Source of the DNA: Escherichia coli
GTDB lineage: Bacteria > Pseudomonadota > Gammaproteobacteria > Enterobacterales > Enterobacteriaceae
Assembly (NCBI RefSeq): GCF_003334255.1
Contig: NZ_QOWU01000003.1
Length of the DNA: 64,000 nucleotides
Strand: one strand, 5' to 3'
Shown: one piece after another, positions 1 to 64,000 of the stretch
How the letters are laid out: each line of letters opens with the position of its first letter
How positions within the stretch are numbered: position 1 is the stretch's first letter
Notes under the pieces: model-generated
The model's input: only the letters and a program-made list of their open reading frames with translations
What the model was told of the DNA's origin: nothing
Database searches by the model: none
Made by a program: the position numbers and the translations under genes

Positions 1-11407: not shown

Positions 11408-13543
11408 TTACTCGCCCTGTTCAGCAGCCGGAGCTTCCGGTGCTGCAGCAGGTTGAGACTGCTCAGTCGCTTCTTTAATGCTCAGACGGATACGGCCCTG
11501 GCGATCAACTTCCAGAACTTTCACCGGTACTTCCTGACCCATCTGCAGGTAATCGGTCACTTTCTCAACGCGTTTGTCAGCGATTTGAGAGATGTGGACC
11601 AGACCTTCTTTACCGCCGCCGATGGCAACAAATGCGCCAAAGTCAACGATACGGGTCACTTTACCAGTGTAGACGCGGCCCACTTCGATTTCTGCAGTGA
11701 TCTCTTCGATACGACGAATAGCATGTTTCGCTTTCTCGCCGTCGGTCGCTGCAATCTTCACAGTACCGTCATCTTCGATTTCGATGGTGGTGCCAGTTTC
11801 TTCGGTCAGAGCACGGATTACAGAACCGCCTTTACCGATAACATCTTTGATCTTGTCCGGGTTGATCTTGATGGTATGGATACGCGGTGCGAACTCAGAG
11901 ATATCGCCACGCGGCGCGTTGATCGCCTGTTCCATTACGCCCAGGATATGCAGACGCGCACCTTTAGCCTGGTTCAGCGCAACCTGCATGATCTCTTTGG
12001 TGATACCTTCAATTTTGATATCCATCTGCAGTGCAGAGATACCGTCGCGGGAACCTGCAACTTTGAAGTCCATATCGCCCAGGTGATCTTCGTCGCCCAA
12101 AATGTCAGACAGTACAACGTAGTTGTCGCCTTCTTTCACCAGACCCATTGCGATACCCGCAACGGCAGCTTTGATCGGCACACCTGCGTCCATCAGCGCC
12201 AGAGACGCGCCGCACACGGAAGCCATAGAAGAGGAACCGTTGGATTCAGTGATTTCAGACACAACACGTACGGTGTACGGGAATTTGTCCATATCCGGCA
12301 TGACTGCCAGCACGCCGCGCTTCGCCAGACGACCGTGACCAATTTCACGACGCTTCGGAGAACCGACCATGCCGGTTTCGCCTACGGAGTACGGAGGGAA
12401 GTTGTAGTGGAACAGGAAGGTATCGGTACGTTCGCCCATCAGTTCATCAAGAACCTGCGCGTCACGAGCAGTACCCAGCGTTGCGGTAACCAGCGCCTGC
12501 GTTTCACCACGGGTGAACAGCGCAGAACCGTGAGTACGCGGCAGCACGCCAGTACGCACATCCAGACCACGGATCATATCTTTTTCACGACCGTCGATAC
12601 GCGGTTCGCCTGCCAGTACGCGGCTACGAACAACGTTTTTCTCGATCGCGTGCAGAATTTCACCCAGTTCGTTTTCGTCCAGGGTTTCGTCTTCAGCAAG
12701 CAGCGTCGCGATGGTTTCAGATTTGATGACATCAACCTGCGCATAACGCTCTTGTTTGTCGGTGATGCGGTAAGCATCGCTCAGGCGAGCTTCAGCCAGT
12801 GCAGCAACGCGCGCGTTTAGCGCTTCGTTTACCGGCTCCGGCTGCCAGTCCCAACGCGGTTTACCGGCTTCTTTCACCAGTTCATTGATGTTCTGAATAA
12901 CAACCTGCTGTTGTTCATGACCGAACACTACTGCGCCCAGCATCTGGTCTTCGCTCAGCAGTTGAGCTTCAGATTCAACCATCAGTACAGCGGCTTCAGT
13001 ACCGGCAACAACCAGATCCAGTTTGCTCTCTTTCAGCTCGTCCTGAGTCGGGTTCAGTACGTACTGGTCATTGATGTAACCTACGCGGGCAGCACCAATC
13101 GGGCCATTGAACGGAATACCAGACAGAGACAGCGCTGCGGAAGCACCAATCATCGCGACGATATCCGGGTTAACTTGCGGGTTAACAGAAACCACGGTGG
13201 CGATAACCTGAACTTCGTTGACGAAGCCTTCCGGGAACAGCGGGCGAATCGGGCGGTCAATCAGACGCGCGATCAGGGTTTCGCCTTCGCTTGGGCGGCC
13301 TTCACGACGGAAGAAGCTACCCGGGATACGACCAGCAGCGTAGGTACGCTCCTGATAGTTAACGGTCAGTGGGAAGAAGTCCTGACCTGGTTTGGCTTTT
13401 TTCTGGCCAACAACGGTAACGAATACCGCGGTGTCATCCATGCTAACCATAACAGCGGCAGTAGCCTGACGAGCCATCATGCCGGTTTCCAGAGTCACGG
13501 TGTGTTGGCCGTACTGGAATTTACGAACGATCGGATTAAGCAA
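11408..13543 (-). CDS. pnp: Polynucleotide phosphorylase (PNPase), 711 aa, UUG start
   Basis: ORF track 11408..13630; mature N-terminus [21 protein letters not shown] begins at the TTG codon (plus-strand caa at 13541..13543); KH and S1 domains at the C-terminus. Confidence 0.92.
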
Positions 13544-13744
13544 TGTAATATCCTTTCTCTTTCTTAGACAGTACCTTACGGCACTGGTGTTAATACCCGA
13601 TCTTCTGCGCATCCTCGCGACTAATGACAACCCTAACCCAGCTCTATGTGGGTAAAGCCTCTCATTAGCCGCGCGAACCTCTGCAACGGAAGATCATTCA
13701 TAGCAACAATACATTAGTTTCCAGTGAATTGCTGCCGTCAGCTT

Positions 13745-13774
13745 GAAAAAAGGGGCCACTCAGGCCCCCTTTTC
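13745..13774 (-). terminator. Rho-independent terminator after rpsO, inside the rpsO-pnp leader region
   Basis: Minus strand: GGGGGCCTGAGTGGCCCC hairpin followed by TTTTTT. Confidence 0.7.
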
Positions 13775-13789
13775 TGAAACTCGCAAGAA

Positions 13790-14155
<366 letters not shown>

Positions 14156-14207
14156 TTAAGCGGCAGTATTCTACTCGTAGCGACCTGTTATCGCAAGACG
14201 GTTAACA

Positions 14208-15152
14208 TTACGCCGGGTATTCAACCACCAGGCGACGAGGCGCAACGCGGCCTTCATCGTCAATTTCGCCCATACCGATAAATTTGCCGTTCTCACCTTC
14301 CGTGACGCGAACCAGTCCTTCCAGTGGCGCACCAGATGTACGAACCGGGTTACCATTTTTGAAGTAAACAGAAGACGTTAACGGAAGATTCACCACCGGA
14401 TAGTCCGAAGCTGGACTGTCCATTGGCATCAGTAATGGATCAAGTAACTCCGCGGCTGGAATATCCTGCTGTTCAGCTTGCTCAACAAGTTCACGCAGGT
14501 GCTCCAGGGTCACCATCCGTTCAACCGGATATTTACTTACCGCCAGACGGCGCAGGTAAATAACATGCGCGCCACAGCCGAGTTTTTCACCCAGGTCATC
14601 AATGATGGTGCGGATATAAGTGCCTTTTGAGCAGTGAATTTCCAGCTCCAGCTCATTGCCTTCATGGCGAATAAACAGCAATTCATAAACGGTAATCGGA
14701 CGCGCTTCACGCGGAACTTCAATGCCCTGACGCGCATATTCGTACAGTTTTTTGCCCTGATATTTCAGTGCTGAATACATCGAAGGGATCTGTTCGATAT
14801 CGCCACGGAAAGTATCCAGTGCCGCTGCCAGCTGCTCTGCGCTAAAGGTTACCGGACGTTCTTCAACGATCTGTCCGTCGGCATCAGAAGTATCGGTACG
14901 CTGTCCAAGACGCGCAATGACCCGATAGCGTTTGTCGGAGTCCAGCAGATACTGGGAAAACTTCGTCGCTTCCCCGAGGCAAATCGGCAACATGCCGGTC
15001 GCCAGCGGGTCCAGCGCACCGGTATGCCCGGCACGGTTGGCGTTATATATACGTTTCACTTTTTGCAGCGCATCGTTGCTGGACATACCCTGAGGTTTAT
15101 CCAGCAACAAAACGCCGTTAATGTCGCGACCGCGACGACGAGGACGACTCAT
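14208..15152 (-). CDS. truB: tRNA pseudouridine-55 synthase TruB, 314 aa
   Basis: ORF track; [17 protein letters not shown]...[16 protein letters not shown] catalytic region. Confidence 0.93.
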
Positions 15153-15553
15153 TAGTCCTCCTTGCTGTCGTCCGGGTTAACACGACGTTCTTCGTCATGT
15201 TTGACCACGCTGGTCACCAGGTTTGACATGCGCATCCCTTCAACCAGAGAGTTGTCGTAGAAGAAGGTCAGTTCCGGCACGATACGCAGGCGCATCGCTT
15301 TCCCCAGCAGGCTGCGGATGAAACCAGAAGCTTCTTGCAACGCTTTGATGCCCGCTTTAACCGCGTCTTCATCTTTGTCGTTGAGGAACGTCACATATAC
15401 TTTGGCATACGCCAGGTCGCGAGACATTTCGACACCGGAAACGGTGGTCATCATGCCCAGGCGAGGATCTTTAATTTCACGCTGCAGGATGAGAGCGATC
15501 TCTTTTTGCATTTCCTGCGCTACGCGCTGCGGGCGACCAAATTCTTTCGCCAT
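15152..15553 (-). CDS. rbfA: Ribosome-binding factor A, 133 aa
   Basis: ORF track 15152..15571; start trimmed to [20 protein letters not shown]; stop overlaps truB ATG (TAATG). Confidence 0.9.
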
Positions 15554-15716
15554 AATAAATTCTCCTGACAAAAAAGGGGCTGTTAGCCCCTTTTTAAAAT
15601 TAATTTCAGGTGGAAGGGCTGTTCACGTTGACCTGATAAGACGCGCCAGCGTCACATCAGGCAATCCATGCCGGATGCAGCGTAAACGCCTTATCCCGCA
15701 TGGAACCCTAAAAACC

Positions 15717-18389
15717 TTAAGCAATGGTACGTTGGATCTCGATGATTTCGAATACTTCGATCACATCGCCAGTGCGGACGTCGTTGTAGTTCTTAACGCC
15801 GATACCACATTCCATACCGTTACGGACTTCGTTAACGTCATCTTTGAAGCGGCGCAGGGACTCCAGCTCGCCTTCGTAGATAACCACGTTGTCACGCAGA
15901 ACGCGGATCGGGTTGTGACGTTTAACCACACCTTCGGTAACCATACAGCCTGCGATGGCACCAAATTTCGGCGATTTGAACACGTCACGAACTTCCGCCA
16001 GACCGATAATCTGCTGTTTCAGTTCCGGAGACAGCATACCGCTCATCGCCGCTTTCACTTCGTCAATCAGGTTATAGATGACGGAGTAGTAACGCAGATC
16101 CAGGCTTTCCGCTTCAATCACTTTACGTGCAGAGGCATCAGCACGTACGTTAAAGCCAACCAGGATGGCGTTGGACGCCGCAGCCAGGGTGGCGTCGGTT
16201 TCGGTGATACCACCTACGCCAGAACCGATGATCTTCACTTTAACTTCGTCAGTAGACAGTTTCAGCAAGGAGTCGGAGATCGCTTCGACAGAACCCTGTA
16301 CGTCTGCCTTCAGGACGATATTCACTTCGTGAACTTCGCCTTCGGTCATGTTGGCGAACATGTTCTCGAGTTTAGATTTCTGCTGACGCGCCAGTTTAAC
16401 TTCGCGGAATTTACCCTGACGATAGAGTGCAACTTCACGCGCTTTCTTCTCGTCACGTACAACGGTAACTTCATCACCCGCAGCCGGTACGCCGGACAGG
16501 CCGAGGATTTCCACCGGAATGGACGGACCCGCTTCCAGCACTTCCTGACCCAGTTCGTTACGCATCGCACGAACACGACCGTATTCGAAGCCACACAGAA
16601 CGATATCGCCCTTGTGCAGAGTACCTTCACGTACCAGAACGGTAGCAACCGGACCACGACCTTTATCGAGGAAGGATTCGATAACCGCACCGCTCGCCAT
16701 ACCTTTACGTACCGCTTTCAGCTCCAGAACTTCCGCCTGCAGCAGGATAGCGTCCAGCAGTTCATCGATACCGGTACCCGCTTTCGCAGATACGTGTACG
16801 AACTGGCTTTCACCGCCCCACTCTTCCGGCAGGATGCCGTACTGGGAGAGTTCGTTCTTAACGCGATCCGGATCAGCTTCTGGTTTATCGATCTTGTTCA
16901 CTGCAACCACCACCGGTACCTGCGCCGCTTTCGCGTGCTGGATTGCTTCGATGGTCTGCGGCATCACACCGTCGTCGGCAGCAACAACCAGGACTACGAT
17001 GTCCGTTGCCTGCGCACCACGAGCACGCATTGAAGTAAACGCGGCGTGCCCCGGGGTGTCCAGGAAGGTGATCATGCCGTTTTCAGTTTCAACGTGGTAT
17101 GCACCAATGTGCTGGGTAATGCCGCCCGCTTCGCCAGAGGCCACTTTCGTTGAACGAATGTAGTCCAGCAGAGAGGTTTTACCGTGGTCAACGTGACCCA
17201 TGATGGTCACAACCGGCGCGCGCGGTTCAGCCGCAGCACCCGTGTCACGGTCGCTCATTACCGCCTCTTCCAGCTCGTTTTCACGACGCAGGATAACTTT
17301 ATGGCCCATCTCTTCAGCAACCAGCTGTGCGGTTTCCTGATCGATAACCTGGTTGATGGTTGCCATTGCGCCCAGTTTCATCATCGCTTTGATGACCTGA
17401 GAGCCTTTAACCGCCATCTTGTTCGCCAGTTCGCCAACGGTGATAGTTTCGCCGATCACAACGTCACGGTTAACGGCCTGAGCAGGCTTCTGGAAGCCTT
17501 GCTGCAGCGAAGAACCTTTACGTTTTCCGCCTTTACCGCCACGTACTGCTGCGCGTGCTTCTTCACGATCAGCTTTTGATTCAGCGTGTTTGTTGCCTTT
17601 CTTCGGACGCGCTGCTTTCGCGTTACGACCACGGCCACGGCCGCCTTCGACTTCACGATCGCTTTCGTCTTCTGCCTGGCGAGCATGTTGAGAAGTAGTG
17701 ACGTGATAATCGCTGGAATCTTCAGTCGGTTCCGCGTTATCAGTCCATTTGTTTTCTTCCGCCATACGACGTGCTTCTTCAGCAACGCGACGTGCTTCTT
17801 CTTCGAGTTTACGACGCGCTTCTTCTTCAGCTTTACGCTTGAGCTCTGCAGCTTCCTGCTCACGGCGGGCTTTTTCAGCCTGGGCGTTTTTAGTCATATC
17901 GTCTTGTTGATTGCTCACTTTGTCTTTTTCCGCAGCTTCACGTTTCGCTTGTTCAGCAGCTTCACGCTTAGCTTGTTCTGCGGCCTCACGTTCAGCTTTT
18001 TGTTGCGCCTCGCGTTTAGCCGATTCTTCTGCCTCACGACGGGCTTGCTCTTCCGCTTCACGCTGCGCTTGCTCTTCCGCTGCAAGGCGTTCAGCCTCTT
18101 GCGGATCGCGTTTCACAAAGGTGCGTTTCTTGCGGACTTCGATTTGTACCGATTTGCTTTTTCCACCGGTACCAGGAATGTTAAGGGTGCTGCGTGTTTT
18201 ACGTTGCAGCGTCAATTTGTCCGGGCCTGAATTTTTCTGATTCAGGTGGTCAATCAAAGTCTGTTTCTCTTGTGCAGACACAGAGTCGTCAGCAGACTTC
18301 CGGATACCTGCATCAGCAAATTGCTGTACCAGGCGTTCCACGGAGGTCTGTCGCTCTGCGGCCAGCGTTTTAATCGTTACATCTGTCAT
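15717..18389 (-). CDS. infB: Translation initiation factor IF-2, 890 aa
   Basis: ORF track; G-domain [21 protein letters not shown]; Glu/Ala/Lys-rich repeats near the N-terminus. Confidence 0.95.
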
Positions 18390-18413
18390 GCTGTTCCTTC
18401 CTGCTACAGTTTA

Positions 18414-19901
<1,488 letters not shown>

Positions 19902-19928
19902 CGCGGGCTTTTCACCTCATCCAGACTA

Positions 19929-20381
19929 TTAAAAGTGGGGAACCAGGTTCGCCTTCTGGATATTACTCAGCGCGAACACTTCATCTTTACCTTCGACGGT
20001 AACTGTGATCATTTCACCGTCTACCGCTTTGATAACGCCCTGCCATTTACGACGGTTTTGTACCGCCATACGGAGAACCAGAGTCACCTCTTCTCCGACA
20101 AAACGGGCGTAGTGTTCAGCCGTGAACAGTGGGCGATCGAGACCCGGTGAGGAGACTTCCAGGTTATAAGCAACGGTGATGGGATCTTCAACATCCAGCA
20201 CAGCACTTACCTGGTGGCTCACATCAGCACAATCATCAACATTGATGCCATCTTCACTATCAATATAGATGCGCAGTGTGGATGTGCGACCGCGAATAAA
20301 TTCGATGCCAACCAGTTCAAAACCCAGGGCCTCAACTGGCGCAGTAATCATCTCTGTTAATTTTTGCTCTAATGTGGACAA
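19929..20381 (-). CDS. rimP: Ribosome maturation factor RimP, 150 aa, probable UUG start
   Basis: ORF track 19929..20393; the 150-aa form [23 protein letters not shown] begins at an in-frame TTG. Confidence 0.85.
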
Positions 20382-20405
20382 GCCCACCCCCAAGACATAA
20401 AAAAA

Positions 20406-20466
20406 GGGCCTAAAGCCCAGTTATTCTGTAGTCAGATAACAAAAAACCCCGATAAATCGGGGCTTT
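20406..20466 (-). terminator. Two tandem hairpin plus U-run structures between metY and rimP
   Basis: Minus strand: gccccgatttatcggggc followed by TTTTTT, then gggctttaggccc followed by TTTTTTT. Confidence 0.55.
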
Positions 20467-20587
20467 ATATAACTGAACCCTATAACCGCAACTGCGGTCT
20501 GGAGCACTTTCCAGAAGGATTTTTTCAAATCCCACTACGAAGGCCGAAGTCTTCACAGTATATTTGAAAAAGGACTCTAAGGGAAAG

Positions 20588-20664
<77 letters not shown>

Positions 20665-20924
20665 CCTGAAACGTGGCAAATTCTACTCGTTTTGGGTAAA
20701 AAATGCAAATACTGCTGGGATTTGGTGTACCGAGACGGGACGTAAAATCTGCAGGCATTATAGTGATCCACGCCACATTTTGTCAACGTTTATTGCTAAT
20801 CATGTGAATGAATATCCAGTTCACTTTCATTTGTTGAATACTTTTGCCTTCTCCTGCTCTCCCTTAAGCGCATTATTTTACAAAAAACACACTAAACTCT
20901 TCCTGTCTCCGATAAAAGATGATT

Positions 20925-20960
20925 AAATGAAAACTCATTTATTTTGCATAAAAATTCAGT
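20925..20960 (+). promoter_or_regulatory. Two adjacent ARG-box-like sites (ArgR operator) upstream of argG
   Basis: aaTGAAAACTCATTta and ttTGCATAAAAATTCAgt resemble the ARG box consensus TNTGAATWWWWATTCAN; about 50 bp upstream of the argG ATG. Confidence 0.45.
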
Positions 20961-20996
20961 GAGAGCGGAAATCCAGGCTCATCATCAGTTAATTAA

Positions 20997-22355
<1,359 letters not shown>

Positions 22356-22362
22356 TTCGACA

Positions 22363-23988
22363 TCAACCCTGCCCTTCAGGGGTGGGGTTACCTTGCTTAT
22401 CCTCTGTAAACTCCTTTCTGAGCATCACATAATCGAAAACATCATGGTTTGCATCCACAACCCGTGAGTCTCCTTTATAGTGTGCAATCACTTCCTCAAG
22501 CGTTTGCGGCTGTTCCGGCTTTGTTACCCCCATCCACGCATTAATAAGGTAATTATTGTAAGCTGTCGAAAAGATGTTGTTTTCCGTTGTGCGATCCACG
22601 CCATCCCCAAGAACGGGGCTATACCAGATAAACATCGGGACATGATATGCCTGCTGGCTAGCCTCCCTGCCTCCATGAAAATAGACGTTCTTCTTCGTAG
22701 GGTCACGTTCCAGGCCGTGGTCGGCAAAATACATGACCGAGGCGCGGCGATCTTTTAATAATTCAAAAACCTGACCTAGCAAACTATCTGTGTAATGAAT
22801 GGAGTTGTCATAGCAGGCATCCTGATCGTCCTGCGGTTGAAACACGGCGCTGGATTGCGGATAGGCGCTACAAGCCGGTTCATGGCTTCCATTTAAATGA
22901 AGAACAATCAGTTTCTTTTGCTGCGTATTTTGCTGTAATGCTTGCGATAAATGCGGCAACAACAATTCATCAAATCCTCTGACATAAACTGTTTCCATGG
23001 CGCGCATGGCGATACTGGTAACTGCTGTACCATTCTGCCGAAAAGCGGATTGCGAGCTTAGCCAGAAAGTCTGAAATCCTGCTTGATTAGCCATATTAAT
23101 AATGTTGTCGGGGTAATTATGAATGTCATGACTCAAAACAGAATCAGCAGTTAAAGAAAGGGGAACCGACAGCGCAGTGTAAGGTGCGCCGCTTATTGCT
23201 TGATTAAACAGTTTGATCTGTTTTCTTTGTGCTTCAACTTGCGGTGTCGTAGAGCGTGTATATCCATACAAAGACATATTGTCGACACGTACAGACTCCC
23301 CCACAATCAACACGTAGGTATCAATACCTGTATCCCTGACTGATAATTGAAAATACGGCACCGTGTTTGCAATTGAGAGTAATCTTTGATGCTCTTTCGC
23401 TGCTAAAGCAAAATAGTTGAGATTGAAAAACGGCGTATAGGTAGCAAATCGCGACGCTAGTATATATGGACTGAACGCTTTTTTATTTTTTGCATCTTTA
23501 TAAGCAAATTGACAAGCGGAAAATAAACTGCCCGAAATGACAATCAGCAATAATATTCCTGTCACTTTTTTTGTCGGCAAGGAAACATCATATTTTATTA
23601 TTACTGCCAAAAAAAGAAGGGATAAAAAAGCAAAGGCACATAGATAAGGGATATACATCCCCAGCATTTTGACAACTTCATCCGGATCACTCTGGAGCAC
23701 ACTAATCGCAAATCCATCATTGAAAGTTGTACCAAAGGTACACCATGAATAGAGGCTAATACTCATGTCTGCCGCAGTCAGTAACACAAATGGTGCGGCA
23801 ACAAGCAGGCGAAGCGGAAGGGATGATATACGTTTTACAACCAGGATGGTCAGAACGAAGAACAGCAAGCGCTGAACCATATGCGCTCCGGAAGAAGCGA
23901 CTAAGTTCGTAATACCAAAAACAATAACACAAAGATACAACAACCAATGAGATTTAAAAGTTCTAGCAAATTTGTTGAATACTGTCAT
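22363..23988 (-). CDS. yhbX: Putative phosphoethanolamine transferase (EptA/sulfatase-like family) YhbX, 541 aa
   Basis: ORF track 22363..24021; start trimmed to MTVFNKFARTFKS; N-terminal TM helices plus C-terminal sulfatase-like domain; AT-rich. Confidence 0.8.
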   Translation of the reverse strand: MTVFNKFARTFKSHWLLYLCVIVFGITNLVASSGAHMVQRLLFFVLTILVVKRISSLPLRLLVAAPFVLLTAADMSISLYSWCTFGTTFNDGFAISVLQSDPDEVVKMLGMYIPYLCAFAFLSLLFLAVIIKYDVSLPTKKVTGILLLIVISGSLFSACQFAYKDAKNKKAFSPYILASRFATYTPFFNLNYFALAAKEHQRLLSIANTVPYFQLSVRDTGIDTYVLIVGESVRVDNMSLYGYTRSTTPQVEAQRKQIKLFNQAISGAPYTALSVPLSLTADSVLSHDIHNYPDNIINMANQAGFQTFWLSSQSAFRQNGTAVTSIAMRAMETVYVRGFDELLLPHLSQALQQNTQQKKLIVLHLNGSHEPACSAYPQSSAVFQPQDDQDACYDNSIHYTDSLLGQVFELLKDRRASVMYFADHGLERDPTKKNVYFHGGREASQQAYHVPMFIWYSPVLGDGVDRTTENNIFSTAYNNYLINAWMGVTKPEQPQTLEEVIAHYKGDSRVVDANHDVFDYVMLRKEFTEDKQGNPTPEGQG

Positions 23989-24410
23989 CCAGAAATCCAA
24001 GTTCACAACCAATATAAACAATTATCAACAATGTTTAATTTTATATCAGACATGTTTTTCAACTCTGATCCATATCAGAACGAAACACTGTTAGTTTTTT
24101 CTTTTTAAATGATGCGGCCATTGCGTTCTCAGTAATTAAATAACATTATCAATGCGTCTCTAAACATTACGCAGAACGTAGCCATCAGTCGTTATACTGA
24201 CAGGAGCAGGATGGTTTATCGAGAAGTAAACATATCCGTATTCGTACCGGAACTGGAGTTGACACAATAAAGTGCCAATTATGTCAGTAGAAGGGAAAAA
24301 TTTATAACTAAGGCGTACCGGCACCATCGTTTCAAGGTACCAGCTACGAGTAAAGCAACTGGACGAGATACAGATACCTGACAACCATTCCTCAGACCTG
24401 GACCAAAACG

Positions 24411-24440
24411 AAAAAAGACGCTTTTCAGCGTCTCTTTTCT
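24411..24440 (-). terminator. Rho-independent terminator after leuU (secG-leuU transcript)
   Basis: Minus strand: aagacgctgaaaagcgtctt hairpin followed by TTTTTT. Confidence 0.7.
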
Positions 24441-24446
24441 GGAATT

Positions 24447-24533
24447 TGGTACCGAGGACGGGACTTGAACCCGTAAGCCCTATTGGGCACTACCACCTCA
24501 AGGTAGCGTGTCTACCAATTCCACCACCTCGGC
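24447..24533 (-). tRNA. leuU: tRNA-Leu (GAG), type II with long variable arm
   Basis: Minus strand reads GCCGAGGTGGTGGAATTGGTAGACACGCTACCTTGAGGTGGTAGTGCCCAATAGGGCTTACGGGTTCAAGTCCCGTCCTCGGTACCA. Confidence 0.92.
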
Positions 24534-24547
24534 ACGGATACTACTTT

Positions 24548-24880
24548 TTAGTTCGGGATATCGCTGGTCGGCTTAGCCGGAGCAGCTGGCTGAGTTTGTT
24601 CGGTTTTCGCCGGTGCACTCAGATTTTCCCATTCGCTACCTTTATTGGTTTTGTTGCTATTGATGTTACCCAGCACCAGACTGATGATGAAGAATAACGT
24701 TGCCAGCAGCGCCGTCATGCGGGTCATGAAGTTACCAGAACCACTTGAACCAAACAGCGTAGCGGAAGCGCCTGCTCCGAAGGAGGCTCCCATATCAGCG
24801 CCTTTACCTTGCTGCAGCATGATCAGACCAACAAGGCCAATTGCCACAATAAGGAAAACTACTAAAAGAGCTTCATACAT
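24548..24880 (-). CDS. secG: Protein-export membrane protein SecG, 110 aa
   Basis: ORF track 24548..24928; start trimmed to MYEALLVVFLIVAIGLVGLIMLQQGKGADMG. Confidence 0.9.
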   Translation of the reverse strand: MYEALLVVFLIVAIGLVGLIMLQQGKGADMGASFGAGASATLFGSSGSGNFMTRMTALLATLFFIISLVLGNINSNKTNKGSEWENLSAPAKTEQTQPAAPAKPTSDIPN

Positions 24881-25062
24881 AATCAACCTGTTCCTTGCGG
24901 AGTTGCCGCGTACCAATGCTTCAACCAATAAAGCGGGAGTTTTTAATCTTTCCCACTGAAGCGGGTGTGAATACTAACCAAAGCGAATGACCTTCGCAAG
25001 GGCAATTTTATCGCATTGTATCAACTGCGGAAAAAAACAGCAAAACCGATGTGTTCGCTGAG

Positions 25063-25090
25063 AAAAAAGGCGACAATCGCCGCCTTTTTA
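25063..25090 (-). terminator. Rho-independent terminator after glmM
   Basis: Minus strand: aaggcggcgattgtcgcctt hairpin followed by a T-run. Confidence 0.65.
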
Positions 25091-25107
25091 GCCAGTTATC
25101 TAACGCT

Positions 25108-26445
25108 TTAAACGGCTTTTACTGCATCGGCGATGCGGTGTGCAAATTCAGTCACCTGCGCTTCGTCTTCGCCTTCCACCATCACGCGAATTAACGGTTC
25201 GGTGCCGGATTTACGCAGCAACACGCGTCCACGGTTGCCCAGCGCAGCTTCAACCTCTGCGGTCACGGCTTTAACTGACTCATGCTCAAGTGGATCGCCG
25301 CTACCTGCGGTGTAACGTACGTTAACCAGAATCTGCGGGAACATTTTCATGCCGCTGCAAAGGTCGTGCAGGCTCATATGGTTACGTGCCATCGCCGCCA
25401 GCACCTGCAAGCCAGCAACGATGCCGTCACCGGTAGTAGTTTTATCCAGCAGGATCACATGACCGGAATTCTCTGCACCGATACGCCAGCCTTTCTCCTG
25501 CATTTTTTCCAGTACGTAGCGGTCACCCACTTTCGCGCGCGCAAATGGAATTCCTAACTGTTTCAGCGCCAGTTCAAGCCCCATGTTGCTCATCAATGTA
25601 CCCACAGCGCCACCACGCAGCTGGCCCTGACGAAGACCTTCACGCGCGATGATATACATGATCTGATCGCCATCGACTTTATTGCCTTCATGGTCAACCA
25701 TAATCACGCGATCGCCATCGCCGTCGAAGGCAATACCGAGATCCGCTTTTTCAGCCAGCACACGAGCCTGGAGCGCGCGAACGTCGGTAGCCCCCACTTC
25801 GGCATTGATGTTTACACCGTTTGGCTCACAACCGATAGCGATAACGTTCGCCCCCAGTTCGCGCAGCACGTTCGGCGCGATGTGATAAGTCGCACCGTTT
25901 GCACAATCCACCACAATCTTCAGTTCACTGAGGCTAAGTTCGTTCGGGAACGTGGCTTTGCAAAACTCGATATAGCGACCCGCGGCATCAACGATACGGC
26001 TGGCTTTACCCAGTTCTGCCGAATCAACGCAGCTGATCTCCTTTTCCATTTCCGCTTCGATGGCCTCTTCTACCGCATCCGGCAGTTTGGTGCCGTCGAT
26101 AGAGAAGAATTTAATGCCATTATCGTAGAACGGGTTATGCGATGCAGATATCACAATTCCGGCCTCTGCGCGGAAGGTACGCGTCAGATAAGCCACGGCC
26201 GGTGTTGGCATCGGGCCAGTGAAGAGTGCGGAAAGGCCCGCTGCCGCCAGACCCGCTTCCAGTGCTGACTCCAGCATATAGCCAGAAATACGCGTGTCTT
26301 TACCAATAATAATCTTACGGGAGCCGTGGCGCGCCAGCACTTTACCCGCGGCCCAACCCAGCTTAAGCACAAAATCAGGTGTGATCGGCGCATCCCCTAC
26401 ACGACCACGAATCCCATCGGTACCGAAATATTTACGATTACTCAT
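25108..26445 (-). CDS. glmM: Phosphoglucosamine mutase GlmM, 445 aa
   Basis: ORF track; active-site region [10 protein letters not shown] (phospho-serine loop). Confidence 0.95.
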
Positions 26446-27286
26446 AGCGTTTGTTTTCCTTTGCAGACAGAGTGGCTTCCACCACCCGCATCGCTTCTAC
26501 GGTTTCTTTGACGTCATGAACACGAATGATGTGCGCGCCTTGCATTGCGGCAATGACCGCACAGGCCAGACTACCGCTCAGGCGCTCGGACGGCCCCACG
26601 TTCAGCAGCTGCCCAATCATCGATTTTCGTGACATACCCACCAACAGCGGCAGGTTGAAATGGTGAAATTCAGCCAGGCGCGCCAGTAATGAATAGTTAT
26701 GGGAGAGATTTTTACCGAAACCGAATCCGGGGTCGAGCAACAATTTCTCTTTTGCGATACCCGCCTGCTCGCAACGTGCTATTTGCTCAATAAAGTAGCG
26801 ATTCACTTCTGCAAAGACATCGTCATACTTCGGAGCTTCCTGCATGGTTTTTGGATTTCCCTGCATATGCATCAGACAAACCGGTAAACCGGTTTCTGCA
26901 GCCGCCTCCAGAGCGCCAGGTTCGGAAAGGGAGCGGATATCATTAATAATGTGAGCGCCAACTTTCGCTGACTCACGGATGACTTCTGGTTTGGATGTAT
27001 CGACTGAGATCCAGACTTCGAAGCGTTGAGCAATTGCCTCAACCACAGGAATAACACGTTGCAACTCTTCTTCAACGCTAACTTCCGCCGCCCCTGGGCG
27101 CGTGGACTCGCCACCAACGTCAATGATCGTCGCGCCAGCGTTGATCATCAGATTCGCATGTTTCACCGCATCTATCAGCGAGTTATGCGTGCCACCATCC
27201 GAAAAGGAATCAGGCGTGACGTTGAGGATCCCCATTACGTGAGGATGGCTAAGGTCCAGTGAAGTACCCTGGGCAAAGAGTTTCAT
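26438..27286 (-). CDS. folP: Dihydropteroate synthase FolP, 282 aa
   Basis: ORF track 26438..27352; start trimmed to [32 protein letters not shown]; 8-nt overlap with the glmM start. Confidence 0.9.
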
Positions 27287-27315
27287 GATGTTATCCCTGG
27301 TATGAATTGATAAGA

Positions 27316-27345
27316 AAAAACCCCGGAGCACGCCCCGGGGTTTTC
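27316..27345 (-). terminator. Hairpin plus U-run between ftsH and folP (terminator or attenuator)
   Basis: Minus strand: CCCCGGGGCGTGCTCCGGGG followed by TTTTTT. Confidence 0.6.
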
Positions 27346-27375
27346 GGTACAAATACAGTCATCTGATGCGGGAAC

Positions 27376-29310
27376 TTACTTGTCGCCTAACTGCTCTGAC
27401 ATGGTGTTACCCGGGTTCGGCGTACGCGGTTCATCAACCGGACGAGGAGCCTTTGGACTACCATTGTCGCCAGAATTGTTAGAAGCGCCTGGTTCTTCCC
27501 AGCCCGCTGGCGGACGTACATCGCGACGTGCCATCAGGTCATCAATCTGCGGTGCGTCGATAGTCTCATATTTCATGAGAGCATCTTTCATCGCATGCAG
27601 AATATCCATATTGTCGGTCAGAAGCTGACGCGCACGATTATAGTTACGCTCAATCAGTGCTTTCACTTCCTGGTCGATGATACGTGCAGTTTCATCGGAC
27701 ATATGTTTCGCTTTCGCTACGCTACGGCCGAGGAACACTTCACCTTCTTCTTCCGCGTACAGCAGTGGACCCAATTTCTCAGAGAAGCCCCACTGAGTCA
27801 CCATGTTACGTGCCAGGTTGGTCGCAACTTTAATATCGTTGGACGCACCGGTAGATACATGTTCCGGCCCGTAGATGATCTCTTCTGCCAGACGACCACC
27901 GTACAGCGTAGAAATCTGGCTTTCCAGTTTCTGACGGCTGGCGCTGATTGCGTCGCCCTCAGGCAAGAAGAAAGTCACACCCAGCGCACGACCGCGTGGG
28001 ATAATCGTCACTTTGTGCACCGGATCGTGTTCCGGCACCAGGCGACCGATAATCGCATGACCCGCTTCGTGGTAAGCCGTCGATTCTTTCTGCGCTTCCG
28101 TCATCACCATGGAGCGACGTTCCGCACCCATCATGATTTTGTCTTTCGCTTTCTCGAACTCAACCATCGACACAACGCGTTTGTTGCCACGAGCAGCGAA
28201 CAGTGCCGCTTCGTTCACCAGGTTCGCCAGGTCAGCACCGGAGAAACCAGGAGTACCACGGGCAATGATTGCCGCGTCGATATCGGGTGCCAATGGTACG
28301 CGACGCATGTGAACTTTCAGGATCTGCTCACGACCGCGAACATCTGGCAAGCCGACCACAACCTGACGGTCGAAACGGCCAGGACGCAGCAGGGCCGGGT
28401 CGAGAACGTCCGGACGGTTAGTCGCGGCGATAACGATGATACCTTCGTTACCTTCGAAGCCATCCATCTCAACCAGCATCTGGTTCAGAGTCTGTTCACG
28501 TTCATCGTGACCACCGCCCAGACCAGCGCCACGCTGGCGGCCTACGGCGTCGATTTCATCGATAAAGATGATGCACGGTGCCGCTTTCTTCGCCTGTTCG
28601 AACATGTCACGAACACGGGATGCACCCACACCGACGAACATTTCTACGAAGTCAGAACCGGAGATAGTAAAGAACGGAACTTTCGCTTCGCCTGCAATCG
28701 CTTTCGCCAGCAGCGTTTTACCGGTACCCGGAGGACCGACCATCAAGACGCCTTTCGGGATCTTACCGCCGAGTTTCTGGAAGCGGCTCGGCTCGCGCAG
28801 ATACTCAACCAGTTCAGCAACTTCTTCTTTTGCTTCGTCGCAGCCCGCAACGTCAGCAAAGGTCGTTTTGATCTGATCTTCCGTCAGCATGCGCGCTTTG
28901 CTCTTACCAAACGACATGGCACCTTTGCCACCGCCGCCCTGCATTTGACGCATGAAGAAGATCCAGACACCAATCAGCAACAGCATCGGGAACCAGGAGA
29001 TGAAGATAGAAGCCAGCAGGCTTGGTTCTTCAGGCGGTTCACCGACAACCTTGACGTTCTTGGTCAACAGGTTATCCAGTAATTTCGGATCCTGAACCGG
29101 AATGTAAGTGGTATAACGGTTACTATCTTTCTTGGTAACGTTGATTTCACGTCCGTTGATACGCGCTTCACGAACCTGGTCGTTATTGACCTCTTGTAGG
29201 AAGGTAGAGTAATCCACCTTACGGCCATTAGACTCGCTGGGCCCAAAGCTCTGGAATACTGACATCAGCACAACGGCAATGACCAGCCAGAGTATTAGGT
29301 TTTTCGCCAT
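27376..29310 (-). CDS. ftsH: ATP-dependent zinc metalloprotease FtsH (HflB), 644 aa (647 if the upstream ATG is used)
   Basis: ORF track 27376..29319; Walker A GPPGTGKT, second region of homology, zinc site HEAGHA. Confidence 0.94.
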
Positions 29311-29409
29311 GTCACTCAAGGGATTAACCTCTTATTACAACTGTGTTAAAAACAGCGTCAGGATACTCTATATCCAGCATCTTTCAAACTTTCGTCTGAA
29401 ATCTCCCGG

Positions 29410-30039
29410 TTAGGGTTTACGCCCGGTCGCTACAATATACACTTCCCGCGAACGTGCACGAGAAGAGTCCGGCTTACGAACTTTGACCTTCGTAAACAGG
29501 GAGCGAATTTCCCTTAGATACTCATCGAAACCTTCGCCCTGGAACACCTTCACTACAAAACTGCCACCTGGCGCTAATACATCACGACACATTTCTAGCG
29601 CCAGTTCCACCAGATACATGGCACGGGGGATATCCACCGCCGGTGTTCCGCTCATGTTTGGTGCCATATCGGACATGACAACCTGGACTTTGCTGTCGCC
29701 AACGCGCTCCAGCAGTGCTTTCATCACCAGTTCATCACGAAAATCGCCCTGAAGAAAGTCCACACCAACGATAGGATCCATAGGTAAAAGATCGCAAGCG
29801 ATGATGCGGCCTTTGCCGCCAATTTGGGTGACCACATATTGTGACCAACCACCCGGAGCAGCACCAAGGTCGACAACCGTCATTCCCGGTTTAAAGAGTT
29901 TGTCACTTTGCTGTATTTCATCAAGTTTAAACCAGGCACGGGAACGTAACCCCTTTTTCTGTGCCTGTTGAACATATTTATCGCTAAAGTGTTCCTGAAG
30001 CCAGCGGCTGGAGCTGGCAGAACGCTTCTTACCTGTCAT
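29410..30039 (-). CDS. rlmE: 23S rRNA 2-prime-O-ribose U2552 methyltransferase RlmE (RrmJ/FtsJ), 209 aa
   Basis: ORF track; SAM-binding [13 protein letters not shown]. Confidence 0.93.
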
Positions 30040-30164
30040 TTAACTTTCCCATGGGGATAACTCATCGTAACCAATTGCATAAATTTTTACGCGCCTATTT
30101 GGTGATATATGGGAGATGGCGGTAGAATGACCCGTTTTCAATCCCAACGTAAGCAAAAAATACG

Positions 30165-30458
30165 ATGAATCTGAGTACTAAACAAAAACAGCACCTGAAA
30201 GGTCTGGCACATCCGCTCAAGCCAGTTGTTCTGCTTGGCAGTAATGGTTTGACCGAAGGGGTGCTGGCCGAGATTGAACAAGCGTTAGAGCACCATGAAC
30301 TCATCAAGGTGAAAATCGCCACCGAAGATCGCGAAACTAAAACCTTGATCGTGGAAGCTATCGTGCGCGAAACCGGCGCCTGTAATGTACAGGTCATCGG
30401 TAAAACGCTGGTGCTTTATCGCCCAACTAAAGAACGTAAAATCTCGCTGCCACGCTAA
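30165..30458 (+). CDS. yhbY: CRS1/YhbY-type RNA-binding (CRM domain) protein, 97 aa
   Basis: ORF track; MNLSTKQKQHLKGLAHPLKPVVLLGSNGLTEGV. Confidence 0.9.
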   Translation: MNLSTKQKQHLKGLAHPLKPVVLLGSNGLTEGVLAEIEQALEHHELIKVKIATEDRETKTLIVEAIVRETGACNVQVIGKTLVLYRPTKERKISLPR

Positions 30459-30546
30459 GATTATCCTAAAGTTACACACATTTGCTGTGTAAAACGAGGG
30501 GTTTTCCGCAGGCAGGAGAGCAAAATGCCACGCTCTGTTCGTTGAT

Positions 30547-30572
30547 AAAAGGCCGCATAGCGGCCTTTTTCC
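30547..30572. terminator. Bidirectional hairpin terminator between convergent yhbY and greA
   Basis: aaaaggccgcatagcggccttttt: GC stem flanked by A-run and T-run. Confidence 0.65.
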
Positions 30573-30613
30573 TTTCTTTACAATACATCAACATCTTGAG
30601 TATTGGGTAATTC

Positions 30614-31090
<477 letters not shown>

Positions 31091-31183
31091 TTGTTATACC
31101 TCTTGAATATTCCTGATGGGGCAAGTCTTCACCCACCCCGGCTGTTCGGCCTGCCCGGCATAACTCCTCACCGGGACCAGAAG

Positions 31184-31219
31184 CAAAAAAATACCGACCC
31201 GGGTACAAGTCCCAGGTCA
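31184..31219 (-). terminator. graL: Intrinsic terminator/attenuator in the greA leader (3-prime end of the GraL leader RNA)
   Basis: Minus strand: gacctgggacttgtacccgggtc hairpin followed by GGTATTTTTTT, about 95 nt upstream of the greA ATG. Confidence 0.5.
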
Positions 31220-31337
31220 GCTACAATTCACATTTTGATAGTCATTTTACCCTGAAGTTCCCGAAGGGTCATCGTTTACTTTATAGGGCGTTGCGCCGTA
31301 GTATGACGGCTCGATTCCAGGTTGTTAGCGCGAGATT

Positions 31338-32771
31338 ATGCGATTTTCCAGATTTATCATCGGATTGACCAGCTGTATAGCGTTCAGTGTTCAGGCCGCA
31401 AATGTTGATGAGTACATTACTCAACTCCCCGCTGGTGCCAACCTTGCCCTGATGGTGCAAAAAGTCGGCGCGTCGGCCCCCGCTATTGATTACCACAGTC
31501 AGCAGATGGCGCTGCCTGCCAGTACCCAGAAAGTGATTACTGCGCTGGCGGCGTTGATTCAACTCGGCCCCGATTTTCGTTTTACCACGACGCTTGAAAC
31601 CAAAGGCAATGTGGAAAACGGCGTACTTAAGGGTGACTTAGTGGCGCGATTTGGTGCCGATCCGACGTTAAAACGTCAGGATATTCGCAATATGGTCGCG
31701 ACTTTGAAAAAATCTGGCGTCAACCAAATCGATGGCAATGTGTTGATAGATACCTCCATTTTCGCCAGCCACGATAAAGCCCCCGGCTGGCCATGGAATG
31801 ACATGACACAATGCTTTAGCGCTCCGCCTGCCGCCGCCATAGTTGACCGCAACTGTTTCTCCGTCTCGCTCTACAGTGCCCCAAAGCCTGGTGATATGGC
31901 TTTTATACGCGTGGCATCTTATTACCCCGTTACGATGTTCAGCCAGGTACGCACCCTCCCCCGTGGTTCTGCCGAAGCGCAATACTGCGAACTGGATGTG
32001 GTGCCAGGCGACCTGAACCGCTTTACGCTGACGGGATGCCTGCCACAACGTTCTGAGCCGCTCCCGTTGGCTTTTGCCGTGCAGGATGGAGCCAGCTATG
32101 CCGGTGCAATTCTGAAAGATGAGTTAAAACAGGCGGGTATCACCTGGAGCGGAACACTGCTGCGCCAGACTCAGGTTAACGAACCTGGAACGGTAGTTGC
32201 CAGTAAACAGTCGGCCCCGCTGCACGATCTGCTTAAGATTATGCTGAAAAAGTCGGACAACATGATCGCCGATACGGTTTTCCGCATGATAGGCCATGCG
32301 CGCTTCAATGTGCCTGGAACATGGCGGGCCGGGTCGGACGCCGTGCGTCAGATCCTGCGCCAGCAAGCCGGTGTCGATATTGGAAACACCATTATTGCCG
32401 ATGGTTCAGGGCTTTCGCGGCATAACCTGATTGCCCCCGCCACCATGATGCAGGTGCTGCAATACATTGCCCAACACGACAATGAACTTAACTTTATCTC
32501 CATGCTGCCGCTGGCGGGCTATGACGGCTCTTTGCAGTACCGTGCAGGTCTGCATCAGGCGGGCGTGGATGGAAAAGTCTCAGCGAAAACCGGTTCGTTG
32601 CAGGGGGTATATAACCTGGCGGGATTCATTACCACAGCGAGCGGGCAACGAATGGCGTTTGTGCAATATCTTTCTGGCTATGCAGTAGAACCTGCGGATC
32701 AGCGTAATCGCCGTATTCCGTTAGTGCGTTTTGAAAGCCGTTTGTATAAAGATATTTATCAGAACAATTAG
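31338..32771 (+). CDS. dacB: D-alanyl-D-alanine carboxypeptidase/endopeptidase PBP4 (DacB), 477 aa
   Basis: ORF track; signal peptide MRFSRFIIGLTSCIAFSVQA; SxxK motif in ASTQKV. Confidence 0.94.
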   Translation: MRFSRFIIGLTSCIAFSVQAANVDEYITQLPAGANLALMVQKVGASAPAIDYHSQQMALPASTQKVITALAALIQLGPDFRFTTTLETKGNVENGVLKGDLVARFGADPTLKRQDIRNMVATLKKSGVNQIDGNVLIDTSIFASHDKAPGWPWNDMTQCFSAPPAAAIVDRNCFSVSLYSAPKPGDMAFIRVASYYPVTMFSQVRTLPRGSAEAQYCELDVVPGDLNRFTLTGCLPQRSEPLPLAFAVQDGASYAGAILKDELKQAGITWSGTLLRQTQVNEPGTVVASKQSAPLHDLLKIMLKKSDNMIADTVFRMIGHARFNVPGTWRAGSDAVRQILRQQAGVDIGNTIIADGSGLSRHNLIAPATMMQVLQYIAQHDNELNFISMLPLAGYDGSLQYRAGLHQAGVDGKVSAKTGSLQGVYNLAGFITTASGQRMAFVQYLSGYAVEPADQRNRRIPLVRFESRLYKDIYQNN

Positions 32772-32829
32772 TCAAAAAGAAACCCCGGCACATGGCCGGG
32801 GCTTCAGATTATTGACAAAGTGCGCTTTG

Positions 32830-32940
<111 letters not shown>

Positions 32941-32956
32941 CGTTTATCATCAGTGA

Positions 32957-34144
<1,188 letters not shown>

Positions 34145-35110
34145 TCATTCGCCTGCGCGGGGTTGCGATACCACCGTTGTATGCTTACGTAATCCGCCCC
34201 AAATACGATGACCAATGGCGGAATACATCGCGCCCGCAACCACGACAAACGCACCGAGATAACCTAAAAGGTTTAACATCGGTCTGGCGAAGAAATCGGG
34301 CCAGGCCAGTGATAAAAGATCTGAAAAAAACAGCGTAAACAGTGGGGTGAGCGTGATGATCGCGCTCACCTGCGCTGCCTGCCAGCGAGCCATCGCTTCC
34401 GCCAGGGCGCCATATCCTACCAATGTATTCAGTCCGCAAAAAATTAAACATGCGAGCTGCCAGTGGCTAAGCTGCGCTATCACTCCAGGCTTTGCCAGAG
34501 GGAAGAGCGCAATTGTACATAAAGTGTACAGTAAAAACAGGATCTGCGGTGAGGCCAGCCGACGCAATAAAACCTTTTGCGCCACGCCATAACTCACCCA
34601 AACCGTCGCAGCACCGACCCCAAAGATAACTCCCCAGGTGTAATCGGTGAGCTTTGTAAATATCTCGACCAGACTGGTGTTAAAAAACATCACCAGGCCG
34701 CTCAGGAGCATCAATGCCCCTACAACCTGAGTGCTGCGCATTTTCTCTTTCAGGATAAATACGCTGGCAACCATCATGCCAACTGGCGAGAGTTGCCCAA
34801 TCACCTGCGAAGCGGTCGGACTCAGGTATTGCAAGGATGAGCTGAACAGGATGAAGTTCCCAAACAGCCCGGCGGTCGCCACTGCCAACAAAATCAACCA
34901 GCGTGGCTTACGAAACACGCGTAATGGCGGCAACCTCTTCTTCACCGCAAGAATGGCACCCAGGCCAATACTCGCCATCAAGAAACGGTAAAACACGATT
35001 GTCGGAGGTTCCATCACCTCCAGCACCTGCTTCATTGCGATTGGCAACGCCCCCCAGCAAATTGCTGTGGTGAGCGCCAAAAGAATGCCAATGCCTGCCT
35101 GCTGCTTCAT
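34145..35110 (-). CDS. yhbE: EamA/DMT-family inner-membrane transporter, 321 aa
   Basis: ORF track; ten predicted hydrophobic segments. Confidence 0.85.
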   Translation of the reverse strand: MKQQAGIGILLALTTAICWGALPIAMKQVLEVMEPPTIVFYRFLMASIGLGAILAVKKRLPPLRVFRKPRWLILLAVATAGLFGNFILFSSSLQYLSPTASQVIGQLSPVGMMVASVFILKEKMRSTQVVGALMLLSGLVMFFNTSLVEIFTKLTDYTWGVIFGVGAATVWVSYGVAQKVLLRRLASPQILFLLYTLCTIALFPLAKPGVIAQLSHWQLACLIFCGLNTLVGYGALAEAMARWQAAQVSAIITLTPLFTLFFSDLLSLAWPDFFARPMLNLLGYLGAFVVVAGAMYSAIGHRIWGGLRKHTTVVSQPRAGE

Positions 35111-35181
35111 ACCGTATTCCCTGCAAAGCGCATTTGCGGATTAACGTCGCACCATGCGCATTTTTACCGGTTATCGAATGT

Positions 35182-35212
35182 AAAAAGCCCCGCAACGTGT
35201 TGCGGGGCTTTC
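35182..35212 (-). terminator. Rho-independent terminator after rpmA
   Basis: Minus strand: agccccgcaacacgttgcggggct hairpin followed by TTTTT. Confidence 0.7.
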
Positions 35213-35236
35213 ATCCGTTACCGGGACGCGAAAAAC

Positions 35237-35862
<626 letters not shown>

Positions 35863-36084
35863 TCAGAGTGCGCTATAAATATTCACAATAGGGCGCGAAT
35901 ATTACGCAAAACGCACGCCTTTGACAAGTGCTACAGTCAATACACGAAGAAAAAAAACACAACTTGTACGGTAACGTTTATCTGTGCCATTTTTTCAGTA
36001 CAATCACCCTATATTCCTAACCATAAACCCTAAGTTGCCTTTGTTCACAGTAAGGTAATCGGGGCGAAAAGCCCGGCTTTTGCG

Positions 36085-37056
36085 ATGAATTTAGAAAAAA
36101 TCAATGAGTTAACCGCGCAAGATATGGCGGGTGTTAATGCGGCAATCCTTGAGCAGCTTAATTCCGACGTCCAACTGATCAATCAGTTAGGCTATTACAT
36201 CGTCAGCGGCGGCGGTAAACGTATTCGTCCGATGATTGCTGTACTGGCTGCACGAGCTGTTGGCTATGAGGGAAATGCGCATGTCACCATTGCTGCCCTG
36301 ATCGAGTTTATCCACACGGCGACTCTGCTGCACGACGACGTTGTGGATGAATCAGATATGCGCAGGGGTAAAGCTACCGCCAACGCCGCATTTGGCAATG
36401 CCGCCAGCGTGCTGGTAGGCGATTTTATTTATACCCGCGCTTTCCAGATGATGACCAGCCTCGGTTCACTCAAAGTGCTGGAAGTCATGTCAGAAGCCGT
36501 AAACGTCATCGCAGAAGGTGAAGTTCTGCAACTGATGAATGTTAACGATCCGGACATCACTGAAGAAAACTACATGCGCGTTATCTATAGCAAAACCGCG
36601 CGTCTGTTTGAGGCTGCCGCGCAGTGTTCCGGAATTCTGGCTGGCTGTACGCCGGAGGAGGAGAAAGGCCTGCAGGATTATGGGCGCTATCTCGGCACTG
36701 CTTTCCAGTTGATCGACGATTTACTCGATTACAATGCCGATGGCGAACAGTTAGGTAAAAACGTCGGCGACGATCTGAACGAAGGTAAACCGACGCTGCC
36801 GCTGCTGCATGCGATGCATCATGGCACACCAGAACAGGCACAGATGATCCGTACCGCCATCGAACAGGGTAACGGTCGCCATCTTCTGGAACCGGTTCTG
36901 GAAGCAATGAACGCTTGTGGATCTCTTGAATGGACGCGTCAGCGCGCCGAGGAAGAAGCAGACAAAGCCATCGCAGCGTTACAGGTGCTCCCGGACACCC
37001 CTTGGCGAGAAGCACTCATCGGCCTCGCGCACATCGCTGTTCAACGCGATCGTTAA
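36085..37056 (+). CDS. ispB: Octaprenyl diphosphate synthase IspB, 323 aa
   Basis: ORF track; prenyltransferase Asp-rich motifs LLHDDVVDESD and DDLLDY. Confidence 0.94.
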   Translation: MNLEKINELTAQDMAGVNAAILEQLNSDVQLINQLGYYIVSGGGKRIRPMIAVLAARAVGYEGNAHVTIAALIEFIHTATLLHDDVVDESDMRRGKATANAAFGNAASVLVGDFIYTRAFQMMTSLGSLKVLEVMSEAVNVIAEGEVLQLMNVNDPDITEENYMRVIYSKTARLFEAAAQCSGILAGCTPEEEKGLQDYGRYLGTAFQLIDDLLDYNADGEQLGKNVGDDLNEGKPTLPLLHAMHHGTPEQAQMIRTAIEQGNGRHLLEPVLEAMNACGSLEWTRQRAEEEADKAIAALQVLPDTPWREALIGLAHIAVQRDR

Positions 37057-37284
37057 TCCCCTCCCCTCATCCCGCGCAGTGCGCGGGATGATTCCAGTAA
37101 ACTCCATAAGAATACTTATTCAGCGTAATAATGCACTGAAAAACCAGTGTATACATCTTTATATATTCTGAATATTCACACTCTTTACAGGAACTTTTTA
37201 GAGCAATCGGCCATCAGGAGTATAGTGATGCTCGACAGAAGAAGTGTTCTGAATGAAAGCGACTAACTTAAGGAGTGAGGAAAG

Positions 37285-37563
37285 ATGGAAAGTAATTTCA
37301 TTGACTGGCATCCCGCTGACATCATTGCGGGTTTGCGCAAGAAGGGAACGTCAATGGCGGCGGAATCTCGCAGAAATGGTTTGAGTTCCTCAACGCTGGC
37401 GAATGCATTATCGCGCCCATGGCCGAAAGGAGAGATGATTATTGCGAAGGCCCTGGGAACTGACCCCTGGGTTATCTGGCCATCACGCTACCATGATCCG
37501 CAGACCCATGAGTTTATCGACAGAACGCAGTTGATGCGTAGCTACACTAAACCGAAAAAATGA
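37285..37563 (+). CDS. sfsB: Ner-like DNA-binding regulator SfsB (Nlp), 92 aa
   Basis: ORF track; MESNFIDWHPADIIAGLRKKGTSMAAESRRNGLSSSTLANAL. Confidence 0.88.
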   Translation: MESNFIDWHPADIIAGLRKKGTSMAAESRRNGLSSSTLANALSRPWPKGEMIIAKALGTDPWVIWPSRYHDPQTHEFIDRTQLMRSYTKPKK

Positions 37564-37610
37564 GTGGTCTGGCGGTAGCCCCGCGTACGGGGCTGCCAGC
37601 TTTCAGACGA

Positions 37611-38870
<1,260 letters not shown>

Positions 38871-38924
38871 TTAGTTTGTTCTCAGTTAACAATTCATATC
38901 CGCTACCGGCGAATCGCCCATAGC

Positions 38925-39179
38925 TCAAAAGCCGTTCAGTTTGCGATCGCGCGCCCACTCCGCAGGGGTATACGCTTTAATCGACACAGCATGAATGCGG
39001 TTATCCGCAATATATTCCATCAGCGGGCCATAGACCGTCTGCTGTTTTTTAACCCGACTCATGCCGTCAAACAACTCACCCACGGCAATAACCTGAAAGT
39101 GGCTGCCATCGCCGGAAACGTGGACTTCCTGGAGGGAGAGAGCGTTCATCAACACGCTCTGAATTTCATTATTTTCCAT
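38925..39179 (-). CDS. ibaG: BolA-family acid-stress protein IbaG (YrbA), 84 aa
   Basis: ORF track 38925..39194; start trimmed to [30 protein letters not shown]. Confidence 0.85.
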
Positions 39180-39338
39180 GGGATCTTCAATCATCAGTTA
39201 ATAAACCAGCGAAACATCTTAGAGCAAAGTTGCGCTGGCATAAATAAGCAAAAAGCCTCGCTGATAAATCAGACAAGGCTCGACTTGCAGGCAGGTTTGC
39301 CGGACAGGCGGTTAACGCCATATCCGGCCTGAAAAAAT

Positions 39339-39631
39339 TTAACGAGGCAGAACATCAGCAGGCAAATTATACAATTTCGCCAGGGTATACACTTTGTCAT
39401 TTACCCCCTGAAGCGTCACATTGTTGCCCTGCTTTTTCGCCAGATCGATAAGATGGAGCAGCAGTGCCAGTCCCCCCGTATCCACGCGGGAGACACGGCT
39501 AAGATCGATGCAGGTAATCCCCTTCACCGCTTCCTCACGCATTTCCCAAAGCGGTAGCAAAACGTCCTGATCCAGCTCTCCGGATAACGCCAGCGTGTCA
39601 CCCGTCTGCATCCAGCTCAGTGACTCGCTCA

Positions 39632-39632
<1 letters not shown>
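39339..39632 (-). CDS. mlaB: STAS-domain phospholipid-transport component MlaB, 97 aa
   Basis: ORF track 39339..39728; start trimmed to MSESLSWMQTGDTLALSGELD; start overlaps the mlaC stop (TAATG). Confidence 0.88.
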
Positions 39633-40285
<653 letters not shown>

Positions 40286-40837
40286 TTATTTCGTTGTACC
40301 CACAGGTTCAGTGGTTTCATTATTACCTGGCGCAGCAGCTGGCGCATCGCCACTATTCTTATTGTCATCGCCTTTACTACCGTAAAGGAACTGACCAATG
40401 AGATCTTCCAGCACCATCGCAGACTTAGTGTCCTGAATTGTATCGCCATCCTTCAGGATAGCAGTCCCCAGTTCCGGGTCTTCAAAACCGACGTTTAATG
40501 CCAGATATTGTTCCCCCAGCAGGCCGGAAGTACGAATGCTCAGCGAACTGGTATCTGGAATGTGGTTATAACGTTGTTCAATTTCCAGCGTTACGCGCGG
40601 CAGATAGGTTTTCGGGTCCAGCGTAATATCCGCCACCCGACCCACAACAACGCCACCAATACTGACCGGAGAGCGCGCTTTCAGGCCGCCAATGTTATCG
40701 AACGTCGCATAAAGCGTGTAGGTCGGTTCAGTACGTATGGACGTCACGTTCGCCGCCTTCAGGCAAACAAACAGCGCCGCCAGCAGTGCTGCTAATAAAA
40801 AGATACCCACCCAAATTTCATTTTTTTTCGTTTGCAT
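40286..40837 (-). CDS. mlaD: MCE-domain phospholipid-transport protein MlaD, 183 aa
   Basis: ORF track 40286..40852; start trimmed to MQTKKNEIWVGIFLLAALLAALFV. Confidence 0.9.
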   Translation of the reverse strand: MQTKKNEIWVGIFLLAALLAALFVCLKAANVTSIRTEPTYTLYATFDNIGGLKARSPVSIGGVVVGRVADITLDPKTYLPRVTLEIEQRYNHIPDTSSLSIRTSGLLGEQYLALNVGFEDPELGTAILKDGDTIQDTKSAMVLEDLIGQFLYGSKGDDNKNSGDAPAAAPGNNETTEPVGTTK

Positions 40838-40841
40838 GAAC

Positions 40842-42441
<1,600 letters not shown>

Positions 42442-42650
42442 AATTCACCCTTCGTCTTGCGTTGATTTTCTAAGCATGGCGCTCAATTTAACCTTGAACC
42501 CAACATATTTACAGAATATTACCCGCCGTGGTTAGCGAAAGCTGGCATTTGTTTTACTTTTTAGCCGCATAAAGTCAAAATTAAGCATCCGTTACGGCTT
42601 TCTGAAAATCTTCAGCGGACCGGCGAGTATACCTGAAGAAAGGACGTTAG

Positions 42651-43628
42651 ATGCTTTTAGCTACGGCACTGTTAATTGTTGGTTTACTTTTGGTCGTTTA
42701 CAGTGCCGACCGCCTGGTTTTTGCCGCGTCTATTCTTTGCCGAACCTTTGGCATCCCGCCGCTGATCATCGGCATGACGGTGGTCAGTATTGGTACATCG
42801 TTACCAGAAGTCATCGTCTCGCTTGCCGCGTCTCTGCACGAACAACGCGATTTAGCCGTTGGTACAGCCCTCGGCTCAAACATTATCAATATATTGCTGA
42901 TCCTCGGTCTGGCTGCGCTGGTTCGTCCTTTTACCGTCCATTCTGATGTTCTACGCCGTGAATTACCCTTAATGTTGTTGGTCAGCGTGGTGGCCGGTTC
43001 CGTACTCTATGACGGACAACTTAGTCGCAGCGATGGTATCTTTCTCCTCTTTCTGGCTGTGCTATGGCTGCTGTTCATTGTTAAACTTGCACGTCAGGCT
43101 GAACGTCAGGGGACTGACAGCCTGACCAGAGAGCAGCTTGCAGAGCTGCCGCGTGACGGCGGATTGCCCGTCGCGTTTTTATGGCTCGGCATTGCGCTTA
43201 TCATCATGCCAGTGGCCACGCGGATGGTGGTTGATAACGCCACGGTGCTGGCGAATTACTTTGCCATCAGCGAGTTGACGATGGGTCTGACGGCAATTGC
43301 TATCGGAACCAGCCTGCCGGAACTGGCAACCGCAATAGCGGGGGTTCGCAAAGGTGAAAACGACATTGCTGTCGGAAATATCATTGGCGCAAACATTTTT
43401 AATATTGTCATCGTGTTGGGTTTACCCGCGCTGATAACGCCAGGAGAGATTGATCCACTGGCGTACAGTCGTGACTACAGCGTGATGTTGCTGGTGAGCA
43501 TTATTTTTGCGTTGCTGTGCTGGCGGCGCTCCCCGCAACCGGGCCGTGGTGTAGGGGGATTATTAACTGGCGGATTTATCGTATGGCTGGCGATGTTGTA
43601 CTGGTTATCGCCAATACTCGTTGAATAA
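42651..43628 (+). CDS. yrbG: CaCA-family Na+/Ca2+ exchanger-like inner-membrane protein, 325 aa
   Basis: ORF track; duplicated alpha-repeat motifs GTSLPE...GSNIINIL and GTSLPELATA...GANIFNIV. Confidence 0.88.
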   Translation: MLLATALLIVGLLLVVYSADRLVFAASILCRTFGIPPLIIGMTVVSIGTSLPEVIVSLAASLHEQRDLAVGTALGSNIINILLILGLAALVRPFTVHSDVLRRELPLMLLVSVVAGSVLYDGQLSRSDGIFLLFLAVLWLLFIVKLARQAERQGTDSLTREQLAELPRDGGLPVAFLWLGIALIIMPVATRMVVDNATVLANYFAISELTMGLTAIAIGTSLPELATAIAGVRKGENDIAVGNIIGANIFNIVIVLGLPALITPGEIDPLAYSRDYSVMLLVSIIFALLCWRRSPQPGRGVGGLLTGGFIVWLAMLYWLSPILVE

Positions 43629-43641
43629 CTGGAAACGCATT

Positions 43642-44628
43642 ATGTCGCACGTAGAGTTACAACCGGGTTTTGACTTTCAGCAAGCAGGTAAAGAAGTCCT
43701 GGCGATTGAACGTGAATGCCTGGCGGAGCTTGATCAATACATCAATCAGAATTTCACGCTTGCCTGTGAAAAGATGTTCTGGTGTAAAGGGAAAGTTGTC
43801 GTCATGGGGATGGGAAAATCGGGGCATATTGGGCGAAAAATGGCGGCAACGTTTGCCAGCACCGGTACACCTTCATTTTTCGTCCATCCTGGTGAAGCCG
43901 CGCATGGTGATTTAGGCATGGTTACCCCACAGGATGTGGTGATTGCTATCTCTAACTCTGGTGAATCCAGCGAAATCACGGCCTTAATTCCAGTGCTTAA
44001 GCGTCTTCACGTACCGTTAATCTGCATCACCGGTCGCCCGGAGAGCAGCATGGCGCGCGCCGCAGATGTGCATCTGTGTGTTAAAGTAGCGAAAGAAGCC
44101 TGTCCGTTAGGGCTGGCACCGACCAGCAGCACCACCGCCACGCTGGTTATGGGCGATGCCCTCGCTGTCGCGCTGTTAAAAGCACGCGGCTTTACTGCTG
44201 AAGATTTTGCGCTCTCACACCCAGGCGGCGCACTGGGTCGTAAACTTCTGCTGCGCGTAAACGATATTATGCATACGGGCGATGAGATCCCGCATGTTAA
44301 GAAAACGGCCAGTCTGCGTGACGCGTTGCTGGAAGTTACCCGCAAAAATCTTGGTATGACTGTCATTTGCGATGACAATATGATGATTGAAGGCATCTTT
44401 ACCGACGGTGATTTACGCCGTGTCTTCGATATGGGCGTGGATGTTCGTCAGTTAAGTATTGCCGATGTGATGACGCCGGGGGGAATACGTGTGCGCCCTG
44501 GCATTCTGGCCGTTGAGGCACTGAACTTAATGCAGTCCCGCCATATCACCTCCGTGATGGTTGCCGATGGCGACCATTTACTCGGTGTGTTACATATGCA
44601 TGATTTACTGCGTGCAGGCGTAGTGTAA
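43642..44628 (+). CDS. kdsD: D-arabinose 5-phosphate isomerase KdsD, 328 aa
   Basis: ORF track 43621..44628; start trimmed to MSHVELQPGFDFQQAGKEVL; SIS domain followed by tandem CBS domains. Confidence 0.92.
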   Translation: MSHVELQPGFDFQQAGKEVLAIERECLAELDQYINQNFTLACEKMFWCKGKVVVMGMGKSGHIGRKMAATFASTGTPSFFVHPGEAAHGDLGMVTPQDVVIAISNSGESSEITALIPVLKRLHVPLICITGRPESSMARAADVHLCVKVAKEACPLGLAPTSSTTATLVMGDALAVALLKARGFTAEDFALSHPGGALGRKLLLRVNDIMHTGDEIPHVKKTASLRDALLEVTRKNLGMTVICDDNMMIEGIFTDGDLRRVFDMGVDVRQLSIADVMTPGGIRVRPGILAVEALNLMQSRHITSVMVADGDHLLGVLHMHDLLRAGVV

Positions 44629-44648
44629 AGATTCAAGGATAAACAACA

Positions 44649-45215
44649 ATGAGCAAAGCAGGTGCGTCGCTTGCGACCTGTTACGGCCCTGTCAGCGCCG
44701 ACGTTATAGCAAAAGCAGAGAACATTCGTCTGCTGATCCTCGATGTCGATGGCGTACTGTCAGATGGCCTGATTTATATGGGCAATAATGGCGAAGAGCT
44801 GAAAGCGTTCAATGTTCGTGACGGTTATGGCATTCGTTGTGCGCTCACCTCTGATATTGAAGTCGCTATCATTACCGGGCGAAAGGCTAAACTGGTAGAA
44901 GATCGTTGTGCCACATTGGGGATCACTCACTTGTATCAGGGGCAGTCAAACAAACTGATCGCCTTTAGCGATCTGCTGGAAAAACTGGCGATTGCCCCGG
45001 AAAATGTGGCTTATGTCGGCGATGATCTCATCGACTGGCCGGTAATGGAAAAAGTGGGTTTAAGCGTCGCCGTGGCCGATGCGCATCCACTGTTGATCCC
45101 GCGCGCCGATTACGTGACGCGCATTGCTGGCGGTCGTGGCGCAGTGCGCGAAGTTTGCGACTTATTACTCCTGGCGCAGGGCAAACTGGATGAAGCCAAA
45201 GGGCAATCGATATGA
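44649..45215 (+). CDS. kdsC: KDO 8-phosphate phosphatase KdsC, 188 aa
   Basis: ORF track; HAD motif LLILDVDGVLSDG. Confidence 0.93.
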   Translation: MSKAGASLATCYGPVSADVIAKAENIRLLILDVDGVLSDGLIYMGNNGEELKAFNVRDGYGIRCALTSDIEVAIITGRKAKLVEDRCATLGITHLYQGQSNKLIAFSDLLEKLAIAPENVAYVGDDLIDWPVMEKVGLSVAVADAHPLLIPRADYVTRIAGGRGAVREVCDLLLLAQGKLDEAKGQSI

Positions 45216-45787
45216 GTAAAGCCAGACGTTGGGTTATCATTGTGCTATCACTGGCGGTTCTGGTGATGATCGGCATTAATATGGCCGAAAAAGACGATAC
45301 CGCCCAGGTGGTCGTCAACAACAATGATCCCACCTATAAAAGCGAGCATACGGACACGCTCGTCTATAACCCAGAAGGGGCACTAAGCTATCGATTGATT
45401 GCTCAACACGTTGAATATTATTCCGATCAGGCCGTTTCGTGGTTTACGCAGCCGGTACTTACCACGTTTGATAAGGATAAAATCCCGACATGGTCCGTAA
45501 AAGCAGATAAAGCCAAGCTGACCAATGACCGGATGCTCTATTTATATGGACACGTTGAAGTCAACGCACTTGTGCCAGACTCTCAACTTCGCAGAATCAC
45601 GACGGATAACGCGCAGATCAATCTGGTGACGCAGGATGTTACCTCTGAAGACCTCGTCACGTTATACGGAACAACATTTAACTCCAGCGGTCTGAAAATG
45701 CGCGGCAACTTACGCAGCAAGAACGCCGAGCTGATTGAAAAGGTTAGAACATCCTATGAAATTCAAAACAAACAAACTCAGCCTTAA
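45212..45787 (+). CDS. lptC: LPS export anchor protein LptC, 191 aa
   Basis: ORF track; single N-terminal TM helix; ATGA overlap with the kdsC stop. Confidence 0.92.
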   Translation: MSKARRWVIIVLSLAVLVMIGINMAEKDDTAQVVVNNNDPTYKSEHTDTLVYNPEGALSYRLIAQHVEYYSDQAVSWFTQPVLTTFDKDKIPTWSVKADKAKLTNDRMLYLYGHVEVNALVPDSQLRRITTDNAQINLVTQDVTSEDLVTLYGTTFNSSGLKMRGNLRSKNAELIEKVRTSYEIQNKQTQP

Positions 45788-46313
45788 TCTTGTGCTTGCC
45801 AGCTCACTTCTGGCCGCCAGCATTCCGGCATTTGCCGTAACCGGAGACACTGATCAGCCGATCCACATTGAATCGGACCAGCAATCTCTTGATATGCAAG
45901 GCAACGTGGTTACCTTTACCGGTAATGTCATCGTCACCCAGGGCACCATCAAAATTAATGCCGACAAAGTGGTCGTTACCCGTCCGGGCGGCGAACAAGG
46001 TAAAGAAGTGATTGACGGCTACGGTAAACCGGCAACGTTCTACCAGATGCAGGACAACGGTAAACCCGTTGAAGGTCACGCTTCCCAGATGCACTACGAA
46101 CTGGCAAAAGATTTTGTCGTTCTGACGGGTAATGCTTATCTGCAGCAGGTCGATAGCAACATTAAGGGCGATAAGATCACTTACCTGGTGAAAGAGCAGA
46201 AAATGCAGGCTTTCAGCGACAAAGGCAAGCGCGTAACAACCGTTCTGGTGCCGTCGCAGCTGCAGGACAAAAACAACAAAGGCCAGACCCCGGCACAGAA
46301 GAAGGGTAATTAA
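45756..46313 (+). CDS. lptA: Periplasmic LPS transport protein LptA, 185 aa
   Basis: ORF track 45735..46313; start trimmed to MKFKTNKLSLNLVLASSLLAASIPAFA (signal peptide); 32-nt overlap with the lptC 3-prime end. Confidence 0.9.
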   Translation: MKFKTNKLSLNLVLASSLLAASIPAFAVTGDTDQPIHIESDQQSLDMQGNVVTFTGNVIVTQGTIKINADKVVVTRPGGEQGKEVIDGYGKPATFYQMQDNGKPVEGHASQMHYELAKDFVVLTGNAYLQQVDSNIKGDKITYLVKEQKMQAFSDKGKRVTTVLVPSQLQDKNNKGQTPAQKKGN

Positions 46314-46319
46314 TTCGTT

Positions 46320-47045
46320 ATGGCAACATTAACTGCAAAGAACCTTGCAAAAGCCTATAAAGGCCGTCGCGTGGTAGAAGACGTCAGCCTGACCGTCAAC
46401 TCCGGGGAAATTGTCGGTCTGCTGGGGCCAAACGGTGCCGGTAAGACCACCACTTTCTACATGGTTGTAGGCATTGTGCCGCGCGATGCGGGCAACATCA
46501 TTATTGATGATGACGATATCAGTCTGCTGCCTCTGCATGCACGCGCGCGCCGCGGTATCGGCTATCTGCCACAGGAAGCCTCCATTTTCCGTCGCCTCAG
46601 CGTTTACGATAACCTGATGGCGGTACTGCAAATTCGTGACGACTTGTCTGCTGAACAACGTGAAGACCGCGCGAACGAGCTGATGGAAGAGTTTCACATT
46701 GAGCACCTGCGTGACAGCATGGGGCAGTCACTCTCCGGGGGTGAACGTCGCCGTGTAGAAATTGCCCGCGCACTGGCTGCGAATCCGAAATTTATTCTGC
46801 TCGACGAACCGTTTGCCGGGGTTGACCCGATCTCGGTTATCGACATTAAACGCATCATTGAGCACCTGCGCGACAGCGGCCTGGGCGTGCTGATCACTGA
46901 CCACAACGTGCGTGAAACACTGGCGGTTTGTGAACGCGCTTATATCGTCAGTCAGGGGCATTTGATCGCCCACGGCACGCCTACAGAAATCTTACAAGAC
47001 GAACACGTTAAGCGTGTATACCTTGGGGAAGACTTCAGACTCTGA
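46320..47045 (+). CDS. lptB: LPS export ABC ATPase LptB, 241 aa
   Basis: ORF track; Walker [10 protein letters not shown], signature LSGGERRR, Walker B LLDEP. Confidence 0.95.
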
Positions 47046-47092
47046 TAGGGTAGAAGTTTGCGACGTTTTAGCAGGAGAGTACGATTCTGAAC

Positions 47093-48526
47093 ATGAAGCA
47101 AGGTTTGCAACTCAGGCTTAGCCAACAACTGGCGATGACGCCACAGCTCCAACAGGCAATTCGTCTGTTGCAGTTGTCGACGCTGGAACTTCAGCAGGAG
47201 CTACAGCAGGCGCTGGAGAGTAATCCGCTGCTTGAGCAAATCGACACTCATGAAGAAATCGACACCCGCGAAACGCAAGACAGTGAAACGCTGGACACCG
47301 CCGACGCGCTCGAACAAAAAGAGATGCCGGAAGAGCTGCCGCTCGATGCCAGTTGGGACACCATTTACACCGCTGGTACACCATCCGGCACCAGCGGTGA
47401 CTACATTGACGACGAGCTGCCGGTCTACCAGGGCGAAACGACGCAGACCTTGCAGGATTACCTGATGTGGCAGGTTGAGCTGACACCGTTTTCCGACACT
47501 GACCGCGCTATTGCTACCTCTATCGTCGATGCCGTTGATGAAACCGGTTATCTGACTGTCCCGCTGGAAGATATTCTCGAAAGTATAGGCGATGAAGAGA
47601 TCGACATCGACGAAGTTGAAGCCGTCCTTAAGCGGATCCAACGGTTTGATCCGGTCGGTGTGGCGGCAAAAGATCTGCGTGACTGTCTGCTGATCCAACT
47701 CTCCCAATTCGATAAGACCACGCCGTGGCTGGAAGAGGCCAGACTGATCATTAGCGATCATCTCGATCTGTTAGCCAATCACGACTTCCGCACTTTAATG
47801 CGCGTCACGCGTCTGAAAGAAGATGTGCTGAAAGAAGCCGTCAATCTGATCCAGTCGCTCGATCCGCGCCCCGGGCAGTCGATCCAGACTGGCGAACCTG
47901 AGTATGTCATTCCAGATGTGCTGGTGCGTAAGCATAACGGTCACTGGACGGTAGAACTCAACAGTGACAGCATTCCGCGTCTGCAAATCAACCAGCACTA
48001 CGCCTCGATGTGCAATAACGCGCGCAACGATGGTGACAGCCAGTTTATCCGCAGCAATCTGCAGGATGCCAAATGGTTGATCAAGAGTCTGGAAAGCCGT
48101 AACGATACGCTACTGCGCGTGAGTCGCTGTATCGTTGAACAGCAGCAAGCCTTCTTTGAGCAAGGTGAAGAATATATGAAACCGATGGTACTGGCCGATA
48201 TCGCCCAGGCTGTCGAAATGCATGAATCGACGATATCTCGCGTGACCACGCAAAAATACCTGCATAGTCCACGAGGCATTTTTGAACTGAAGTATTTCTT
48301 TTCCAGTCACGTCAATACCGAGGGCGGCGGCGAAGCTTCCTCCACGGCGATTCGTGCGCTGGTGAAGAAATTAATCGCGGCGGAAAACCCAGCGAAACCG
48401 TTGAGCGACAGCAAGTTAACCTCTTTGCTGTCGGAACAAGGTATCATGGTGGCACGCCGCACTGTTGCGAAGTACCGAGAGTCTTTATCCATTCCGCCGT
48501 CAAACCAGCGTAAACAACTCGTTTGA
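47093..48526 (+). CDS. rpoN: RNA polymerase sigma-54 factor RpoN, 477 aa
   Basis: ORF track; Gln/Leu-rich region [29 protein letters not shown]; RpoN box [10 protein letters not shown] at the C-terminus. Confidence 0.95.
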
Positions 48527-48548
48527 CCCAACCGATAAGGAAGACACT

Positions 48549-48836
48549 ATGCAGCTCAACATTACCGGAAATAACGTCGAGATCACCGAGGCACTGCGCG
48601 AATTTGTTACAGCCAAATTTGCCAAACTTGAGCAATATTTTGACCGAATCAACCAGGTCTATGTTGTTCTGAAAGTGGAGAAAGTCACCCACACCTCAGA
48701 TGCAACACTGCATGTAAACGGTGGTGAAATTCATGCCAGCGCGGAAGGTCAGGACATGTACGCTGCCATTGATGGCTTAATTGATAAGCTGGCACGCCAG
48801 TTGACCAAACATAAAGATAAACTGAAACAACACTAA
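48549..48836 (+). CDS. hpf: Ribosome hibernation promoting factor Hpf, 95 aa
   Basis: ORF track 48465..48836; start trimmed to MQLNITGNNVEITEALREFV. Confidence 0.9.
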   Translation: MQLNITGNNVEITEALREFVTAKFAKLEQYFDRINQVYVVLKVEKVTHTSDATLHVNGGEIHASAEGQDMYAAIDGLIDKLARQLTKHKDKLKQH

Positions 48837-48953
48837 TTGTCCGGGCAATTAGCATGTGCATGGCGGCCTGTTGTGCGGCACAACGGGCCATTTGTACGGT
48901 TAATGCTCCGAGCCTGTTCCACTGTTTGAGTGGGCAGGTTCTTAGGTGAAATT

Positions 48954-49445
48954 ATGACAAATAATGATACAACTCTACAGCTTAGCAGTGTTCTTAACAG
49001 GGAATGTACGCGAAGCCGCGTCCACTGTCAGAGCAAAAAACGCGCCCTGGAAATCATCAGCGAGCTGGCGGCGAAACAACTTAGCCTGCCGCCTCAGGTG
49101 GTTTTTGAAGCTATCCTGACGCGGGAAAAAATGGGCAGTACCGGTATCGGCAATGGTATTGCCATTCCGCATGGCAAACTGGAAGAAGATACTCTGCGCG
49201 CCGTTGGCGTTTTCGTTCAGCTCGAAACGCCTATAGCTTTCGATGCCATCGACAACCAACCGGTGGACTTACTTTTTGCCCTGCTGGTGCCGGCAGACCA
49301 AACTAAAACGCACCTGCATACTCTGTCGCTGGTGGCGAAACGTCTGGCGGACAAAACCATCTGCCGCCGTTTACGCGCAGCCCAGAGCGATGAAGAGCTG
49401 TATCAAATCATTACGGATACCGAAGGTACTCCGGATGAAGCGTAG
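48954..49445 (+). CDS. ptsN: Nitrogen-PTS EIIA-Ntr (PtsN), 163 aa
   Basis: ORF track 48930..49445; start trimmed to MTNNDTTLQLSSVL; phospho-His region GNGIAIPHGK. Confidence 0.9.
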   Translation: MTNNDTTLQLSSVLNRECTRSRVHCQSKKRALEIISELAAKQLSLPPQVVFEAILTREKMGSTGIGNGIAIPHGKLEEDTLRAVGVFVQLETPIAFDAIDNQPVDLLFALLVPADQTKTHLHTLSLVAKRLADKTICRRLRAAQSDEELYQIITDTEGTPDEA

Positions 49446-49490
49446 TTATTCGGTAATGTCTCTTTTAGACGTTGTGAGGAGAAACAGTAC

Positions 49491-50345
49491 ATGGTACTGA
49501 TGATCGTCAGCGGACGTTCAGGTTCAGGTAAATCTGTCGCCCTGCGTGCGCTGGAAGATATGGGTTTTTACTGCGTGGATAACCTTCCCGTAGTGTTGTT
49601 ACCCGATCTGGCTCGAACCCTGGCCGATCGCGAGATTTCTGCCGCCGTCAGCATTGATGTTCGTAATATGCCGGAGTCACCAGAAATATTCGAACAGGCG
49701 ATGAGTAACCTGCCTGACGCTTTCTCACCGCAACTCCTGTTCCTGGATGCCGACCGTAATACCTTAATTCGTCGTTACAGTGACACGCGCCGACTGCATC
49801 CGCTTTCCAGCAAAAACCTGTCGCTGGAAAGTGCTATCGACAAAGAAAGCGATTTGCTGGAGCCTCTGCGTTCGCGAGCGGATCTGATTGTCGATACCTC
49901 AGAAATGTCCGTTCACGAGCTGGCTGAAATGCTGCGTACCCGTCTGCTGGGTAAACGTGAACGCGAACTGACCATGGTCTTTGAGTCTTTCGGCTTCAAA
50001 CACGGTATCCCTATCGATGCAGATTACGTCTTTGACGTGCGCTTCTTGCCGAACCCGCACTGGGATCCGAAACTGCGTCCAATGACAGGTCTTGATAAAC
50101 CTGTCGCCGCGTTCCTCGACCGCCACACAGAAGTACACAATTTTATCTACCAGACGCGAAGCTATCTTGAGCTATGGTTACCTATGCTGGAAACCAACAA
50201 CCGTAGCTACTTGACGGTCGCCATTGGTTGTACCGGCGGGAAGCACCGTTCGGTGTATATTGCAGAGCAACTGGCAGACTACTTCCGCTCGCGCGGTAAA
50301 AACGTCCAGTCACGCCATCGTACGCTGGAAAAACGTAAACCATGA
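49491..50345 (+). CDS. rapZ: RNase adapter protein RapZ (YhbJ), 284 aa
   Basis: ORF track; Walker A GRSGSGKS. Confidence 0.93.
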
Positions 50346-50614
50346 CCGTCAAGCAAACTGTTGAAATCACAAACAAGCTGGGCATGCATGCCCGGCCTGC
50401 AATGAAGCTGTTTGAATTAATGCAGGGTTTTGACGCTGAAGTGCTCTTACGTAATGACGAAGGCACCGAGGCTGAAGCCAACAGCGTTATTGCGCTGCTG
50501 ATGTTGGATTCTGCCAAAGGACGGCAGATTGAAGTTGAAGCGACCGGTCCACAGGAAGAGGAAGCACTGGCCGCCGTTATCGCCCTCTTTAATTCTGGTT
50601 TTGATGAAGATTAA
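50342..50614 (+). CDS. npr: Nitrogen-PTS phosphocarrier NPr (PtsO), 90 aa
   Basis: ORF track; HPr-like GMHARPA active-site His; ATGA overlap with the rapZ stop. Confidence 0.93.
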
Positions 50615-50760
50615 TCTTCATCACTTTGACATACAACTCCCTTCAAACTCCCCCCGACAATAAGAAAATCACGTACTGAAATCGTTCTCAATCAACGTCA
50701 TTTGTACATTTTGTGCGCTTTTCACTTTCAGAAGAACCTTAAGAAAACCTTAAGAGGCAT

Positions 50761-50779
50761 TGTTTAGGTTTTGTTTAAG
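50761..50779 (+). promoter_or_regulatory. PhoP-box-like direct repeat upstream of yrbL
   Basis: TGTTTAggtttTGTTTAag matches (T)GTTTA-N5-(T)GTTTA, about 50 bp upstream of the yrbL ATG. Confidence 0.6.
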
Positions 50780-50827
50780 TTAATCGACCATACTGGAGAT
50801 CGTCAGAAAATATTTCCAGGAGATGGC

Positions 50828-51460
50828 ATGATTCGCTTATCTGAACAAAGTCCCCTGGGCACCGGAAGACATCGGAAATGTTATGCGCATCCGGAAGATG
50901 CCCAACGCTGTATCAAGATTGTCTACCATCGTGGCGATGGTGGCGATAAAGAGATCCGCCGTGAGTTAAAGTACTACGCGCATCTTGGTCGCCGGTTAAA
51001 AGACTGGAGTGGAATACCGCGCTATCACGGTACCGTTGAGACGGATTGCGGAACCGGTTATGTCTACGATGTGATTGCAGATTTTGACGGCAAGCCTTCC
51101 ATTACGCTGACCGAATTTGCTGAACAATGCCGTTACGAAGAAGACATTGCACAACTGCGCCAGCTACTGAAACAGCTGAAGCGTTATTTGCAGGATAACC
51201 GTATCGTGACGATGTCGCTGAAGCCGCAGAATATCCTCTGTCACCGCATCAGTGAGTCAGAGGTTATCCCGGTCGTCTGCGACAACATTGGTGAAAGCAC
51301 ATTGATTCCACTGGCGACCTGGTCGAAGTGGTGTTGTCTGCGTAAGCAAGAGCGGTTATGGAAACGATTTATCGCCCAACCGGCGCTGGCTATTGCCCTG
51401 CAGAAAGATCTGCAACCTCGTGAGAGCAAAACGCTGGCCCTCACTTCGCGCGAAGCTTAA
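50828..51460 (+). CDS. yrbL: PhoP-regulated protein YrbL (kinase-like fold), 210 aa
   Basis: ORF track 50771..51460; start trimmed to [24 protein letters not shown]. Confidence 0.82.
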
Positions 51461-52185
51461 TCCAGCTGGTGTTGTTGCATAAACGGCTCACCGCCTAACT
51501 GATACATCTGCCGTAAAATCCACGCCTGACGGCTACGCACGTAGCCCGATGGCGAGGAGACTTTGAAACGAAGTGGATTAGGTAATACAGCTGCCAGTAA
51601 TGCAGCTTCCGACCGGGTAAGTTTGCTCGCGGGTTTGTGGAAATAACGTTGTGCCGCAGCTTCGACGCCAAACACACCGTCGCCAAATTCGGCGATATTC
51701 AGGTAAACCGTCAGGATACGCTTTTTGCTCCAGACCGTTTCTATCCCCAGCGTTAATCCGGCTTCCAGCCCTTTTCGAACCCAGCTACGCCCATCCCATA
51801 AAAAGAGATTTTTGGCTGTCTGTTGAGAAATCGTTGAAGCACCGCGAATACGGTTTTCATTGCGCTCGTTGTGCGCCAGGGCTTTCTCAATGGAAGCGAC
51901 ATCAAAGCCCCAGTGCTCAGGAAATTTCTGATCTTCTGCGGCAATCACCGCCAGTCCCATCCACGGCGAGATTTGATCCATACTGACCCAGTCAGAATGT
52001 GCCACGTAACGAAAATTGCCATGCAGCCAGGCGCTGACCTGTCGCTCGACCATTACCGCTGAGAAGGGAACAGGCGCAACGCTAAACAACGCGATGCCCC
52101 CGCCCCAGAAAACGGCGAGGACAACCATTAACCGCAAAAGAAAACGGCGAACGAAACTAAACACCGTTAAGCGGCTTTTACTCAT
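51457..52185 (-). CDS. mtgA: Monofunctional peptidoglycan glycosyltransferase MtgA, 242 aa
   Basis: ORF track; GT51 motifs AAEDQKF and [12 protein letters not shown]. Confidence 0.93.
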
Positions 52186-52835
52186 TCAGCCAGAACCAGC
52201 ACGCGGGAAACCAGCTTATCAATGCCGCTCGCCGCTTCTGCAATGTTCTGCGCCAGCATATATGCTGGGGTGGTGACAATCTTATTGTCTTCATCAACCA
52301 CGATATCATCGACAGGACACGGCACATGCTCCGCGCCCATCTCTTCCAGCACTTCTGCGGTATCGATATCAGTACCGATGGTCAAACGCAGCGGGAAATC
52401 GAAAATTTTCGGCAGCATCGCCGGGGCAATACACATAAAACCAAGCGGTTTTCCGGCCTGATGCATCGCTTGTGCCAGCGCCTTTAATTCACGGTCAACG
52501 GTGCATTCGCTACCAAGACTGGCAAAATTGCTTAAATTCTTCGCCGCGCCAAACCCCCCCGGCACAATCAACGCATCCAGTTCAGCGGCATCGGCCTGGG
52601 CCAGAGGACGGATTTCACCGCGCGTTATTCGTGCCGCTTCAATCAGCACATTGCGCGTTTCCGTCATCGCTTCGCCAGTTAAATGGTTGATAACATCAAC
52701 CTGCTGCTTATCCGGTGCAAAGCAGACCGCCTGCGCACCGCTGCGTGAAATAGCTAACAACGTCAACACCGCTTCATGAATTTCAGAACCGTCATAGACG
52801 CCGCATCCGCTCAGAATTACGCCAATTTTCTTCAT
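52182..52835 (-). CDS. elbB: DJ-1/PfpI-like glyoxalase-family protein ElbB, 217 aa
   Basis: ORF track 52182..52844; start trimmed to [21 protein letters not shown]. Confidence 0.88.
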
Positions 52836-52952
52836 TGTGATCATCCTTTCGCAATTGACTGAAACACATTAATTTTTTTAATAAAAATGGTACGCATCAC
52901 ACATTTAACTGATTCATGTAACAAATCATTTAAGTTTTGCTATCTTAACTGC

Positions 52953-53073
52953 GTGCGGCCTGAAAAACAGTGCTGTGCCCTTGTAACTCATCATAATAAT
53001 TTACGGCGCAGCCAAGATTTCCCTGGTGTTGGCGCAGTATTCGCGCACCCCGGTCTAGCCGGGGTCATTTTTT
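52953..53073 (+). ncRNA. arcZ: Hfq-dependent small RNA ArcZ (SraH/RyhA), about 121 nt
   Basis: Begins GTGCGGCCTGAAAAACAGTGCTGTGCCC and ends with hairpin CACCCCGGTCTAGCCGGGGTCA followed by TTTTTT on the plus strand; the 3-prime end overlaps the arcB stop codon on the other strand. Confidence 0.8.
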
Positions 53074-55401
53074 AGTGGCTTTTGCCACCCACGCTTTCAG
53101 CACTTCTACGTCGTGACGCCACTCTTCTTTCATCTCTTCAATCCATTCACCGACGTTATCTTCCCAGGCCGGAAGGTCAGGAGACTGAATTTGCTGACCC
53201 AGCTGTTGCAGATGGCGTAACCCCACTGACCCCGCCGCACCTTTAATTTTATGTCCTTCCTCAACAATGCCTTTTTTATCCTGCGCCGTCAGATTCGACT
53301 CCAGCACGCTGACATAGCCCGGCATCATCTTCTCAAACACCGCTAACCCGTCGGTGATCAGCTTCGGTCCTACAAGTTCGAGATACTGTTCCAGCATGGG
53401 AATATCGAGCAATGCTTCTGATTTACTGTTCTCTTCTGTCGTCACCGTACTCTCCTCATCATCCTGGGTATCCCAGAATTTCTTGATCATCGCGGTTAGC
53501 GCCGGAACAGAAAGCGGCTTACTCAGCACATCATCCATTCCAGCATTGAGGTACTCTTGTTTGTCTTTCAGCACGTTAGCGGTTAAGGCCACCAGCGGCG
53601 GTAAATCCTCGCGCGGATAACGTTTCGTCAGTTCACGAGAGATATCCAGCCCGGTCATATCTGGCAACTGAATATCCAGCAACACCAGGTCGTATTCGCC
53701 CGGTTTAAACATCTCCAGCGCCGCCTTGCCGGTCATGGCGACATCAACGCTGTTACCTAATTTTTCCAGCACAGAACGCGCAACAATCACGTTCAGTTCA
53801 ATGTCTTCCACCAGCAGCACATTCAGCGCCGGTAAAGGCATATCGTCTTCATCAAACGCATCATCGACCTCTTCTGCTACCGACGGTGCGTGGATCGTCA
53901 ACGTAAAGGTTGAACCTTTGCCCTGTTCGCTGGTAACCGTAATATCGCCGCCCATATTTTTCGCCAGACGACGAGAAACGGCCAGACCAATACCGGTGCC
54001 GGTGGCAGGTTTACCGCCATGACTGTCTTTCACCTGGTAATACATGGCGAAAATTTTATCCAGCTCATCCTGCGGAATGCCGATACCAGAGTCTTCCACT
54101 TCAAAATGCAGCATATCGCCTTCATCGTAGCGCACGCGCACGGTAACCTGGCCTTGCTGGGTGAATTTGACGGCGTTACTGATGAGGTTCCACAGGATCT
54201 GCCGTAAACGCGTCCCGTCGGTAATGACCTGATGCGGTAATGGCAGCGTCGGCTCCAGGTTAAAGCGCAATCCTTTTTGTTGCGCCTGCAATGCGGAGAG
54301 ATTTTCCAGATCGGCAAGGAAGCTGGTGAAATCAACCGGTTGATTATCAAGCTGGACCTTGCGCCGTTCCATCTTATCCATGTCGATAATATCGTTAAAG
54401 ATATTCCCCAGCGTGACGGCCGAAACATGGATGGTCTTGAGATATTTTTCCTGCTCGGCGGTGAGTTCGGTATCCAGCAGAATGCGGCTCAGACCGACGA
54501 TACCGTTCAGCGGTGTACGCAATTCGTGACTGATGGTGGAGATAAACGTCGTTTTGTCGCGGCTGGCCCGTTCAAGCGCATCCTGATACCGCTTACGCTC
54601 GGTAATGTCGCGACCAAAGCCCATCAAACCGTGACGTTTACCCACGCGGTCGTAGTACGGCACTTTACGGATTTCAAAGCAGGCTTTGCGCCCGTCCGGG
54701 TAATCCAGCCACTGTTCATAGGTCAGTGACACATTATGACGGAACACTTTTTCATCGGTTTCAATGACTTTTGCGGCGGCTTCCGGTGAGTAAACATCAG
54801 CAGGTTTCAGGTGAACCAGTTGTTTTTCGCTTTTTCCGGTCAGCAGCTCCATCGCGCGGTTACAGCCGGAAAACTCTTTATCTTCGTTACGATAAAAAAC
54901 CAGGTCGGGTGAAGCATCAAGGAAGGAACGTAAGAATGAGGATTGCTGCTCGAGCTGAATTTGTGTCTCTTCGCGCTCTTTGATTTCAATTTTCAGTTGG
55001 CCGAAGGTTTCCTGCAGTTCTGCTTCCGCTTTTTCACGAACGGCAATTTCCTGATTTAGCTGGGCAATATTATCTTTTAACTGAACGTTGAGGCTCAAAT
55101 CGCGCTCGCGCATCTCCTCCAGTTTTTGCACCAGCCGTGACAGACGTTGTCGTGACTCCTCCAGTTGCTCGACGACCACCGATAGAAAGTAGACCGCCCA
55201 CGGCGTAATCAGCAAACCAAAGAAGATAGAACGAATAACATCAATGCTTTCGACCTGACCATGCAGCACCATGGTTACCGCCATTTGTACCACAATGGCA
55301 AGAACGACGAGGGCCAGCGCCAGCAACATTGAGAAGCGCACCAGACCTAACTTCATCATCAGGTCAACATAATACTGCGCCAGCAGACGAATTTGCTTCA
55401 T
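53065..55401 (-). CDS. arcB: Hybrid sensor histidine kinase ArcB, 778 aa
   Basis: ORF track; H-box ISHELRTPLN, receiver domain LLVEDIELNV...LLDIQLPDMTG, C-terminal HPt domain. Confidence 0.95.
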   Translation of the reverse strand: MKQIRLLAQYYVDLMMKLGLVRFSMLLALALVVLAIVVQMAVTMVLHGQVESIDVIRSIFFGLLITPWAVYFLSVVVEQLEESRQRLSRLVQKLEEMRERDLSLNVQLKDNIAQLNQEIAVREKAEAELQETFGQLKIEIKEREETQIQLEQQSSFLRSFLDASPDLVFYRNEDKEFSGCNRAMELLTGKSEKQLVHLKPADVYSPEAAAKVIETDEKVFRHNVSLTYEQWLDYPDGRKACFEIRKVPYYDRVGKRHGLMGFGRDITERKRYQDALERASRDKTTFISTISHELRTPLNGIVGLSRILLDTELTAEQEKYLKTIHVSAVTLGNIFNDIIDMDKMERRKVQLDNQPVDFTSFLADLENLSALQAQQKGLRFNLEPTLPLPHQVITDGTRLRQILWNLISNAVKFTQQGQVTVRVRYDEGDMLHFEVEDSGIGIPQDELDKIFAMYYQVKDSHGGKPATGTGIGLAVSRRLAKNMGGDITVTSEQGKGSTFTLTIHAPSVAEEVDDAFDEDDMPLPALNVLLVEDIELNVIVARSVLEKLGNSVDVAMTGKAALEMFKPGEYDLVLLDIQLPDMTGLDISRELTKRYPREDLPPLVALTANVLKDKQEYLNAGMDDVLSKPLSVPALTAMIKKFWDTQDDEESTVTTEENSKSEALLDIPMLEQYLELVGPKLITDGLAVFEKMMPGYVSVLESNLTAQDKKGIVEEGHKIKGAAGSVGLRHLQQLGQQIQSPDLPAWEDNVGEWIEEMKEEWRHDVEVLKAWVAKATKK

Positions 55402-55451
55402 TAGGGAATTCCTTCACGACAACCTGCCCCAATAATACCCAATTCTGACAG

Positions 55452-56426
55452 TTACGTTATAAATTGTGTGAGAAATGCGGAATTCCCCTCAACGACCCAC
55501 TCCGTTGGAGGTAGCCACGGACGTCCCAGCGCCGATCCCTGTACGCCATGTTCATTCAGATAGCGATCCAGCTCGACCATTCCCGTCCATCGATTTTCGC
55601 ACCACAGCGGAGCAAGCAGCGTCGGGCGACGGGCGCTGGCGGAAATGCGGTGGTAGATCACTTCCGGTGGCGTATGGCGAATCATTTCTCCGGCAGTGAG
55701 CGTGTAATCCTCCAGTTCAATACCGTTCAAACGCCCCGCTTCCCAGGCTTTCGCCATAATGCTGCCTTTCACAATATGCAGCGGATGCAGCTTTATGCCG
55801 TCCACGCCGGTTTCAACCACTCGCTCCAGCGTTTGCAAACATTCAGCCTGCCCTTCGCCAGGCAGGCCGACAATTAAGTGGGAACACACCTTCAGCCCGC
55901 GCTGACGTGCCAGCTGGGTTGTACGCTGATAACAGGCAAAATCATGGCCGCGGTTGATGCGATGCAGTGTTTTGTCGTGGGCGGTTTGTAGCCCCAGCTC
56001 CAGCCACACTTCGTAACCCTGGTCCTTATATTCGCAAAGCAGATCCAGCACCGCATCCGGCACGCAGTCCGGGCGGGTACCCACACACAAACCGACAATA
56101 TTGGCCTGGCTCACCGCCTGCTGATACATAGAACGCAGCACCTGAACTTCCGCAAAGGTGCTGGTATACGCCTGAAAGTAGGCCAGATAGCGTTTAGCGC
56201 GGTTAACTAAATTCGCCTGGTGCGCCAGTTGCTCGGCAATGGAACGATGCTGCTGCGCTTCATCGGCAAACGAGGCAACATTACAGAATGTGCAGCCACC
56301 ACGCCCGATGGTACCGTCACGGTTAGGGCAGCTAAAACCGCCGTGCAGCGTCAGCTTATGCACCTTTTGCCCATAACGACGGGTGAGATCACCACCAAAC
56401 ATATTGACTAATTTCTGTAACTGCAT
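55452..56426 (-). CDS. yhcC: Radical-SAM family protein YhcC (start uncertain)
   Basis: ORF track 55452..56459; TIGR01212-like; start provisionally placed at MQLQKLVNMFGG; alternative starts at the upstream ATG or at MFGG. Confidence 0.75.
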   Translation of the reverse strand: MQLQKLVNMFGGDLTRRYGQKVHKLTLHGGFSCPNRDGTIGRGGCTFCNVASFADEAQQHRSIAEQLAHQANLVNRAKRYLAYFQAYTSTFAEVQVLRSMYQQAVSQANIVGLCVGTRPDCVPDAVLDLLCEYKDQGYEVWLELGLQTAHDKTLHRINRGHDFACYQRTTQLARQRGLKVCSHLIVGLPGEGQAECLQTLERVVETGVDGIKLHPLHIVKGSIMAKAWEAGRLNGIELEDYTLTAGEMIRHTPPEVIYHRISASARRPTLLAPLWCENRWTGMVELDRYLNEHGVQGSALGRPWLPPTEWVVEGNSAFLTQFIT

Positions 56427-57100
56427 AATCTGATAGACCGCGCCTTGAAAAGAGGCCAAAGCCTGCCATTTTTAGCTCAATTCGGCGATGACCTGGATCA
56501 ATCGTCCCGGCCTGCTTTTATCAACTGCATAATCAATCAAAATTACCGAAATTTCATGCATAATCACATAAATCACTTTTGCTTATCTTGTGTCAGATTT
56601 TTTTATCTCCTGATGGATTTTAGGCAAAAACAGTAGCATGAAACGTCATTACCAATTAAGGCAGTATAAAATGCTGGTTTTGTCGTCAGTTCAAGGCAGG
56701 ATAAGGGTTAACACACCTTTATGACAGTCAGGAATTGACTGTTTCTCTAACGACTTCCCTTTTAGCCTTAAAGATAAAATCCATTTTAATTTCAGTCATT
56801 TAATAAAGAATTTTGCGCTAAAGCACATTTCTGTACCAATAAGCTTGCCATTTGACCTGTATCAGCTTTCCCGATAAGTTGGAAATCCGCTGGAAGCTTT
56901 CTGGATGAGCAGCCTGCTCATCATATTTATGCAGTAATTGAGATCCCCTCTTCACCGTATTAACCGATGCGAAAAGGACAACAAGGGGGCGAATGCGAGG
57001 CGCGCGTATGACACGCAAACCCCGTCGCCACGCTCTTTCTGTGCCCGTGCGCAGCGGTTCGGAAGTGGGGTTCCCGCAGAGCCTGGGGGAGGTTCACGAT

Positions 57101-60100
57101 ATGTTGTACGATAAATCCCTTGAGAGGGATAACTGTGGTTTCGGCCTGATCGCCCACATAGAAGGCGAACCTAGCCACAAGGTAGTGCGTACTGCAATAC
57201 ACGCACTGGCCCGCATGCAGCACCGTGGCGCGATTCTCGCCGATGGTAAAACCGGCGACGGTTGCGGCTTGCTGTTACAAAAACCGGATCGCTTTTTTCG
57301 CATCGTTGCGCAGGAGCGCGGCTGGCGTTTAGCAAAAAACTACGCTGTCGGGATGCTCTTCCTGAATAAAGATCCTGAACTCGCCGCTGCCGCACGCCGC
57401 ATCGTTGAAGAAGAACTGCAACGCGAAACCTTGTCGATTGTGGGCTGGCGTGATGTCCCCACTAACGAAGGCGTGCTGGGTGAAATCGCCCTCTCCTCTC
57501 TGCCACGCATTGAGCAAATTTTTGTGAACGCCCCGGCAGGCTGGCGTCCACGCGATATGGAGCGCCGTCTGTTTATCGCCCGCCGCCGCATTGAAAAGCG
57601 TCTCGAAGCCGACAAAGACTTCTACGTCTGTAGCCTGTCGAATCTGGTGAACATCTATAAAGGTCTGTGTATGCCGACGGATCTGCCGCGCTTTTATCTG
57701 GATCTTGCGGACCTGCGTCTGGAATCGGCCATTTGCCTGTTCCACCAGCGCTTCTCCACTAACACCGTACCGCGCTGGCCGCTGGCGCAACCGTTCCGCT
57801 ATCTGGCGCATAACGGTGAAATCAACACCATCACCGGTAACCGCCAATGGGCGCGTGCGCGTACTTATAAATTCCAGACACCGCTTATCCCTGACCTGCA
57901 CGACGCCGCACCGTTCGTCAACGAAACCGGCTCTGACTCCAGTTCGATGGATAACATGCTGGAACTGCTGCTGGCAGGCGGGATGGATATCATCCGCGCC
58001 ATGCGTCTATTAGTACCACCCGCCTGGCAGAACAACCCGGATATGGACCCGGAACTGCGTGCCTTCTTTGACTTTAACTCCATGCATATGGAGCCGTGGG
58101 ATGGCCCGGCGGGCATCGTGATGTCCGACGGTCGTTTTGCCGCCTGTAACCTCGACCGTAACGGTCTGCGTCCGGCGCGCTACGTCATCACCAAAGATAA
58201 GCTCATCACCTGCGCCTCTGAAGTCGGTATCTGGGATTACCAGCCTGACGAAGTGGTCGAAAAAGGCCGCGTCGGGCCAGGCGAACTGATGGTTATCGAC
58301 ACCCGCAGTGGGCGTATTCTGCACTCGGCAGAAACCGATGACGATCTGAAAAGCCGCCATCCATATAAAGAGTGGATGGAGAAAAACGTCCGCCGACTGG
58401 TACCGTTTGAAGATCTGCCCGATGAAGAAGTGGGTAGCCGCGAACTGGACGACGACACGCTTGCCAGCTACCAGAAACAGTTTAACTACAGCGCGGAAGA
58501 GCTGGACTCCGTAATTCGCGTACTGGGCGAAAACGGTCAGGAAGCGGTCGGTTCGATGGGCGATGATACCCCATTCGCCGTGCTCTCCAGTCAGCCGCGC
58601 ATTATTTACGACTACTTCCGCCAGCAGTTTGCCCAGGTGACTAACCCGCCAATCGACCCGCTGCGTGAAGCGCATGTTATGTCGCTCGCCACCAGTATCG
58701 GTCGTGAAATGAACGTCTTTTGCGAAGCAGAGGGCCAGGCGCACCGTTTAAGCTTTAAATCGCCGATTCTGCTCTACTCCGATTTCAAACAGCTCACGAC
58801 GATGAAAGAGGAGCACTACCGCGCAGATACGCTGGATATCACCTTTGACGTCACTAAAACCACGCTCGAAGCGACAGTCAAAGAGCTGTGCGACAAAGCC
58901 GAAAAAATGGTACGTAGCGGCACCGTGCTGCTGGTGCTCTCCGACCGGAATATCGCTAAAGATCGCCTGCCGGTTCCAGCCCCGATGGCGGTTGGCGCGA
59001 TCCAGACCCGTCTGGTCGATCAAAGCCTGCGTTGCGATGCCAACATCATCGTCGAAACCGCCAGCGCCCGCGATCCGCACCACTTCGCCGTGTTGCTGGG
59101 CTTCGGCGCGACGGCTATTTATCCATACCTTGCCTATGAAACGCTGGGCCGCCTGGTAGACACCCATGCGATTGCCAAAGATTATCGTACCGTGATGCTC
59201 AACTACCGTAACGGCATCAACAAAGGCTTGTACAAAATCATGTCCAAAATGGGCATCTCCACCATCGCCTCTTACCGCTGCTCGAAACTGTTTGAAGCGG
59301 TCGGTCTACACGATGATGTAGTGGGCCTGTGCTTCCAGGGGGCGGTCAGCCGCATTGGTGGAGCAAGCTTTGAAGACTTCCAGCAGGATCTGCTGAATCT
59401 GTCGAAACGTGCCTGGCTGGCGCGTAAGCCCATCAGCCAGGGCGGTCTGCTGAAATACGTCCACGGCGGCGAATACCACGCCTACAACCCGGACGTGGTG
59501 CGCACGCTGCAACAAGCGGTACAAAGCGGCGAGTACAGCGACTATCAGGAATACGCGAAGCTGGTTAATGAGCGTCCGGCAACCACGCTGCGCGATCTGC
59601 TGGCAATTACGCCGGGTGAAAACGCGGTCAACATTGCTGATGTTGAACCGGCAAGCGAACTGTTTAAACGCTTTGATACCGCCGCGATGTCTATCGGCGC
59701 GTTAAGCCCGGAAGCCCACGAGGCGCTGGCGGAAGCGATGAACAGCATCGGCGGTAATTCGAACTCCGGTGAAGGCGGCGAAGACCCGGCGCGCTACGGC
59801 ACCAACAAAGTGTCGCGCATCAAGCAGGTGGCTTCCGGTCGCTTTGGGGTTACTCCGGCGTATCTGGTCAATGCCGACGTCATTCAGATTAAAGTCGCCC
59901 AGGGCGCGAAGCCAGGCGAAGGCGGTCAGTTGCCGGGTGATAAAGTCACGCCTTACATCGCCAAACTGCGCTATTCGGTGCCCGGAGTGACGCTGATCTC
60001 CCCGCCGCCGCACCACGATATCTACTCTATCGAGGACTTAGCGCAGCTCATTTTCGACCTCAAGCAGGTTAACCCGAAAGCGATGATCTCCGTGAAGCTG

Positions 60101-61561
60101 GTTTCCGAACCGGGAGTAGGCACCATCGCGACTGGCGTGGCAAAAGCTTATGCGGACTTGATCACCATCGCAGGCTATGACGGCGGCACCGGCGCAAGTC
60201 CGCTTTCATCGGTGAAATACGCAGGCTGTCCGTGGGAGCTGGGGCTTGTTGAAACCCAGCAGGCGCTGGTTGCTAACGGCTTGCGTCACAAGATCCGTTT
60301 GCAGGTCGATGGCGGCCTGAAAACGGGTGTCGATATCATCAAGGCGGCGATTCTCGGCGCAGAAAGCTTCGGCTTCGGCACTGGCCCGATGGTGGCGCTC
60401 GGCTGTAAATATCTACGTATTTGCCATCTGAACAACTGCGCAACGGGTGTAGCAACTCAGGATGACAAACTGCGTAAGAACCACTATCACGGCCTGCCAT
60501 TCAAGGTGACGAATTACTTTGAGTTTATCGCCCGTGAAACCCGCGAGCTGATGGCACAGCTTGGCGTAACACGTCTGGTGGATCTGATTGGTCGCACCGA
60601 CCTGCTGAAAGAGCTGGACGGTTTCACCGCCAAACAGCAGAAGCTGGCGCTGTCGAAGCTGCTGGAGACTGCCGAACCGCATCCAGGTAAGGCACTCTAC
60701 TGCACCGAAAACAACCCGCCGTTTGATAACGGCCTGCTGAACGCGCAGTTGCTGCAACAGGCGAAACCGTTTGTCGATGAGCGCCAGAGCAAAACCTTCT
60801 GGTTCGATATTCGCAACACCGACCGTTCTGTCGGCGCGTCGCTTTCAGGCTATATCGCCCAGACGCACGGCGATCAGGGGCTGGCAGCCGATCCTATCAA
60901 AGCGTACTTCAACGGCACCGCAGGCCAGAGCTTCGGCGTGTGGAACGCGGGCGGCGTGGAACTGTACCTGACCGGTGATGCCAACGACTATGTCGGTAAA
61001 GGCATGGCGGGCGGCTTAATCGCCATTCGTCCTCCGGTTGGTTCCGCCTTCCGCAGCCATGAAGCAAGCATTATCGGCAACACCTGCCTGTATGGCGCGA
61101 CCGGTGGTCGTCTGTATGCCGCAGGCCGCGCGGGTGAACGTTTCGGCGTGCGTAACTCCGGTGCTATCACCGTGGTAGAAGGCATTGGCGACAACGGTTG
61201 TGAATATATGACGGGTGGTATCGTCTGCATTCTGGGTAAAACCGGCGTTAACTTCGGTGCGGGCATGACCGGCGGTTTCGCTTACGTTCTCGATGAAAGC
61301 GGCGATTTCCGCAAACGCGTTAACCCGGAACTGGTCGAGGTCTTAAGCGTTGACGCTCTGGCGATCCATGAAGAGCATCTGCGTGGTCTTATCACCGAGC
61401 ATGTGCAGCATACCGGCTCTCAGCGCGGTGAAGAGATTCTGGCGAACTGGTCAACCTTCGCCACTAAATTTGCGCTGGTTAAACCGAAGTCCAGTGATGT
61501 AAAAGCACTGCTGGGTCACCGTAGTCGTAGCGCAGCTGAGTTGCGCGTGCAGGCGCAGTAA
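57101..61561 (+). CDS. gltB: Glutamate synthase (NADPH) large subunit GltB, 1486 aa from [12 protein letters not shown]
   Basis: ORF track 56993..61561; Ntn amidotransferase nucleophile Cys in [12 protein letters not shown]; the ORF extends 36 codons upstream of the ATG used here. Confidence 0.92.
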
Positions 61562-62992
<1,431 letters not shown>

Positions 62993-63551
62993 GCGAGGTA
63001 ACAATGAATTCGCCAGACTGTGTCTGGCGAATCAAATTACTGACGAAGTGCGCGTTGTTTTCTGGCAAATGCGGCATGAGCGTTTGACCTTTCCTATAAT
63101 AGGGATAATTTTCAATAAATTGTGCTTTGTTCACCAAGTCTGATGAGTGAAGCACATCAAGCAATTTCTCATTTACAATCCGTCTCAATTACTTGTTAAC
63201 ACCTCTGACAATACCGATTCTGCAAGCTATTCAGTCTTTTCATTCCATGTAAATTGTCTCGATATTAATATACAAAATATGAATATAAAAAACCAATATA
63301 TTATCCTTAATTATCTATATATTTTCCTATTTTTCAGCGCAAACATTCATGTAATGAATAATTATCACCACAAACCACCTCACCAGCACCTTATTATTCA
63401 CATGATCGTAACTATAAAATTCATTAAATAAATACATCCCAGCAAGTTGGCTATTTCTGAACGAGTTATTTATTTACATTCACAAACAGATATATATACT
63501 GCTTCAGCTTTTTATTTTAAAAAATAAATTTGTTATTAAGGATATGTTCAT

Positions 63552-63923
63552 ATGTTTTTCAAAAAGAACCTCACAACAGCTGCTATTTGTGCAGCACTTT
63601 CTGTTGCAGCATTCAGTGCCATGGCAACAGATTCAACTGATACAGAATTAACTATCATCGGCGAGTATACCCCTGGTGCATGTACCCCAGTTGTTACGGG
63701 CGGCGGCATTGTTGACTATGGGAAACATCATAACAGTGCGCTGAATCCGACCGGTAAAAGTAATAAACTGGTTCAACTGGGCCGCAAAAACAGCACATTA
63801 AATATAACCTGCACAGCACCAACGCTAATTGCTGTAACCTCCAAGGATAACCGTCAGTCGACCATTGTAGCGTTAAACGACACATCCTATATTGAAAAAG
63901 CTTATGATACTCTCGTAGATATG
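63552..63923 (+). pseudogene. gltF: gltF (periplasmic protein GltF), N-terminal 123-124 codons, apparently truncated by IS1
   Basis: ORF track 63552..63950; signal peptide MFFKKNLTTAAICAALSVAAFSAMA; frame runs into the IS1 terminal repeat at about 63924 and stops at a TAG inside it; I recall intact GltF as roughly twice this length. Confidence 0.7.
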
Positions 63924-64000
63924 GGTGATGCTGCCAACTTACTGATTTAGTGTATGATGGTGTTTTTGAGGTGCTCCAGTGGCTTCTGTTTCTATCAGCT
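63924..64000 (+). mobile_element. IS1 insertion sequence, left terminal inverted repeat and 5-prime region (element continues past the window end)
   Basis: GGTGATGCTGCCAACTTACTGATTTAGTGTATGATGGTGTTTTTGAGGTGCTCCAGTGGCTTCTGTTTCTATCAGCT matches the IS1 left end as I recall it, including the start of insA. Confidence 0.85.
63979..64000 (+). CDS. insA: IS1 InsA, first 7 codons only (GTG start)
   Basis: GTG GCT TCT GTT TCT ATC AGC translates to (M)ASVSIS, the InsA N-terminus. Confidence 0.7.

Follow-up and report, generated by a model that had tools for sequence, protein, structure and literature searches.

The window analysed here, a stretch of 64,000 nucleotides of Escherichia coli DNA, contains the genes rpsO and pnp on its minus strand, separated by a spacer of 246 nt (13544..13789). 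The first-pass annotation had described an interval of about 250 bp with the rpsO terminator and further GC-rich pairing, which agrees with the terminator and hairpins present there. The region is 100% identical to E. coli K-12 MG1655 (NC_000913.3, 3308500..3312500; 4,001 bases compared), and window positions equal MG1655 genome positions minus 3297625. Each of the 5,426 complete E. coli genomes contained a match to a query of 801 bases (13300..14100), and in 5,407 of them the identity was at least 99%. PGAP annotation of another strain gave an identical pnp CDS of 2136 nt. The features of the locus are listed in Table 1.

The E. coli rpsO-pnp control region has been studied by the Portier, Regnier, Hajnsdorf, Deho and Babitzke laboratories. 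All elements of the published K-12 leader (T1, P2, the RNase III hairpin, the Shine-Dalgarno sequence and the UUG) are present in the window without any difference, as this is the same locus. Our analysis covered sequence features, their positions, structures and conservation, and the strand on which structure is selected. The action of RNase III, PNPase, CsrA and RNase E, and the expression and effect of SraG, were taken from the literature.

Table 1. Features of the rpsO-pnp region, in window coordinates.
Feature	Position	Strand	Basis
rpsO CDS (ribosomal protein S15)	13790..14059	-	ORF list; MG1655 annotation
Bidirectional Rho-independent terminator stem-loop: T1 of rpsO (-), SraG terminator (+)	13752..13768	both	Sequence and alignment
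P2 -10-like conserved element TGTATTGT	13713..13706	-	T77, G78, T79, T82 and T85 conserved in alignment
pnp P2 transcription start (inferred, +/- 3 nt)	13701	-	237-nt fragment from P2 to ORF nt 79, and RNase III positions (PMC5029454)
Long pnp leader hairpin ('R' in PMC5029454), site of RNase III processing and PNPase autoregulation	13599..13695	-	MFE fold and covariation; cleavage from literature
Predicted RNase III double cut: RIII1 13663/13662, RIII2 13625/13624	13624..13663	-	Within invariant 12-bp core
In-frame upstream ATG, unused; obsolete 734-aa start	13610..13612	-	Inside conserved GAGGAUG, 3' arm of hairpin
Second pnp 5'UTR hairpin, 7 bp, GUAA loop	13569..13586	-	Between RNase III hairpin and Shine-Dalgarno; structure conserved, sequence not
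pnp Shine-Dalgarno AAGGA, 7 nt upstream of TTG	13551..13555	-	Sequence and alignment
pnp UUG initiation codon	13541..13543	-	TTG conserved in all 80 loci; toe-print and TTG-to-TGA mutant in PMC5029454
pnp CDS (PNPase, 711 aa), TTG start	11408..13543	-	ORF list; MG1655 b3164 (3309033..3311168) maps here
SraG sRNA, 216-nt primary transcript, antisense to pnp 5'UTR	13558..13773	+	RefSeq b4449 (3311183..3311398); Rfam; cRT-PCR in PMC5029454
SraG -10 box TAATAT	13546..13551	+	7 nt before +1 at 13558; between pnp Shine-Dalgarno and UUG

For comparison with relatives, 80 Enterobacterales loci were retrieved with S15 as the query, one of which had no pnp match because its contig was short. Start codons were counted in 80 loci (79 other Enterobacterales and E. 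coli), 78 distinct spacers were aligned with MAFFT, the second hairpin was folded in 77 loci, and the Rfam SraG model was tested on 60 loci.

Several lineages carry additional spacer sequence. In loci of Erwinia, Pantoea and Tatumella, about 65 additional nt separate the stop codon of rpsO from terminator T1, a segment that E. coli lacks (at about 1471-1540 in L024, L030, L043, L047, L054, L062-L064, L068-L071, L074, L078, L079 and L082). A long inverted repeat, such as AATCTGATCA...TGATCAGATT, lies within this segment. Other loci have insertions of 50-120 nt that are specific to their lineages, upstream of P2 in L009 and L013, in the apical loop of the long hairpin in L032 and L055, and also in L053; the conserved core arms are retained in these loci. 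In Affinibrenneria salicis (NZ_VYKJ01000001.1) the rpsO-pnp junction is found twice on one scaffold, at 394545-397211 (L021) and 677918-680584 (L022), with identical intergenic sequence, which reflects either a duplication or misassembly.

The terminator that follows rpsO has an all-GC stem of 6 bp (GGGGCC/GGCCCC), with UUUUUU downstream of it on the minus strand and a weaker CUUUUCU on the plus strand. Among the 78 aligned sequences, 96.3% of the cells of this stem were paired. A consensus promoter scan listed the terminator on the plus strand only, even though the U-tract is better on the minus strand, and it detected neither P2 nor the SraG promoter (PSraG), both of which are weak relative to the consensus. 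P2, PSraG and the minus-strand terminator were read directly from the sequence. The sole promoter site that the scan found lies upstream of rpsO (14196..14168 on the minus strand, TTGCGA-17-TAGAAT) and is probably rpsO P1. The Rfam S15 leader RF00114, which is the rpsO translational operator, was matched at 14003..14117 on the minus strand with 117.6 bits. Elsewhere in the window, Rfam matches above threshold were the greA leader (31186..31307, minus), the ArcZ sRNA (52953..53060, plus), the rimP leader (20399..20499, minus), the REP-derived naRNA4 (15630..15700, minus) and two tRNAs (20591..20664 and 24450..24533, both minus).

We infer the exact start of P2 and the RNase III cut positions from published fragment lengths and cleavage sites. 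A P2 start at 13698, derived from the 'positions 1-234' of PMC5029454, was dropped in favour of 13701, since the latter alone fits both the fragment of 237 nt and RNase III cleavage at +39/+77 with a 2-nt stagger. A weaker predicted hairpin (13736..13702) overlaps the P2 region; it was only 72% paired among relatives and is not regarded here as a structure under selection.

The first-pass annotation had proposed folding the pnp leader as a check on its structure. Folding of the minus strand from 13745 to 13538 gave -72.8 kcal/mol (z = -4.5), and none of 200 dinucleotide shuffles folded as well. The fold was dominated by a hairpin of 97 nt (13695..13599) with 37 predicted pairs. When the whole spacer was folded, four elements were recovered, namely the terminator stem, the hairpin overlapping P2, the long hairpin and a second small hairpin (13586..13569).

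The long hairpin is strongly conserved as a structure. In the 78 sequences, 90.7% of its cells were paired on the sense strand. Its core arms, UUCGCGCGGCUAAUGAGAGG and UUGUCAUUAGUCGCGAGGAUG, were nearly invariant and include nine invariant core pairs, and compensatory changes were found in the lower and apical helices. In total, 19 of the 37 pairs changed on both sides; the pair 13684/13609, for example, is G-C in 45 sequences and A-U in 26. For the structure as a whole, none of 500 shuffles reached the observed level of covariation, and sliding the partners lowered pairing from 84.5% to 41-50%.

SraG lies in the pnp-rpsO spacer and is oriented opposite to the two genes, an arrangement found in 59 of the 60 Enterobacterales loci, and it ends at the rpsO terminator read from the opposite strand. 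SraG is the sRNA of Argaman 2001 and of Fontaine 2016 (PMC5029454). The Rfam model RF00082 matched 13602..13773 on the plus strand over the full length of the model (positions 1-177 of 177), with a score of 164.3 bits where the curated gathering threshold is 50 bits (E = 2e-31). This match covers an older, shorter form of SraG, whereas the primary transcript begins 44 nt further upstream. As a known system (RF00082, b4449), SraG has the same coordinates in the window as in RefSeq, lies antisense to the pnp leader and has its terminator in common with rpsO. The opposite-strand RNA that the first-pass annotation had mentioned is borne out by Rfam, RefSeq and PMC5029454. Its extent had to be revised, as the RNA starts about 60 nt further to the left than the proposed interval of roughly 13620..13790. 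The TAATAT box ends 7 nt before the SraG +1. This places the SraG promoter in the short gap that separates the Shine-Dalgarno sequence of pnp from its UUG, and pairing by the SraG 5' end reaches to within 3 nt of the Shine-Dalgarno sequence. An ORF of 58 aa on the plus strand (13479..13655) was dismissed as a product of SraG, because it starts upstream of the SraG +1.

Published experiments support SraG as a transcript of E. coli. cRT-PCR identified an RNA of 216 nt whose 5' end lies 42 nt upstream of the start annotated earlier and whose 3' end is at the terminator common to rpsO, and mutation of the -10 box abolished this RNA (PMC5029454). Full-length SraG blocked the 30S toe-print in vitro and induced new RNase III cuts, and mutation of PSraG increased pnp mRNA by about 30% and also raised PNPase, a small effect (PMC5029454).

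The conserved structure can be read on either strand, and the two readings were compared. Within the long hairpin, G.U cells, which pair only on the pnp strand, numbered 366 versus 61 A.C cells, which pair only on the SraG strand; these counts ignore kinship and represent related sequences rather than independent events. Pairing of the hairpin was 79.8% in antisense orientation, compared with the 90.7% in sense orientation. The sense fold was the more stable one in all 78 loci, averaging -47.6 kcal/mol compared with -31.0 kcal/mol for the antisense fold. The TAATAT box was present at the E. coli position in just 25 of the 78 relatives, although the Rfam SraG model matched 59 of the 60 loci tested; Klebsiella, Serratia and Pantoea do not have the box at this position. 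The comparison of strands shows that the leader structure is selected on the pnp mRNA strand. Because of the G.U excess, the stability of the sense fold and the scarcity of the -10 box despite the many Rfam matches, conservation of the 'SraG family' largely reflects the pnp leader and the rpsO terminator.

These same data invite a stronger interpretation, in which plus-strand SraG is mainly a mirror of the pnp leader and the rpsO terminator, that is, a by-product transcript of marginal function instead of an independently selected regulator. The strand comparison, the patchy occurrence of the promoter box, the small effects of SraG and the fact that no trans targets were found in E. coli (PMC5029454) all point in this direction. 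However, the E. coli transcript is real and its promoter has been mapped, the promoter mutation raises both pnp mRNA and PNPase, the full-length RNA blocks the 30S toe-print in vitro, and a trans target has been reported in Yersinia pseudotuberculosis (PMC5029454). Moreover, because the sequences are related, fewer independent events underlie the strand counts than the numbers suggest. We regard it as unlikely that SraG is a by-product, and prefer the reading of SraG as an antisense regulator of pnp in E. coli.

The function of the long hairpin is described in the summary of earlier work given in PMC5029454, from which we took the autoregulation studies of Jarrige 2001, Carzaniga 2009 and Park 2015. 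[quoted passage not shown] The two sites at +39 and +77 would leave an exact 2-nt 3' overhang (pairs 128-163 and 127-164) only if P2 starts at 13701. Together with the fold and the covariation, these reports uphold the first-pass description of the pnp leader as a target of RNase III and of autoregulation. A role of the hairpin chiefly other than RNase III processing, such as that of a transcription attenuator or a protective 5' stem-loop, might be suggested by its great stability and its position near the 5' end of the P2 transcript. Yet the hairpin is not followed by a U-tract, the published sites fall within the invariant 12-bp core as a cut staggered by exactly 2 nt, and pnp is derepressed in rnc mutants according to that summary; such a role is very improbable.

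Translation of pnp starts at the UUG codon, as the first-pass annotation had claimed. The N-terminus MLNPIVRKF is encoded from TTG 13543..13541, and the current RefSeq and PGAP annotations give a PNPase of 711 aa. TTG is present at the homologous position in all 80 loci. The distance from the end of the GGA to the TTG was 7 nt in 62 of the 80 loci and 8-9 nt in 16, so that 78 of the 80 fall within 7-9 nt. In the alignment columns of the Shine-Dalgarno sequence, G237 was invariant and A235, A236, G238 and A239 were nearly so. Fontaine et al. 2016 (PMC5029454) obtained a toe-print with 30S subunits and tRNA-fMet 15 nt from the pnp UUG, and a TTG-to-TGA mutant served as their translation knockout. 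The deposited solved structures of E. coli PNPase also begin with MLNPIVRKF, which is weak evidence because constructs follow annotation. Initiation at the UUG is thus supported by the annotations, the comparative data and the published toe-print and mutant. As a separate observation, the 90%-identity protein cluster for PNPase also lists sensor histidine kinases of 862 aa as its representative and among its members, which appears to stem from the indexing of the collection rather than from anything in the window.

Upstream in-frame codons offer longer versions of the protein. The first-pass annotation had stated that the ORF could be extended upstream only by using another TTG; the longest ORF indeed starts at TTG 13630, but the in-frame ATG at 13612..13610 had been missed. 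A start at this ATG (734 aa) or at TTG 13630 (740 aa), with the UUG at 13543 as an internal leucine, agrees with the open frame of E. coli from 13630, with the GAGG immediately before the ATG and with the PNPase of 734 aa that GenBank retains for K-12 strains (ACB04243.1 and others), but it is effectively refuted, since a stop codon occurs in frame less than 23 codons upstream of the TTG in 64 of the 80 loci (within 5 codons in 33), the TTG with its AAGGA occurs in essentially all of them, the ATG lies within the base-paired 3' arm of the hairpin with zero spacing from GAGG, and the toe-print, the TTG-to-TGA mutant and the present 711-aa annotations all identify the UUG. Given the TTG in all loci, the GGA 7-9 nt upstream in 78 and the in-frame stops in 64, the upstream ATG cannot be a conserved start. 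The nearly invariant GAGGAUG is probably conserved as hairpin sequence and as a CsrA-type GGA rather than as a start codon.

The second small hairpin occupies part of the stretch that separates the RNase III hairpin from the Shine-Dalgarno sequence. In the MAFFT alignment it was only 54% paired; because the alignment is unreliable in this interval, each sequence was folded separately. A hairpin was then predicted at this position in all 77 loci, with a mean z of -3.1 and with 88% of the loci below -1.5, and the sense strand was the more stable one in 56 of the 77. This hairpin may help to position two CsrA GGA sites, or may shape the access of 30S, S1 or RNase E. Many 'SraG' calls in databases may not be expressed sRNAs, because selection acts on the pnp strand and many genera lack the SraG promoter of E. 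coli. We put forward only tentatively, and with more doubt than conviction, the combined proposal that the second hairpin is an unstudied functional element and that many of these database calls do not represent expressed sRNAs.

Taken together, we assign a probability of about 0.95 to the reading that this is the E. coli K-12 rpsO-pnp intergenic control region, functioning as the literature describes, and we met no evidence that contradicts the literature-based account of the region. The UUG start, the leader with its RNase III hairpin and SraG are all real and have all been described previously. On this account, most rpsO transcripts would end at T1, whereas read-through transcripts and those from P2 would carry a pnp leader of about 158 nt. 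RNase III would cleave the long hairpin on both arms, and PNPase would then remove the small 5' fragment that is still paired to the leader. Removal of this fragment would expose pnp mRNA to RNase E and to CsrA, which would bind GGA motifs including that of the Shine-Dalgarno sequence, and through this exposure PNPase would repress its own synthesis. Translation begins at the UUG located 7 nt downstream of AAGGA. SraG runs antisense across the entire leader and ends at the same terminator hairpin; its pairing with pnp mRNA would block 30S binding, create new RNase III sites and modestly lower pnp expression.

By analogy, this control may be likened to that of the rnc leader (rncO), where a ribonuclease gene is likewise governed by RNase III cleavage of its own leader hairpin. 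The two would differ in the sensor, which for pnp would be PNPase degrading the duplex made by RNase III, supplemented by CsrA and SraG, and not RNase III itself.

Confirmation of these features benefits annotation quality only: the PNPase start should be set to give 711 aa and not 734, and SraG should be placed at 13558..13773. Covariance-model matches to SraG in other genera largely mirror the pnp leader and are no proof of an expressed sRNA. For E. coli, the locus represents a classic case of layered post-transcriptional control of a major ribonuclease, which combines RNase III cleavage, PNPase autoregulation, CsrA, an antisense sRNA and a weak UUG start.

Follow-up and report, generated by a model that had tools for sequence, protein, structure and literature searches.

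The IF2 gene, infB, is a textbook case of several isoforms produced from one bacterial gene through internal starts. In E. coli K-12, tandem translation of infB was described by Plumbridge (1985), Nyengaard (1991), Sacerdot (1992), and Laursen (2002), as related in the papers that cite this work, and Mr values of 97.3, 79.7, and 78.8 k have been published for the three isoforms. The short isoforms are abolished by the substitutions g474c and t494c, and a deletion leaving 32 nt 5' of the IF2-2 start still permits expression of IF2-2 and IF2-3 (Madison et al. 2012). Retapamulin ribosome profiling (Ribo-RET) likewise yields specific peaks at the previously verified internal start sites of infB. 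More recently, formyl-methionine N-terminomics, which builds on the fact that retained formyl groups mark translation initiation and not proteolytic ends, listed 68 genes having peptides for two or three in-frame starts, among them infB (GUG158 and AUG165), which it counted as a triplet case (NAR 2026). A homologous pair of infB proteoforms has also been reported in Salmonella. Like infB, the E. coli genes clpB and mrcB give rise to an N-terminally truncated isoform from an internal start on one mRNA, and their sites were also seen by Ribo-RET; unlike them, infB has two internal starts placed seven codons apart, one of which is a GUG, with Shine-Dalgarno (SD) pairing that does not rise above background.

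The infB gene analyzed here lies in a 64,000-nt stretch of E. coli DNA (the window; contig NZ_QOWU01000003.1), where it occupies positions 15717..18389 of the minus strand, including the stop codon. As judged from the open reading frame list and the translation, it encodes IF2-1 (IF2-alpha), a protein of 890 amino acids with a computed mass of 97.3 kDa. The annotated infB of E. coli genomes is 100% identical to this copy. The NCBIfam model TIGR00487 (IF-2) matches residues 306-889 of the product with 987.9 bits, relative to a cutoff of 424.4, and Pfam locates IF2_N at residues 1-50 and 314-364, IF2_assoc at 56-94, GTP_EFTU at 393-549, and IF-2 at 665-779. The resulting domain order (IF2_N, IF2_assoc, GTPase, IF-2 domain, and EF-Tu domain 2) is that expected for IF2, and nothing observed speaks against this identification. 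The gene is a member of the metY-rimP-nusA-infB-rbfA-truB operon, with equivalog matches for NusA, RimP, RbfA, and TruB adjoining it, a tRNA-Met at 20588..20664 (the metY position), and both a rimP leader and an S15 leader detected.

The start of full-length IF2-1, AUG1 (18387..18389, minus strand), is preceded by the SD-like AGGAAGGA, and its anti-SD duplex of -6.5 kcal/mol falls in the top 6% among in-frame positions of infB. The original prediction held that codon 158 is a GTG and codon 165 an ATG, both in frame, and that they represent the start sites of the shorter isoforms. Both codons were confirmed from the sequence. Specifically, GTG158, the start of IF2-2 (IF2-beta; 733 amino acids, computed 79.7 kDa), lies on the minus strand at 17916..17918, where the plus strand reads CAC, and ATG165, the start of IF2-3 (IF2-gamma, or beta'; 726 amino acids, computed 78.9 kDa), lies on the same strand at 17895..17897, where the plus strand reads CAT. 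Their assignment to the short isoforms also stands, given the sites of the mutations, the matching masses, and the published Ribo-RET and N-terminomics work. The g474c change falls at nucleotide 474 of the coding sequence, the third base of codon 158, and t494c at nucleotide 494, the second base of codon 165; the three computed masses (97.3, 79.7, and 78.9 kDa) agree with the published Mr values. The published evidence for initiation, whether from mutagenesis, Ribo-RET, or N-terminomics, comes from E. coli strains with the same sequence as the window. Relative to the K-12 system, the gene, its length of 890 amino acids, GTG158, and ATG165 are all shared, the masses match, and the window itself shows no difference. 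Initiation at codons 158 and 165 of infB is already known biology, and a single infB mRNA with three in-frame starts would produce IF2-1 from AUG1, IF2-2 from GUG158, and IF2-3 from AUG165.

What is new in this analysis is the nucleotide-level conservation of the internal start region over 80 species. Every one of the 81 Enterobacteriaceae sequences has GTG at codon 158; at codon 165, ATG occurs in 75 of them, and another codon takes its place in Mangrovibacter, Trabulsiella, and Shimwellia. The internal translation initiation region, codons 151-161 (GAA GCT GCG GAA AAA GAC AAA GTG AGC AAT CAA; 17907..17939, minus strand), has a codon entropy of about zero across the 81 sequences, versus 0.5-1.9 at typical Ala, Val, and Arg codons nearby. 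Conserved valines elsewhere use mixed codons (V92, GTG 47 and GTA 34; V202, GTA 49, GTT 21, and GTG 6). The nucleotide sequence of codons 151-161, synonymous sites included, has thus probably been held constant by selection. With an invariant GTG and near-invariant synonymous sites, a clean nucleotide-level constraint is added to the textbook case.

A strong SD sequence was ruled out as the basis of internal initiation. The anti-SD duplexes of codons 158 and 165 (-3.5 and -2.3 kcal/mol, respectively) are equaled or bettered by 42% and 69% of in-frame positions, placing the pairing at background level. Some weak SD pairing at GUG158 may still come from a GGAA at -13..-10. Special mRNA structure at the internal starts was likewise ruled out (fold z = -0.48 for the 191-nt region), and a search for a sigma-70-like promoter consensus upstream of them gave no match, which constitutes weak negative evidence. 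The mean unpaired probability is 0.59 at codon 158 and 0.63 at codon 165, versus 0.39 +/- 0.10, placing these codons in the top 3% and 1.5% of infB. The fraction of A around the internal starts is 0.45-0.50 (0.50 in the region of codons 151-161), versus 0.27 for the coding sequence. An accessible, A-rich, and poorly structured stretch of mRNA may allow 30S subunits to load internally without a strong SD, and the folding calculations suggest that accessibility is what selects the internal starts, a mechanism consistent with published work on infB.

Immediately upstream of the internal starts, infB carries a first repeat array of seven imperfect 24-nt units (8 amino acids; consensus E-x-A-x-R-E-A-x) spanning codons 98-153 (17931..18098, minus strand). 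Tandem Repeats Finder (TRF) reported a period of 24 with scores of 79-94, and a repeat-family search found copies spaced by 24 nt throughout the array. Lag-24 identity is 0.70, versus 0.38 +/- 0.04 in 5000 codon shuffles (z = 8.1), none of which reached 0.70. The tandem repeats that the original prediction had described upstream of the internal starts are therefore real, and the array is larger than it had proposed; the repeat peptide quoted there corresponds to residues 135-155 (window positions 17925..17987). A second array, of 21- and 24-nt units of the (K/V)(L/A)EEEARR type, covers codons 174-213 (17751..17870, minus strand; TRF periods 21 and 24), with z scores of 4.0 at lag 21 and 3.2 at lag 24 relative to codon shuffles. 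Array 1 is translated in IF2-1 only; array 2 follows the internal starts and is shared by the three isoforms.

Repeat number was compared across strains, and length is not invariant, with whole-unit indels present in both arrays. Variation from strain to strain, as originally predicted, does exist, but it is rare. The count was obtained by gapped blastn with short queries against 5,426 complete E. coli genomes, using the identity bands expected for indels. In 61 of the genomes, one array aligned at less than 95% gapped identity, the outcome expected of an indel; this number falls to about 32 once one clone and one twice-assembled strain are collapsed (from about 1% to about 0.6%). Each of the 12 candidate genomes retrieved has gained or lost whole units in frame (-48, -24, -21, +21, +24, or +48 nt). 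The changes comprise eight kinds at the DNA level, some of them combined in one allele. Natural alleles of array 1 are -48, -24, +24, and +48 nt, and those of array 2 are +21, -21, and -24 nt. The region of the start codons is unchanged in every length allele examined. At the DNA level, two versions exist of both the +24 and the -24 allele, and +24 as well as -21 is found on different SNP backgrounds, which points to recurrence of the +24, -24, and -21 changes. Many E. coli genomes match the window's own 271-nt region with 100% identity, and K-12 MG1655 matches the +24 query at 91.9% gapped identity over the 271-nt span, the same value as other standard-length strains. Steffensen is said to have found, in 1997, that the N-terminal domains of IF2 were invariant in ten clinical isolates. 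Across thousands of genomes, IF2 does carry rare, recurrent, whole-unit length alleles, of which a partial catalogue is added here; no previous account of polymorphism in infB repeat length turned up in the literature searched.

Two other search strategies were tried and set aside. Megablast with a 701-nt query was blind to 24-nt indels, and alignments that it had split still showed at least 99% identity when re-joined. A composite query assembled from about 200 synthetic junctions, representing deletions and duplications (7,342 nt, designed to hold no 28-nt seed for the standard allele), still matched 2,375 genomes; its counts were unusable because SNP alleles create seeds from which alignments then extend. 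The composite-query list nonetheless helped in choosing true variants to fetch, and two of its top candidates, HNSQ2209 and 2018-18.25PC, proved to be of standard length.

Adjacent units have exact direct repeats of 8-15 nt in common, so replication slippage or short-homology recombination at these sites would occasionally delete or duplicate whole units in frame. The natural indels sit at direct repeats of 15, 14, 11, 11, and 8 nt, and at least one natural indel is found at each of the four longest with in-frame spacing (15 nt/24, 14 nt/21, 11 nt/24, and 11 nt/24). From these breakpoints, slippage appears to be the mutational mechanism, and homologous recombination between alleles could spread variants without new slippage events. 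Indels in array 1 would alter IF2-1 only, between the NusA-binding N1 subdomain and the remainder of the factor, and those in array 2 would alter all three isoforms. As in coding minisatellite-like repeats, the units are arranged head to tail, whole units are gained or lost in frame, and the breakpoints lie at direct repeats; unlike coding minisatellites, the units are about 70% identical, variation is near 1%, and the gene is an essential housekeeping gene instead of a surface or contingency gene. Taken as a whole, it is almost certain that the locus combines a three-start infB mRNA, embedded in its operon, with repeat arrays that occasionally gain or lose a unit in frame.

Several other explanations bear on one or the other half of this account. 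GTG158 and ATG165 might be coincidental, with short IF2 arising by proteolysis or from a separate shorter transcript. Start-like codons (ATG, GTG, or TTG) are indeed common in frame, with 8 among the first 300 codons, and neither internal start pairs with the anti-SD above background. Such codons are unremarkable per se; 158 and 165 are marked by their match to the published sites and by their conservation. Point mutations in these two codons abolish the short isoforms (Madison et al. 2012), Ribo-RET peaks sit specifically at the internal starts, and the formyl-based N-terminomics lists both GUG158 and AUG165. Coincidence is further opposed by the GTG in 81 of 81 sequences and the synonymous constraint on ten neighbouring codons, and a shorter transcript by the failure to find a promoter-like site upstream of the internal starts. 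Contradicted by published mutagenesis and profiling, this explanation was already refuted, and we give it practically no credence. Genuine internal initiation is therefore retained.

As for the arrays, the differences in length could be sequencing or assembly artefacts (long-read indel errors or repeat collapse), given that many of the complete genomes are long-read assemblies and that assemblers can collapse or expand tandem repeats. This is very improbable. The indels are exact unit multiples (21, 24, or 48 nt), all keep the reading frame, and their junctions fall cleanly at direct repeats; the arrays span less than 200 nt, far below any read length. Moreover, the same variant proteins turn up in numerous records contributed by several sources: each of the eight full-length variant proteins looked up is found on 2-398 public contigs (seven on 17-398, the eighth on 2). 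Two assemblies of strain H32, and likewise 29 assemblies of one clone, have the same allele. Equally improbable is a hypervariable locus of the contingency type, in which unit number is often switched to tune IF2. Length alleles do recur on different backgrounds, and the segment found only in IF2-1, which houses array 1, has been connected with NusA binding and with phase separation in vitro. Against frequent switching, only about 1% of the 5,426 genomes vary, array 1 has seven units in most Enterobacteriaceae genera sampled (eight in one clade), and the units are about 70% identical at the DNA level with exact repeats of at most 15 nt, whereas the repeats of phase-variable loci are short and perfect. 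Because all length changes are in frame, on/off switching is absent. The frequency of about 1%, together with the constant seven units in most genera, places the arrays well short of hypermutability; alternatively, selection against length changes may account for the rarity. Occasional in-frame gain and loss of units is thus the preferred reading of the length alleles.

Residues 98-157 consist of 30% E, 30% A, 13% R, and 10% K, with 17 opposite-charge i/i+4 pairs in 60 residues; residues 170-213 contain 20 such pairs. This E/A/R/K/Q-rich, charge-patterned repeat sequence probably forms a helical spacer, as suggested by its composition and by NMR work on IF2 domain I, which bears on such a spacer. 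The arrays presumably resemble ER/K-type charged single alpha-helix spacers, with which they share a 23% content of K+R, an octad/heptad periodicity, many i/i+4 charge pairs, and a location between folded modules, here N1 (1-50) and N2 (314-364). In contrast to ER/K spacers, the whole N-terminal region of IF2 is treated as intrinsically disordered in a recent preprint. The solved N-terminal fragment spans residues 2-50 only (1ND9). Domain I binds NusA, and for the beta isoform, which is without it, phase separation in vitro was robustly lost (recent preprint). On a more speculative and improbable reading, the unit number of array 1 sets the length of the IF2-1-specific tether that links the NusA-binding N1 subdomain to the ribosome-bound core, it may shift the alpha:beta ratio by way of the neighbouring internal initiation region, and the recurrent +8- and -8-amino-acid alleles have been selected. 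If so, these alleles would adjust the coupling of transcription to translation, condensation in the cold, or tolerance of DNA damage in certain E. coli lineages instead of being neutral products of slippage. Since array 1 alleles change the long isoform only, they offer natural variants for testing the effect of IF2-alpha linker length on NusA binding, cold adaptation, and genome maintenance.

Finally, two plus-strand antisense ORFs (17586..18230 and 17911..18240) overlap the repeat region of infB, and we take them for putative by-products of its GAA/GCN-rich repeats.

The locus corresponds to the E. coli metY-rimP-nusA-infB-rbfA-truB operon. Its infB ORF (15717..18389, minus strand) comprises 890 codons, and the encoded protein scores 987.9 bits against the curated IF-2 equivalog TIGR00487 (cutoff 424.4), with the Pfam domains IF2_N (1-50), IF2_assoc (56-94), IF2_N (314-364), GTP_EFTU (393-549), EF-G_D2, IF-2 (665-779), and GTP_EFTU_D2, in that order. 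The neighbors of infB are nusA, rimP, rbfA, and truB, a tRNA-Met lies at the metY position (20588..20664), and the rimP and S15 leaders were also found nearby. A 701-nt query over the repeats and internal starts was found in 5,426 of 5,426 complete E. coli genomes, with 100% identity to annotated infB in many chromosomes. Directly after the infB stop codon, the spacer to rbfA is occupied by a match to naRNA4 (nucleoid-associated noncoding RNA 4, Rfam RF02564; 15630-15700, minus strand, 68.1 bits).

Counted from the ATG at 18389..18387, codon 158 is an in-frame GTG (17918..17916) and codon 165 an in-frame ATG (17897..17895), just as originally read. Start-like codons are common in infB, with eight in-frame ATG, GTG, or TTG codons within the first 300, so the weight of these two must rest on other evidence. 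Their identity as the start sites of the shorter IF2 isoforms, as given in the original prediction, is settled by the literature: Madison et al. (2012) described two internal in-frame starts yielding IF2-2 and IF2-3 (79.7 and 78.8 k) alongside IF2-1 (97.3 k), and the masses computed from the window (97.3, 79.7, and 78.9 kDa) agree. The g474c and t494c mutations of that study, which abolish the short isoforms, fall in these codons: CDS nucleotide 474 is the last base of codon 158, and nucleotide 494 the middle base of codon 165. The ribosome profiling that had been proposed as a check already exists, as in published retapamulin-arrested data the infB internal start sites that had been verified earlier carry specific, well-defined peaks. 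Likewise, an N-terminomics study named the primary AUG, GUG158, and AUG165 for infB, one of its triplet cases and one of the genes for which its peptides supported two or three in-frame starts. A homologous infB proteoform pair has been published for Salmonella, and multiple IF2 isoforms have been described in other Enterobacteriaceae and in Bacillus subtilis. These two codons are the textbook example of internal initiation in infB, every feature of which that was testable here was found, and they represent known biology.

The 5' part of infB was compared across 80 species-level Enterobacteriaceae genomes and the window (81 sequences). The start valine of IF2-2 is GTG in 81/81, and ATG165 is retained in 75/81, the others having CAA (three Mangrovibacter), AAA (two Trabulsiella), or GTA (Shimwellia); these three genera keep the GTG and, judged by their sequences, probably make only two IF2 isoforms. 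Codon entropy is 0 or near 0 at codons 151-161 (GAA GCT GCG GAA AAA GAC AAA GTG AGC AAT CAA), where even four-fold Ala153 is GCG in 81/81 and six-fold Ser159 is AGC in 77/77. Codon choice is mixed at other conserved valines (V92, GTG 47/GTA 34; V202, GTA 49/GTT 21/GTG 6; V230, GTC 44/GTA 17/GTG 14). Together, these near-invariant synonymous sites and the mixed valines argue that selection acts on the nucleotide sequence around GUG158, beyond the protein alone. A second patch with little or no synonymous variation, containing no start codon, was seen at codons 85-91 (GTC CGC AAG AAG CGC ACC TTT; window ~18117-18137, minus strand), where V85 is GTC in 81/81, T90 ACC in 80/81, and F91 TTT in 81/81, and the two Lys codons vary somewhat more. 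One fetched locus, L060 (CACSKA010000008.1), is titled Chryseobacterium sp. 18061 and carries an Enterobacteriaceae-type infB with 82% identity to the query; it is nearly identical to that of L069 (Citrobacter sp. 18056). Mislabelling or contamination of this record is probable.

How the internal starts are recognized was approached computationally. Within 20 nt upstream, the strongest anti-SD pairing reaches -6.5 kcal/mol at AUG1 but only -3.5 at GUG158 and -2.3 at AUG165, and 42% and 69% of in-frame infB positions equal or better the values of GUG158 and AUG165, respectively. Mean unpaired probability in the -20..+15 windows is 0.59 (GUG158) and 0.63 (AUG165), versus 0.39 +/- 0.10 for the gene, placing them in its computed top 3% and top 1.5%; their A content is 0.45-0.50, versus 0.27 for the CDS. 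The AAAAAGACAAAG stretch directly upstream of GUG158 is unpaired in both MFE and centroid structures, and the stability of a 191-nt fold around the starts is not exceptional (z = -0.48). A search upstream of the internal starts found no sigma-70-like promoter match, and in a published deletion IF2-2/3 were still expressed with only 32 nt left upstream of the IF2-2 start. Most likely, the internal starts would be recognized through the accessibility and A-richness of their initiation region, not through a strong SD.

The tandem repeats originally noted upstream of GUG158 are real, and the 21-residue peptide quoted for them corresponds to residues 135-155, but their extent had been understated. 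Array 1 consists of seven 8-codon units over codons 98-153 (17931..18098, minus strand). TRF gave period 24 with scores of 79-94, a repeat search recovered copies spaced 24 nt throughout, and lag-24 DNA identity of 0.70 exceeds that of 5000 codon shuffles (0.38 +/- 0.04; z = 8.1), with protein identity of 0.65 at lag 8. Array 2, of 21- and 24-nt EEARR-type units, lies downstream of the internal starts on the same strand (codons 174-213; z = 4.0 at lag 21 and 3.2 at lag 24). E and A each make up 30% of residues 98-157, R 13%, Q 12%, and K 10%; this segment has 17 i/i+4 opposite-charge pairs and residues 170-213 have 20, the signature of a putative charged helical spacer. The only solved piece of the IF2 N-terminus is an isolated fragment of residues 2-50 (1ND9). 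Neither the beta (IF2-2) nor the gamma (IF2-3) isoform contains domain I (residues 1-157), which binds NusA, and in vitro phase separation was robustly lost in the beta isoform; that array-1 length tunes domain I functions is speculation of low probability.

Since 24-nt indels are not revealed by megablast, short queries (array 1, 271 nt; array 2, 211 nt) were run by gapped blastn against the 5,426 genomes. Array 1 gave 21 genomes at 90-95% identity and six at 80-90%; array 2 gave four and 30, respectively. Length varies across strains, with 61 of 5,426 records (1.1%) in the indel bands, of which 12 are sequence-verified and the remainder inferred from alignment identity and span. Among 14 loci fetched and aligned, 12 carry in-frame, whole-unit indels and two are of standard length. 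In array 1, STEC2018-553 has lost two units (-48 nt); O157 Al Ain, WS4437A-1, and DETEC-S565 have a third AAEQAKRE (+24 nt; two DNA versions on differing SNP backgrounds); NR301 has duplicated AQQKAERE (+24 nt); SY033 has two separate duplications (+48 nt); and E5 (donkey) and 2824 (chicken) are 24 nt shorter, in two DNA versions. Seven further genomes match one array-1 variant allele over a 295-nt span; over this span NR301 aligns at 95.9%. In array 2, CMZE046 has duplicated VAEEARR (+21 nt), AR_0149 and AH21H025, along with H32 (assembled twice) by blastn only, have lost 21 nt on two SNP backgrounds, and CNR20191027 has lost KLEEEARR (-24 nt). This last allele accounts for 29 records (CNR20191027, NZ_OZ369157.1, plus the NZ_OZ369xxx Esc series), evidently from repeated sequencing of a single clone, so that raw allele counts are inflated; with the clone and H32 collapsed, ~32 (0.6%) remain. 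Nearly all 29 assemblies are ~5.156 Mb.

Were the length variants assembly artefacts, their proteins would not be expected to recur, but all eight full-length variant proteins are present in a 15-billion-protein collection, on 398, 88, 64, 44, 39, 21, 17, and 2 contigs. Genuine alleles also fit the local sequence. When exact direct repeats at in-frame spacing were catalogued in codons 90-220, the longest four coincided with natural alleles: 15 nt at spacing 24 (18081) with the first SY033 duplication, 14 nt at spacing 21 (17801) with the +/-21 alleles, and 11 nt at spacing 24 with the CNR20191027 deletion (17828) and the +/-24 AAEQAKRE alleles (17966). The STEC2018-553 deletion is flanked by an 8-nt CGTGAGGC pair, 48 nt apart. 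The pattern fits an origin of these indels by slipped-strand mispairing or short-homology recombination. Because every aligned allele keeps intact both the GUG..AUG segment and the 24 nt 5' of it, array-1 indels change IF2-1 only, and array-2 indels change all three isoforms.

The expectation of slippage-prone repeats held insofar as whole-unit alleles occur at direct repeats, but they are rare and unit number is stable across genera, with seven array-1 units in most and eight in Phytobacter, Kosakonia, Siccibacter, Mangrovibacter, and Enterobacter sp. kpr-6. The arrays are slippage-capable, not hypervariable: degenerate coding tandem repeats in which whole-unit polymorphism is rare. The original prediction was correct and its interpretation supported. 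A search of a limited literature collection found no earlier report of infB repeat-length polymorphism, and a study from 1997 reportedly found the N-terminal IF2 domains invariant across ten clinical isolates; the alleles are a minor population-genetic footnote.

Among E. coli genomes, the infB 5' region (17700-18400) has one plasmid match and, in one genome, matches at up to five places, which suggests rare duplicated or translocated copies. Opposite the repeats, long antisense ORFs of 214 aa (17586-18230) and 109 aa (17911-18240) run on the plus strand, most likely just because the complement of GAA, GCN, and CGT codons is free of stops.

Follow-up and report, generated by a model that had tools for sequence, protein, structure and literature searches.

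Organization of the metY–rimP interval

The window analysed here is a 64,000-nucleotide stretch of an Escherichia coli contig, in which an initiator tRNA gene, a leader and rimP follow one another on the minus strand, with nusA and infB annotated downstream of rimP. RefSeq annotates tRNA-Met, rimP and nusA at this locus. Read in the direction of transcription, the interval contains the following features:

20588..20664, minus strand: initiator tRNA-Met (CAU) gene at the metY position (ARAGORN; Rfam tRNA, 61.4 bits)
20521..20571, minus strand: long imperfect hairpin, RNase III substrate (folding; published cleavage or P2-like 5′ end at 20551)
20514..20499, minus strand: hairpin A, CUGGA...UCCAG (folding and compensatory changes across Enterobacterales)
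20498..20485, minus strand: hairpin B, ACCGC-AGUU-GCGGU (folding and compensatory changes across Enterobacterales)
20481..20469, minus strand: conserved box AGGGUUCAGUUAU; its complement at 20424..20412 takes in the t2 5′ arm; predicted anti-t2 strand
20437..20466, minus strand: terminator t1, a 10-bp stem with a UUUA loop, then UUUUUUGUU (terminator scan, folding, first hairpin of Rfam RF01770)
20399..20418, minus strand: terminator t2, a weak GGGC(U)/(G)GCCC stem, then U7 (terminator scan, folding, second hairpin of Rfam RF01770)
20386..20391, minus strand: Shine-Dalgarno-like (SD) GGGGGU, 4 nt 5′ of UUG (sequence)
19929..20381, minus strand: rimP coding sequence, 150 codons, UUG start at 20381..20379 (RefSeq annotations, homologue N-termini)

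A 1-kb stretch was found in 5426 of the 5426 complete genomes searched and is 100% identical in many E. coli chromosomes. Compared with K-12 MG1655 over 20800..20370 (the MG1655 coordinate being the window coordinate plus 3297625), the window differs at one base, 20618 (G vs A). This base is tRNA position 46, so that the window encodes G46 and K-12 metY encodes A46; G46 in the initiator tRNA gene has been reported for E. coli B strains (PMC6511841). Since the leader itself is identical to that of K-12 base for base, experiments on the K-12 leader apply directly to the sequence studied here.

Two tandem terminators of the rimP leader family

The original prediction placed two successive GC hairpins, each followed by at least six U residues, downstream of the initiator tRNA, and the sequence, the terminator scan and the family search all bear this out. 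The first hairpin, t1, reads AAAGCCCCGA-UUUA-UCGGGGUUUU on the minus strand (stem 20466..20443). It has 10 pairs, five of them G-C, closed by a 4-nt loop, with a folding energy of −13.6 kcal/mol, and its U-run (UUUUUU, 20446..20441) continues into GUU. The second hairpin, t2, is GGGCU-UUA-GGCCC (20418..20406, minus strand), with five pairs (four G-C), a 3-nt loop, an energy of −6.2 kcal/mol and UUUUUUU at 20405..20399. A spacer of 18 nt separates the U-run region of t1 from t2, and another 18 nt lie between the end of the t2 U-run and the rimP start codon. A consensus terminator scan called both hairpins terminator-like, and in both a G+C-rich stem-loop directly precedes a U-tract, as in intrinsic terminators. 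By this anatomy t1 is a canonical strong intrinsic terminator, and t2 has the weak GGGC...GCCC hairpin of the NusA-autoregulated leader of the B. subtilis type. In a crude scan of both strands, the two formed the sole tandem pair of terminator-like sites in the whole 64 kb; in 30 shuffled sequences such pairs averaged 0.17 per window.

The family assignment is equally clear. On the minus strand, 20499..20399 is matched by Rfam RF01770 ("rimP leader") over the full length of the model (positions 1–102 of 102) with 102 bits and E = 1.7e-18, the gathering score being 47 bits. The two helices of its consensus structure are t1 and t2, and the match lies directly 5′ of the operon rimP-nusA-infB, where members of this family are placed. 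Apart from rimP and tRNA, a search of 19800..21200 returned no Rfam family at threshold, even at E ≤ 1, and in particular no riboswitch, T-box or ribosomal-protein leader. Weak sub-threshold matches to STnc430 (plus strand, 26.6 bits) and RsmY (19.1 bits) were dismissed. We therefore regard it as very likely that t1 and t2 are the tandem Rho-independent terminators of the E. coli metY-rimP-nusA-infB leader described by RF01770.

The rimP start codon

The original prediction also had the rimP frame with the N-terminus MSTLEQ begin at a TTG codon. The UUG at 20381..20379 opens a 150-codon frame (MSTLEQKL...) and is the RefSeq start of rimP both in strain 300709 (PGAP) and in K-12 MG1655 (NP_417639.6). 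With in-frame GTG (20387) and TTG (20393) codons a short distance upstream, the start is not fixed by the E. coli sequence on its own, and an open reading frame listing mechanically gives a 154-codon version. The GTG, six bases 5′ of the UUG, sits inside the GGGGGU SD and has no SD of its own.

TTG is present in 81 of 81 loci (80 from a protein-anchored scan of Enterobacteriaceae plus the E. coli reference, L001), and likewise in eight further Enterobacterales loci. The segment GGGGGTGGGCTTG is invariant or nearly so within Enterobacterales, and the SD reads GGAGGU in two taxa (L045 and L054). The upstream GTG is as conserved as the TTG within this order, so that UUG and GTG are not separable at that depth. 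More distant homologues do separate them. When the N-termini of 139 diverse RimP representatives are measured against the UUG-started protein, the modal offset is 0 (50 cases); the offset falls within ±3 in 101 and equals +2, the GTG position, in only three. In three relatives at 53–66% protein identity the upstream frame is itself telling: L092 has TGA directly before TTG, in L093 the equivalent of the GTG is GTA, and L095 starts with GTG at the place where E. coli aligns its UUG, a TAG standing four codons 5′ of it and the codons in between including no start. Curated annotation, SD spacing, homologue N-termini and upstream stops in distant relatives thus support a rimP start at UUG 20381, in agreement with the prediction. 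Database entries of 152 to 209 residues exist for RimP, showing that gene callers often over-extend the gene. RimP entries in the PDB simply carry the UniProt sequence. Our literature search found neither direct N-terminal protein evidence for the UUG start nor any statement on the rimP start codon.

Conservation of the leader across Enterobacterales

The protein-anchored scan, with one genome per species, yielded 80 Enterobacteriaceae loci at 92–99% protein identity. To these we added eight loci from Yersinia, Serratia, Xenorhabdus, Photorhabdus, Edwardsiella, Dickeya, Sodalis and Tatumella, and four from relatives at 53–66% identity, the 12 added loci together spanning 53–91%. In the resulting 70 distinct Enterobacterales leaders, the stretch from the conserved box through the first rimP codons is almost invariant. 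This segment of about 105 nt (20481..20376) is far more conserved than the hairpins directly upstream, which vary freely: both-sided changes occur in four of five pairs of hairpin A and in all five pairs of hairpin B. Such near-invariance shows selection on the primary sequence beyond the needs of the hairpins.

The terminator stems follow the invariant part. In t1, 99.4% of the cells are paired across the 70 distinct sequences, and all changes within Enterobacterales are one-sided (G-U to A-U, C-G to U-G). In t2 the figure is 88.8%; the four GGGC/GCCC pairs never vary, and 39 of the 70 leaders lack the fifth pair. No compensatory pair change was seen in either stem among these sequences. As both stems are invariant within Enterobacterales, covariation at this depth neither supports nor refutes them. 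RF01770 matched in all eight loci of the other Enterobacterales genera (84–103 bits) and also in L092, the 66%-identity relative. Three of the four distant relatives (L092, L094 and L095) keep t1 and t2 in tandem 3′ of an initiator tRNA gene, and L093 has only t2. In L095, t1 is CCCCGG/CCGGGG, an A-U pair having been replaced by G-C in one compensatory change; t2 is GGGUC/GGCCC.

A candidate pairing between the conserved box and t2

A candidate that goes beyond simple tandem termination is a structural switch, in which the box AGGGUUCAGUUAU (20481..20469) would pair with AUAACUGGGCUUU (20424..20412), enclosing t1 and sequestering the 5′ arm of t2, while the freed GCCCUU (20409..20404) would pair with the SD. 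A polymerase getting past t1 with the t1 hairpin in place would then bypass t2, and translation of rimP would be damped. Such a switch would add to the known attenuator and not take its place, and we consider it a tentative and rather improbable addition.

Folding speaks for it in several ways. Both the minimum free energy (MFE) and the centroid structures of the leader hold the box:t2 helix, with t1 enclosed, and not t1 plus t2. Hairpin B, t1 and the alternative helix together reach −32.1 kcal/mol, compared with −28.9 for hairpin B, t1 and t2 (unconstrained MFE, −38.1), and at equilibrium the probability of the alternative helix is 0.66–0.96 against 0.03–0.29 for t2. These values derive from equilibrium folding, which leaves out the kinetics of transcription, and the switch structure, having been derived from this same sequence, is favoured in a slide control. 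Among the 70 distinct sequences, 94% of the cells of the box:t2 complementarity are paired, the 8-bp core is paired in about 100% with 11 U-G to C-G changes, and RNAalifold, unprompted, predicts both the box:t2 and the GCCCUU:SD helices. The excess conservation of 20481..20376 over the adjoining upstream hairpins fits as well. However, the core shows no compensatory change, and where everything is invariant complementarity could be a by-product of other constraints. Moreover, the change of CUGGGC to CCGGGC in L092 breaks one pair and the GGAGGU SD of two taxa breaks the SD helix, both without compensation, and L093 and L094 have no obvious box. The box:t2 pairing is absent from the RF01770 structure and from the literature text that we found. 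If it did form, the roughly 105 nt would act as a multi-state RNA and not as two independent terminators; read-through would be set together with rimP translation, which UUG already limits, and NusA, Csp or ProQ might serve as readers.

The transcription signal at t1

Adams et al. (2021, PMC7815308) report 3318065(−) as a Rho termination region with a Rho score of 2.97 (p = 1.3e-38). In our coordinates this position, which has the highest Rho score, is 20440, the base after the t1 U6, so that the sharp drop in DirectRNA-seq coverage sits exactly at t1. In 800-nt windows around this position, counts without bicyclomycin were 4269 upstream and 196 downstream; with the drug they were 3527 and 481, a rise in read-through of about 3-fold (PMC7815308, supplement 2). 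Because the abundant tRNA falls within the upstream window, termination efficiency is not given by this ratio.

These data could be taken to mean that the drop is mainly Rho-dependent and the hairpins secondary. We think this improbable. The anatomy of t1 and t2 is that of textbook intrinsic terminators and matches the Rfam model, and the short, highly structured leader would presumably be a poor rut substrate. Effects of bicyclomycin can also be indirect. In addition, expression of a fusion of the rimP 5′ UTR and ORF fell, and did not rise, in the rhoR66S mutant (Adams et al., PMC7815308). Purely Rho-dependent termination conflicts both with the anatomy and with this fusion result, and we rejected it. 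The part of the Term-seq 3′-end tables of the same study that was available contains no end at 33180xx, the range spanning t1 and t2 (PMC7815308). This absent entry and the fall of the fusion in the rho mutant are unexplained points, not a refutation of intrinsic termination at t1 and t2.

Could the terminated leader RNA be functional in its own right, as a small RNA that ProQ binds and that acts in trans, attenuation being a side effect? The Salmonella rimP leader is among the ProQ-associated sRNAs derived from attenuators (PMC5391140), and the extreme conservation of the primary sequence would suit such a role. Conservation, however, runs into the SD and the start codon, parts that would be missing from a terminated RNA. 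ProQ associates generically with many terminator structures, and no target or phenotype has been reported for the leader RNA. This, too, appears improbable, to about the same degree as a mainly Rho-dependent drop.

Leader-peptide attenuation is the least probable of the alternatives. Here a 48-codon GTG ORF (20556..20410), named CDS115 in a PIRT-Seq study, would be translated through t1; the ribosomes on it would open both hairpins, and read-through would thereby depend on translation capacity. The ORF is present in the sequence, with its TAG stop in the t2 loop, and was recovered by a transposon translation-reporter screen whose authors proposed for it the role of a rimP-nusA leader; its protein, however, was undetected by western blot (PMC12350097). 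Among the 70 distinct leaders, GTG at −175 is found in six, the open frame of 23 is devoid of any start codon, and 13 different stop positions occur, between −82 and +452 counted from the rimP start. The variable part of the leader has diverged through indels and changes that compensate within hairpins, with no codon pattern, and the GTG at 20556 lies upstream of the P2 or RNase III 5′ end at 20551, inside the RNase III stem. With neither start nor stop conserved across the 70 distinct leaders, the CDS115 peptide was rejected. A Nus-factor boxA antitermination site in the leader was likewise rejected, as no match to the boxA-like UGCUCUUUAACAA with up to three mismatches occurs near 20380..20600 (11 matches across the window vs 17 expected).

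Discussion

Our analysis identifies the two hairpins as the long-known t1 and t2 of the rimP leader (RF01770), at a locus that had already been described. Terminators t1 and t2 in the operon metY-nusA-infB go back to Ishii et al. 1984 and Regnier & Grunberg-Manago 1989, as summarised in PMC6511841. Part of the mapping that the original prediction asked for thus exists already, as classical work cited in later papers and as the DirectRNA-seq drop at t1. Brandi et al. (2019, PMC6511841) place promoters P-1 and P0 5′ of metY, P2 3′ of metY and both terminators upstream of rimP, and also describe two RNase III sites. One RNase III site maps to MG1655 3318176 (Gordon et al. 2017, PMC5371410), which is 20551 in the window, inside the long hairpin; the rimP 5′ UTR primer of Adams et al. 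begins at the same base (PMC7815308). The anatomy, the family membership, the conservation and the support for the start codon come from the present analysis; termination at t1/t2, the effects of NusA and Csp proteins and RNase III cleavage are drawn from the literature.

Taken together, the sequence and the literature best support a two-step attenuator. Transcripts from the promoters 5′ of metY, or from P2 just 3′ of it, would all pass t1 and then t2. Most polymerases would stop at these sites, giving a tRNA precursor and a short leader RNA, and the read-through fraction would become the rimP-nusA-infB message. As judged from the literature and the fold, RNase III cuts the long hairpin between the tRNA and t1, parting tRNA from mRNA, and rimP is translated from UUG 20381 with the GGGGGU SD. 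Each of the proximal promoters mapped is located upstream of t1, and the distance from t2 to the start codon is just 18 nt, so that their transcripts must read through both terminators. With the gap between t2 and rimP too short to hold a promoter, polymerases from the proximal promoters can express rimP-nusA-infB only by reading through first a strong and then a weak terminator. That partial termination between the initiator tRNA and rimP-nusA-infB makes this an attenuation point, the central proposal of the original prediction, agrees with published work on the operon and its leader (PMC6511841, PMC2965389).

How is read-through controlled? NusA, itself a product of the operon, lowers operon expression, most likely by stimulating termination at t1/t2. 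The operon is repressed by NusA overproduction and raised in nusA mutants (PMC6511841, PMC2965389), and operon transcripts are higher in mutants with reduced NusA-dependent termination (PMC6511841). Naville & Gautheret (2010, PMC2965389) described the conserved GGGc...gCCC stem as a general rimP-leader motif, accompanied in Gammaproteobacteria by a CCCg...cGGG terminator upstream in a tandem rimP-leader, and took the strong sequence conservation to indicate a protein effector, most probably NusA. In B. subtilis, nusA is autoregulated by NusA-stimulated termination in the leader (Mondal et al. 2016, as cited in PMC12288461). From this precedent, together with the weak stem and perfect U-tract of t2, we infer that NusA may act directly at E. 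coli t1/t2; in the literature searched, where the work of the 1980s is represented through later papers, we found no demonstration of such action. The cold-shock Csp proteins, according to the literature, raise read-through; Csp antitermination in the metY-rpsO operon was reported in work from 2000, as cited in PMC9765468 and PMC11648934. Two further observations bear on the leader more generally. In Salmonella the rimP leader is found among ProQ-associated RNAs derived from attenuators (PMC5391140), and a TraDIS study includes it in a table of non-coding elements that pools required and ambiguous classes (PMC3632133).

The site sets the level of the NusA, IF2, RimP and RbfA message relative to the initiator tRNA, and is thereby a hub that links the control of transcription elongation, translation initiation and ribosome assembly. 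With this role appreciated from the 1980s onward and the element carried in Rfam since 2010, its confirmation adds no new biology: the finding is correct but ordinary, the re-discovery of a described element.

Among known systems, the trp, his and pheM leader-peptide attenuators share with the rimP leader a terminator in the 5′ leader, a candidate alternative pairing and an overlapping short ORF; unlike theirs, however, the ORF of the rimP leader is unconserved, has no regulatory codon run and starts upstream of the main 5′ end. The B. subtilis ylxS(rimP)-nusA leader (PMC2965389, PMC12288461) is closer, having the same operon context, a weak GGGC...GCCC hairpin with a U-run and proposed negative feedback, whereas the E. 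coli leader has in addition the strong upstream t1 and the initiator tRNA gene. The RF01770 family is matched in full, with a CCCCG...CGGGG hairpin upstream and a GGGC...GCCC hairpin downstream, directly 5′ of rimP, although its structure omits the covarying hairpin B (20498..20485) and the box:t2 complementarity. Closest of all is the E. coli K-12 metY-nusA-infB leader, which is the same locus with an identical leader, two terminators, and an RNase III site and P2 upstream of both, and which over 20800..20370 differs only in carrying A46 instead of G46 in the tRNA.

Conserved leader segment and predicted structures

The stretch from the conserved box to rimP (20376..20481, minus strand, about 105 nt) shows almost no variation across genera as far apart as Escherichia, Yersinia, Xenorhabdus and Dickeya. 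It spans the box, terminator t1, the spacer, the stems of terminator t2, the U-runs, the Shine-Dalgarno sequence (SD) and the first rimP codons, and the neighbouring 100 nt vary freely. The primary-sequence constraint on this segment exceeds what the hairpins alone account for. Within and just upstream of it we found several structures:

20469..20481 with 20412..20424, minus strand: predicted alternative helix between the box and the 5′ arm of t2
20404..20409 with 20386..20391, minus strand: predicted alternative helix in which the rimP SD pairs with the 3′ arm of t2
20485..20514, minus strand: two small hairpins just 5′ of the box

The first two come out as the preferred pairings in MFE, partition-function and RNAalifold calculations; neither has covariation support. 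In both small hairpins, compensatory substitutions are clear across Enterobacterales (ACCGC/GCGGT, GCCGC/GCGGC, AUCGC/GCGAU, GCCAC/GUGGC). The consensus structure of the Rfam rimP leader family, RF01770, lacks these hairpins.

Reading frames in the leader

20410..20556, minus strand: 48-codon GTG ORF (CDS115 of PIRT-Seq, PMC12350097), crossing t1 and ending in the t2 loop
20369..20398, minus strand: mini-ORF of nine codons (AUG UCU UGG GGG UGG GCU UGU CCA CAU UAG)

Neither the start nor the stop of CDS115 is conserved in 70 related leaders, so a conserved coding gene is unlikely here. The mini-ORF, which is out of frame, begins directly 3′ of the U-run of t2, and both the SD and the start of rimP fall inside it. 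Most loci keep its AUG; five have ACG or AUU instead (L046, L067, L071, L077, L078). Many database RimP entries have 152-209 residues rather than 150, and these long entries are N-terminal over-extensions through the leader. The leader frame is continuous with rimP in three loci of the comparative set (L025, L032 and L076); in the alignment, the t2 U-run of L076 is one base shorter.

Transcription data at t1 and a terminator-like hairpin downstream of infB

Adams et al. 2021 gave MG1655 position 3318065, equivalent to 20440 of the window, a score of 2.97 and classed it among regions of Rho termination, despite a decrease of their rimP fusion in rhoR66S. Neither t1 nor t2 has a listed 3′ end in the part of their Term-seq tables covered here. 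These observations are discrepant. Farther downstream, the infB-rbfA gap (infB ends at ~15717, rbfA starts at ~15553) contains one further element, consistent with the published t3:

15575..15591, minus strand: hairpin resembling a terminator, AGGGGCUAACAGCCCCU, with a U-rich stretch after it

Initiator tRNA gene and its probable promoters

20757..20786, minus strand: sigma-70 promoter upstream of the tRNA gene, perfect consensus TTGACA-18-TATAAT (12/12)
20680..20709, minus strand: weaker sigma-70 promoter upstream of the tRNA gene, TTTGCA-18-TAGAAT

These two probably correspond to P-1 and P0 of the literature. Within 20800..20370 the sole difference from K-12 lies at 20618 (minus strand), position 46 of the initiator tRNA: the gene in the metY position has G46 here and A46 in K-12. 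The window must accordingly derive from an E. coli lineage other than K-12. A metY-position gene of the G46 type has been described for E. coli B strains (PMC6511841), and tRNA-fMet1 likewise has G46.

Follow-up and report, generated by a model that had tools for sequence, protein, structure and literature searches.

yhbX between leuU and argG of Escherichia coli: a likely horizontally acquired single-gene cassette for a predicted phosphoethanolamine transferase

Replacement hotspots flanked by core genes are a feature of the Escherichia coli pan-genome. The leuU–argG slot described here resembles them in its unrelated AT-rich cassettes with identical boundaries, its conserved flanking genes and its adjoining tRNA gene, but it is very small, with one gene per state, three states and no mobility genes. 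Its usual occupant, yhbX, belongs to the same superfamily as E. coli and Neisseria EptA and MCR-1, and the zinc ligands and threonine nucleophile of these enzymes are kept in YhbX. Within E. coli, OpgE (YbiP) is described as transferring phosphoethanolamine onto osmoregulated periplasmic glucans (PMC3818809). Like YhbX, OpgE comes from a stand-alone gene and combines a membrane domain with a sulfatase-type domain, with no EptA/EptB N-terminal Pfam domain detected; in contrast, opgE has 48% GC. YhbX itself has been listed as a protein without established function (PMC4013655). PMI3040 of Proteus mirabilis (PMC4013655) and related Proteus and Providencia proteins fall into a YhbX-like clade with it, but come from other species and another locus. 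No biochemical or expression report on YhbX was found in the literature searched.

We analyzed yhbX within a 64,000-nucleotide stretch of an E. coli contig (NZ_QOWU01000003.1), referred to as the window. The window is E. coli chromosome, with 100% identity to K-12-like strains at 22356–24446, a locus whose yhbX-to-leuU part corresponds to 3,319,988–3,322,071 in MG1655; yhbX is an already known E. coli gene, and the locus is otherwise ordinary. It is composed as follows:

21012–22355, plus strand: argG (gene map)
22356–22362: 7 bases between the convergent argG and yhbX stop codons, left cassette boundary (sequence)
22363–23988, minus strand: yhbX coding sequence, 541 aa (ORF list; annotated yhbX/b3173 in MG1655 and other RefSeq genomes)
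22365–22389: G+C-rich hairpin AACCCTGCCCTTCAGGGGTGGGGTT within the final 10 yhbX codons (folding)
23989–24404, minus strand: cassette-specific yhbX upstream region, 416 bp, presumed promoter and 5' UTR (cassette boundary at 24405)
24410–24439, minus strand: intrinsic terminator of the secG–leuU transcript (terminator scan)
24447–24533, minus strand: leuU, tRNA-Leu(GAG), conserved neighbor (ARAGORN, Rfam tRNA model, annotation)
24548–24880, minus strand: secG (gene map)

Our analyses suggest that 22356–24404 is likely a horizontally acquired single-gene cassette, comprising yhbX and its own 416-bp upstream region and encoding a predicted phosphoethanolamine transferase. The gene is monocistronic between leuU and argG, 458 bp from leuU, and its reading frame stays open further upstream as far as a TTG at 24021. 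The hairpin at the opposite end is not followed by a T-run, and a terminator scan of 22200–24600 found no terminator-like site at this junction; a related hairpin occurs in the cassette of the E. fergusonii type, there outside its shorter reading frame.

The preliminary description had called both yhbX and the spacer upstream of it AT-rich, and this holds in full for the gene. With 43.1% GC, yhbX is the lowest of the 57 window genes (other 56: mean 52.2%, sd 2.6; z = −3.5), and it is also lowest in GC3 (42.1%, mean 56.0%) and in codon adaptation (0.362 vs 0.517 ± 0.081, with translation genes from the same window as reference set). It is thus clearly distinguishable from its flanks. Amino-acid content is not the cause of the yhbX bias; GC3 values are 51–65% in the window's other membrane proteins. 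The bias is most pronounced in the 5' half encoding the membrane domain (aa 1–220; GC 38.9%, GC3 36.4%), the most AT-rich portion of the gene, with 45.9% GC in the 3' half. Positions 23312–24311 have 37.5% GC compared with 51.8% for the window and rank second among its AT-rich kilobases, and the whole cassette has 42.1% GC, with 51–52% in the 5 kb on each side. The spacer at 24022–24446 (38.6% GC), however, lies well within the range of window intergenic regions, 30%–61% (ubiT–ubiU 34%, npr–yrbL 38%), and is therefore not anomalous alone.

Outside E. coli, the leuU–argG junction is empty (about 190–300 bp) in Salmonella, Enterobacter sp. Bisph1 and Kosakonia, whereas this site is filled with other cargo in Raoultella and Klebsiella indica; none of these loci contained a YhbX remnant. 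In Salmonella, the leuU–argG distance was about 190 bp in eight genomes, reached via the SecG sequence of Salmonella arizonae, as the look-up with E. coli SecG gave only E. coli contexts. When the 5' half of leuU was used as the query, yhbX was found in 0 of 120 leuU loci of other species among the matches listed, which were mostly from Pseudomonas, comprised about 40 Enterobacterales loci, contained Klebsiella only as K. indica and included neither Escherichia nor Citrobacter. The paralogs published for Salmonella LT2 and Citrobacter rodentium likewise do not include YhbX (PMC4013655). The closest homologs outside Escherichia, from Buttiauxella, Mixta and Microvirgula, are 41–46% identical, followed by nearly full-length proteins of Proteus and Providencia with 33–35% identity; we took this ranking from a search of 50% representatives, since the 90%-clustered database was dominated by near-identical E. 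coli entries. These homologs sit at unrelated loci, one source is a betaproteobacterium, and the searches returned no donor of yhbX.

An old horizontal acquisition, as already proposed in the preliminary description, is well supported by the foreign composition, by the empty junctions without remnant and by homologs that are at most 46% identical and located elsewhere. Alternatively, yhbX might be ancestral to the Enterobacteriaceae and repeatedly lost, its AT-richness then stemming from membrane-protein composition and low expression. The gene's occurrence in 95% of E. coli, the presence of the E. fergusonii version in the same slot, a within-species divergence that follows the flanks and the weaker codon bias typical of low-expression genes would all agree with such an ancestry. 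We nevertheless consider it very improbable: no window gene has a lower GC3 than yhbX, with the other membrane proteins well above it, the empty junctions hold no remnant, and the distant homologs lie at other loci and extend to a betaproteobacterium. In addition, unrelated AT-rich cassettes use the same slot, and yhbX is far more divergent between E. coli and E. fergusonii than its flanks. Between K-12 and E. fergusonii, the flanking proteins are 99–100% identical (dS 0.04–0.33), whereas the yhbX products are 69.5% identical and synonymous sites are saturated. As Escherichia was sampled through E. coli and E. fergusonii, any placement of the yhbX gain is provisional.

In our reconstruction, the ancestral gene order is glmM–secG–leuU–metY–rimP, and some Enterobacteriaceae have argG separating leuU from metY. 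yhbX probably then entered the leftover leuU–argG junction in Escherichia, and in E. coli the cassette probably predates the split of the sampled lineages and is kept by purifying selection.

Typing the slot in 5426 complete E. coli genomes revealed three states. K-12-type yhbX occupies about 5180 of them (5180 by subtraction, 5179–5181 by direct count), an unrelated XRE-HTH gene is found in 237, and the remaining state, an E. fergusonii-type yhbX with 69% amino-acid identity, in 9. yhbX is not universal, then, and is dispensable, with about 5% of strains carrying replacement cassettes instead. The alternative occupants are unrelated and AT-rich. PADLOC found nothing for YhbX and only HTH-level matches for the XRE-HTH cassette protein. 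All three types share the same boundaries, the argG stop codon and the leuU terminator: homology between the cassettes stops at the final argG codons, and at the right edge variable DNA extends to 24404, with conserved flank again from 24405. The secG–leuU terminator itself is kept in Salmonella as well as in all three types.

The position next to leuU had been taken as a hint to tRNA-targeted integration, and DNA 3' of leuU indeed varies across genera. If a tyrosine integrase had inserted a classical genomic islet at the leuU 3' end, this could explain both why the slot lies directly 3' of a tRNA gene and why its cargo differs between Raoultella, Klebsiella indica and E. coli. However, the ORF list contained no integrase gene or fragment in the slot, and neither a direct repeat of the leuU 3' end nor, with the Rfam model, a tRNA fragment was found there. 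Variable DNA moreover begins past the terminator rather than inside the tRNA, and the far boundary is the argG stop codon, which makes an islet of this kind very unlikely. A 20-nt leuU-like repeat in the spacer matches 15 of 20 bases of the anticodon region, and we judged it to be due to chance. Given the shared argG-stop and leuU-terminator boundaries, homologous recombination in the flanks fits better than site-specific integration. In about 4.5% of strains the cassette is exchanged from boundary to boundary for the XRE-HTH gene or the E. fergusonii version, most likely through homologous recombination between the conserved flanking sequences.

Inside E. coli, yhbX and its flanks diverge at a similar pace, and the gene is under purifying selection, with dS of 0.05–0.10, similar to argG and glmM, and dN/dS of 0.06–0.13. 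One might still regard the gene as a decaying relic without present function. The 237 natural replacements and the viable knockouts that have been used in screens (PMC4551910, PMC9765716) point in this direction, and no phenotype has been established. Among the genomes sampled, moreover, yhbX is hit by an IS insertion or altered in length by 1 bp in a few per cent, from which it follows that selection is not strong everywhere. Yet a relic is scarcely credible in view of such low dN/dS values at synonymous divergence up to 0.10, of a reading frame that is full-length in about 95% of E. coli genomes, of catalytic residues that are all intact and of a conserved upstream core.

At the protein level, the following features were assigned, all on the minus strand:

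23503–23949: N-terminal membrane domain, five hydrophobic segments, about aa 14–162 (Kyte-Doolittle scan)
22588–23319: periplasmic catalytic domain of the sulfatase/alkaline-phosphatase type, aa 224–467 (Pfam PF00884, E = 3e-56)
23296–23298: Glu231 codon, predicted zinc ligand, pairs with EptA Glu240 (alignment)
23176–23178: Thr271 codon, predicted catalytic nucleophile, pairs with Neisseria EptA Thr280 (alignment)
22882–22884: His369 codon, pairs with EptA His383 (alignment)
22717–22722: Asp423–His424 codons, predicted zinc ligands, pair with EptA Asp452–His453 (alignment)
22675–22677: His438 codon, pairs with EptA His465 (alignment)

The catalytic domain matches the solved structures of EptA, EptC and MCR-1, and the alignment with full-length Neisseria EptA (5fgn) starts at residue 41 (E = 7e-24). 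An alignment of 16 sequences, among them YhbX-like proteins, EptA, EptB, EptC and OpgE, shows no variation at E231, T271, H369, D423 and H424. YhbX therefore has the features that define the EptA/MCR type, a sulfatase-type domain, five N-terminal segments and the threonine with its zinc-ligand set, and its sequence predicts an intact phosphoethanolamine transferase of the inner membrane, built from five transmembrane helices and a zinc-dependent periplasmic domain. In analogy to EptA and MCR-1, Thr271 would accept phosphoethanolamine from phosphatidylethanolamine, with release of diacylglycerol, and would then hand it over to an envelope acceptor.

The EptA-like sulfatase fold initially proposed for YhbX is thus borne out by the Pfam match and the catalytic residues. 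YhbX scored 94–156 bits with the curated EptA, EptB and CptA models and failed all cut-offs (404–900), namely those for EptA (NF008619, 94.5 bits, cut-off 660; NF007160, 122 bits, cut-off 561), EptB (NF008593, 105 bits, cut-off 493) and EptC/CptA (NF007933, 142 bits, cut-off 404; NF012179, 124 bits, cut-off 900). A Pfam scan of YhbX found the Sulfatase domain alone and did not detect the EptA/EptB N-terminal domain. The EptC structure, from the enzyme acting on the LPS core heptose phosphate, matches at a similar level (E = 8e-24), although EptC and EptB, the latter acting on Kdo, are only 24–32% identical to YhbX. Among the E. coli paralogs, OpgE is nearest (122 bits; 30% identity across 268 aa) and EptA most distant (85 bits). 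In a rough neighbor-joining tree, in which some distances are saturated, 255 of 300 bootstraps placed OpgE together with the YhbX clade. Since both genes occur in E. coli and their products are about 30% identical, YhbX is a paralog and not an ortholog of OpgE.

A role in lipid A or core modification, which the preliminary description had assumed, is hence unsupported. In its full form, this alternative holds that YhbX is an EptA-like modifier of lipid A or the LPS core, silenced by H-NS and affecting resistance to polymyxin or cationic peptides once derepressed. It would be compatible with the superfamily shared with EptA, EptB, EptC and MCR, with the intact catalytic residues and with the EptC/CptA models being among the top scores. 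Still, we consider it rather unlikely, given the low scores against the curated cut-offs, the missing N-terminal Pfam domain and the distance to EptA. The genomic setting differs as well: eptA abuts basR in the eptA–basRS operon, whereas yhbX is solitary and not next to basRS. With the YhbX clade nearest to OpgE and the EptA, EptB and CptA definitions failed, a periplasmic or surface glycan is weakly favored over lipid A phosphates as the putative acceptor.

Two further minus-strand features, both upstream of the yhbX start codon, bear on regulation:

24021–24049: weak sigma-70-like match, CTGATA/17-nt spacer/GATAAT, the sole one upstream of the ATG (consensus scan)
24089–24238: most conserved upstream core, nucleotide diversity 0.003–0.006, candidate regulatory segment (sliding window, 14 distinct sequences)

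Promoter-like matches upstream of yhbX were no more numerous than expected from shuffled sequence. For heat-shock RNA polymerase (sigma-32), a weak SELEX peak has been reported in the interval separating yhbX from leuU (PMC5493296). The upstream region is present in a single copy per genome, is unrelated to that of the E. fergusonii-type allele and contains no Rfam family. Among 14 distinct E. coli sequences its diversity is 0.014, compared with 0.040 at yhbX third codon positions. We rejected a hidden RNA or small gene in the spacer, as a diversity of 0.014 lies within the ordinary intergenic range of 0.0007–0.021 in these 14 sequences. When the spacer was compared with synonymous sites in four strains, conservation had seemed far stronger; with 14 sequences it is ordinary. 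The region also contains a 74-aa open reading frame at 24160–24384 without annotation in MG1655.

AT-rich DNA is the kind preferred by H-NS. The 5' 1.2 kb of the yhbX region is 62–63% AT, and the kilobase with 37.5% GC is an AT tract as expected of an H-NS target. It is plausible that H-NS binding at this 5' region of 62% AT would keep yhbX expression low, a point that would also agree with a silenced lipid A or core modifier. The H-NS high-affinity motif TCGATAAATT, with up to 2 mismatches, is not clearly enriched, with four matches in 2.1 kb, a small count equivalent to 1.9 per kb at yhbX vs 1.3 per kb window-wide.

Beyond the acquired single-gene cassette as such, one may speculate that the leuU–argG junction of Escherichia is a small cassette-exchange site whose polymorphism is maintained by selection and that the YhbX clade serves a new acceptor, distinct from lipid A, Kdo, heptose and glucan. 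We regard this as quite unlikely. If true, a transferase that modifies the surface or periplasm, in two versions 31% apart and with unrelated promoters, would alternate with an XRE-HTH protein, and the resulting envelope modification could alter sensitivity to phages, colicins or host peptides. On the practical side, insertions have been engineered at the argG–yhbX and leuU–yhbX junctions (PMC12421378, bioRxiv 10.1101/2023.02.03.527047), and the three-state slot explains why both tolerate them. The 237 genomes of the HTH type represent natural knockouts that can be used for association studies. yhbX is among the last envelope-enzyme paralogs of E. coli K-12 without an assigned substrate, and our results count against annotating it in the manner of a colistin-resistance gene. 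As an acquired, dispensable family member on the OpgE side, it points experiments beyond polymyxin assays, to glycans and other acceptors.

The window covers E. coli chromosomal DNA from yraR to gltD. Positions 22356-24446, exactly the DNA from the argG stop codon to leuU, are 100% identical to K-12-like strains, and RefSeq genomes annotate yhbX there; yhbX is already a known gene. The local gene map reads as follows:

argG, 21012-22355, plus strand
yhbX, 22363-23988, minus strand
spacer between yhbX and leuU, 458 bp
leuU tRNA-Leu(GAG), 24447-24533, minus strand
secG, 24548-24880, minus strand, then glmM

An ordinary rimP leader RNA (Rfam RF01770, 102 bits) lies at 20399-20499 on the minus strand, downstream of metY as expected.

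The preliminary description took yhbX, together with its spacer, as conspicuously AT-rich and as an old horizontal acquisition. Base composition indeed distinguished the gene from its neighbours. Its GC content (43.1% vs 52.2 ± 2.6% for the other 56 window genes; z = −3.5), GC3 (42.1%) and codon adaptation (0.362 vs 0.517 ± 0.081, with translation genes of the window as reference) were each the lowest in the window. Amino-acid composition is not the cause, since GC3 is 51-65% in the window's other membrane proteins. The most AT-rich part of yhbX is the 5′ half, which encodes the membrane domain (GC 38.9%, GC3 36.4%). The upstream spacer has 38.6% GC, but intergenic regions of the window range from 30% to 61%, and the spacer alone is therefore unremarkable. 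The compositional anomaly thus sits in the gene and not in the spacer. Elsewhere, the most AT-rich kilobase of the window is found at 62968-63967 beside gltD (36.6% GC), and an AT-rich 600-bp tract precedes gltB (56378-56989).

A census of 5426 complete E. coli genomes showed that yhbX is not universal. The K-12-type gene, with most of its length present, occurs in 5179-5181 of them, whereas 237 carry an unrelated 1.17-kb cassette at its position, e.g., L005:2157-3325 in E. coli JNEC-KY175, which fills the same slot as window positions 22356-24404. The product of this cassette, 317 aa long, has an XRE-type helix-turn-helix at its N-terminus, and its last ~270 aa matched no Pfam, NCBIfam or PADLOC family. 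An identity of 99% or more among 229 copies suggests that the cassette spread recently. In the nine remaining genomes, the slot is filled by another version of yhbX (531 aa; 69% protein and ~74% DNA identity), which is the E. fergusonii gene and occupies the same slot in that species. Three states hence cover every genome (5180 + 237 + 9 = 5426). All three cassettes are AT-rich (42% GC for the K-12-type, 37% for XRE-HTH, 41% for the E. fergusonii-type) and share their limits: homology ends at the last argG codons and returns 42 bp from leuU, just past its terminator. Among the nine genomes labelled E. coli with the E. fergusonii-type gene, strain AST85 (loci L002, L160 and L161; L154 is E. fergusonii) matches an E. 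fergusonii genome at 98.9% identity over 10.8 kb around the slot, and across the entire 64-kb neighbourhood its identity to K-12 reaches only 94-99%. A large import, a divergent lineage or mislabelling of the genome could each account for this.

Insertions of IS1, IS3-family (IS1203) and IS4-family (ISVsa5) elements or 1-bp length changes affect yhbX in a few per cent of sampled genomes (genome hits H1, H51, H62, H81, H119, H138; H68, H92, H96). Some 1-bp changes may be assembly errors; taken together, these disruptions are consistent with a dispensable gene. Strain CNR20180903 yielded no full-length yhbX match; a truncated yhbX-like phosphoethanolamine transferase pseudogene (L006:5137-5778, ~77% DNA identity to yhbX) belongs there to an island that carries an integrase and has inserted next to glnH and dps.

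Outside Escherichia, we scanned leuU neighbourhoods with the 5′ half of leuU as query, which gave at least 120 loci. Among the matches listed, the order glmM-secG-leuU-(metY)-rimP occurs in Pseudomonas, Stutzerimonas and most Enterobacterales, and argG separates leuU from rimP only in part of the Enterobacteriaceae, namely Escherichia, Salmonella, Enterobacter, Kosakonia and Raoultella (window 20588-22355 compared with loci L018-L136). From this gene order, argG itself appears to be an insertion specific to a lineage. In Enterobacter sp. Bisph1, Kosakonia cowanii and eight Salmonella genomes, leuU and argG are joined by an empty junction of about 190-300 bp. In Raoultella ornithinolytica this junction holds 2.7 kb of other genes (L118:3326-5904), with three small ORFs of 209 aa (unassigned function), 183 aa and 133 aa. 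In Klebsiella indica, unrelated genes span > 13 kb downstream of leuU (L129:1800-14899); by eye, their ORFs resemble a porin, MFS transporters, a LacI-type regulator and a DapA-like enzyme. No YhbX match appeared in non-Escherichia leuU loci among the matches listed, nor in the empty sites even at E = 10. In a published comparison, neither Salmonella LT2 nor Citrobacter rodentium is listed with a YhbX (PMC4013655). Below the Escherichia cluster, the closest relatives among 1.84 billion searched representative proteins were 41-48% identical, with Buttiauxella, Mixta gaviniae and the betaproteobacterium Microvirgula named, followed by Proteus and Providencia at ~35%. In Buttiauxella and Mixta, the genes stand alone, at unrelated loci.

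Among four E. coli lineages, dS of yhbX (0.05-0.10) resembles that of argG (0.05-0.14) and is somewhat under that of glmM (0.12-0.21); dN/dS is 0.06-0.13. The cassette is therefore older than the split of the sampled lineages and under purifying selection that is weaker than on the housekeeping neighbours. Between K-12 and E. fergusonii, flanking genes encode 99-100% identical proteins (dS 0.04-0.33), whereas the YhbX proteins are 69.5% identical, synonymous sites are saturated and upstream regions are unrelated. In-place divergence at the pace of the flanks thus does not account for the two versions; either each arrived on its own, or one replaced the other through recombination in the flanks. 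Overall, yhbX is shown to be a foreign, old and dispensable single-gene cassette. The old horizontal acquisition first proposed withstood both outcomes named as refuting it, since composition differs from the flanking genes and presence is not universal. The three-state slot and the empty sites in sister genera are useful details and no new kind of system.

As for leuU as an integration landmark, the DNA 3′ of the tRNA gene is variable across genera, but the variable DNA starts past the leuU terminator, and we found no integrase, tRNA 3′ end repeat or tRNA fragment in the slot. A 20-nt stretch upstream of yhbX (24320-24339) is 75% identical to the leuU anticodon-arm region (24486-24505); the Rfam tRNA model detects no additional tRNA at this position, and the resemblance is therefore probably chance. 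We infer that cassettes would be exchanged by homologous recombination in argG and secG-leuU, a simpler account than tRNA-targeted integration.

The cassette-specific upstream region of yhbX is 416 bp long and single-copy, matches no Rfam family and features only a weak sigma-70-like site. Its nucleotide diversity (0.014 vs 0.040 at yhbX third codon positions; conserved core 24089-24238) is ordinary for an intergenic regulatory region. Genomic SELEX data include a weak peak of sigma-32 polymerase in the yhbX-leuU interval (PMC5493296). The stop codons of argG and yhbX are separated by 7 bp, no terminator-like site was found at this junction, and the pair is among reported overlapping convergent transcripts (PMC12288877). 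Regarding the proposed H-NS silencing, the 62-63% AT of the 5′ kilobase would be compatible with H-NS binding; the high-affinity motif occurs at 4 sites in 2.1 kb vs 1.3 per kb window-wide, a small count without clear enrichment.

YhbX has Sulfatase as its sole Pfam domain (aa 224-467, E = 3e-56) and carries five hydrophobic segments across aa 14-162; it aligns to full-length Neisseria EptA (5fgn), E. coli EptC and MCR-1. Its residues E231, T271, H369, D423, H424 and H438 correspond to EptA E240, the nucleophile T280, H383, D452, H453 and H465; the first five are invariant among ten YhbX-like proteins and E. coli EptA, EptB, EptC and OpgE. Domain, membrane segments and catalytic residues thus place YhbX in the phosphoethanolamine transferase superfamily on every sequence criterion and show it to be an intact, membrane-anchored enzyme of this group. 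However, the curated models of EptA, EptB and CptA have cut-offs of 404-900 bits, and YhbX reached 94-156 bits with them, which places it outside these specific families. Its nearest E. coli paralogue is OpgE (122 bits), followed by EptC (111), EptB (102) and, at the opposite end, EptA (85); the genes of these four have 48-50% GC. Rough neighbour-joining grouped OpgE with the YhbX-like clade in 255/300 resamplings. The label of an EptA-like lipid A or core enzyme should hence be loosened. By analogy to the established EptA/MCR mechanism, a zinc site would activate the predicted nucleophile Thr271, which would take phosphoethanolamine from phosphatidylethanolamine and pass it onto a periplasmic-side acceptor. 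Because YhbX lies near OpgE and falls below the EptA, EptB and CptA cut-offs, our guess is that this acceptor may be a glycan rather than lipid A phosphates.

Follow-up and report, generated by a model that had tools for sequence, protein, structure and literature searches.

Does the short spacer between rlmE and the divergent gene yhbY in Escherichia coli hold a heat-shock promoter that drives rlmE and ftsH, and is that all it holds? A sequence-only reading of a 64,000-nt stretch of DNA (the window) had pointed, by eye, to a sigma-32-like signature here. The window is part of the E. coli chromosome: every one of the 5,426 complete E. coli genomes carries a 601-bp region around the site with at least 99% identity, annotated there as rlmE / yhbY. 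The genes follow one another as glmM, folP, ftsH, rlmE, yhbY, greA and dacB; of these, yhbY and dacB are on the plus strand and the others on the minus strand. Positions 30040-30164 coincide with the whole 125-bp spacer, flanked by the start codons of rlmE (30039, minus strand) and yhbY (30165, plus strand). Adding 3,297,625 to a window position gives the K-12 coordinate in NC_000913.3; for the older K-12 coordinates of some published maps, we assume an offset to NC_000913.3 of roughly 1,976 bp, due to assembly revisions. The genes of immediate concern are as follows.

27376-29310, minus strand: ftsH (hflB) coding sequence, an open reading frame, with the K-12 annotation 3325001-3326935 mapped by the offset; second gene of the operon
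29410-30039, minus strand: rlmE (ftsJ/rrmJ) coding sequence, from open reading frame and annotation; first gene after the candidate promoter
30165-30458, plus strand: yhbY coding sequence, from open reading frame and annotation; the divergent neighbor

The string quoted in the earlier reading, GATTGAAAACGGGTCATTCTACCGCCATCTCCCATATATCACC, was found inside the rlmE/yhbY spacer, on the minus strand from 30143 to 30101. Its two proposed elements, a TTGAAA-like -35 and a CCATnT-like -10, were both located as aTTGAAA and CGCCATCT, 14 nt apart. They lie on the rlmE-ftsH sense strand, and the -10 region ends 74 nt before the rlmE ATG.

30136-30142, minus strand: -35 element aTTGAAA, matching CTTGAAA at six of seven positions in the consensus scan
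30122-30135, minus strand: 14-nt spacer ACGGGTCATTCTAC, which holds the complement of a plus-strand TAGAAT
30114-30121, minus strand: -10 region CGCCATCT, an extended -10 'CG' followed by the core CCATCT, matching CCCCATnT at six of seven positions

Compared with CTTGAAA-N(12-16)-CCCCATnT, whose -35 element is the one given for sigma-32 in PMC10216364 and PMC9866376, the rlmE site agrees at 12 of 14 specified positions, and the CCAT core of its -10 (30119-30116, minus strand) is intact. Canonical E. coli sigma-32 promoters (dnaK P1, groS, htpG, grpE, lon, hslV, ibpA, clpB and clpP) have a common architecture of CTTGAAA, 13-14 nt and CCCCATnT. The rlmE site differs from them at its two mismatches, having A where they have C or G ahead of TTGAAA, and G in place of one C of the extended -10. 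Its spacing of 14 nt, counted from heptamer to octamer, is also found in three of these nine K-12 promoters, the other six having 13 nt, and the -10 region of htpG, CCCCATCTctccca, is much like that of rlmE, CGCCATCTcccata.

How often would such a match arise by chance? Agreement at 12 or more of the 14 consensus positions occurs at three places in the window, and dinucleotide shuffles lead us to expect about two per 128 kb (both strands); when a CCAT core is also required of 12/14 matches, about one is expected per shuffled window. Since consensus counting is not significant window-wide, we used in its place a position weight matrix (PWM) derived from independent promoters. This log-odds matrix was trained on nine K-12 sigma-32 promoters (dnaK P1, groS, hslV, ibpA, clpP, lon, htpG, clpB and grpE), located in K-12 upstream regions, which score 12-14 out of 14 against the consensus and have spacers of 13-14 nt; htpX was omitted because its best match was ambiguous. 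The matrix scan, which the sequence-only reading had named as a check, gave the rlmE site 15.2 bits. This score ranks second among ~128,000 window positions and falls within the leave-one-out range of the canonical promoters (14.7-25.6 bits), at its low end.

These scores bear on the possibility that the match is a coincidence without function. PWM matches of at least 15.15 bits are expected by chance ~0.77 times per shuffled 64-kb window, which, together with the ~2 consensus matches expected at that scale, would favor coincidence, as would two other equally strong PWM matches in the window, at 13742 and 56444. Sequence alone is thus insufficient, because about 0.8 matches this strong are expected by chance per window. 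However, the rlmE site has the right position and orientation: only 7.5e-4 PWM matches are expected in the 125-nt spacer on one strand, and the corresponding expectation for a 12/14 consensus match on the rlmE-sense strand of the spacer is ~0.001. The rlmE sequence is a good, not outstanding, sigma-32 site, and it is non-random by virtue of its location.

The two other high-scoring positions deserve a brief description. The top PWM match of the window, at 13742-13772 (plus strand; 16.0 bits), does not contain a CCAT core and consists of a G+C-rich hairpin followed by T's (aaaaggggccactcaggcccccttt), an arrangement that is terminator-like, not promoter-like. A sigma-32-like site of equal strength to that of rlmE, CTTGAAA-N13-TGCCATTT, is present at 56444-56471 (plus strand; 15.1 bits) and may be a chance match. 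It lies at the 5' edge of a minus-strand open reading frame (55452-56459), ~520 nt upstream of a large plus-strand open reading frame that begins at 56993; by the gene order of K-12, these two flanking frames are probably yhcC and gltB.

Is the rlmE site maintained in other species? With RlmE as the probe, we collected orthologous loci from 80 different species of Enterobacterales, ranging from Escherichia to Proteus, Photorhabdus, Xenorhabdus, Edwardsiella, Budvicia and Zophobihabitans. The exact arrangement ATTGAAA-N14-CGCCATCT is found in 76 of the 80 species and the 14-nt spacer in all 80; TTGAAA and every column of CGCCATCT are 99-100% conserved. In the alignment of rlmE upstream regions, the whole block from GGATTGAAAACGG to CATTCTACCGCCATCTC (30144-30113) is near-invariant. 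Its conservation extends into the spacer, where columns 30129-30122 (CATTCTAC) are 88-100% conserved, about as strongly as the boxes, and 30131-30130 vary. The -10 and the rlmE ATG are separated by anywhere between 53 and 132 nt across species, most of the leader diverges in sequence and length, and the promoter block keeps a fixed position relative to yhbY, not to rlmE. A motif that is near-invariant across a bacterial order and lies in a spacer to which sigma-32 binding has been published is not what coincidence would produce. Conservation and binding data together effectively refute a chance match, which we regard as vanishingly unlikely.

Conservation of this kind could also stem from an overlapping coding sequence. 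A 100-aa open reading frame, oloz4542 (30095-30397, minus strand), runs antisense to yhbY and through the motif in the window, and it has been reported to be transcribed, translated and tagged in EHEC (PMC9927249). Coding constraint would require that the frame be kept, but an ATG-initiated open reading frame of at least 90 aa covers the -10 in only 13 of 79 orthologous loci, and 36 of the 79 have none at all. The frame is already cut to 57 aa in the E. coli representative, and full-length frames are found only in Escherichia/Shigella (PMC9927249). Moreover, the conservation comes in solid blocks and does not have 3-nt periodicity. As the frame is not maintained outside Escherichia, we rejected coding constraint from oloz4542 as an explanation and give it next to no probability.

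Published binding data place the sigma-32 holoenzyme at this spacer. When reconstituted RpoH holoenzyme was used in genomic SELEX, the rrmJ/yhbY spacer gave a peak of intensity 14.1, among the high-level peaks that follow the strongest one (ybeD) (Shimada et al., 2017, PMC5493296). In vivo, the sigma-32 ChIP-chip region SigH_324 (3325009-3326545) covers the spacer, as does the RNA polymerase peak RNAP_1542 (3325546-3325896); the sigma-70 region SigD_1318 (3325708-3326245) overlaps it as well but is not specific (Cho et al., 2014, PMC3923258 supplement). These regions are in the older K-12 coordinates, in which the rrmJ/yhbY spacer lies at ~3325832 according to the table in PMC5493296. Both SELEX and ChIP-chip have a resolution that reaches the spacer but not the motif within it.

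Reports on regulation point in the same direction. The earlier statement that ftsH is heat-shock regulated agrees with published accounts that put the ftsJ/rlmE-ftsH operon under sigma-32 and heat-shock control. PMC6414753, crediting Bugl et al. (2000), describes ftsJ/rlmE as being in an operon with ftsH and strongly upregulated on heat shock via sigma-32, and PMC5493296 credits the RpoH-dependent promoter here to Herman et al. (1995), a paper whose title, as cited there, states that HflB governs sigma 32 degradation. RpoH also induces ftsH in Pseudomonas aeruginosa, along with its neighbors folP and glmM (PMC9866376). A full-text literature search with the promoter sequence itself returned no match. 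The documented sigma-32 promoter of E. coli ftsJ(rrmJ/rlmE)-hflB(ftsH) shares organism, spacer, operon and orientation with the site described here and is the same object.

The sigma-70 ChIP region that overlaps the spacer raises the question of whether the site is instead a housekeeping (sigma-70 or sigma-38) promoter that shares the TTGAAA -35, with the heat induction of the operon coming from elsewhere. TTGAAA does match the sigma-70 -35 at five of six positions. However, the rlmE-sense strand has no acceptable TATAAT-like hexamer 16-18 nt downstream of TTGAAA, and the sequence kept at the -10 position is CCGCCATCT, the sigma-32 signature. A generic sigma-70 and terminator scan of 29300-30700, at thresholds that also miss the weak yhbY candidate described below, detected nothing in the spacer, leaving a housekeeping promoter on the rlmE-sense strand unsupported. 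The sigma-70 ChIP signal can be explained by that candidate together with an upstream sigma-70 promoter, whose start sites map just beyond the yhbY stop codon.

30461-30462, minus strand: start sites of the upstream sigma-70 promoter from Cappable-seq (EDL933 4158211/4158212, PMC9927249; EDL933 offset 4,127,750)

By RT-PCR, transcription at 37 °C was seen to pass through yhbY, in antisense, and on into rlmE-ftsH (PMC9927249). Taken together, these observations make a housekeeping promoter in place of a sigma-32 promoter extremely unlikely. We conclude with high confidence that this element serves the E. coli rlmE(ftsJ/rrmJ)-ftsH(hflB) operon as its heat-shock promoter, dependent on sigma-32 (RpoH). 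This conclusion draws on the sequence match, on conservation and on published holoenzyme binding in vitro and in vivo, with heat induction taken from the literature and a transcription start that we infer. The original proposal of a sigma-32 promoter for rlmE-ftsH, divergent from yhbY, is therefore borne out by PWM and consensus scans, conservation, SELEX, ChIP-chip and the literature. The promoter is already known and ordinary, and nothing is shown to differ from the documented one.

The strong conservation of the spacer between the two boxes calls for a further explanation, as sigma-32 recognition alone would not obviously require it. A candidate promoter for yhbY has its -10 on the strand complementary to this spacer; its elements are as follows.

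30123-30128, plus strand: candidate sigma-70 -10 hexamer TAGAAT for yhbY, inside the sigma-32 spacer, identified from conservation
30100-30105, plus strand: weak candidate yhbY -35 TGGTGA, matching TTGACA at three of six positions with 17-nt spacing; it overlaps the predicted rlmE +1 region

Among 79 orthologues, the hexamer is TAGAAT in 75, TACAAT in three and TATAAT in one. T1, A2 and T6 are kept in all 79 species and variation is confined to hexamer position 3, the pattern expected of a -10 element; in the orthologues the hexamer precedes the yhbY ATG by 34-40 nt. The candidate -35 is less uniform: TGGyGA is present in 68 of the 79 and is below the threshold of the generic sigma-70 scan. 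TGGTGA-N17-TAGAAT is thus a plausible sigma-70 promoter of yhbY, judged from its sequence and conservation. The rlmE spacer is apparently invariant across species because it houses this divergent -10 element, and the overlapping candidate yhbY promoter, not sigma-32 recognition, may account for some of the block's conservation.

Could the invariant block then be solely a sigma-70 promoter of yhbY, with the sigma-32-like match a coincidental by-product? The conservation pattern of TAGAAT and its distance from the yhbY ATG would be expected in that case, as would the fixed position of the block relative to yhbY and a sigma-70 ChIP region covering the spacer area (PMC3923258). However, sigma-32 holoenzyme has been found to bind the spacer both in vitro and in vivo, and the literature assigns a heat-shock promoter to the rlmE-ftsH operon. 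Furthermore, a yhbY promoter alone cannot explain the block, because positions 30113-30122, which would fall in its own spacer, are 91-100% conserved and spell the sigma-32 -10. We therefore consider a yhbY promoter on its own very unlikely. The two readings are compatible, not exclusive, and we think that both promoters are present.

The simplest reading would be two interdigitated divergent promoters, whose -10 elements lie on opposite strands with 1 bp between them. The polymerase footprints would overlap almost entirely, so the geometry suggests that only one of the two promoters would be occupied at a time. If the yhbY promoter is real, the arrangement resembles other overlapping back-to-back bacterial promoters in that each -35 lies downstream of the other's start. 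Unlike generic overlapping divergent promoters, however, the rlmE promoter and the candidate yhbY promoter would use different sigma factors (32 and 70). A tentative idea is that the invariant 45-bp block acts as a two-sigma switch: sigma-32 polymerase would exclude sigma-70 polymerase, lowering yhbY and raising rlmE-ftsH transcription, and a 5' stem-loop would set the stability of the sigma-32 transcript. Such a switch, which may be suggested by the geometry of conservation and by folding statistics, seems to us an unlikely but not negligible possibility.

Where would the sigma-32 transcript begin, and does its leader have any distinctive structure? We placed the start by reference to dnaK P1, using the scaffold numbering in the sigma-32 open-complex structure paper (PMC10216364).

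30106, minus strand: predicted transcription start A (K-12 NC_000913.3 3,327,731), which we infer with an uncertainty of ~2 nt
30040-30106, minus strand: predicted rlmE leader, 67 nt, varying in sequence and length between genera
30070-30103, minus strand: candidate 5'-proximal stem-loop, with outer stem CCAA/UUGG and inner stem GCGUAA/UUAUGC

A30106 is 8 nt past the last T of the -10 octamer, matching the dnaK P1 numbering, and T30107, A30106 and T30105 are 96-100% conserved in the 80 loci, after a variable 5-nt gap. The inner hairpin comes from a fold of the window leader and the outer CCAA/UUGG stem from a fold of L001, an E. coli locus that is nearly identical. RNAalifold on 20 leaders identified no helix in a common register, so we folded each sequence individually and compared it with shuffles. 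For 73 distinct orthologous leaders, which are not independent phylogenetically, the median folding z of the first 45 nt was -1.08, compared with 0.09 for a coding control; the whole rlmE leader was not more stable than shuffles (z = -0.17). The 5' arm, AUCACCAAAU, is conserved, and its downstream pairing partner changes in sequence and register between genera. We regard a 5'-proximal stem-loop of the predicted transcript, possibly mRNA-stabilizing, as a lead only.

We also considered an RNA thermometer in the rlmE leader and rejected it. There is no conserved helix that sequesters the Shine-Dalgarno (SD) sequence and no consensus pairing at the SD; only a 3-4 bp CCC/GGG mini-hairpin occurs, in a subset of genera. 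An Rfam scan of 29000-31400 found no known RNA family in the spacer or the leader. The same scan recovered the greA leader (RF01769, 127.5 bits) at 31186-31307 on the minus strand, a known element upstream of greA; the other Rfam matches in this interval were sub-threshold and terminator-like only.

Several other signals were observed nearby. Between the convergent genes yhbY and greA, at 30547-30569, is a perfect 10-bp hairpin flanked by T-runs and readable on both strands; from its sequence, it looks like a bidirectional intrinsic terminator. On the minus strand, a terminator-like hairpin is found near the rlmE 3' end (29442-29465), and a sigma-70-like TTGAAA-N16-TATCCT occurs in the rlmE-ftsH spacer (29360-29387). 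Together, this promoter-like site and hairpin could allow some expression of ftsH independently of rlmE.

How, then, does the promoter function? RNA polymerase with sigma-32 recognizes aTTGAAA (30142-30136) and CGCCATCT (30121-30114), 14 nt apart, and is predicted to start at approximately A30106, generating a 67-nt leader ahead of rlmE. Accumulation of sigma-32 on heat shock or protein misfolding then raises rlmE and ftsH transcription. The operon is also fed by another promoter: at 37 °C, basal expression can come from the upstream sigma-70 promoter by way of transcription antisense through yhbY, with a presumed share for each of the two. Sigma-32 control of rlmE-ftsH is established, and degradation of sigma-32 by FtsH is a textbook feedback loop. 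Because FtsH/HflB degrades sigma-32, the rlmE-ftsH promoter is one arm of a negative feedback loop that acts in the heat-shock response.

As a discovery, this promoter carries little weight. Its value lies in calibration: a consensus match spotted by eye was, in this case, correct. At the 64-kb scale the match is not statistically distinctive, and it convinces only once genomic position, phylogenetic footprinting and the published binding data are added. What the analysis may contribute to a well-studied locus is a pair of small, testable additions, a possible interlock with the yhbY promoter and a conserved leader stem-loop. If the two-sigma switch were true, heat shock would lower transcription of yhbY, a ribosome-assembly gene.

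Follow-up and report, generated by a model that had tools for sequence, protein, structure and literature searches.

The lptA gene of Escherichia coli is very probably initiated at the ATG at position 45756 of the window (the whole 64,000-nucleotide stretch of DNA analyzed here) from an exposed and conserved region of its own, and any coupling of its translation to that of the preceding lptC gene would be facultative rather than obligate. Under the proposed mechanism, the last nine codons of lptC together with its stop codon would double as codons 1-11 of LptA and would thus also encode the positively charged n-region of a Sec signal peptide. The initiation region is envisaged as having two parts, namely a purine-rich block within lptC codons 174-180, which would supply the weak and distant Shine-Dalgarno (SD) element AAGG, and an A-rich, probably unstructured stretch around the ATG. 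Since this region appears to be exposed, 30S subunits could start lptA de novo, both on the full operon mRNA and on shorter transcripts from promoters internal to lptC. Additionally, ribosomes ending lptC 29 nt downstream may slide back and re-initiate at lptA, a contribution that would possibly be made but would remain optional. The geometry of the junction suggests that a ribosome terminating at 45785-45787 would cover the mRNA from approximately 45767 onward, with the SD element and the ATG lying just behind it.

The overlap between the two genes is in itself an ordinary feature that is already known from annotation and the literature, the length of 32 nt having been published for E. coli by Benedet et al. 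(PMC4986956). The elements added by the present analysis are the location of the ATG within the codons for Tyr182 and Glu183 of LptC, the synonymous constraint upstream of it, the accessibility of the surrounding RNA, and the presence of the overlap in Vibrionaceae.

The locus and its gene boundaries

Over positions 45100-46400 the window shares 100% DNA identity with E. coli K-12 MG1655, and a match at ≥99% to this segment is present in every one of the 5426 complete E. coli genomes. The 80-nt lptC/lptA junction is found without a mismatch (≥99%) in 5423 of these 5426 genomes. The RefSeq/PGAP boundaries of lptC and lptA in MG1655 (3113-3688 and 3657-4214 of locus L001, whose position 3001 equals 45100 of the window) coincide with 45212-45787 and 45756-46313. 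In agreement with this, inspection of the bases confirmed that the lptA ATG lies 32 nt before the end of lptC at 45787, as an earlier note on this DNA had it, and that the open reading frame begins at 45735 with a TTG in frame with the ATG at 45756-45758. The lptA frame is +1 relative to that of lptC, and the ATG falls at position 3341403 of MG1655 U00096.2. LptC is recovered by the family models NF008142 (364.1 bits, cut-off 230) and TIGR04409 (176.7 bits, cut-off 38; residues 6-182 covered), and LptA by TIGR03002 (172.9 bits, cut-off 71.7). The coordinates of the features discussed below are collected in Table 1.

The ATGA overlaps that had been noticed at kdsC/lptC and at rapZ/npr (50342-50345) are both real, although rapZ and npr form part of the downstream rpoN unit. 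Their placement in the same operon as lptA was mistaken, as the yrbG operon, with lptC, lptA and lptB as the promoter-distal three of its six cistrons, includes neither gene (PMC4986956). The locus is the same as the published yrbG-kdsD-kdsC-lptC-lptA-lptB operon (Polissi/Deho, summarized in PMC4986956), from which it does not differ in boundaries or in the 32-nt overlap. The position of lptA between lptC and lptB, and the gene order in general, are also kept in distant loci.

The products of lptC, lptA and lptB are essential for the transport of lipopolysaccharide to the outer membrane, and the machine that they form is an antibiotic target. The exact start of lptA matters for residue numbering, for the construction of clean lptC and lptA deletions and for the control of LptA levels, and any edit of the 3' end of lptC always touches the lptA start region. 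Annotation and strain design in the field already reflect this start; the comparative details given below are useful when strains are designed and, to a specialist, unsurprising.

Table 1. Features of the lptC/lptA junction and synonymous codon entropy along lptC (positions in the window)
Feature	Positions	Strand	Remarks
lptC coding sequence	45212..45787	+	191 codons and TAA; ORF list, RefSeq, NCBIfam, PDB 3my2 and 6mi7
kdsC/lptC ATGA stop-start overlap	45212..45215	+	bases read directly
SigmaE-like motif GGAACAA-N16-TCTGA, candidate lptAp1	45668..45695	+	pattern match inside lptC
Near-invariant block CTGATTGAAAAGGTTAGAAC	45731..45750	+	lptC codons 174-180; putative lptA ribosome-binding region
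TTG, longest-ORF start, rejected	45735..45737	+	directly 3' of in-frame TGA 45732-45734
A-rich stretch at lptA start, predicted unstructured	45752..45776	+	most unpaired 25-mer of 44600-47100
lptC TAT GAA (Tyr182-Glu183), containing the lptA ATG	45755..45760	+	TAT in 78/78, GAA in 78/78 loci
lptA coding sequence	45756..46313	+	185 codons and TAA, from ATG 45756; RefSeq, NF008143, conservation
Dual-coding overlap ATGAAATTCAAAACAAACAAACTCAGCCTTAA	45756..45787	+	32 nt; LptC E183-P191 and stop, LptA M1-N11 (n-region)
LptA signal peptide MKFKTNKLSLNLVLASSLLAASIPAFA	45756..45836	+	27 codons; mature start V28 (45837); predicted from sequence features
RNA 5' end of lptB transcript	45771..45771	+	15 nt inside lptA; RegulonDB via PMC5230787
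lptC stop codon TAA	45785..45787	+	29 nt 3' of the lptA ATG, counted from its A
lptC codons 20-165 (gene body)			normalized synonymous codon entropy 0.735
lptC codons 173-179	45728..45748		normalized synonymous codon entropy 0.037, lowest 7-codon window in lptC
lptC codons 180-181			normalized synonymous codon entropy 0.575
lptC codons 182-191 (overlap)			normalized synonymous codon entropy 0.294

Choice of the lptA start codon

The assignment of the lptA start to ATG 45756 is strongly supported, this being the conserved and annotated codon from which residues are numbered in LptA structures. A single-protein locus search provided a comparative set of 80 Enterobacteriaceae genomes, one per species, with LptA identities of 80-100%, and the aligned start is ATG in all 80 loci. 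The overlap measures 32 nt in 75 of them, 20 nt in three and 17 nt in two; the lptC stop is TAA throughout (80/80), and its position is shifted in the five loci with the shorter overlaps. The invariance of the ATG and the predominance of the 32-nt length, taken together with the retention of the junction across E. coli genomes, show that the overlap is not due to chance. The selection of this codon by the earlier note is likewise borne out by RefSeq and by the curated LptA model NF008143, against which the protein scores 368.4 bits (cut-off 234) with residues 1-185 aligned end to end on profile positions 1-184 of 184. Most LptA homologues in the database are 183-185 aa long and begin at the Met of ATG 45756, and the first residue in PDB constructs of the mature protein is 27 or 28 as numbered from this codon. 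When read by eye, the n-region carries three Lys and is followed by a hydrophobic core, with the residues A-F-A ahead of V28. In the searchable supplementary data of TRAINSPOTTER, INRI-seq and TetRP, no initiation-site entries were found for lptA, lptC, yhbN or b3200.

The presence of a signal peptide had been given as the reason for preferring the ATG, and this argument does not hold, because a start at TTG 45735 would merely prepend MKRLEHP, so that both candidates would have the predicted signal peptide. An origin of LptA at this TTG, giving a 192-aa precursor, is nevertheless exceedingly improbable. The TTG is the first start codon in the open frame, it is kept at -21 in 74 of the 80 loci, and a longer form of LptA does appear in a few database entries, e.g. 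P0032 (192 aa) and P0004 (191 aa). However, its bases are fixed by the lptC codons CTG ATT GAA, and an in-frame TGA lies immediately 5' of it. Furthermore, in six of the 80 loci, including those of Intestinirhabdus, Pluralibacter and Pseudenterobacter, GTG replaces GTT in lptC, an exchange that leaves LptC unaltered but introduces a TGA at -12 in the lptA frame, between the position of the TTG and the ATG, with the consequence that the ATG is the first possible lptA start in these genomes. The only bases that vary freely from the TTG to the ATG, 45751 and 45754, are third positions of lptC codons and second positions of codons in the extension, where they bring about exchanges among His, Pro, Leu and Arg; this argues that the extension frame is free of coding constraint. 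The upstream region of the TTG offers an anti-SD duplex of -2.2 kcal/mol (a 3-pair GAG match) against -3.4 for that of the ATG. In an RNAplfold-type calculation over 44600-47100 (kdsC-lptB), which predicts the state of naked RNA and not that of translated mRNA, the -12 to +13 window of the TTG is only at the 58th percentile of accessibility, whereas that of the ATG is at the 98th. Lastly, NF008143 begins at the ATG and not at the TTG. The latter is therefore best regarded as a longest-ORF artefact, given the TGA at -12 in six loci and the unconstrained extension.

Long annotated overlaps are frequently the result of start-site mispredictions. Accordingly, the opposite possibility also has to be weighed, namely that the annotated start is too long, that the overlap is not real and that lptA begins at GTG 45792, which is in frame and just past the lptC stop. 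This too is hardly credible. The resulting product (MLASSLL...) would be devoid of a positively charged n-region, and its start would discard LptA residues K2, N6, K7, L8 and S9, which are conserved as amino acids at 94-100%. The site encodes Val in about two-thirds of the loci, with GTG in 25, GTA in 12 and GTT in 11 of 78; it has no SD element (+1.2 kcal/mol) and ranks at the 51st percentile of accessibility. The GTG was consequently rejected on the absence of an SD element, the lack of codon conservation and the removal of the Lys-rich n-region. A programmed frameshift yielding an LptC-LptA fusion was also considered, since lptA lies in the +1 frame, and was set aside as there is no slippery site. 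One apparent fusion of this kind among the database proteins (P0189) retains the LptA signal peptide behind a scrambled linker and looks like an assembly frameshift. In practical terms, the value of these comparisons is confirmatory: the annotated start is right and the longest-ORF start is wrong.

The overlap in distant relatives and the C-terminus of LptC

A more distant set comprised seven LptA relatives (~40-50% identity) with a readable end of the upstream gene, some of their starts being those assigned by a gene caller. The lptC and lptA genes overlap in six of these seven loci, by 20 nt in four (including Grimontia, of the Vibrionaceae), by 23 nt in one, and by 17 nt in a sixth if the homologous ATG replaces the gene-caller start; the seventh displays an 88-nt gap from lptC to lptA. 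In all six overlapping loci the ATG spans a Tyr codon and the Glu or Gly codon that follows it (TATGAA or TATGGA), close to the C-terminus of LptC. The TIGR04409 model of LptC ends exactly at E. coli residue 182, and Y182 is located where LptC meets LptA, in the C-terminal strand (PMC5575297). Thus, the tail of LptC is variable in length while the ATG is anchored at the last residue that is conserved in LptC, implying that the length of the overlap reflects only that of the tail. On the whole, the position of the lptA start looks old and fixed, and tied to a conserved residue of LptC.

These observations also bear on the possibility that the arrangement has no regulatory role, i.e. that the location of the ATG in the conserved Tyr-Glu codons closing the LptC domain is fortuitous, that LptC runs on for a few dispensable residues to the first stop, and that both frames tolerate the overlap. 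This is possible, if somewhat doubtful. It would account for the constancy of the ATG amid overlaps of 17, 20, 23 and 32 nt, for the five Enterobacteriaceae lineages in which earlier stops shorten the LptC tail and leave lptA unchanged, and for the end of the LptC family model at residue 182; moreover, cells are reported to be viable when the last 53 residues of LptC are missing (PMC5575297). On the other hand, within Enterobacteriaceae the tail is more conserved than LptA residues 3-5 (see below), which hints at some constraint on the tail, and the persistence of the overlap in both Vibrionaceae and Enterobacteriaceae is also expected under selection for coupling. The absence of a regulatory role does not conflict with the start at ATG 45756 as the best explanation of where lptA translation begins.

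Synonymous constraint upstream of the start

Codon-level counts, which cover 78 fairly close species, reveal a sharply delimited zone of constraint near the end of lptC (Table 1). The minimum of synonymous entropy along the gene is reached in codons 173-179; the two codons directly before the ATG vary freely at their third positions, and the overlap itself is intermediate. Within the near-invariant block ATT, GAA and AAG are each found in 78 of 78 loci and GTT in 72 of 78, and the codon of Arg179 is the rare AGA in every one of the 72 loci with Arg at this position. The codons that contain the ATG are similarly invariant: Tyr182 is always TAT, while Tyr152 of lptC, taken for comparison, is TAC in 56 loci and TAT in 22. 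The block includes the SD-like AAGG at 45740-45743, 12 nt 5' of the ATG, whose anti-SD duplex of -3.4 kcal/mol makes it a weak SD element with a spacing above the optimal. Based on this pattern, we infer that the block probably acts as the ribosome-binding site of lptA. Within the overlap, LptC residues 183-191 are conserved at 91-100% among Enterobacteriaceae, compared with 56-63% for LptA residues 3-5, and changes that are silent in lptC fall in the n-region of the LptA signal peptide (F/S, K/R, T/I). The engineering of lptC should therefore spare the Tyr182 codon as well as the 20-nt block upstream.

The invariance of the block in 78 species, including its rare AGA, could be given a more far-reaching interpretation, although an improbable one. 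The block might be a dedicated regulatory site, such as one for sRNA or protein binding, for ribosome standby, or for an internal promoter or processing signal tied to the RNA 5' end at 45771; or else the location of the start on the last conserved LptC residue might be a frozen relic of the time when the genes for LptC and LptA, which share the beta-jellyroll, became adjacent. If it existed, such a dedicated site would set the output of LptA (and LptB) independently of LptC, for instance during the response to lipopolysaccharide stress that has been reported for lptAp1.

Internal promoters and the RNA 5' end

Upstream of lptA, the lptC gene contains the minor promoters lptAp1, which depends on sigmaE, and lptAp2; these promoters drive lptAB when both the transcription and the translation of lptC are off, and such cells are viable with lptC in trans (PMC4986956). 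The sigmaE-like motif that is a candidate for lptAp1 (Table 1) is present in only 12 of 78 loci, and a loose sigmaE pattern matches six times in the window against 4.9 matches expected, i.e. without enrichment. A sigma70 promoter scan of 45200-46400 gave no matches. The 5' end at 45771 derives from a 549-nt 5'-UTR of lptB (3341418-3341966) attributed to RegulonDB in Table S3 of PMC5230787, the coordinates of which were converted via the yrbG entry of the same table. As a separate observation on lptB, a kasugamycin translatome lists this gene alone as resistant, with no values for lptA or lptC, and thus says nothing on the coupling of lptA.

The location of this 5' end raises the possibility that the block 45731-45750 owes its conservation mainly to its use as a weak sigma70 promoter for an lptB-only transcript starting at ~45771, with a -35 element TTGAAA (45735-45740), an N16 spacer and a -10 element TGAAAT (45757-45762), and not to its use as the ribosome-binding site of lptA. 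TTGAAA does agree with five of the six positions of the -35 consensus. Nevertheless, we consider this quite unlikely. The candidate -10 element lacks the key A at position 2, the promoter scan of the region gave no match, and the 5' end at 45771 could equally result from cleavage of the RNA within the A-rich, single-stranded stretch. The would-be spacer AAGGTTAGAAC is conserved as well, which is unusual for promoters, and the distant loci retain the purine-rich, SD-like run upstream of the ATG although the -35-like hexamer has disappeared. Both of these features favor the interpretation of the block as a ribosome-binding region over that as a promoter.

Coupling of lptA translation to lptC

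The earlier note had proposed tight translational coupling of lptC and lptA. The co-directional arrangement, the shared mRNA and the conserved overlap stand in favor of some coupling, while an obligate form is weakened by the exposed start, its own SD block and the internal promoters. The pair overlaps by 32 nt within a single operon (PMC4986956), and its spacing of -32 is atypical when set against -4 and -1. Under obligate coupling, virtually all LptA would be synthesized by ribosomes coming directly from lptC, which would scan back 29 nt from 45785-45787 and thereby fix the LptC:LptA ratio. Several points are consistent with this: both cistrons are read co-directionally from one operon mRNA (PMC4986956), the overlap is kept in 80 of 80 Enterobacteriaceae and six of seven distant loci, a weak and distant SD element would suit a start that is helped by local delivery of ribosomes, and backward re-initiation over -38 nt is documented in the coat-lysis pair of phage fr (PMC12548453).

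Obligate coupling is nevertheless unlikely. Transcripts from lptAp1 and lptAp2, which start inside lptC, supply lptAB under lptC depletion (PMC4986956). The near-invariant block ahead of the ATG points to a ribosome-binding site that can function on its own, and the efficiency of coupling drops with the distance between stop and start, the usual spacings of coupled pairs being -4 and -1 (PMC12548453). Coupling through the unfolding of RNA would call for a sequestered ribosome-binding site, and the lptA start instead falls within the 25-mer that is predicted to be the least paired in the kdsC-lptB region; in the prediction, 45700-45800 does not fold more stably than shuffled sequence (z = -0.58), leaving nothing for an upstream ribosome to unmask. 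An Rfam scan of the whole window gave no match at the lptC/lptA junction. Independent starting of lptA from its own initiation region, to which re-initiation may make an optional addition, is hence the preferred explanation.

The junction can be compared with two known types of coupled genes. In common with the re-initiation pairs of the ATGA (-4) and TGATG/TAATG (-1) types (PMC6728339, PMC10666635, PMC12548453), lptC and lptA are co-directional, encode partners of one complex and share bases. Unlike them, the lptA start is 29 nt upstream of the stop, so that re-initiation would require backward movement of the ribosome after termination, and ten codons are constrained in both proteins. The coat-lysis junctions of the RNA phages fr and MS2 (-38 and -50 nt; PMC12548453) resemble lptC/lptA in having a start tens of nucleotides upstream of the stop, and in phage fr the nearest start is reached through backward scanning by ribosomes that have terminated at this stop (PMC12548453). 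The lysis start in these phages is otherwise silent, being weak or structured, and its coupling is obligate, whereas the lptA start is exposed and conserved and works on transcripts without lptC translation. True cases of the -4 type are found nearby, at kdsC/lptC and rapZ/npr.

Candidate internal promoters and an RNA 5' end in the lptC-lptA-lptB segment

Inside lptC, upstream of lptA, lies a sigmaE-like motif (Table) which may represent lptAp1, the published sigmaE-dependent promoter of lptA (PMC4986956). Of the 78 Enterobacteriaceae loci compared, only 12 have this motif, among them those of Escherichia and Buttiauxella. Should the motif correspond to lptAp1, the sigmaE input would be confined to certain lineages.

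An RNA 5' end is placed within lptA itself. The lptB mRNA, one of the kasugamycin-resistant transcripts, is assigned a 549-nt 5'-UTR, for which RegulonDB is cited as the source (PMC5230787 Table S3), and on mapping of coordinates the 5' end of this leader falls at window position 45771, 15 nt past the lptA ATG. A pair of hexamers close to this position could possibly constitute a weak sigma70 promoter giving rise to the 5' end; alternatively, the end could be a processing site within an A-rich stretch.

RNA elements elsewhere in the window

A scan of the window against Rfam at the gathering threshold recovered two tRNAs and the greA leader alongside the other elements in the Table, all of which are expected for this region of the E. 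coli chromosome. A near-consensus sigmaE-type motif is also present within the greA leader match.

Table. RNA elements and promoter-like motifs, in window coordinates (RNA elements as listed by Rfam)
Feature	Position	Strand	Sequence or source
SraG	13602-13773		Rfam
S15 leader	14003-14117		Rfam
naRNA4	15630-15700		Rfam
rimP leader	20399-20499		Rfam
greA leader	31186-31307		Rfam
sigmaE-type motif	31234-31261	-	GGAACTT-N16-TCAAA
sigmaE-like motif	45668-45695		GGAACAA-N16-TCTGA
Candidate weak sigma70 hexamer	45735-45740		TTGAAA
Candidate weak sigma70 hexamer	45757-45762		TGAAAT
ArcZ	52953-53060		Rfam

Atypical loci and LptA relatives

Two metagenomic relatives of LptA, P0165 (311 aa) and P0186 (326 aa), contain two tandem LptA domains in a single polypeptide with one signal peptide, an arrangement that looks like a built-in LptA dimer. 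A third homologue, P0189 (348 aa), resembles an LptC-LptA fusion, but since its linker is scrambled and the signal peptide of LptA is still present, it is probably a frameshift artefact rather than a genuine fusion.

The record titled Chryseobacterium sp. 18061 (CACSKA010000008.1) carries an enterobacterial kdsC-lptC-lptA-lptB locus, whose LptA is 81% identical to that of E. coli and whose junction pattern, a 17-nt overlap with an in-frame TGA at -12, is shared with Citrobacter sp. 18056. This assembly is likely to be mislabelled or contaminated. Among 5426 complete E. coli genomes, one contains the lptC/lptA junction twice, with the additional copy lying on a plasmid record.

Follow-up and report, generated by a model that had tools for sequence, protein, structure and literature searches.

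A PhoP box and a neighbouring PmrA box in the yrbL promoter of Escherichia coli

The yrbL locus

The 64-kb stretch of Escherichia coli DNA analysed here (the window) carries, in order, lptB, rpoN, hpf, ptsN, rapZ, npr (+) and yrbL (+), followed by mtgA, elbB and arcB (-). Positions 50000-51460 are base-for-base identical to E. coli K-12 MG1655, and window coordinates convert to those of NC_000913.3 by adding 3,297,624. RefSeq names the product of yrbL "PhoP regulatory network protein YrbL", and from its ATG the protein aligns over residues 1-210 of 210 with the NCBIfam equivalog of the same name, NF007671 (E = 5e-120). On the strength of this full-length alignment, with which RefSeq agrees, we took the ATG at 50828-50830 as the start codon and rejected a TTG at 50771, which comes from an open reading frame lister that takes the first possible start. 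The features that we recognised between the end of npr and the end of yrbL are collected in Table 1.

Table 1. Features of the npr-yrbL intergenic region and of yrbL, in window coordinates.
Feature	Coordinates	Strand	Basis
9-bp A/U-rich hairpin spanning the npr stop codon, then CUUUG	50602-50623	+	RNA fold of 50600-50770
Conserved 23-bp block ATTTGTACATTTTGTGCGCTTTT	50700-50722	.	19 of 23 columns invariant in 12 relatives
PmrA/BasR box CTTAAG-AAAAC-CTTAAG (CTTAAGaaaacCTTAAG)	50738-50754	+	Sole exact match in the window; reported repressor site
PhoP box TGTTTA-GGTTT-TGTTTA (TGTTTAggtttTGTTTA, TGTTTAGGTTTTGTTTA)	50761-50777	+	Unique exact consensus match, top weight-matrix score, conservation, published site
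Degenerate -35 position TAGGTT	50765-50770	+	Inside the PhoP box; read from the sequence; same in PMC3335776 Table 2
-10 hexamer CATACT	50789-50794	+	Invariant in 12 of 12 close relatives; yrbL -10 in PMC3335776 Table 2
Inferred transcription start region	50796-50802	+	Homology to the S1-mapped Salmonella start, via alignment
Shine-Dalgarno sequence AGGAG	50818-50822	+	5 nt before the ATG; read from the sequence; conserved in the promoter alignment
yrbL coding sequence, 210 aa plus stop	50828-51460	+	NCBIfam NF007671, RefSeq annotation

In three of the loci searched, YrbL homologues of about 50% identity lie directly after dnaE, in the company of a Kdo kinase (PF06293), glycosyltransferases, a Wzy_C ligase-like gene and a second set of YrbL-family copies. 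Such surroundings are reminiscent of a locus for LPS/LOS core biosynthesis and, taken with faint matches to protein-kinase Pfam families, hint that the YrbL family could consist of sugar or lipid kinases acting on the envelope. A 420-bp contig labelled Tannerella forsythia ATCC 43037 (NZ_JUET01000135.1) encodes YrbL residues 1-129 with 99% identity to the E. coli protein, which almost certainly reflects contamination of that assembly with E. coli DNA. The gene is also reported to carry the consensus elemental pause sequence used as a single-molecule and structural model of RNA polymerase pausing (PMC11260103).

A perfect PhoP box upstream of yrbL

An initial annotation, made from the sequence, had described two hexamers in direct repeat with a 5-nt spacer about 50 bp upstream of the yrbL ATG. 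We found this repeat exactly as described: the hexamers TGTTTA occupy 50761-50766 and 50772-50777 on the plus strand, the spacer is GGTTT, and 50 nt separate the end of the repeat from the ATG at 50828. The range assigned to the feature, 50761-50828, does contain the box and runs on to the start codon, whereas the repeat alone covers 50761-50777. The repeat starts 147 nt downstream of the TAA that ends npr (50612-50614).

On both strands of the window this is the sole exact match to TGTTTA-N5-TGTTTA. Only 0.02 matches per window are expected by chance, and 2 of 100 dinucleotide-preserving shuffles contained one. With the degenerate consensus KGTTTA-N5-KGTTTA, a direct repeat of (T/G)GTTTA with a 5-nt spacer, the same position is again the only match with 0 mismatches in the 64 kb. 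The initial annotation had proposed a PhoP weight-matrix scan as a check. Our scan used a matrix of 19 columns built from 25 activating, footprinted Salmonella boxes (PMC3335776 Table 1), with yrbL left out. Among about 128,000 positions in the whole window, 50760-50778 ranked first at 23.0 bits, above every box on which the matrix was trained (highest 19.4). The maxima of 100 first-order Markov windows averaged 15.3 bits, the largest being 19.5, so that 0 of 100 reached the score of the yrbL site.

Two further matches followed in score. One, CTGTTGAGAAATCGTTGAA at 51820-51838 (+) with 18.0 bits, resembles the ompX box and lies within mtgA, on the antisense strand; the other, CTGTTAATTGTTGGTTTAC at 42669-42687 (+) with 16.6 bits, falls where the yrbG coding sequence begins. 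We rejected the two, their scores being within the range of the random windows.

Anatomy of the yrbL promoter

The box stands in direct orientation, with 11 nt (50778-50788) between it and the -10 hexamer. The hexamer at the -35 position matches TTGACA at 2 of 6 positions and is separated from the -10 by 18 nt. The promoter therefore combines a single direct-orientation box, placed at the 11-12 nt before the -10 that is typical of such boxes, with a poor -35 that the box overlaps. This bears out the proposal that the repeat is an activator site overlapping a -35 position, and it agrees with the published sites in PMC3335776 and PMC5775216. A scan for consensus sigma-70 promoters found no self-sufficient promoter in 50300-51600, as expected if the promoter depends on an activator. 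All the sequence features of an architecture I PhoP box are present, namely the repeat, its spacer, its orientation, the distance to the -10, the poor -35 and, as described below, conservation.

Homology to the Salmonella start (32-nt leader, 2 nt after the -10) would put the E. coli yrbL start at about 50797, whereas the usual -10/+1 spacing of 6-8 nt, if it applies, would put it at 50800-50802. A start 2 nt after the -10 is unusual, so that either the -10 assignment or the start site in Salmonella is imprecise. An Rfam search of 50300-51600 at E <= 1 returned one meaningless snoRNA match and no known RNA element. Two methylation sites lie in this part of the region. A Dam site (GATC, 50798-50801) falls at the presumed start and is not kept in other species, and a Dcm site (CCAGG, 50816-50820) overlaps the Shine-Dalgarno region. 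In a preprint, yrbL is among the five genes most significantly increased on deletion of dcm (PMC11741368).

PhoP regulation of yrbL

We have very little doubt that the repeat is the PhoP box of the E. coli K-12 yrbL promoter, at MG1655 3348385-3348401, and none of our results speaks against this. The site is already known and published, so that the reading made from the sequence was right and is not new. In Salmonella, where the PhoP-box submotifs were redefined from a DNase I footprinting analysis of a promoter set, yrbL has a single orthologous box, TCGTTTAGGTTTTGTTTAA, in direct orientation and 11 nt upstream of a -10 CATACT; the table entries for this promoter give TAGGTT as the -35, a spacer of 18 and a 32-nt leader (PMC3335776, Zwir et al. 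2012). The E. coli box is thus the orthologue of the Salmonella box and not merely similar to it. S1 mapping in wild-type and phoP strains at 10 uM and 10 mM Mg2+ revealed one yrbL start site, active in the wild type at 10 uM Mg2+ and inactive in the phoP mutant (PMC3335776). In Shigella flexneri, a yrbL promoter fragment with an identical box, tTGTTTAggtttTGTTTAa, is shifted by PhoP-P in EMSA, and deletion of phoPQ reduces yrbL mRNA to 0.02 of wild type, a loss of about 50-fold (PMC5775216).

Other work describes the response of the gene. After induction in Salmonella, transcription of yrbL precedes that of all other PhoP targets, and its expression is the lowest among them (PMC4196223). Optogenetic control of PhoP elicits a response from an E. 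coli yrbL reporter, whose sensitivity to the PhoP level is low (PMC13215669), and E. coli studies have used yrbL as a member or reporter of the PhoP regulon (PMC2789325, PMC5740661, PMC13215669). The primary E. coli papers are Minagawa 2003 and Zwir 2005, as represented in the papers that cite them.

The sequence and this literature fit a simple mechanism. PhoQ would sense low Mg2+, cationic peptides, acid pH or osmotic upshift and phosphorylate PhoP, and a dimer of PhoP-P would bind both TGTTTA hexamers head-to-tail. Because the position that the box occupies, 11 nt before CATACT, has TAGGTT in place of a usable -35, bound PhoP would substitute for -35 recognition and recruit RNA polymerase as a class II activator, with transcription beginning some 30 nt before the ATG. 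Salmonella yrbL has been assigned to architecture I and predicted to be class II since its box overlaps the -35, and independence of the alpha-CTD was demonstrated for mgtA only (PMC3335776). A class II contact is thus demonstrated for mgtA and predicted for yrbL.

As a textbook ancestral member of the PhoP regulon, yrbL serves as a reference promoter in studies of PhoP architecture and dynamics. Its box is useful mainly as a positive control, being a real regulatory site recognised from sequence alone. What we add here is the PmrA box, a conserved upstream block, a survey of alleles and the conservation of the layout across several enterobacterial genera.

A PmrA/BasR box beside the PhoP box

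The consensus of the PmrA/BasR box is a direct repeat of YTTAAK with a 5-nt spacer. Such a repeat, unique in the window as an exact match (at <=1 mismatch, 0.11 are expected), ends 6 nt upstream of the PhoP box, so that the two boxes start 23 bp apart. It is embedded in a longer repeat, two copies of AACCTTAAGA spanning 50735-50755. The initial annotation had mentioned neither this box nor the conserved block at 50700-50722; with the PmrA box that it missed, PhoP is therefore not the sole input.

According to statements in PMC3335776, PMC4196223 and PMC2681069, all of which cite Zwir 2005, PmrA binds to the yrbL promoter of E. coli and acts as its repressor, and the same papers give PmrA repression of yrbL in Salmonella as a prediction. 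A recent transcriptome of iron-adapted E. coli B is consistent with PmrA repression of yrbL: wherever basR, eptA and arn go up, yrbL ranks with the genes that fall most sharply (PMC13405929). We conclude that two inputs converge on the yrbL promoter, activation by PhoP and repression by PmrA. PmrA-P, activated by Fe3+ or Al3+ and in Salmonella by PhoP via PmrD, would damp the promoter from its box 6 nt further upstream. Given the 6-bp gap between the boxes, exclusion of PhoP and interference with polymerase contacts are the obvious candidate mechanisms.

A rival reading is that the downstream repeat itself serves mainly another regulator of the OmpR/PhoB family, such as PmrA/BasR or RstA, with PhoP acting indirectly. 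Read with a shift of 2 nt, the PhoP box becomes TTTAGG-N5-TTTAAG, which fits the relaxed PmrA pattern YTTARK-N5-YTTARD, so that PmrA might also touch it, and 8 of 12 positions at 50765-50778 match an RstA consensus. These relaxed matches are weak, however: 253 window positions score as well for RstA, and a perfect PmrA box already lies 23 nt upstream, where the literature places it (about 24 bp from the PhoP box in yrbL; PMC2681069). PhoP-P, moreover, shifts a fragment with the identical box in vitro (PMC5775216). We consider it very improbable that the repeat serves chiefly such a regulator, and retain PhoP as the protein that acts there.

Conservation and variation of the control region

We footprinted the region in 12 promoters from Escherichia (coli, albertii, whittamii and others), Citrobacter and Salmonella arizonae. 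Mean identity to the window base was 0.89 for the 17-mer of the PhoP box, 1.00 for CATACT and 0.94 for the PmrA repeat (50735-50755); it was 0.48 from the npr stop codon to 50699, and the two short gaps that separate the conserved blocks had 0.40 and 0.38. The box, the -10 and their spacing are thus conserved across Escherichia, Citrobacter and Salmonella, whereas the intervening DNA is not, and conservation of the PmrA box equals or exceeds that of the PhoP box.

More distant yrbL orthologues were found by protein search and by look-ups of exact proteins. In 13 promoters of Escherichia, Citrobacter and Salmonella (S. enterica included), a recognisable box lies at -67 to -71 relative to the ATG and is followed by CATACT; the same holds for Siccibacter, Superficieibacter and 'Erwinia sp. 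CPCC', where the offset of CATACT is unchanged. Enterobacter hormaechei has a non-syntenic yrbL copy without npr upstream, with the box TGTTTAATGTCCATTTA at -67 and with CATAAT instead of CATACT. With a relaxed pattern, 17 of 19 enterobacterial yrbL promoters have the box at -67 to -71.

Within E. coli, the intergenic region is present in all 5,426 of 5,426 complete genomes, and the 61-nt core (50735-50795) is found at >=99% in 3,130 of them. In the divergent classes that we sampled, a common allele has CGTTTA as its second hexamer (TGTTTAGGTTTCGTTTA or TGTTTAGATTTCGTTTA), sometimes with a G-to-A change in the spacer, and leaves the PmrA box and the -10 unchanged; CGTTTA falls inside the published range (C/T/G)GTTTA (PMC3335776). 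This allele is probably why about 2,000 of the 5,426 genomes miss the K-12 61-mer. Because it is common, the perfect repeat is a K-12-type, lineage-specific allele of a slightly degenerate site. In one clinical strain, E. coli Ecol_AZ161 (NZ_CP019012.1), an IS66-family element is inserted directly after the CATAC of the -10; the PhoP and PmrA boxes are kept, separated from yrbL by the insertion.

Independence from the rpoN operon

The initial annotation had also argued, from the position of the site just downstream of the end of the rpoN-hpf-ptsN-rapZ-npr operon, that yrbL is regulated independently of it. The conclusion is plausible, in view of the PhoP-dependent start; the argument from position is weak, as the npr stop codon is marked by a weak hairpin only. 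This hairpin (50602-50623), whose sequence is kept in Escherichia, has a 3-U tail and might at best act as a weak terminator of the operon. A terminator scan did not call it and found no intrinsic terminator between npr and yrbL. Some read-through from npr into yrbL is therefore possible, there being no stronger terminator than this hairpin. Nevertheless, yrbL is probably regulated independently of the rpoN operon, because the Salmonella start depends on PhoP and because the layout of the control region is similar at the E. hormaechei copy that lacks npr.

The same evidence leaves next to no credence for the view that T-rich intergenic DNA produced the repeat by chance and that yrbL is expressed mainly by read-through from the rpoN operon: the want of a strong terminator would allow it, but the match frequency and matrix scores given above, the conservation of box, spacing and -10 amid DNA that is not conserved, the similar box and layout at a copy without npr, and the single PhoP-dependent start site mapped in Salmonella (PMC3335776) all contradict it.

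A conserved block further upstream

A third element, the block at 50700-50722 (MG1655 3348324-3348346), equals the PhoP and PmrA boxes in conservation among the 12 Escherichia, Citrobacter and Salmonella promoters. It keeps a constant distance of 22 nt to the PmrA box, which lies downstream, and is at about -97 to -75 from the start site. Its core, GTAC(A/G)-N4-GTGC, is kept in Superficieibacter, in Pluralibacter and at the non-syntenic E. hormaechei copy, and Siccibacter has CTACA.

We compared the block with 16 transcription-factor consensus sequences, including Fur, RstA, OmpR, sigma-54, marbox, CpxR, PhoB, ArcA, RcsB, an MlrA half-site, NtrC, EvgA, CRP and FNR. With the exception of the MlrA half-site, none matched the block better than it matched hundreds of other window positions, and the MlrA half-site, at 9 of 11 positions, was rejected as its second half is missing. 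Readings other than a factor-binding site gained no clear support. In the promoter alignments, a sigma-70 promoter on either strand would have no conserved partner hexamers, a mini-ORF is not conserved and a GUAC/GUGC hairpin shows no covariation; as a sigma-54 promoter (TTGTAC-N5-GTGC), the block has TG in place of the essential GG. The Rfam search of 50300-51600 gave no family match for the block.

Tentatively, we suggest that the PhoP box belongs, as one module, to a rigid control region shared by several enterobacterial genera and that the distal block serves a regulator that has yet to be linked with yrbL, a combined reading that we hold to be possible rather than probable. Fur is one candidate for that regulator, though the block is unlike a Fur box: Fur has been reported by ChIP-seq to bind upstream of yrbL and to repress it (PMC4676285), and a comparison with the Fur consensus found no convincing Fur box in the npr-yrbL intergenic region. 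If the block does bind a further regulator, yrbL would have a three-input promoter.

Comparison with known promoters

The closest relative of this promoter is its Salmonella enterica counterpart, also of architecture I. The two have in common a single direct box, 11 nt from box to CATACT, TAGGTT at the -35, an 18-nt spacer between these hexamers and GGTTT between the halves of the box, as well as a PmrA box some 23-24 bp upstream. They differ in the first hexamer, which is CGTTTA in Salmonella and TGTTTA in K-12, and in the leader, which is 1 nt longer in Salmonella; in the S. enterica and S. arizonae loci that we compared, the core of the second hexamer is ATTTA.

With the class II, architecture I promoters mgtA, phoP and slyB, yrbL shares the (T/G)GTTTA-N5-(T/G)GTTTA repeat that replaces a poor -35 about one helical turn before the -10. 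In yrbL 11 nt lie between the box and the -10, against 12 nt in mgtA, phoP and slyB. Unlike these three, yrbL also carries a PmrA repressor box, and in this it is like pmrD.

The pmrD promoter, a 'bi-fan' motif, combines an activating PhoP box at the -35 with a repressing PmrA box upstream, as yrbL does. The two boxes are about 38 bp apart in pmrD and about 23-24 bp apart in yrbL (PMC2681069), and the product of yrbL, in contrast to that of pmrD, has no known role in the PhoP-PmrA circuit. Likewise activated by PhoP and repressed by PmrA, the pmrD promoter is the nearest functional analogue of the yrbL promoter.

Follow-up and report, generated by a model that had tools for sequence, protein, structure and literature searches.

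The arcZ small RNA gene in the elbB-arcB spacer of an Escherichia coli chromosome and its 9-nt overlap with arcB

The spacer between elbB and arcB in the 64,000-nt stretch of Escherichia coli DNA that we analysed (the window) holds arcZ, the known small RNA gene also called sraH or ryhA, on a chromosome nearly identical to that of K-12; we put the probability of this reading at about 0.97. The gene ends in a Rho-independent terminator whose U-tract is, on the opposite strand, the end of the arcB coding sequence. The gene, its overlap with arcB, the processing of the RNA and the feedback between ArcZ and ArcAB have all been published already. The role of ArcZ, which ties oxygen and energy sensing by ArcAB to RpoS, motility and, in several pathogens, virulence, is thus established biology to which finding the gene again adds nothing new. 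Our modest addition is a count over 117 species, which gives the breadth of the dual coding by which the arcB stop and lysine codons double as the ArcZ U-tract.

Identity and setting of arcZ

The covariance model for ArcZ (RF00081) matches 52953..53060 with 120.8 bits, well over its gathering score of 66 and with an E-value of 3.8e-28, and the match covers the model in full, from position 1 to position 106 of 106. ArcZ is the sole Rfam family above threshold in 50000..56000 (Rfam 15), a result that was repeated by a scan of the whole window. On the plus strand, 52953..53073 is identical at 121 of 121 positions to arcZ of MG1655 (b4450); the strand starts with GTGCGGCC at 52953, or GTGCGGCCTGAAAAACAG in a longer reading, and its final bases up to 53073 are CACCCCGGTCTAGCCGGGGTCATTTTTT. 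The initial annotation had recognised ArcZ from the letters of the sequence and suggested a covariance-model search; this search yielded a single match, well above the gathering score, and together with the identity to b4450 it confirms the assignment. Nothing speaks against it.

The neighbouring genes are as expected from the earlier description of an ArcZ gene in the elbB-arcB spacer, pointing toward arcB. On one side, the ElbB profile scores 357 bits (cut-off 180), and on the other the NCBIfam equivalog for ArcB scores 1483 bits (cut-off 838); the C-terminus of ArcB reads ...AKATKK before the stop. These two matches flank arcZ, and the orientation of arcZ and arcB is convergent (Table 1). 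The MG1655 record has the same arrangement, with the ncRNA arcZ at 3350577..3350697 and arcB at 3350689..3353025, and the 9-nt overlap is found there too. The arcZ of the window agrees with the type ArcZ in sequence, in matching the whole model, in lying convergent with arcB in the spacer next to elbB, in the overlap and in the terminator. There is no difference within the gene, and a single difference, at 55498, in the 4001 bases around it that we compared with MG1655. Of 5426 complete E. coli genomes, 5417 contain the 701-bp arcZ region, 4635 of them with at least 99% identity.

The start of the unit had been set too far upstream. The initial annotation began it at 52938, which is 15 nt ahead of the annotated +1 and covers the putative extended -10, an element that is not transcribed; the unit itself is real. 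The 121-nt RNA folds with a free energy of -42.3 kcal/mol (z = -2.7 against dinucleotide shuffles).

Seven other matches to Rfam families lie elsewhere in the window: the SraG sRNA (13602..13773), the S15 leader (14003..14117), naRNA4 (15630..15700), the rimP leader (20399..20499), two tRNAs (20591..20664 and 24450..24533) and the greA leader (31186..31307). The SraG, leader, naRNA4 and tRNA matches are all expected for a K-12-like region.

Table 1 Features of the arcZ region in window coordinates.
Feature	Position	Strand	Basis
arcZ primary transcript, 121 nt	52953..53073	+	Identity to b4450, RF00081, Term-seq 3' end at window 53072
arcB CDS, 778-aa sensor histidine kinase	53065..55401	-	ORF, NF008302
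elbB CDS, 217 aa, downstream of arcB on the same strand	52182..52835	-	Profile match
Putative -35, GTAACA, 4/6 vs TTGACA, 17-bp spacer	52918..52923	+	Position relative to annotated +1 only
Putative extended -10, TGcTATCTT, -15 to -7	52938..52946	+	Position relative to +1; probable hexamer assignment
5' stem-loop, GCUGUGCC / GGCGCAGC, 8 bp	52972..53012	+	Rfam consensus structure; 5' half poorly conserved
RNase E-processed 56-nt active form with seed region (approximate)	53018..53073	+	Length from PMC11331407
Rho-independent terminator: hairpin 53047..53065, then UCAUUUUUU	53047..53073	+	Scan, fold, compensatory changes
arcZ/arcB overlap, 9 nt: arcB TGA (53065..53067) and AAA AAA Lys codons (53068..53073)	53065..53073	both	ORF and annotation

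The terminator and the 3' ends of the two genes

A strong GC hairpin followed by TTTTTT had been reported at the end of arcZ, and both a consensus scan and RNA folding recover it. The scan finds a hairpin of 8 pairs, 6 of them GC, with a 3-nt loop and the tail CATTTTTT; it is the only terminator-like site in 52780..53200, where shuffled sequences average 0.4. The same hairpin appears in both the minimum free energy and the centroid fold of the 121-nt ArcZ RNA.

The tail of this terminator overlaps the end of arcB, in agreement with the initial annotation. Read on the plus strand, the overlap is TCATTTTTT; its reverse complement, AAA AAA TGA, encodes the last two lysines of ArcB and its stop. 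The TTTTTT in it is the ArcZ U-tract, and the TCA is the complement of the arcB TGA. What arcB shares is the U-tract together with the base that closes the stem; the GC hairpin proper lies just outside the arcB coding sequence.

Published Term-seq data come from MG1655, whose arcZ is the identical sequence, and they place a strong plus-strand 3' end at MG1655 3350696, or window 53072, within the T-run (Adams et al. 2021, PMC7815308). This end is labelled arcZ / antisense to arcB and has scores of 50512 and 89663, which are two of the three arcZ entries in supplementary file 1 of that study. A plus-strand transcript does therefore end in this interval, as had been predicted.

The same study reports a plus-strand Rho-dependent region at MG1655 3351461 (about window 53837), antisense to arcB, with a Rho score of 15.2 and p = 1e-68 (PMC7815308). 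The 3'-end counts upstream and downstream of this position are 2219 and 20 in untreated cells and 3049 and 418 with bicyclomycin, where the upstream count of 2219 refers to the 800 nt before 3351461. From the 2219 versus 20 plus-strand ends without treatment, the ArcZ terminator looks efficient, so that few arcZ polymerases would enter the body of arcB. The data further suggest that Rho suppresses residual plus-strand transcription across arcB, coming either from ArcZ read-through or from internal antisense promoters.

The palindromic hairpin forms in the minus-strand RNA as well, straight after the UGA of arcB, as it would if it were a bidirectional intrinsic terminator that ended arcB just past its stop and left almost no antisense overlap between the two RNAs. 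After the minus-strand copy, however, comes UGCGCGAAUAC instead of a U-run, and the plus-strand flank ahead of the hairpin, GCGCGCA, contains no A-tract. The scan reports a terminator on the plus strand alone, and the Term-seq tables contain zero minus-strand 3' ends between MG1655 3350200 and 3350699 (PMC7815308). Pairing of ArcZ with an arcB 3' UTR is also described in the literature (PMC4281340). A bidirectional terminator would have its GC-rich hairpin between an A-tract and a T-tract, giving the RNA of either strand a U-tail; we reject this explanation on flank composition and consider it very improbable.

That arcB transcription must cross the antisense of the ArcZ terminator, another claim of the initial annotation, follows from the sequence. 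The arcB stop codon lies within the T-tract, and the minus strand shows no terminator-like site in 52780..53200. We infer that, across the arcZ antisense region, the arcB 3' UTR carries no intrinsic terminator.

Conservation of the overlap and the coupling of arcZ to arcB

Using 26 nt from the core of the conserved 3' part of ArcZ as the query, we scanned the genomes of species representatives and obtained at least 120 loci. The genera listed include Escherichia, Citrobacter, Enterobacter, Kluyvera, Yersinia, Serratia and Rahnella, along with Erwinia, Pantoea, Photorhabdus, Xenorhabdus, Proteus, Providencia and Morganella. The C-terminus of ArcB was found by tblastn and followed by a walk to the stop codon, which left 117 usable loci, and the overlap was measured from the end of the ArcZ T-run to the arcB stop. 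Among the matches listed, the overlap is 9-11 nt in 98 of 117 Enterobacterales species (9 nt in 16, 10 nt in 40 and 11 nt in 42). In all 98, the triplet right after the terminator stem, TCA or TTA, is the arcB stop (TGA or TAA), and the T-run encodes the terminal lysines. These counts agree with a 2024 review, which gives the arcZ/arcB overlap as usually ten bases and as absent in Pectobacterium carotovorum (PMC11331407).

The remaining species among the matches listed depart from this pattern to different degrees. Seven of the 117 have an overlap of 0-2 nt. In eight there is zero overlap and a gap of 4-10 nt, and those named are Pantoea or Mixta. Four give outlying values: +65 in Serratia sp. 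M24T3 (L082), +23 in Pantoea sp. 1.19 (L016), -78 in L063 and -76 in L112. These four are probably alignment-end artefacts or errors in the homopolymer length of the T-run, but may be real variants.

An alignment of 113 distinct ArcZ sequences (MAFFT) shows that nt 67-99 and the tail are invariant, with nt 69-94 fixed by the search pattern and the other invariant positions free of it, and that the 5' half is variable with many indels. Near-invariance begins at ArcZ nt 66-67, or window 53018, the expected start of the 56-nt 3' fragment. Covariation supports the terminator: in RNAalifold on the 113 sequences, two of the GC stem pairs have become AU, with both bases changed, in 22 and 20 sequences, and GU in 19 and 14. 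RNAalifold did not recover the 5' stem-loop from this alignment because the variable 5' half aligns poorly; the stem-loop is already scored by the Rfam model for ArcZ.

The triplet after the terminator stem (window 53065..53067; columns 134-136 of alignment A1) is T-[C/T]-A in 113 of 113 sequences, with the T and the A invariant. It is kept even in species, mostly Pantoea and Mixta, whose arcB stop comes 4-10 nt downstream of it and in which the triplet goes unused.

The alignment also bears on a reading of ArcZ as a dual-function RNA, in which the open frame 52887..53075 (+), of 62 codons, would encode a small protein. The frame is open across the entire ArcZ and has 40 codons from a GTG at its first base; a run of 40 codons without a stop, however, would arise by chance in about 15% of cases, (61/64)^40. 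Its stop, TAG at 53073..53075, extends beyond the 3' end of the RNA at 53072/53073. The 5' half of ArcZ is poorly conserved, with many indels, and the frame in Citrobacter (L012) meets a TAG at codon 6 (GTG CGG CCT GAA AAA TAG). With a frame that is not conserved, we judge this to be a chance ORF, and the small-protein reading is effectively refuted.

As a non-coding regulator, ArcZ is well described. It depends on Hfq, and its active form is a 3' fragment of 55-60 nt that RNase E cuts from it; transcription is highest in stationary phase, and phosphorylated ArcA represses it when oxygen is low (PMC11331407; PMC10948607). ArcZ activates rpoS by opening the leader hairpin and by counteracting Rho, and flhDC is among the targets that it represses (PMC11331407; PMC10948607). 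The ArcZ and arcB transcripts are said to lower each other (PMC11331407, PMC10948607, PMC3937726, PMC4281340, citing Mandin & Gottesman 2010). Two of these papers hold that ArcZ pairs with the 3' UTR of arcB mRNA, 6 nt of coding sequence included, and so destabilises the message (PMC4281340, PMC3937726), and three contain the speculation that arcB mRNA is an antisense RNA acting on ArcZ (PMC4281340, PMC3937726, PMC11331407).

The literature on this same sequence describes the following course of events. The arcZ gene has a promoter of its own, which ArcA-P represses under low oxygen, and the transcript stops at the intrinsic terminator. Hfq binds the RNA and RNase E trims it to the active 3' fragment of about 56 nt, which pairs in trans with mRNAs, raising rpoS translation and repressing others such as flhDC. 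The arcB mRNA, for its part, would run past its stop into the arcZ antisense, which would make the two RNAs perfectly complementary at their 3' ends. Each RNA reduces the other, closing a feedback loop between ArcAB and ArcZ. The arcB overlap and the mutual negative regulation have been described before (Argaman 2001; Mandin & Gottesman 2010; the 2024 review).

The initial annotation had gone further, seeing in the overlap a setting for mutual transcriptional interference, in which converging polymerases collide or occlude one another so that arcZ and arcB repress each other in cis. The geometry is compatible with this: it sends arcB polymerases through the ArcZ terminator, the body of arcZ and probably its promoter. 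No terminator-like site interrupts the minus strand in 52780..53200, and the minus-strand hairpin has no U-tract. The conservation of the overlap in 98 of the 117 species among the matches listed points the same way, and head-on collisions are reported to aid termination at convergent E. coli genes generally (bioRxiv 10.1101/2022.10.23.513370). That preprint, however, makes no mention of arcZ or arcB. The effect of ArcZ on arcB mRNA is described as post-transcriptional, through pairing with the 3' UTR (PMC4281340, PMC3937726), and an efficient ArcZ terminator would confine head-on encounters to the arcZ unit of about 120 bp. The published accounts ascribe the regulation to antisense pairing and mRNA destabilisation, and do not invoke polymerase interference (PMC11331407, PMC10948607, PMC4281340, PMC3937726). 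We regard mutual interference as a reasonable, unproven variant of the known regulatory link between ArcZ and arcB, and as unlikely to be a contributing mechanism.

Placement of the arcB stop and lysine codons in the U-tract (98 of 117 species among the matches listed) could also reflect selection for coupling in cis beyond pairing in trans, such that head-on polymerases or cleavage guided by ArcZ define the arcB 3' end; we think this distinctly doubtful. If it were true, the output of the ArcB sensor would be set co-transcriptionally by an sRNA promoter that ArcA itself represses.

Antisense pairing at the 3' ends, the mechanism that the published work describes, has a counterpart in GadY and gadX. 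There too an sRNA is convergent with a protein gene, is complementary to the 3' end of its mRNA and affects the stability of that mRNA (PMC4281340). The outcome is the opposite one: gadX mRNA is stabilised by GadY, and for arcB mRNA the reported effect of ArcZ is destabilisation (PMC4281340). In contrast to GadY, ArcZ is mainly trans-acting and Hfq-dependent, with many unlinked targets. By function it belongs with DsrA and RprA, rpoS-activating Hfq sRNAs that pair with the rpoS leader and open its inhibitory hairpin (PMC10948607). These two have neither sequence nor genomic context in common with ArcZ, which alone of the three is linked to, and overlaps, a gene of the system that regulates it.

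The promoter region and nearby variants

Because a simple sigma-70 scan with a threshold of 9/12 called zero promoters in 52780..53200, we placed the putative promoter elements of arcZ by their distance from the annotated +1 alone (Table 1). A mutation in the -10 has been used to knock down arcZ (PMC3937726). We also searched for ArcA boxes with a simple direct-repeat consensus (TGTTA N6 TGTTA, up to 2 mismatches), which gave none in the arcZ promoter and 47 matches across the window against 41 expected, a chance level. This search is uninformative, and the repression of arcZ by ArcA therefore rests on the literature.

C600 and other K-12 laboratory lineages carry a 768-bp IS1 in the arcZ promoter, flanked by an 8-bp target duplication, AAGTTTTG; the copy in C600 lies at about 732..1508 of locus L002. 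The insertion site corresponds to window 52932..52939, or -21 to -14 of arcZ, between the putative -35 and -10, and the insertion pushes all upstream promoter and operator DNA away from arcZ by 776 bp. The IS1-arcZ junction is found in 57 of 5426 complete E. coli genomes. Forty junction records are listed, including C600, EC600, TG1, RV308, NEB Turbo, CV601 and GM4792; among these 40 are K-12 laboratory strains and their derivatives, and we recognised no clearly unrelated lineage there. Our literature search for IS1 in the arcZ promoter found no paper that discusses it there; the ER2796 genome paper lists arcZ as missing. In these common hosts, the IS1 may alter the level of ArcZ, its control by oxygen or its control by ArcA.

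The sole difference from MG1655 in the 4 kb compared, at window 55498 (C, against T in MG1655), falls in yhcC (mnmL), whose stop codon at 55497..55499 (-), TAG in MG1655, reads TGG in the window. Without this stop the ORF runs on for 15 more codons and ends with a TAA at 55452..55454. The variant is rare: an exact 61-mer containing it is present in only 13 of 5426 complete E. coli genomes.

Follow-up and report, generated by a model that had tools for sequence, protein, structure and literature searches.

Removal of an N-terminal segment to expose a cysteine is established in the enzyme family of glutamate synthase, and in another class-II amidotransferase, the glutamine PRPP amidotransferase PurF of Bacillus subtilis, an 11-residue propeptide has to come off before the nucleophilic Cys is free. 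The N-terminus of E. coli GltB was reportedly sequenced by Oliver and colleagues in 1987. Textbooks or databases already cover the E. coli gene, the architecture of its promoter, its short true start and the maturation in which a propeptide precedes Cys. For the glt operon, regulation by Lrp, IHF, Crp and ArgR has been described (Paul et al., 2007; PMC1784095), and in this published work the leader of the gltBDF mRNA appears only as part of fusions spanning −406 to +246, its RNA structure not being described. Because the published fusions carry either the whole leader (−406 to +246) or none of it (−326 to +7), a post-transcriptional contribution to gltBDF expression could have escaped notice. 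In Vibrio alginolyticus, CsrA binds gltB RNA (−100 to +100) with high affinity, and mutation of csrA raises GltBD more than 70-fold (PMC12298160).

In the window, the 64,000-nt stretch of E. coli DNA analysed here, the intergenic region between yhcC (mnmL) and gltB is 100% identical with the chromosomes of sequenced strains, and the region was found in 5417 of 5426 genomes. The divergent neighbour yhcC/mnmL (55497–56426, minus strand) encodes a tRNA-modification radical SAM protein (annotated so in RefSeq for K-12 and for an identical strain; TIGR01212, 472.8 bits), and 674 bp separate its start at 56426 from the annotated gltB ATG at 57101, while the first in-frame ATG, at 56993, lies at a distance of 566 bp. 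The gltB coding sequence (57101–61561, plus strand, 1486 aa) scores 2930.9 bits against the curated equivalog model NF008730, for which the cut-off is 1047, with residues 1–1486 aligned on profile positions 4–1490, and the small-subunit gene gltD (61574–62992, plus strand; open reading frame with TIGR01318, 898 bits) follows directly downstream, the arrangement by which membership of GltB is recognised. We are highly confident that this is the ordinary gltBDF control region, in which A/T-rich sites and a sigma-70 promoter precede a 216-nt untranslated structured leader, the ATG at 57101 and an 11-residue propeptide ending before Cys, and in which the in-frame extension above the ATG is a chance frame. 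For this reading the identity of the locus, the conservation of the start, the non-coding nature of the extension and the helix covariation come from the present analysis, the protein sites and the transcription start site (TSS) from the literature, and the function of the leader from inference.

The preliminary description of this DNA had placed about 530 bp of non-coding sequence with A/T tracts before gltB, corresponding to 56460–56993. The A/T-rich stretch is real, but almost all of it lies upstream of the TSS (56427–56884, 37.6% GC), and part of the interval is the transcribed, GC-rich structured leader (56.9% GC over the 5′ UTR, 65.7% over the in-frame extension). The complex protein control that the same description had mentioned agrees with the published Lrp, IHF, Crp and ArgR sites (PMC1784095), which can be located in the window. 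When the numbering of PMC1784095 is converted with the Crp site at 56809–56830 as anchor (the wild-type site of the mutagenic primer gltcrp1), the A/T-rich upstream regulatory region extends over 56427–56851 and holds, as unstranded features, the ArgR footprint at 56524–56567, three Lrp site centres at about 56639, 56670 and 56733, and the IHF site at 56772–56810; binding of all four proteins is taken from the literature. The primers gltP1 and gltP2 match the window at 56559 and 56872–56891, and a minus-strand "terminator" at 56827–56814 proved to be the palindromic Crp site. The published −35 element lies 21 bp from the edge of the Crp site (PMC1784095), and this position is occupied in the window by TTGACC (56852–56857), followed by a 15-bp spacer and the −10 element GATAAG (56873–56878). 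Both hexamers of this sigma-70 promoter (56852–56878, plus strand) are kept in about 50 Enterobacterales loci. A consensus promoter scan reported no promoter before gltB, which is uninformative given how atypical the real one is; it was missed because GATAAG lacks T6 and the spacer measures 15 bp. The position of the Crp site at −76 to −55 and the end of primer gltP2 at +7, both in the numbering of the paper rather than in raw data, place the TSS at about 56885. In the proposed mechanism, the ArgR, three Lrp, IHF and Crp sites in ~460 bp of A/T-rich DNA would act on the TTGACC-15-GATAAG promoter, and transcription would proceed from near 56885.

The transcript so defined would begin with a 216-nt untranslated leader (56885–57100, plus strand), in which the nucleotides are conserved and the reading frame is not. 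A hand-annotated covariance model of this leader was used to align 52 Enterobacterales leaders, and it gave one match per locus, always immediately upstream of gltB. In this alignment 88.5% of the cells are paired, compared with 78.8% after shuffling and 42–50% after sliding. Changes on both sides of a pair occur in 28 of 34 pairs against 16.8 ± 2.1 in shuffles (0 of 500) and compensatory cells number 148 against 43, values that come from related sequences in an alignment fitted to the model. RNAalifold recovered 30 of the 34 pairs; on plain MAFFT alignments it returned only P0, P1, the P3 core and P6, because the variable hairpins were misaligned. Folding of the E. coli leader as a single sequence showed no unusual stability (z = 0.22). 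A search of Rfam 15 at E ≤ 1 matched no family to the leader, and a 17.7-bit match to RF03533 (Clostridioides sRNA), with a gathering score of 128 and E = 0.37, is attributed to chance. In the literature on the gltB leader, UTR and Hfq we found nothing specific, and neither a description of a leader RNA structure nor a functional study. As judged from the aligned sequences, Enterobacterales share in this 216-nt leader a conserved multi-hairpin RNA whose helices covary.

Within the alignment, the predicted 5′ domain (56889–56935, plus strand) consists of P0, in which GCUG at 56889–56892 pairs with CAGU at 56932–56935 around the hairpin P1 (56904–56922), and of the conserved single-stranded CAUAUUUAUGCAGUAAUUGAGAU that follows. 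P1 has changes on both sides in 6 of 7 pairs; P0 is invariant, 98.8% paired and with zero covariation, and like P2 and P6 it is too invariant for covariation to be a test. A conserved pyrimidine block CCCUCU (56946–56951, plus strand) is complementary to AGGGGG/AGAGGG at 56984–56989; 88.6% of the cells are paired and only 2 pairs show double changes, and this pairing may represent an alternative that competes with the closing stem of P3. P3 itself (56983–57037, plus strand) is composed of the closing stem 56983–56987/57033–57037, the core 56988–56992/57025–57029, P3a 56994–57001/57019–57024 and the apical P3b 57004–57007/57013–57016. Across the 52 leaders all 20 of its pairs have changes on both sides in some sequence, with 84–95% of cells paired, and it encloses ATG 56993 in its stem and a second in-frame ATG, at 57008, in its apical loop. 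Two smaller hairpins follow on the plus strand, P4 (57040–57053, UGUGC/GCGCA; double changes in 5 of 5 pairs, 78% paired) and P5 (57067–57075, GGG/CCC, in other genera GUGA/UCAC or GAGA/UCUC; double changes in 3 of 3 pairs, 78.7% paired). The last is the invariant Shine-Dalgarno (SD) hairpin P6, GAGCCU-GGGGG-AGGUUC (57079–57095, plus strand), which is 98.7% paired in the 52 leaders and so nearly invariant that covariation is no test of it. The SD core GGAGG at 57088–57092 straddles the loop and the 3′ strand of P6 (ΔG −8.2 kcal/mol), with half of it in each, and its AGG is predicted to be paired.

What this architecture of P0/P1, the long P3 carrying both spurious ATGs, P4, P5 and P6 does can be proposed in outline. 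The leader would set or modulate ribosome access and mRNA stability, with P6 holding the AGG of the SD paired until the hairpin is melted or remodelled, a step in which a trans-acting factor may take part. We put forward tentatively, and below the level of a probable reading, that the leader is an undescribed Enterobacterales-wide cis-regulatory RNA in which P0/P1, P3 with P3a and P3b, P4 and P5 lead up to an invariant SD-sequestering hairpin, perhaps with the CCCUCU block competing for the 5′ strand of P3. If this is true, ammonia assimilation would have a post-transcriptional layer, as a switch of SD access, by recruitment of CsrA or of an sRNA, or by gating of Rho or RNase entry, and this might explain regulation of GOGAT that the Lrp/IHF/Crp/ArgR promoter model does not cover. 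We regard the leader RNA as a modest new lead, as it belongs to a major ammonia-assimilation operon of E. coli, its helices covary across the order and it has no Rfam family.

The leader might instead offer a docking site to a trans-acting regulator that works post-transcriptionally on translation or mRNA half-life, which we hold to be rather unlikely while granting it an appreciable chance. CsrA would be the most plausible regulator, with GGA at the SD hairpin and about 20–27 nt upstream, and an Hfq-dependent sRNA would be the alternative. In addition to the binding and the GltBD increase in V. alginolyticus, E. coli gltB mRNA was co-purified with CsrA (Edwards, 2011) and decays faster in a csrA mutant, with a half-life of 4.7 instead of 7.9 min. 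The SD GGA sits at the loop-stem junction of P6, and a further GGA lies 18–27 nt above it in 35 of 51 leaders, compared with 19.5 expected. Against CsrA, E. coli CLIP-seq is scored "No" at gltB and the translation efficiency in the csrA mutant changes by a log fold change of 0.03 (Potts et al., 2017), so that co-purification and the half-life change stand as the only positive results, next to negative ones for in vivo crosslinking and CsrA-dependent translation. Moreover, the upstream GGA is missing in Yersiniaceae and Pectobacteriaceae, which retain the structure, and the Vibrio leader is not homologous. An sRNA would fit with the drop of GltB and GltD protein upon OmrA/B overproduction, but this effect may be indirect according to its authors, and by eye the OmrA/B seed forms 5–6 bp only with the CCCUCU block. 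The invariant GCUGGAAGC at +5 also counts in favour of such a docking role.

That the conservation reflects DNA-level signals, such as operators past the TSS or promoter-proximal elements, rather than RNA structure is improbable in our view. In its favour, no covariation is seen in the +1 to +20 block, the CAUAUUUAUGCAGUAAUUGAGAUUCCCUC block or the SD block, all of them invariant, and for this region a putative Fnr site and further regulators have been suggested; however, P1, P3, P3a, P3b, P4 and P5 vary on both strands and yet stay paired, and the shuffled and slid controls lie far lower. We give an equally small chance to P1 and the U-rich tract AUAUUUAU acting as an early pause site or attenuator, at which some transcripts would be aborted about 45 nt from the start. 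A terminator scan flagged P1 for its 8-bp stem with 4 G-C pairs, the hairpin (ΔG −11.1 kcal/mol) covaries and its tail is conserved, but the tail is broken by A residues and makes a poor U-tract, neither a conserved leader peptide nor a clear antiterminator is present, and reports of short 5′ transcripts from gltB were looked for without result. P1 is the sole terminator-like site of the leader, and we found no conserved short open reading frame with an SD and no terminator/antiterminator pair of the kind that defines a leader-peptide attenuator. The candidate leader peptides MSSLLIIFMQ (56905) and AUG-CAG-UAA (56929) have no SD, are not conserved and are missing from Yersinia, Erwinia and Shimwellia. 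Studies using Term-seq and bicyclomycin do not mention gltB.

The remaining question concerns the gltB frame, which the preliminary description had seen open for 36 codons above the ATG. It is in fact open for 53 codons (56941–57100, plus strand), starting after the stop TAA at 56938–56940, with ATG 56993 36 codons up (MRGAR...) and ATG 57008 31 codons up (MTRKPRR...), the latter being the start of the old 1517-aa annotation. Such lengths are within chance, as 32% of dinucleotide shuffles of the UTR have at least 36 open codons, 19% have at least 53, and 14% have an in-frame ATG at least 31 codons up. In about 20 genera a stop closes the frame 7 codons above the ATG, in Tatumella and Dickeya it is closed 0–1 codons above, the homologous nucleotides fall into any of the three frames depending on the genus (e.g., PVAxLFxCxCA), MRGxRM is kept only in E. 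coli and two Citrobacter, and E. coli has a compensated +G/−T frameshift beside the SD. The stop so close to the ATG in these genera and the reading in three frames lead us to regard the extension as untranslated leader, and comparison across genera indicates that the 36 extra in-frame codons are a chance open frame through it and not protein. Within E. coli the frame is open in every strain checked, and variation (4 SNPs in 230 nt, with strains differing by up to 5% over the 901-bp query) is too sparse for a test of coding constraint. The MLYD start, the strong SD and the 11-residue propeptide up to the catalytic Cys are kept in 80 gammaproteobacterial loci, and every Enterobacterales locus has kept the ATG, the MLYD...DNC motif and a 20-nt SD block. 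Duplexes of SD and anti-SD reach −12.0 kcal/mol for ATG 57101, −5.9 for 57008 and −9.9 for 56993, the last with a spacing of only 3 nt, so that ATG 57101, with the GGAGG core 8 nt before it, alone has a strong and well-spaced SD. The current K-12 (NP_417679.2) and PGAP annotations use this start, and translation would begin here. The idea that the upstream ATGs could also serve as starts is thus not supported.

Three N-terminal versions of GltB (1486, 1517 and 1522 aa) circulate in databases, of which the shortest alone is supported, and the practical use of the observation is to caution against the others; the older 1517- and 1522-aa annotations took the extension for coding sequence. A longer precursor starting at ATG 57008 (42-residue propeptide) or 56993 (47 residues), with the extension as a real cleaved leader peptide, is very improbable, as its favourable points (a frame open in E. 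coli and two Citrobacter, the longer database forms, a 36-residue propeptide in Azospirillum brasilense GltS (6S6S versus 2VDC), and ATG 57008 in a hairpin loop) are set against an extension broken or frame-shifted in nearly all other genera despite conserved nucleotides, an SD that is weak (57008) or badly spaced (56993), curated models that begin at MLYD, the re-annotation of K-12 to the short form and a frame length within chance. Since E. coli and two Citrobacter retain the open extension, low-level initiation may occur in E. coli at ATG 57008, which is exposed in its loop with a weak GAGG 7 nt upstream; the TetRP start-site tables have no gltB entry.

From the short start at 57101, the start codon and the 11-residue propeptide span 57101–57133 (plus strand), in line with the K-12 and PGAP annotations and with NF008730, whose alignment with the 1486-aa form begins at profile position 4. 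Across the 80 gammaproteobacterial loci the conserved sequence is M-L-Y-[DN]-x3-E-[KR]-D-N-C. As had been noted beforehand, the nucleophilic Cys comes a few residues after the ATG, at codon 12 (57134–57136, plus strand; Cys12 of the precursor, Cys1 of mature GltB). Position 1 of the PF00310 (GATase_2) model aligns with it (E = 2.8e-179), the solved homologues 1EA0, 2VDC and 1LLW have chains whose first residue is the aligned Cys, and no homology reaches into the extension. Because these chains begin there, the propeptide of GltB is expected to be removed, and the GATase_2 alignment agrees with this; the earlier claim that processing has to expose the Cys is supported in this respect, while its addition that this applies whichever start is used was not borne out. 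Cys is predicted to be the free N-terminal residue of mature E. coli GltB, and the 11 precursor residues would be removed to leave it as residue 1 of the Ntn amidotransferase domain. The literature on gltB propeptides yielded nothing specific.

Compared with known systems, the CsrA-bound gltB leader of V. alginolyticus (PMC12298160) shares with the E. coli leader the gene and a GGA-containing ribosome-binding region and is subject to post-transcriptional repression, but the enterobacterial covariance model gives no match to it, and CLIP in E. coli shows no CsrA peak at gltB. The SD-sequestering 5′ UTR hairpins collected in Rfam, including RNA thermometers, ribosomal-protein leaders and CsrA-type leaders, likewise pair part of the SD just before the start, and like them the gltB leader has covarying helices before its SD hairpin; it differs in having no Rfam 15 match at E ≤ 1 and no known dependence on ligand, protein or temperature. 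B. subtilis PurF is a different enzyme from GltB and resembles it, by description, in the short propeptide before Cys. In the NADPH-GltS alpha subunit of A. brasilense (1EA0, 2VDC; full-length 6S6S) and the Fd-GltS of Synechocystis (1LLW), the mature chain starts at the Cys aligned with E. coli Cys12 and the propeptide can be aligned with that of E. coli over its final ~10 residues (LY/YNxxxExDxC), although the A. brasilense propeptide has 36 residues instead of 11 and its extra N-terminal residues are unlike the E. coli extension. E. coli K-12 gltB (b3212, NP_417679.2) with its gltBDF control region shows no substantive difference from the window: it is the same locus at 99–100% identity, with the same annotated start and 674-bp intergenic length, and its Crp site, primer sites and ARG-box-like footprint sequence are found in the window at the expected spacing.

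The region at 56400–57300 comprises the yhcC(mnmL)-gltB intergenic region and the gltB 5′ end; it is 100% identical to sequenced E. coli strains and, of 5426 complete genomes of the species, 5417 carry it in one copy. The gltB start at 57101 (+ strand) is the one used in K-12 MG1655 (b3212, NP_417679.2) and in PGAP-annotated strains, and the gltB product of 1486 aa aligns end-to-end with NF008730, the curated model for the large subunit of glutamate synthase (2930.9 bits, profile positions 4–1490), with gltD following from 61574. On the opposite strand, yhcC (55497–56426), named tRNA-modification radical SAM protein MnmL/YtqA in newer PGAP and NCBIfam releases, starts at 56426, giving an intergenic distance of 674 bp, and its neighbour arcB (53065–55401, also −) encodes a sensor kinase of 778 aa. 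The 90% identity protein cluster of GltB also contains a 426-aa "cytosine deaminase [Salmonella enterica]" (P0011), which looks like a database clustering or annotation oddity without bearing on the window. A deep-sequencing survey listed a 90-nt cis-antisense sRNA candidate opposite the gltBDF operon, ECS0018, for which the northern blot was negative (PMC3175480).

The preliminary description had noted about 530 bp of non-coding DNA with A/T tracts ahead of gltB (56460–56993). This is correct, but the tracts are confined to DNA 5′ of the transcription start: the GC content is 37.6% at 56427–56884 and 56.9% in the transcribed leader, the 216-nt 5′ UTR of the gltBDF mRNA (56885–57100). The 530 bp consist of an A/T-rich upstream activating region of about 460 bp and the first half of this leader. 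[quoted passage not shown] Site conversion was anchored on the Crp site AATTTTGCGCTAAAGCACATTT at 56809–56830, matched by a mutagenic primer of that study, from which the −35 TTGACC (56852–56857, +) and the −10 GATAAG (56873–56878, +) were placed; the numbering of the same study puts +1 near 56885 (+) and the end of its promoter fragment at 56891 (+7). The mapping is supported by two TGCATAAT-type boxes inside the converted ArgR footprint (56524–56567), and promoter hexamers and spacing are kept in about 50 Enterobacterales loci. A minus-strand terminator-like match at 56814–56827 corresponds to the palindromic half-sites of the Crp operator (TGCGCTAAAGCACA) and is no terminator.

The gltB frame is indeed open for 36 codons up to an in-frame ATG at 56993 (+), and for 53 codons in all, to a stop at 56938–56940; a second ATG at 57008 (+), 31 codons upstream, is the start of an older 1517-aa annotation, and forms of 1486, 1517, and 1522 aa in public databases document this annotation history. 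The open frame is unremarkable because the leader is G+C-rich (65.7% in the extension): in dinucleotide-preserving shuffles of the leader, an open run of 36 codons or more occurs in 32%, one of 53 or more in 19%, and an in-frame ATG lying 31 or more codons upstream in 14%. The homologous position was compared in 80 gammaproteobacterial gltB loci. Kept throughout Enterobacterales are the gltB ATG, the N-terminus M-L-Y-[DN]-x3-E-[KR]-D-N-C-G-F-G and a stretch of about 20 nt ahead of the start codon (GAGCCTGGGGAGGTTCACTGAT), while the MRGxRM... extension is retained only in E. coli and two Citrobacter. A stop seven codons upstream closes the frame in about 20 genera, and one zero to one codons upstream does so in Tatumella and Dickeya. 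The conserved leader nucleotides are read differently by genus (e.g., PVAxLFxCxCA), with frame-shifting indels between genera; at 57085–57100, the loop of the E. coli Shine-Dalgarno (SD) hairpin holds an additional G (GGGGG vs. GGGG) and the spacer is one T short (CACGAT vs. CACTGAT), a compensated pair that alters three "codons" (GEVH vs. GRFT), leaves the total length unchanged and shortens the SD-AUG distance by one nucleotide. The sole strong, well-spaced SD is that of ATG 57101 (GGAGG 8 nt upstream, −12.0 kcal/mol with the anti-SD), compared with −5.9 kcal/mol for ATG 57008 and a purine run at just 3 nt from ATG 56993, and a phmmer search of PDB chains returned no similarity 5′ of the L-Y in MLYD. 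As the frame is not conserved although the nucleotides are, as only ATG 57101 has a strong SD and as phmmer was negative, the extension is a chance ORF within an untranslated leader. The observation was accurate but ordinary, and already known in the form given; what it missed is a structured leader, a modest but testable new lead.

Leader nucleotides are strongly conserved across Enterobacterales, with four SNPs in 230 nt within E. coli. A covariance model built for the 3′ domain (121 positions, 34 pairs) matches once per locus, always adjoining the gltB ATG, in 52 loci of Enterobacteriaceae, Erwiniaceae, Yersiniaceae, Pectobacteriaceae, Hafniaceae, and Photorhabdus, and once in the 64-kb window (56981–57103, 106.6 bits); the Budvicia, Morganella, Orbales, Aeromonas, Vibrio, and Pseudoalteromonas loci gave no match. 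In this model-fitted alignment of related sequences, 88.5% of cells are paired vs. 78.8 ± 0.5% in shuffles and 42–50% with slid partners, both sides change at 28 of 34 pairs vs. 16.8 ± 2.1 (reached by 0 of 500 shuffles), and 148 cells are compensatory vs. 43. An independent RNAalifold run on the same alignment recovered 30 of the 34 pairs. The leader helices are thus conserved, covarying pairings across Enterobacterales; the E. coli leader folds with no more than ordinary stability (z = 0.22), no Rfam family matches it, and a literature search found no paper on it.

The 3′ domain (+ strand throughout) contains P3 (56983–57037), with ATG 56993 within the stem and ATG 57008 in the apical loop ATGAC, P4 (57040–57053), P5 (57067–57075), and P6 (57079–57084/57090–57095), an invariant hairpin GAGCCU-GGGG(G)-AGGUUC of −8.2 kcal/mol in which the AGG of the SD is predicted to be paired, so that the SD is half-buried in a hairpin that lies 5 nt ahead of the AUG. 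In the 5′ domain, the P1 hairpin (56904–56922) shows double changes at six of seven pairs; P0 (GCUG/CAGU) and P2 are conserved and too invariant for a covariation test. P2 (GCAAGUcc..ACUUGU; stem CAAGU/ACUUG; columns 100–130 of alignment A1) is found in nearly all other enterobacterial genera and lost in E. coli, which has the unrelated UUCACCGUAUUAACC in its place (56950–56975), apparently by a lineage-specific deletion or replacement. A conserved CCCUCU block (56946–56951) is complementary to the P3 5′ strand AGAGGG (56984–56989); this pairing is weakly supported, with 88.6% paired and double changes at two pairs, and apparently compensating changes in Hafnia, Tatumella morbirosei, Edwardsiella, and Candidatus Pantoea persica carry weak statistics. 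Because this pairing and the P3 closing stem are mutually exclusive, the block may compete with that stem as a conformational switch.

We infer that the leader might tune ribosome access and/or mRNA stability. A candidate effector is CsrA, which in V. alginolyticus is a tightly binding repressor of gltB RNA (PMC12298160). In E. coli, the gltB transcript co-purified with CsrA and is shorter-lived when csrA is mutated (half-life 4.7 min instead of 7.9 min), and of 51 leaders 35 have a GGA 18–27 nt ahead of the SD GGA, where 19.5 are expected; however, gltB has no CLIP peak in the E. coli CsrA data, its translation efficiency is the same in the csrA mutant, and the upstream GGA is absent in two families that keep the leader structure. 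An early pause or attenuator at P1 and AUAUUUAU is a weaker reading, since the small ORFs of the leader, MSSLLIIFMQ (56905–56937, +; its first ATG at 56905 part of the P1 stem) and a nested AUG-CAG-UAA (56929, +), both without SD, are not conserved across the enterobacterial leaders compared: the stop of AUG-CAG is kept as UAA, UAG, or UGA in many genera and lost (UUA) in several. Purely DNA-level conservation of the leader, set against its covarying helices, is likewise weaker.

The Ntn mechanism of class-II amidotransferases is established, and propeptide removal is therefore needed for GltB, whose nucleophile Cys is codon 12 (57134–57136, +), aligned with position 1 of Pfam GATase_2. N-terminal sequencing of E. 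coli GltB by Oliver et al. in 1987 reportedly showed this removal, and UniProt gives the propeptide as residues 1–11. Strong conservation of these 11 residues across loci suggests that the propeptide may have a role of its own. In Aeromonas, Vibrio, Grimontia, and Enterovibrio, GltB begins M-[SA]-L-Y-D-P...DNC with a propeptide of 12 residues; the ribosome site there is AAGGGAGA, and the leaders share no homology with that of the enterobacteria. The reasoning that the Cys must be exposed by processing was right and already known. The deposited chains of Azospirillum brasilense GltS (1EA0, 2VDC) and Synechocystis Fd-GltS (1LLW) have the aligned Cys as their first residue; in 6S6S, the entry for full-length A. 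brasilense GltS, 36 residues precede it.
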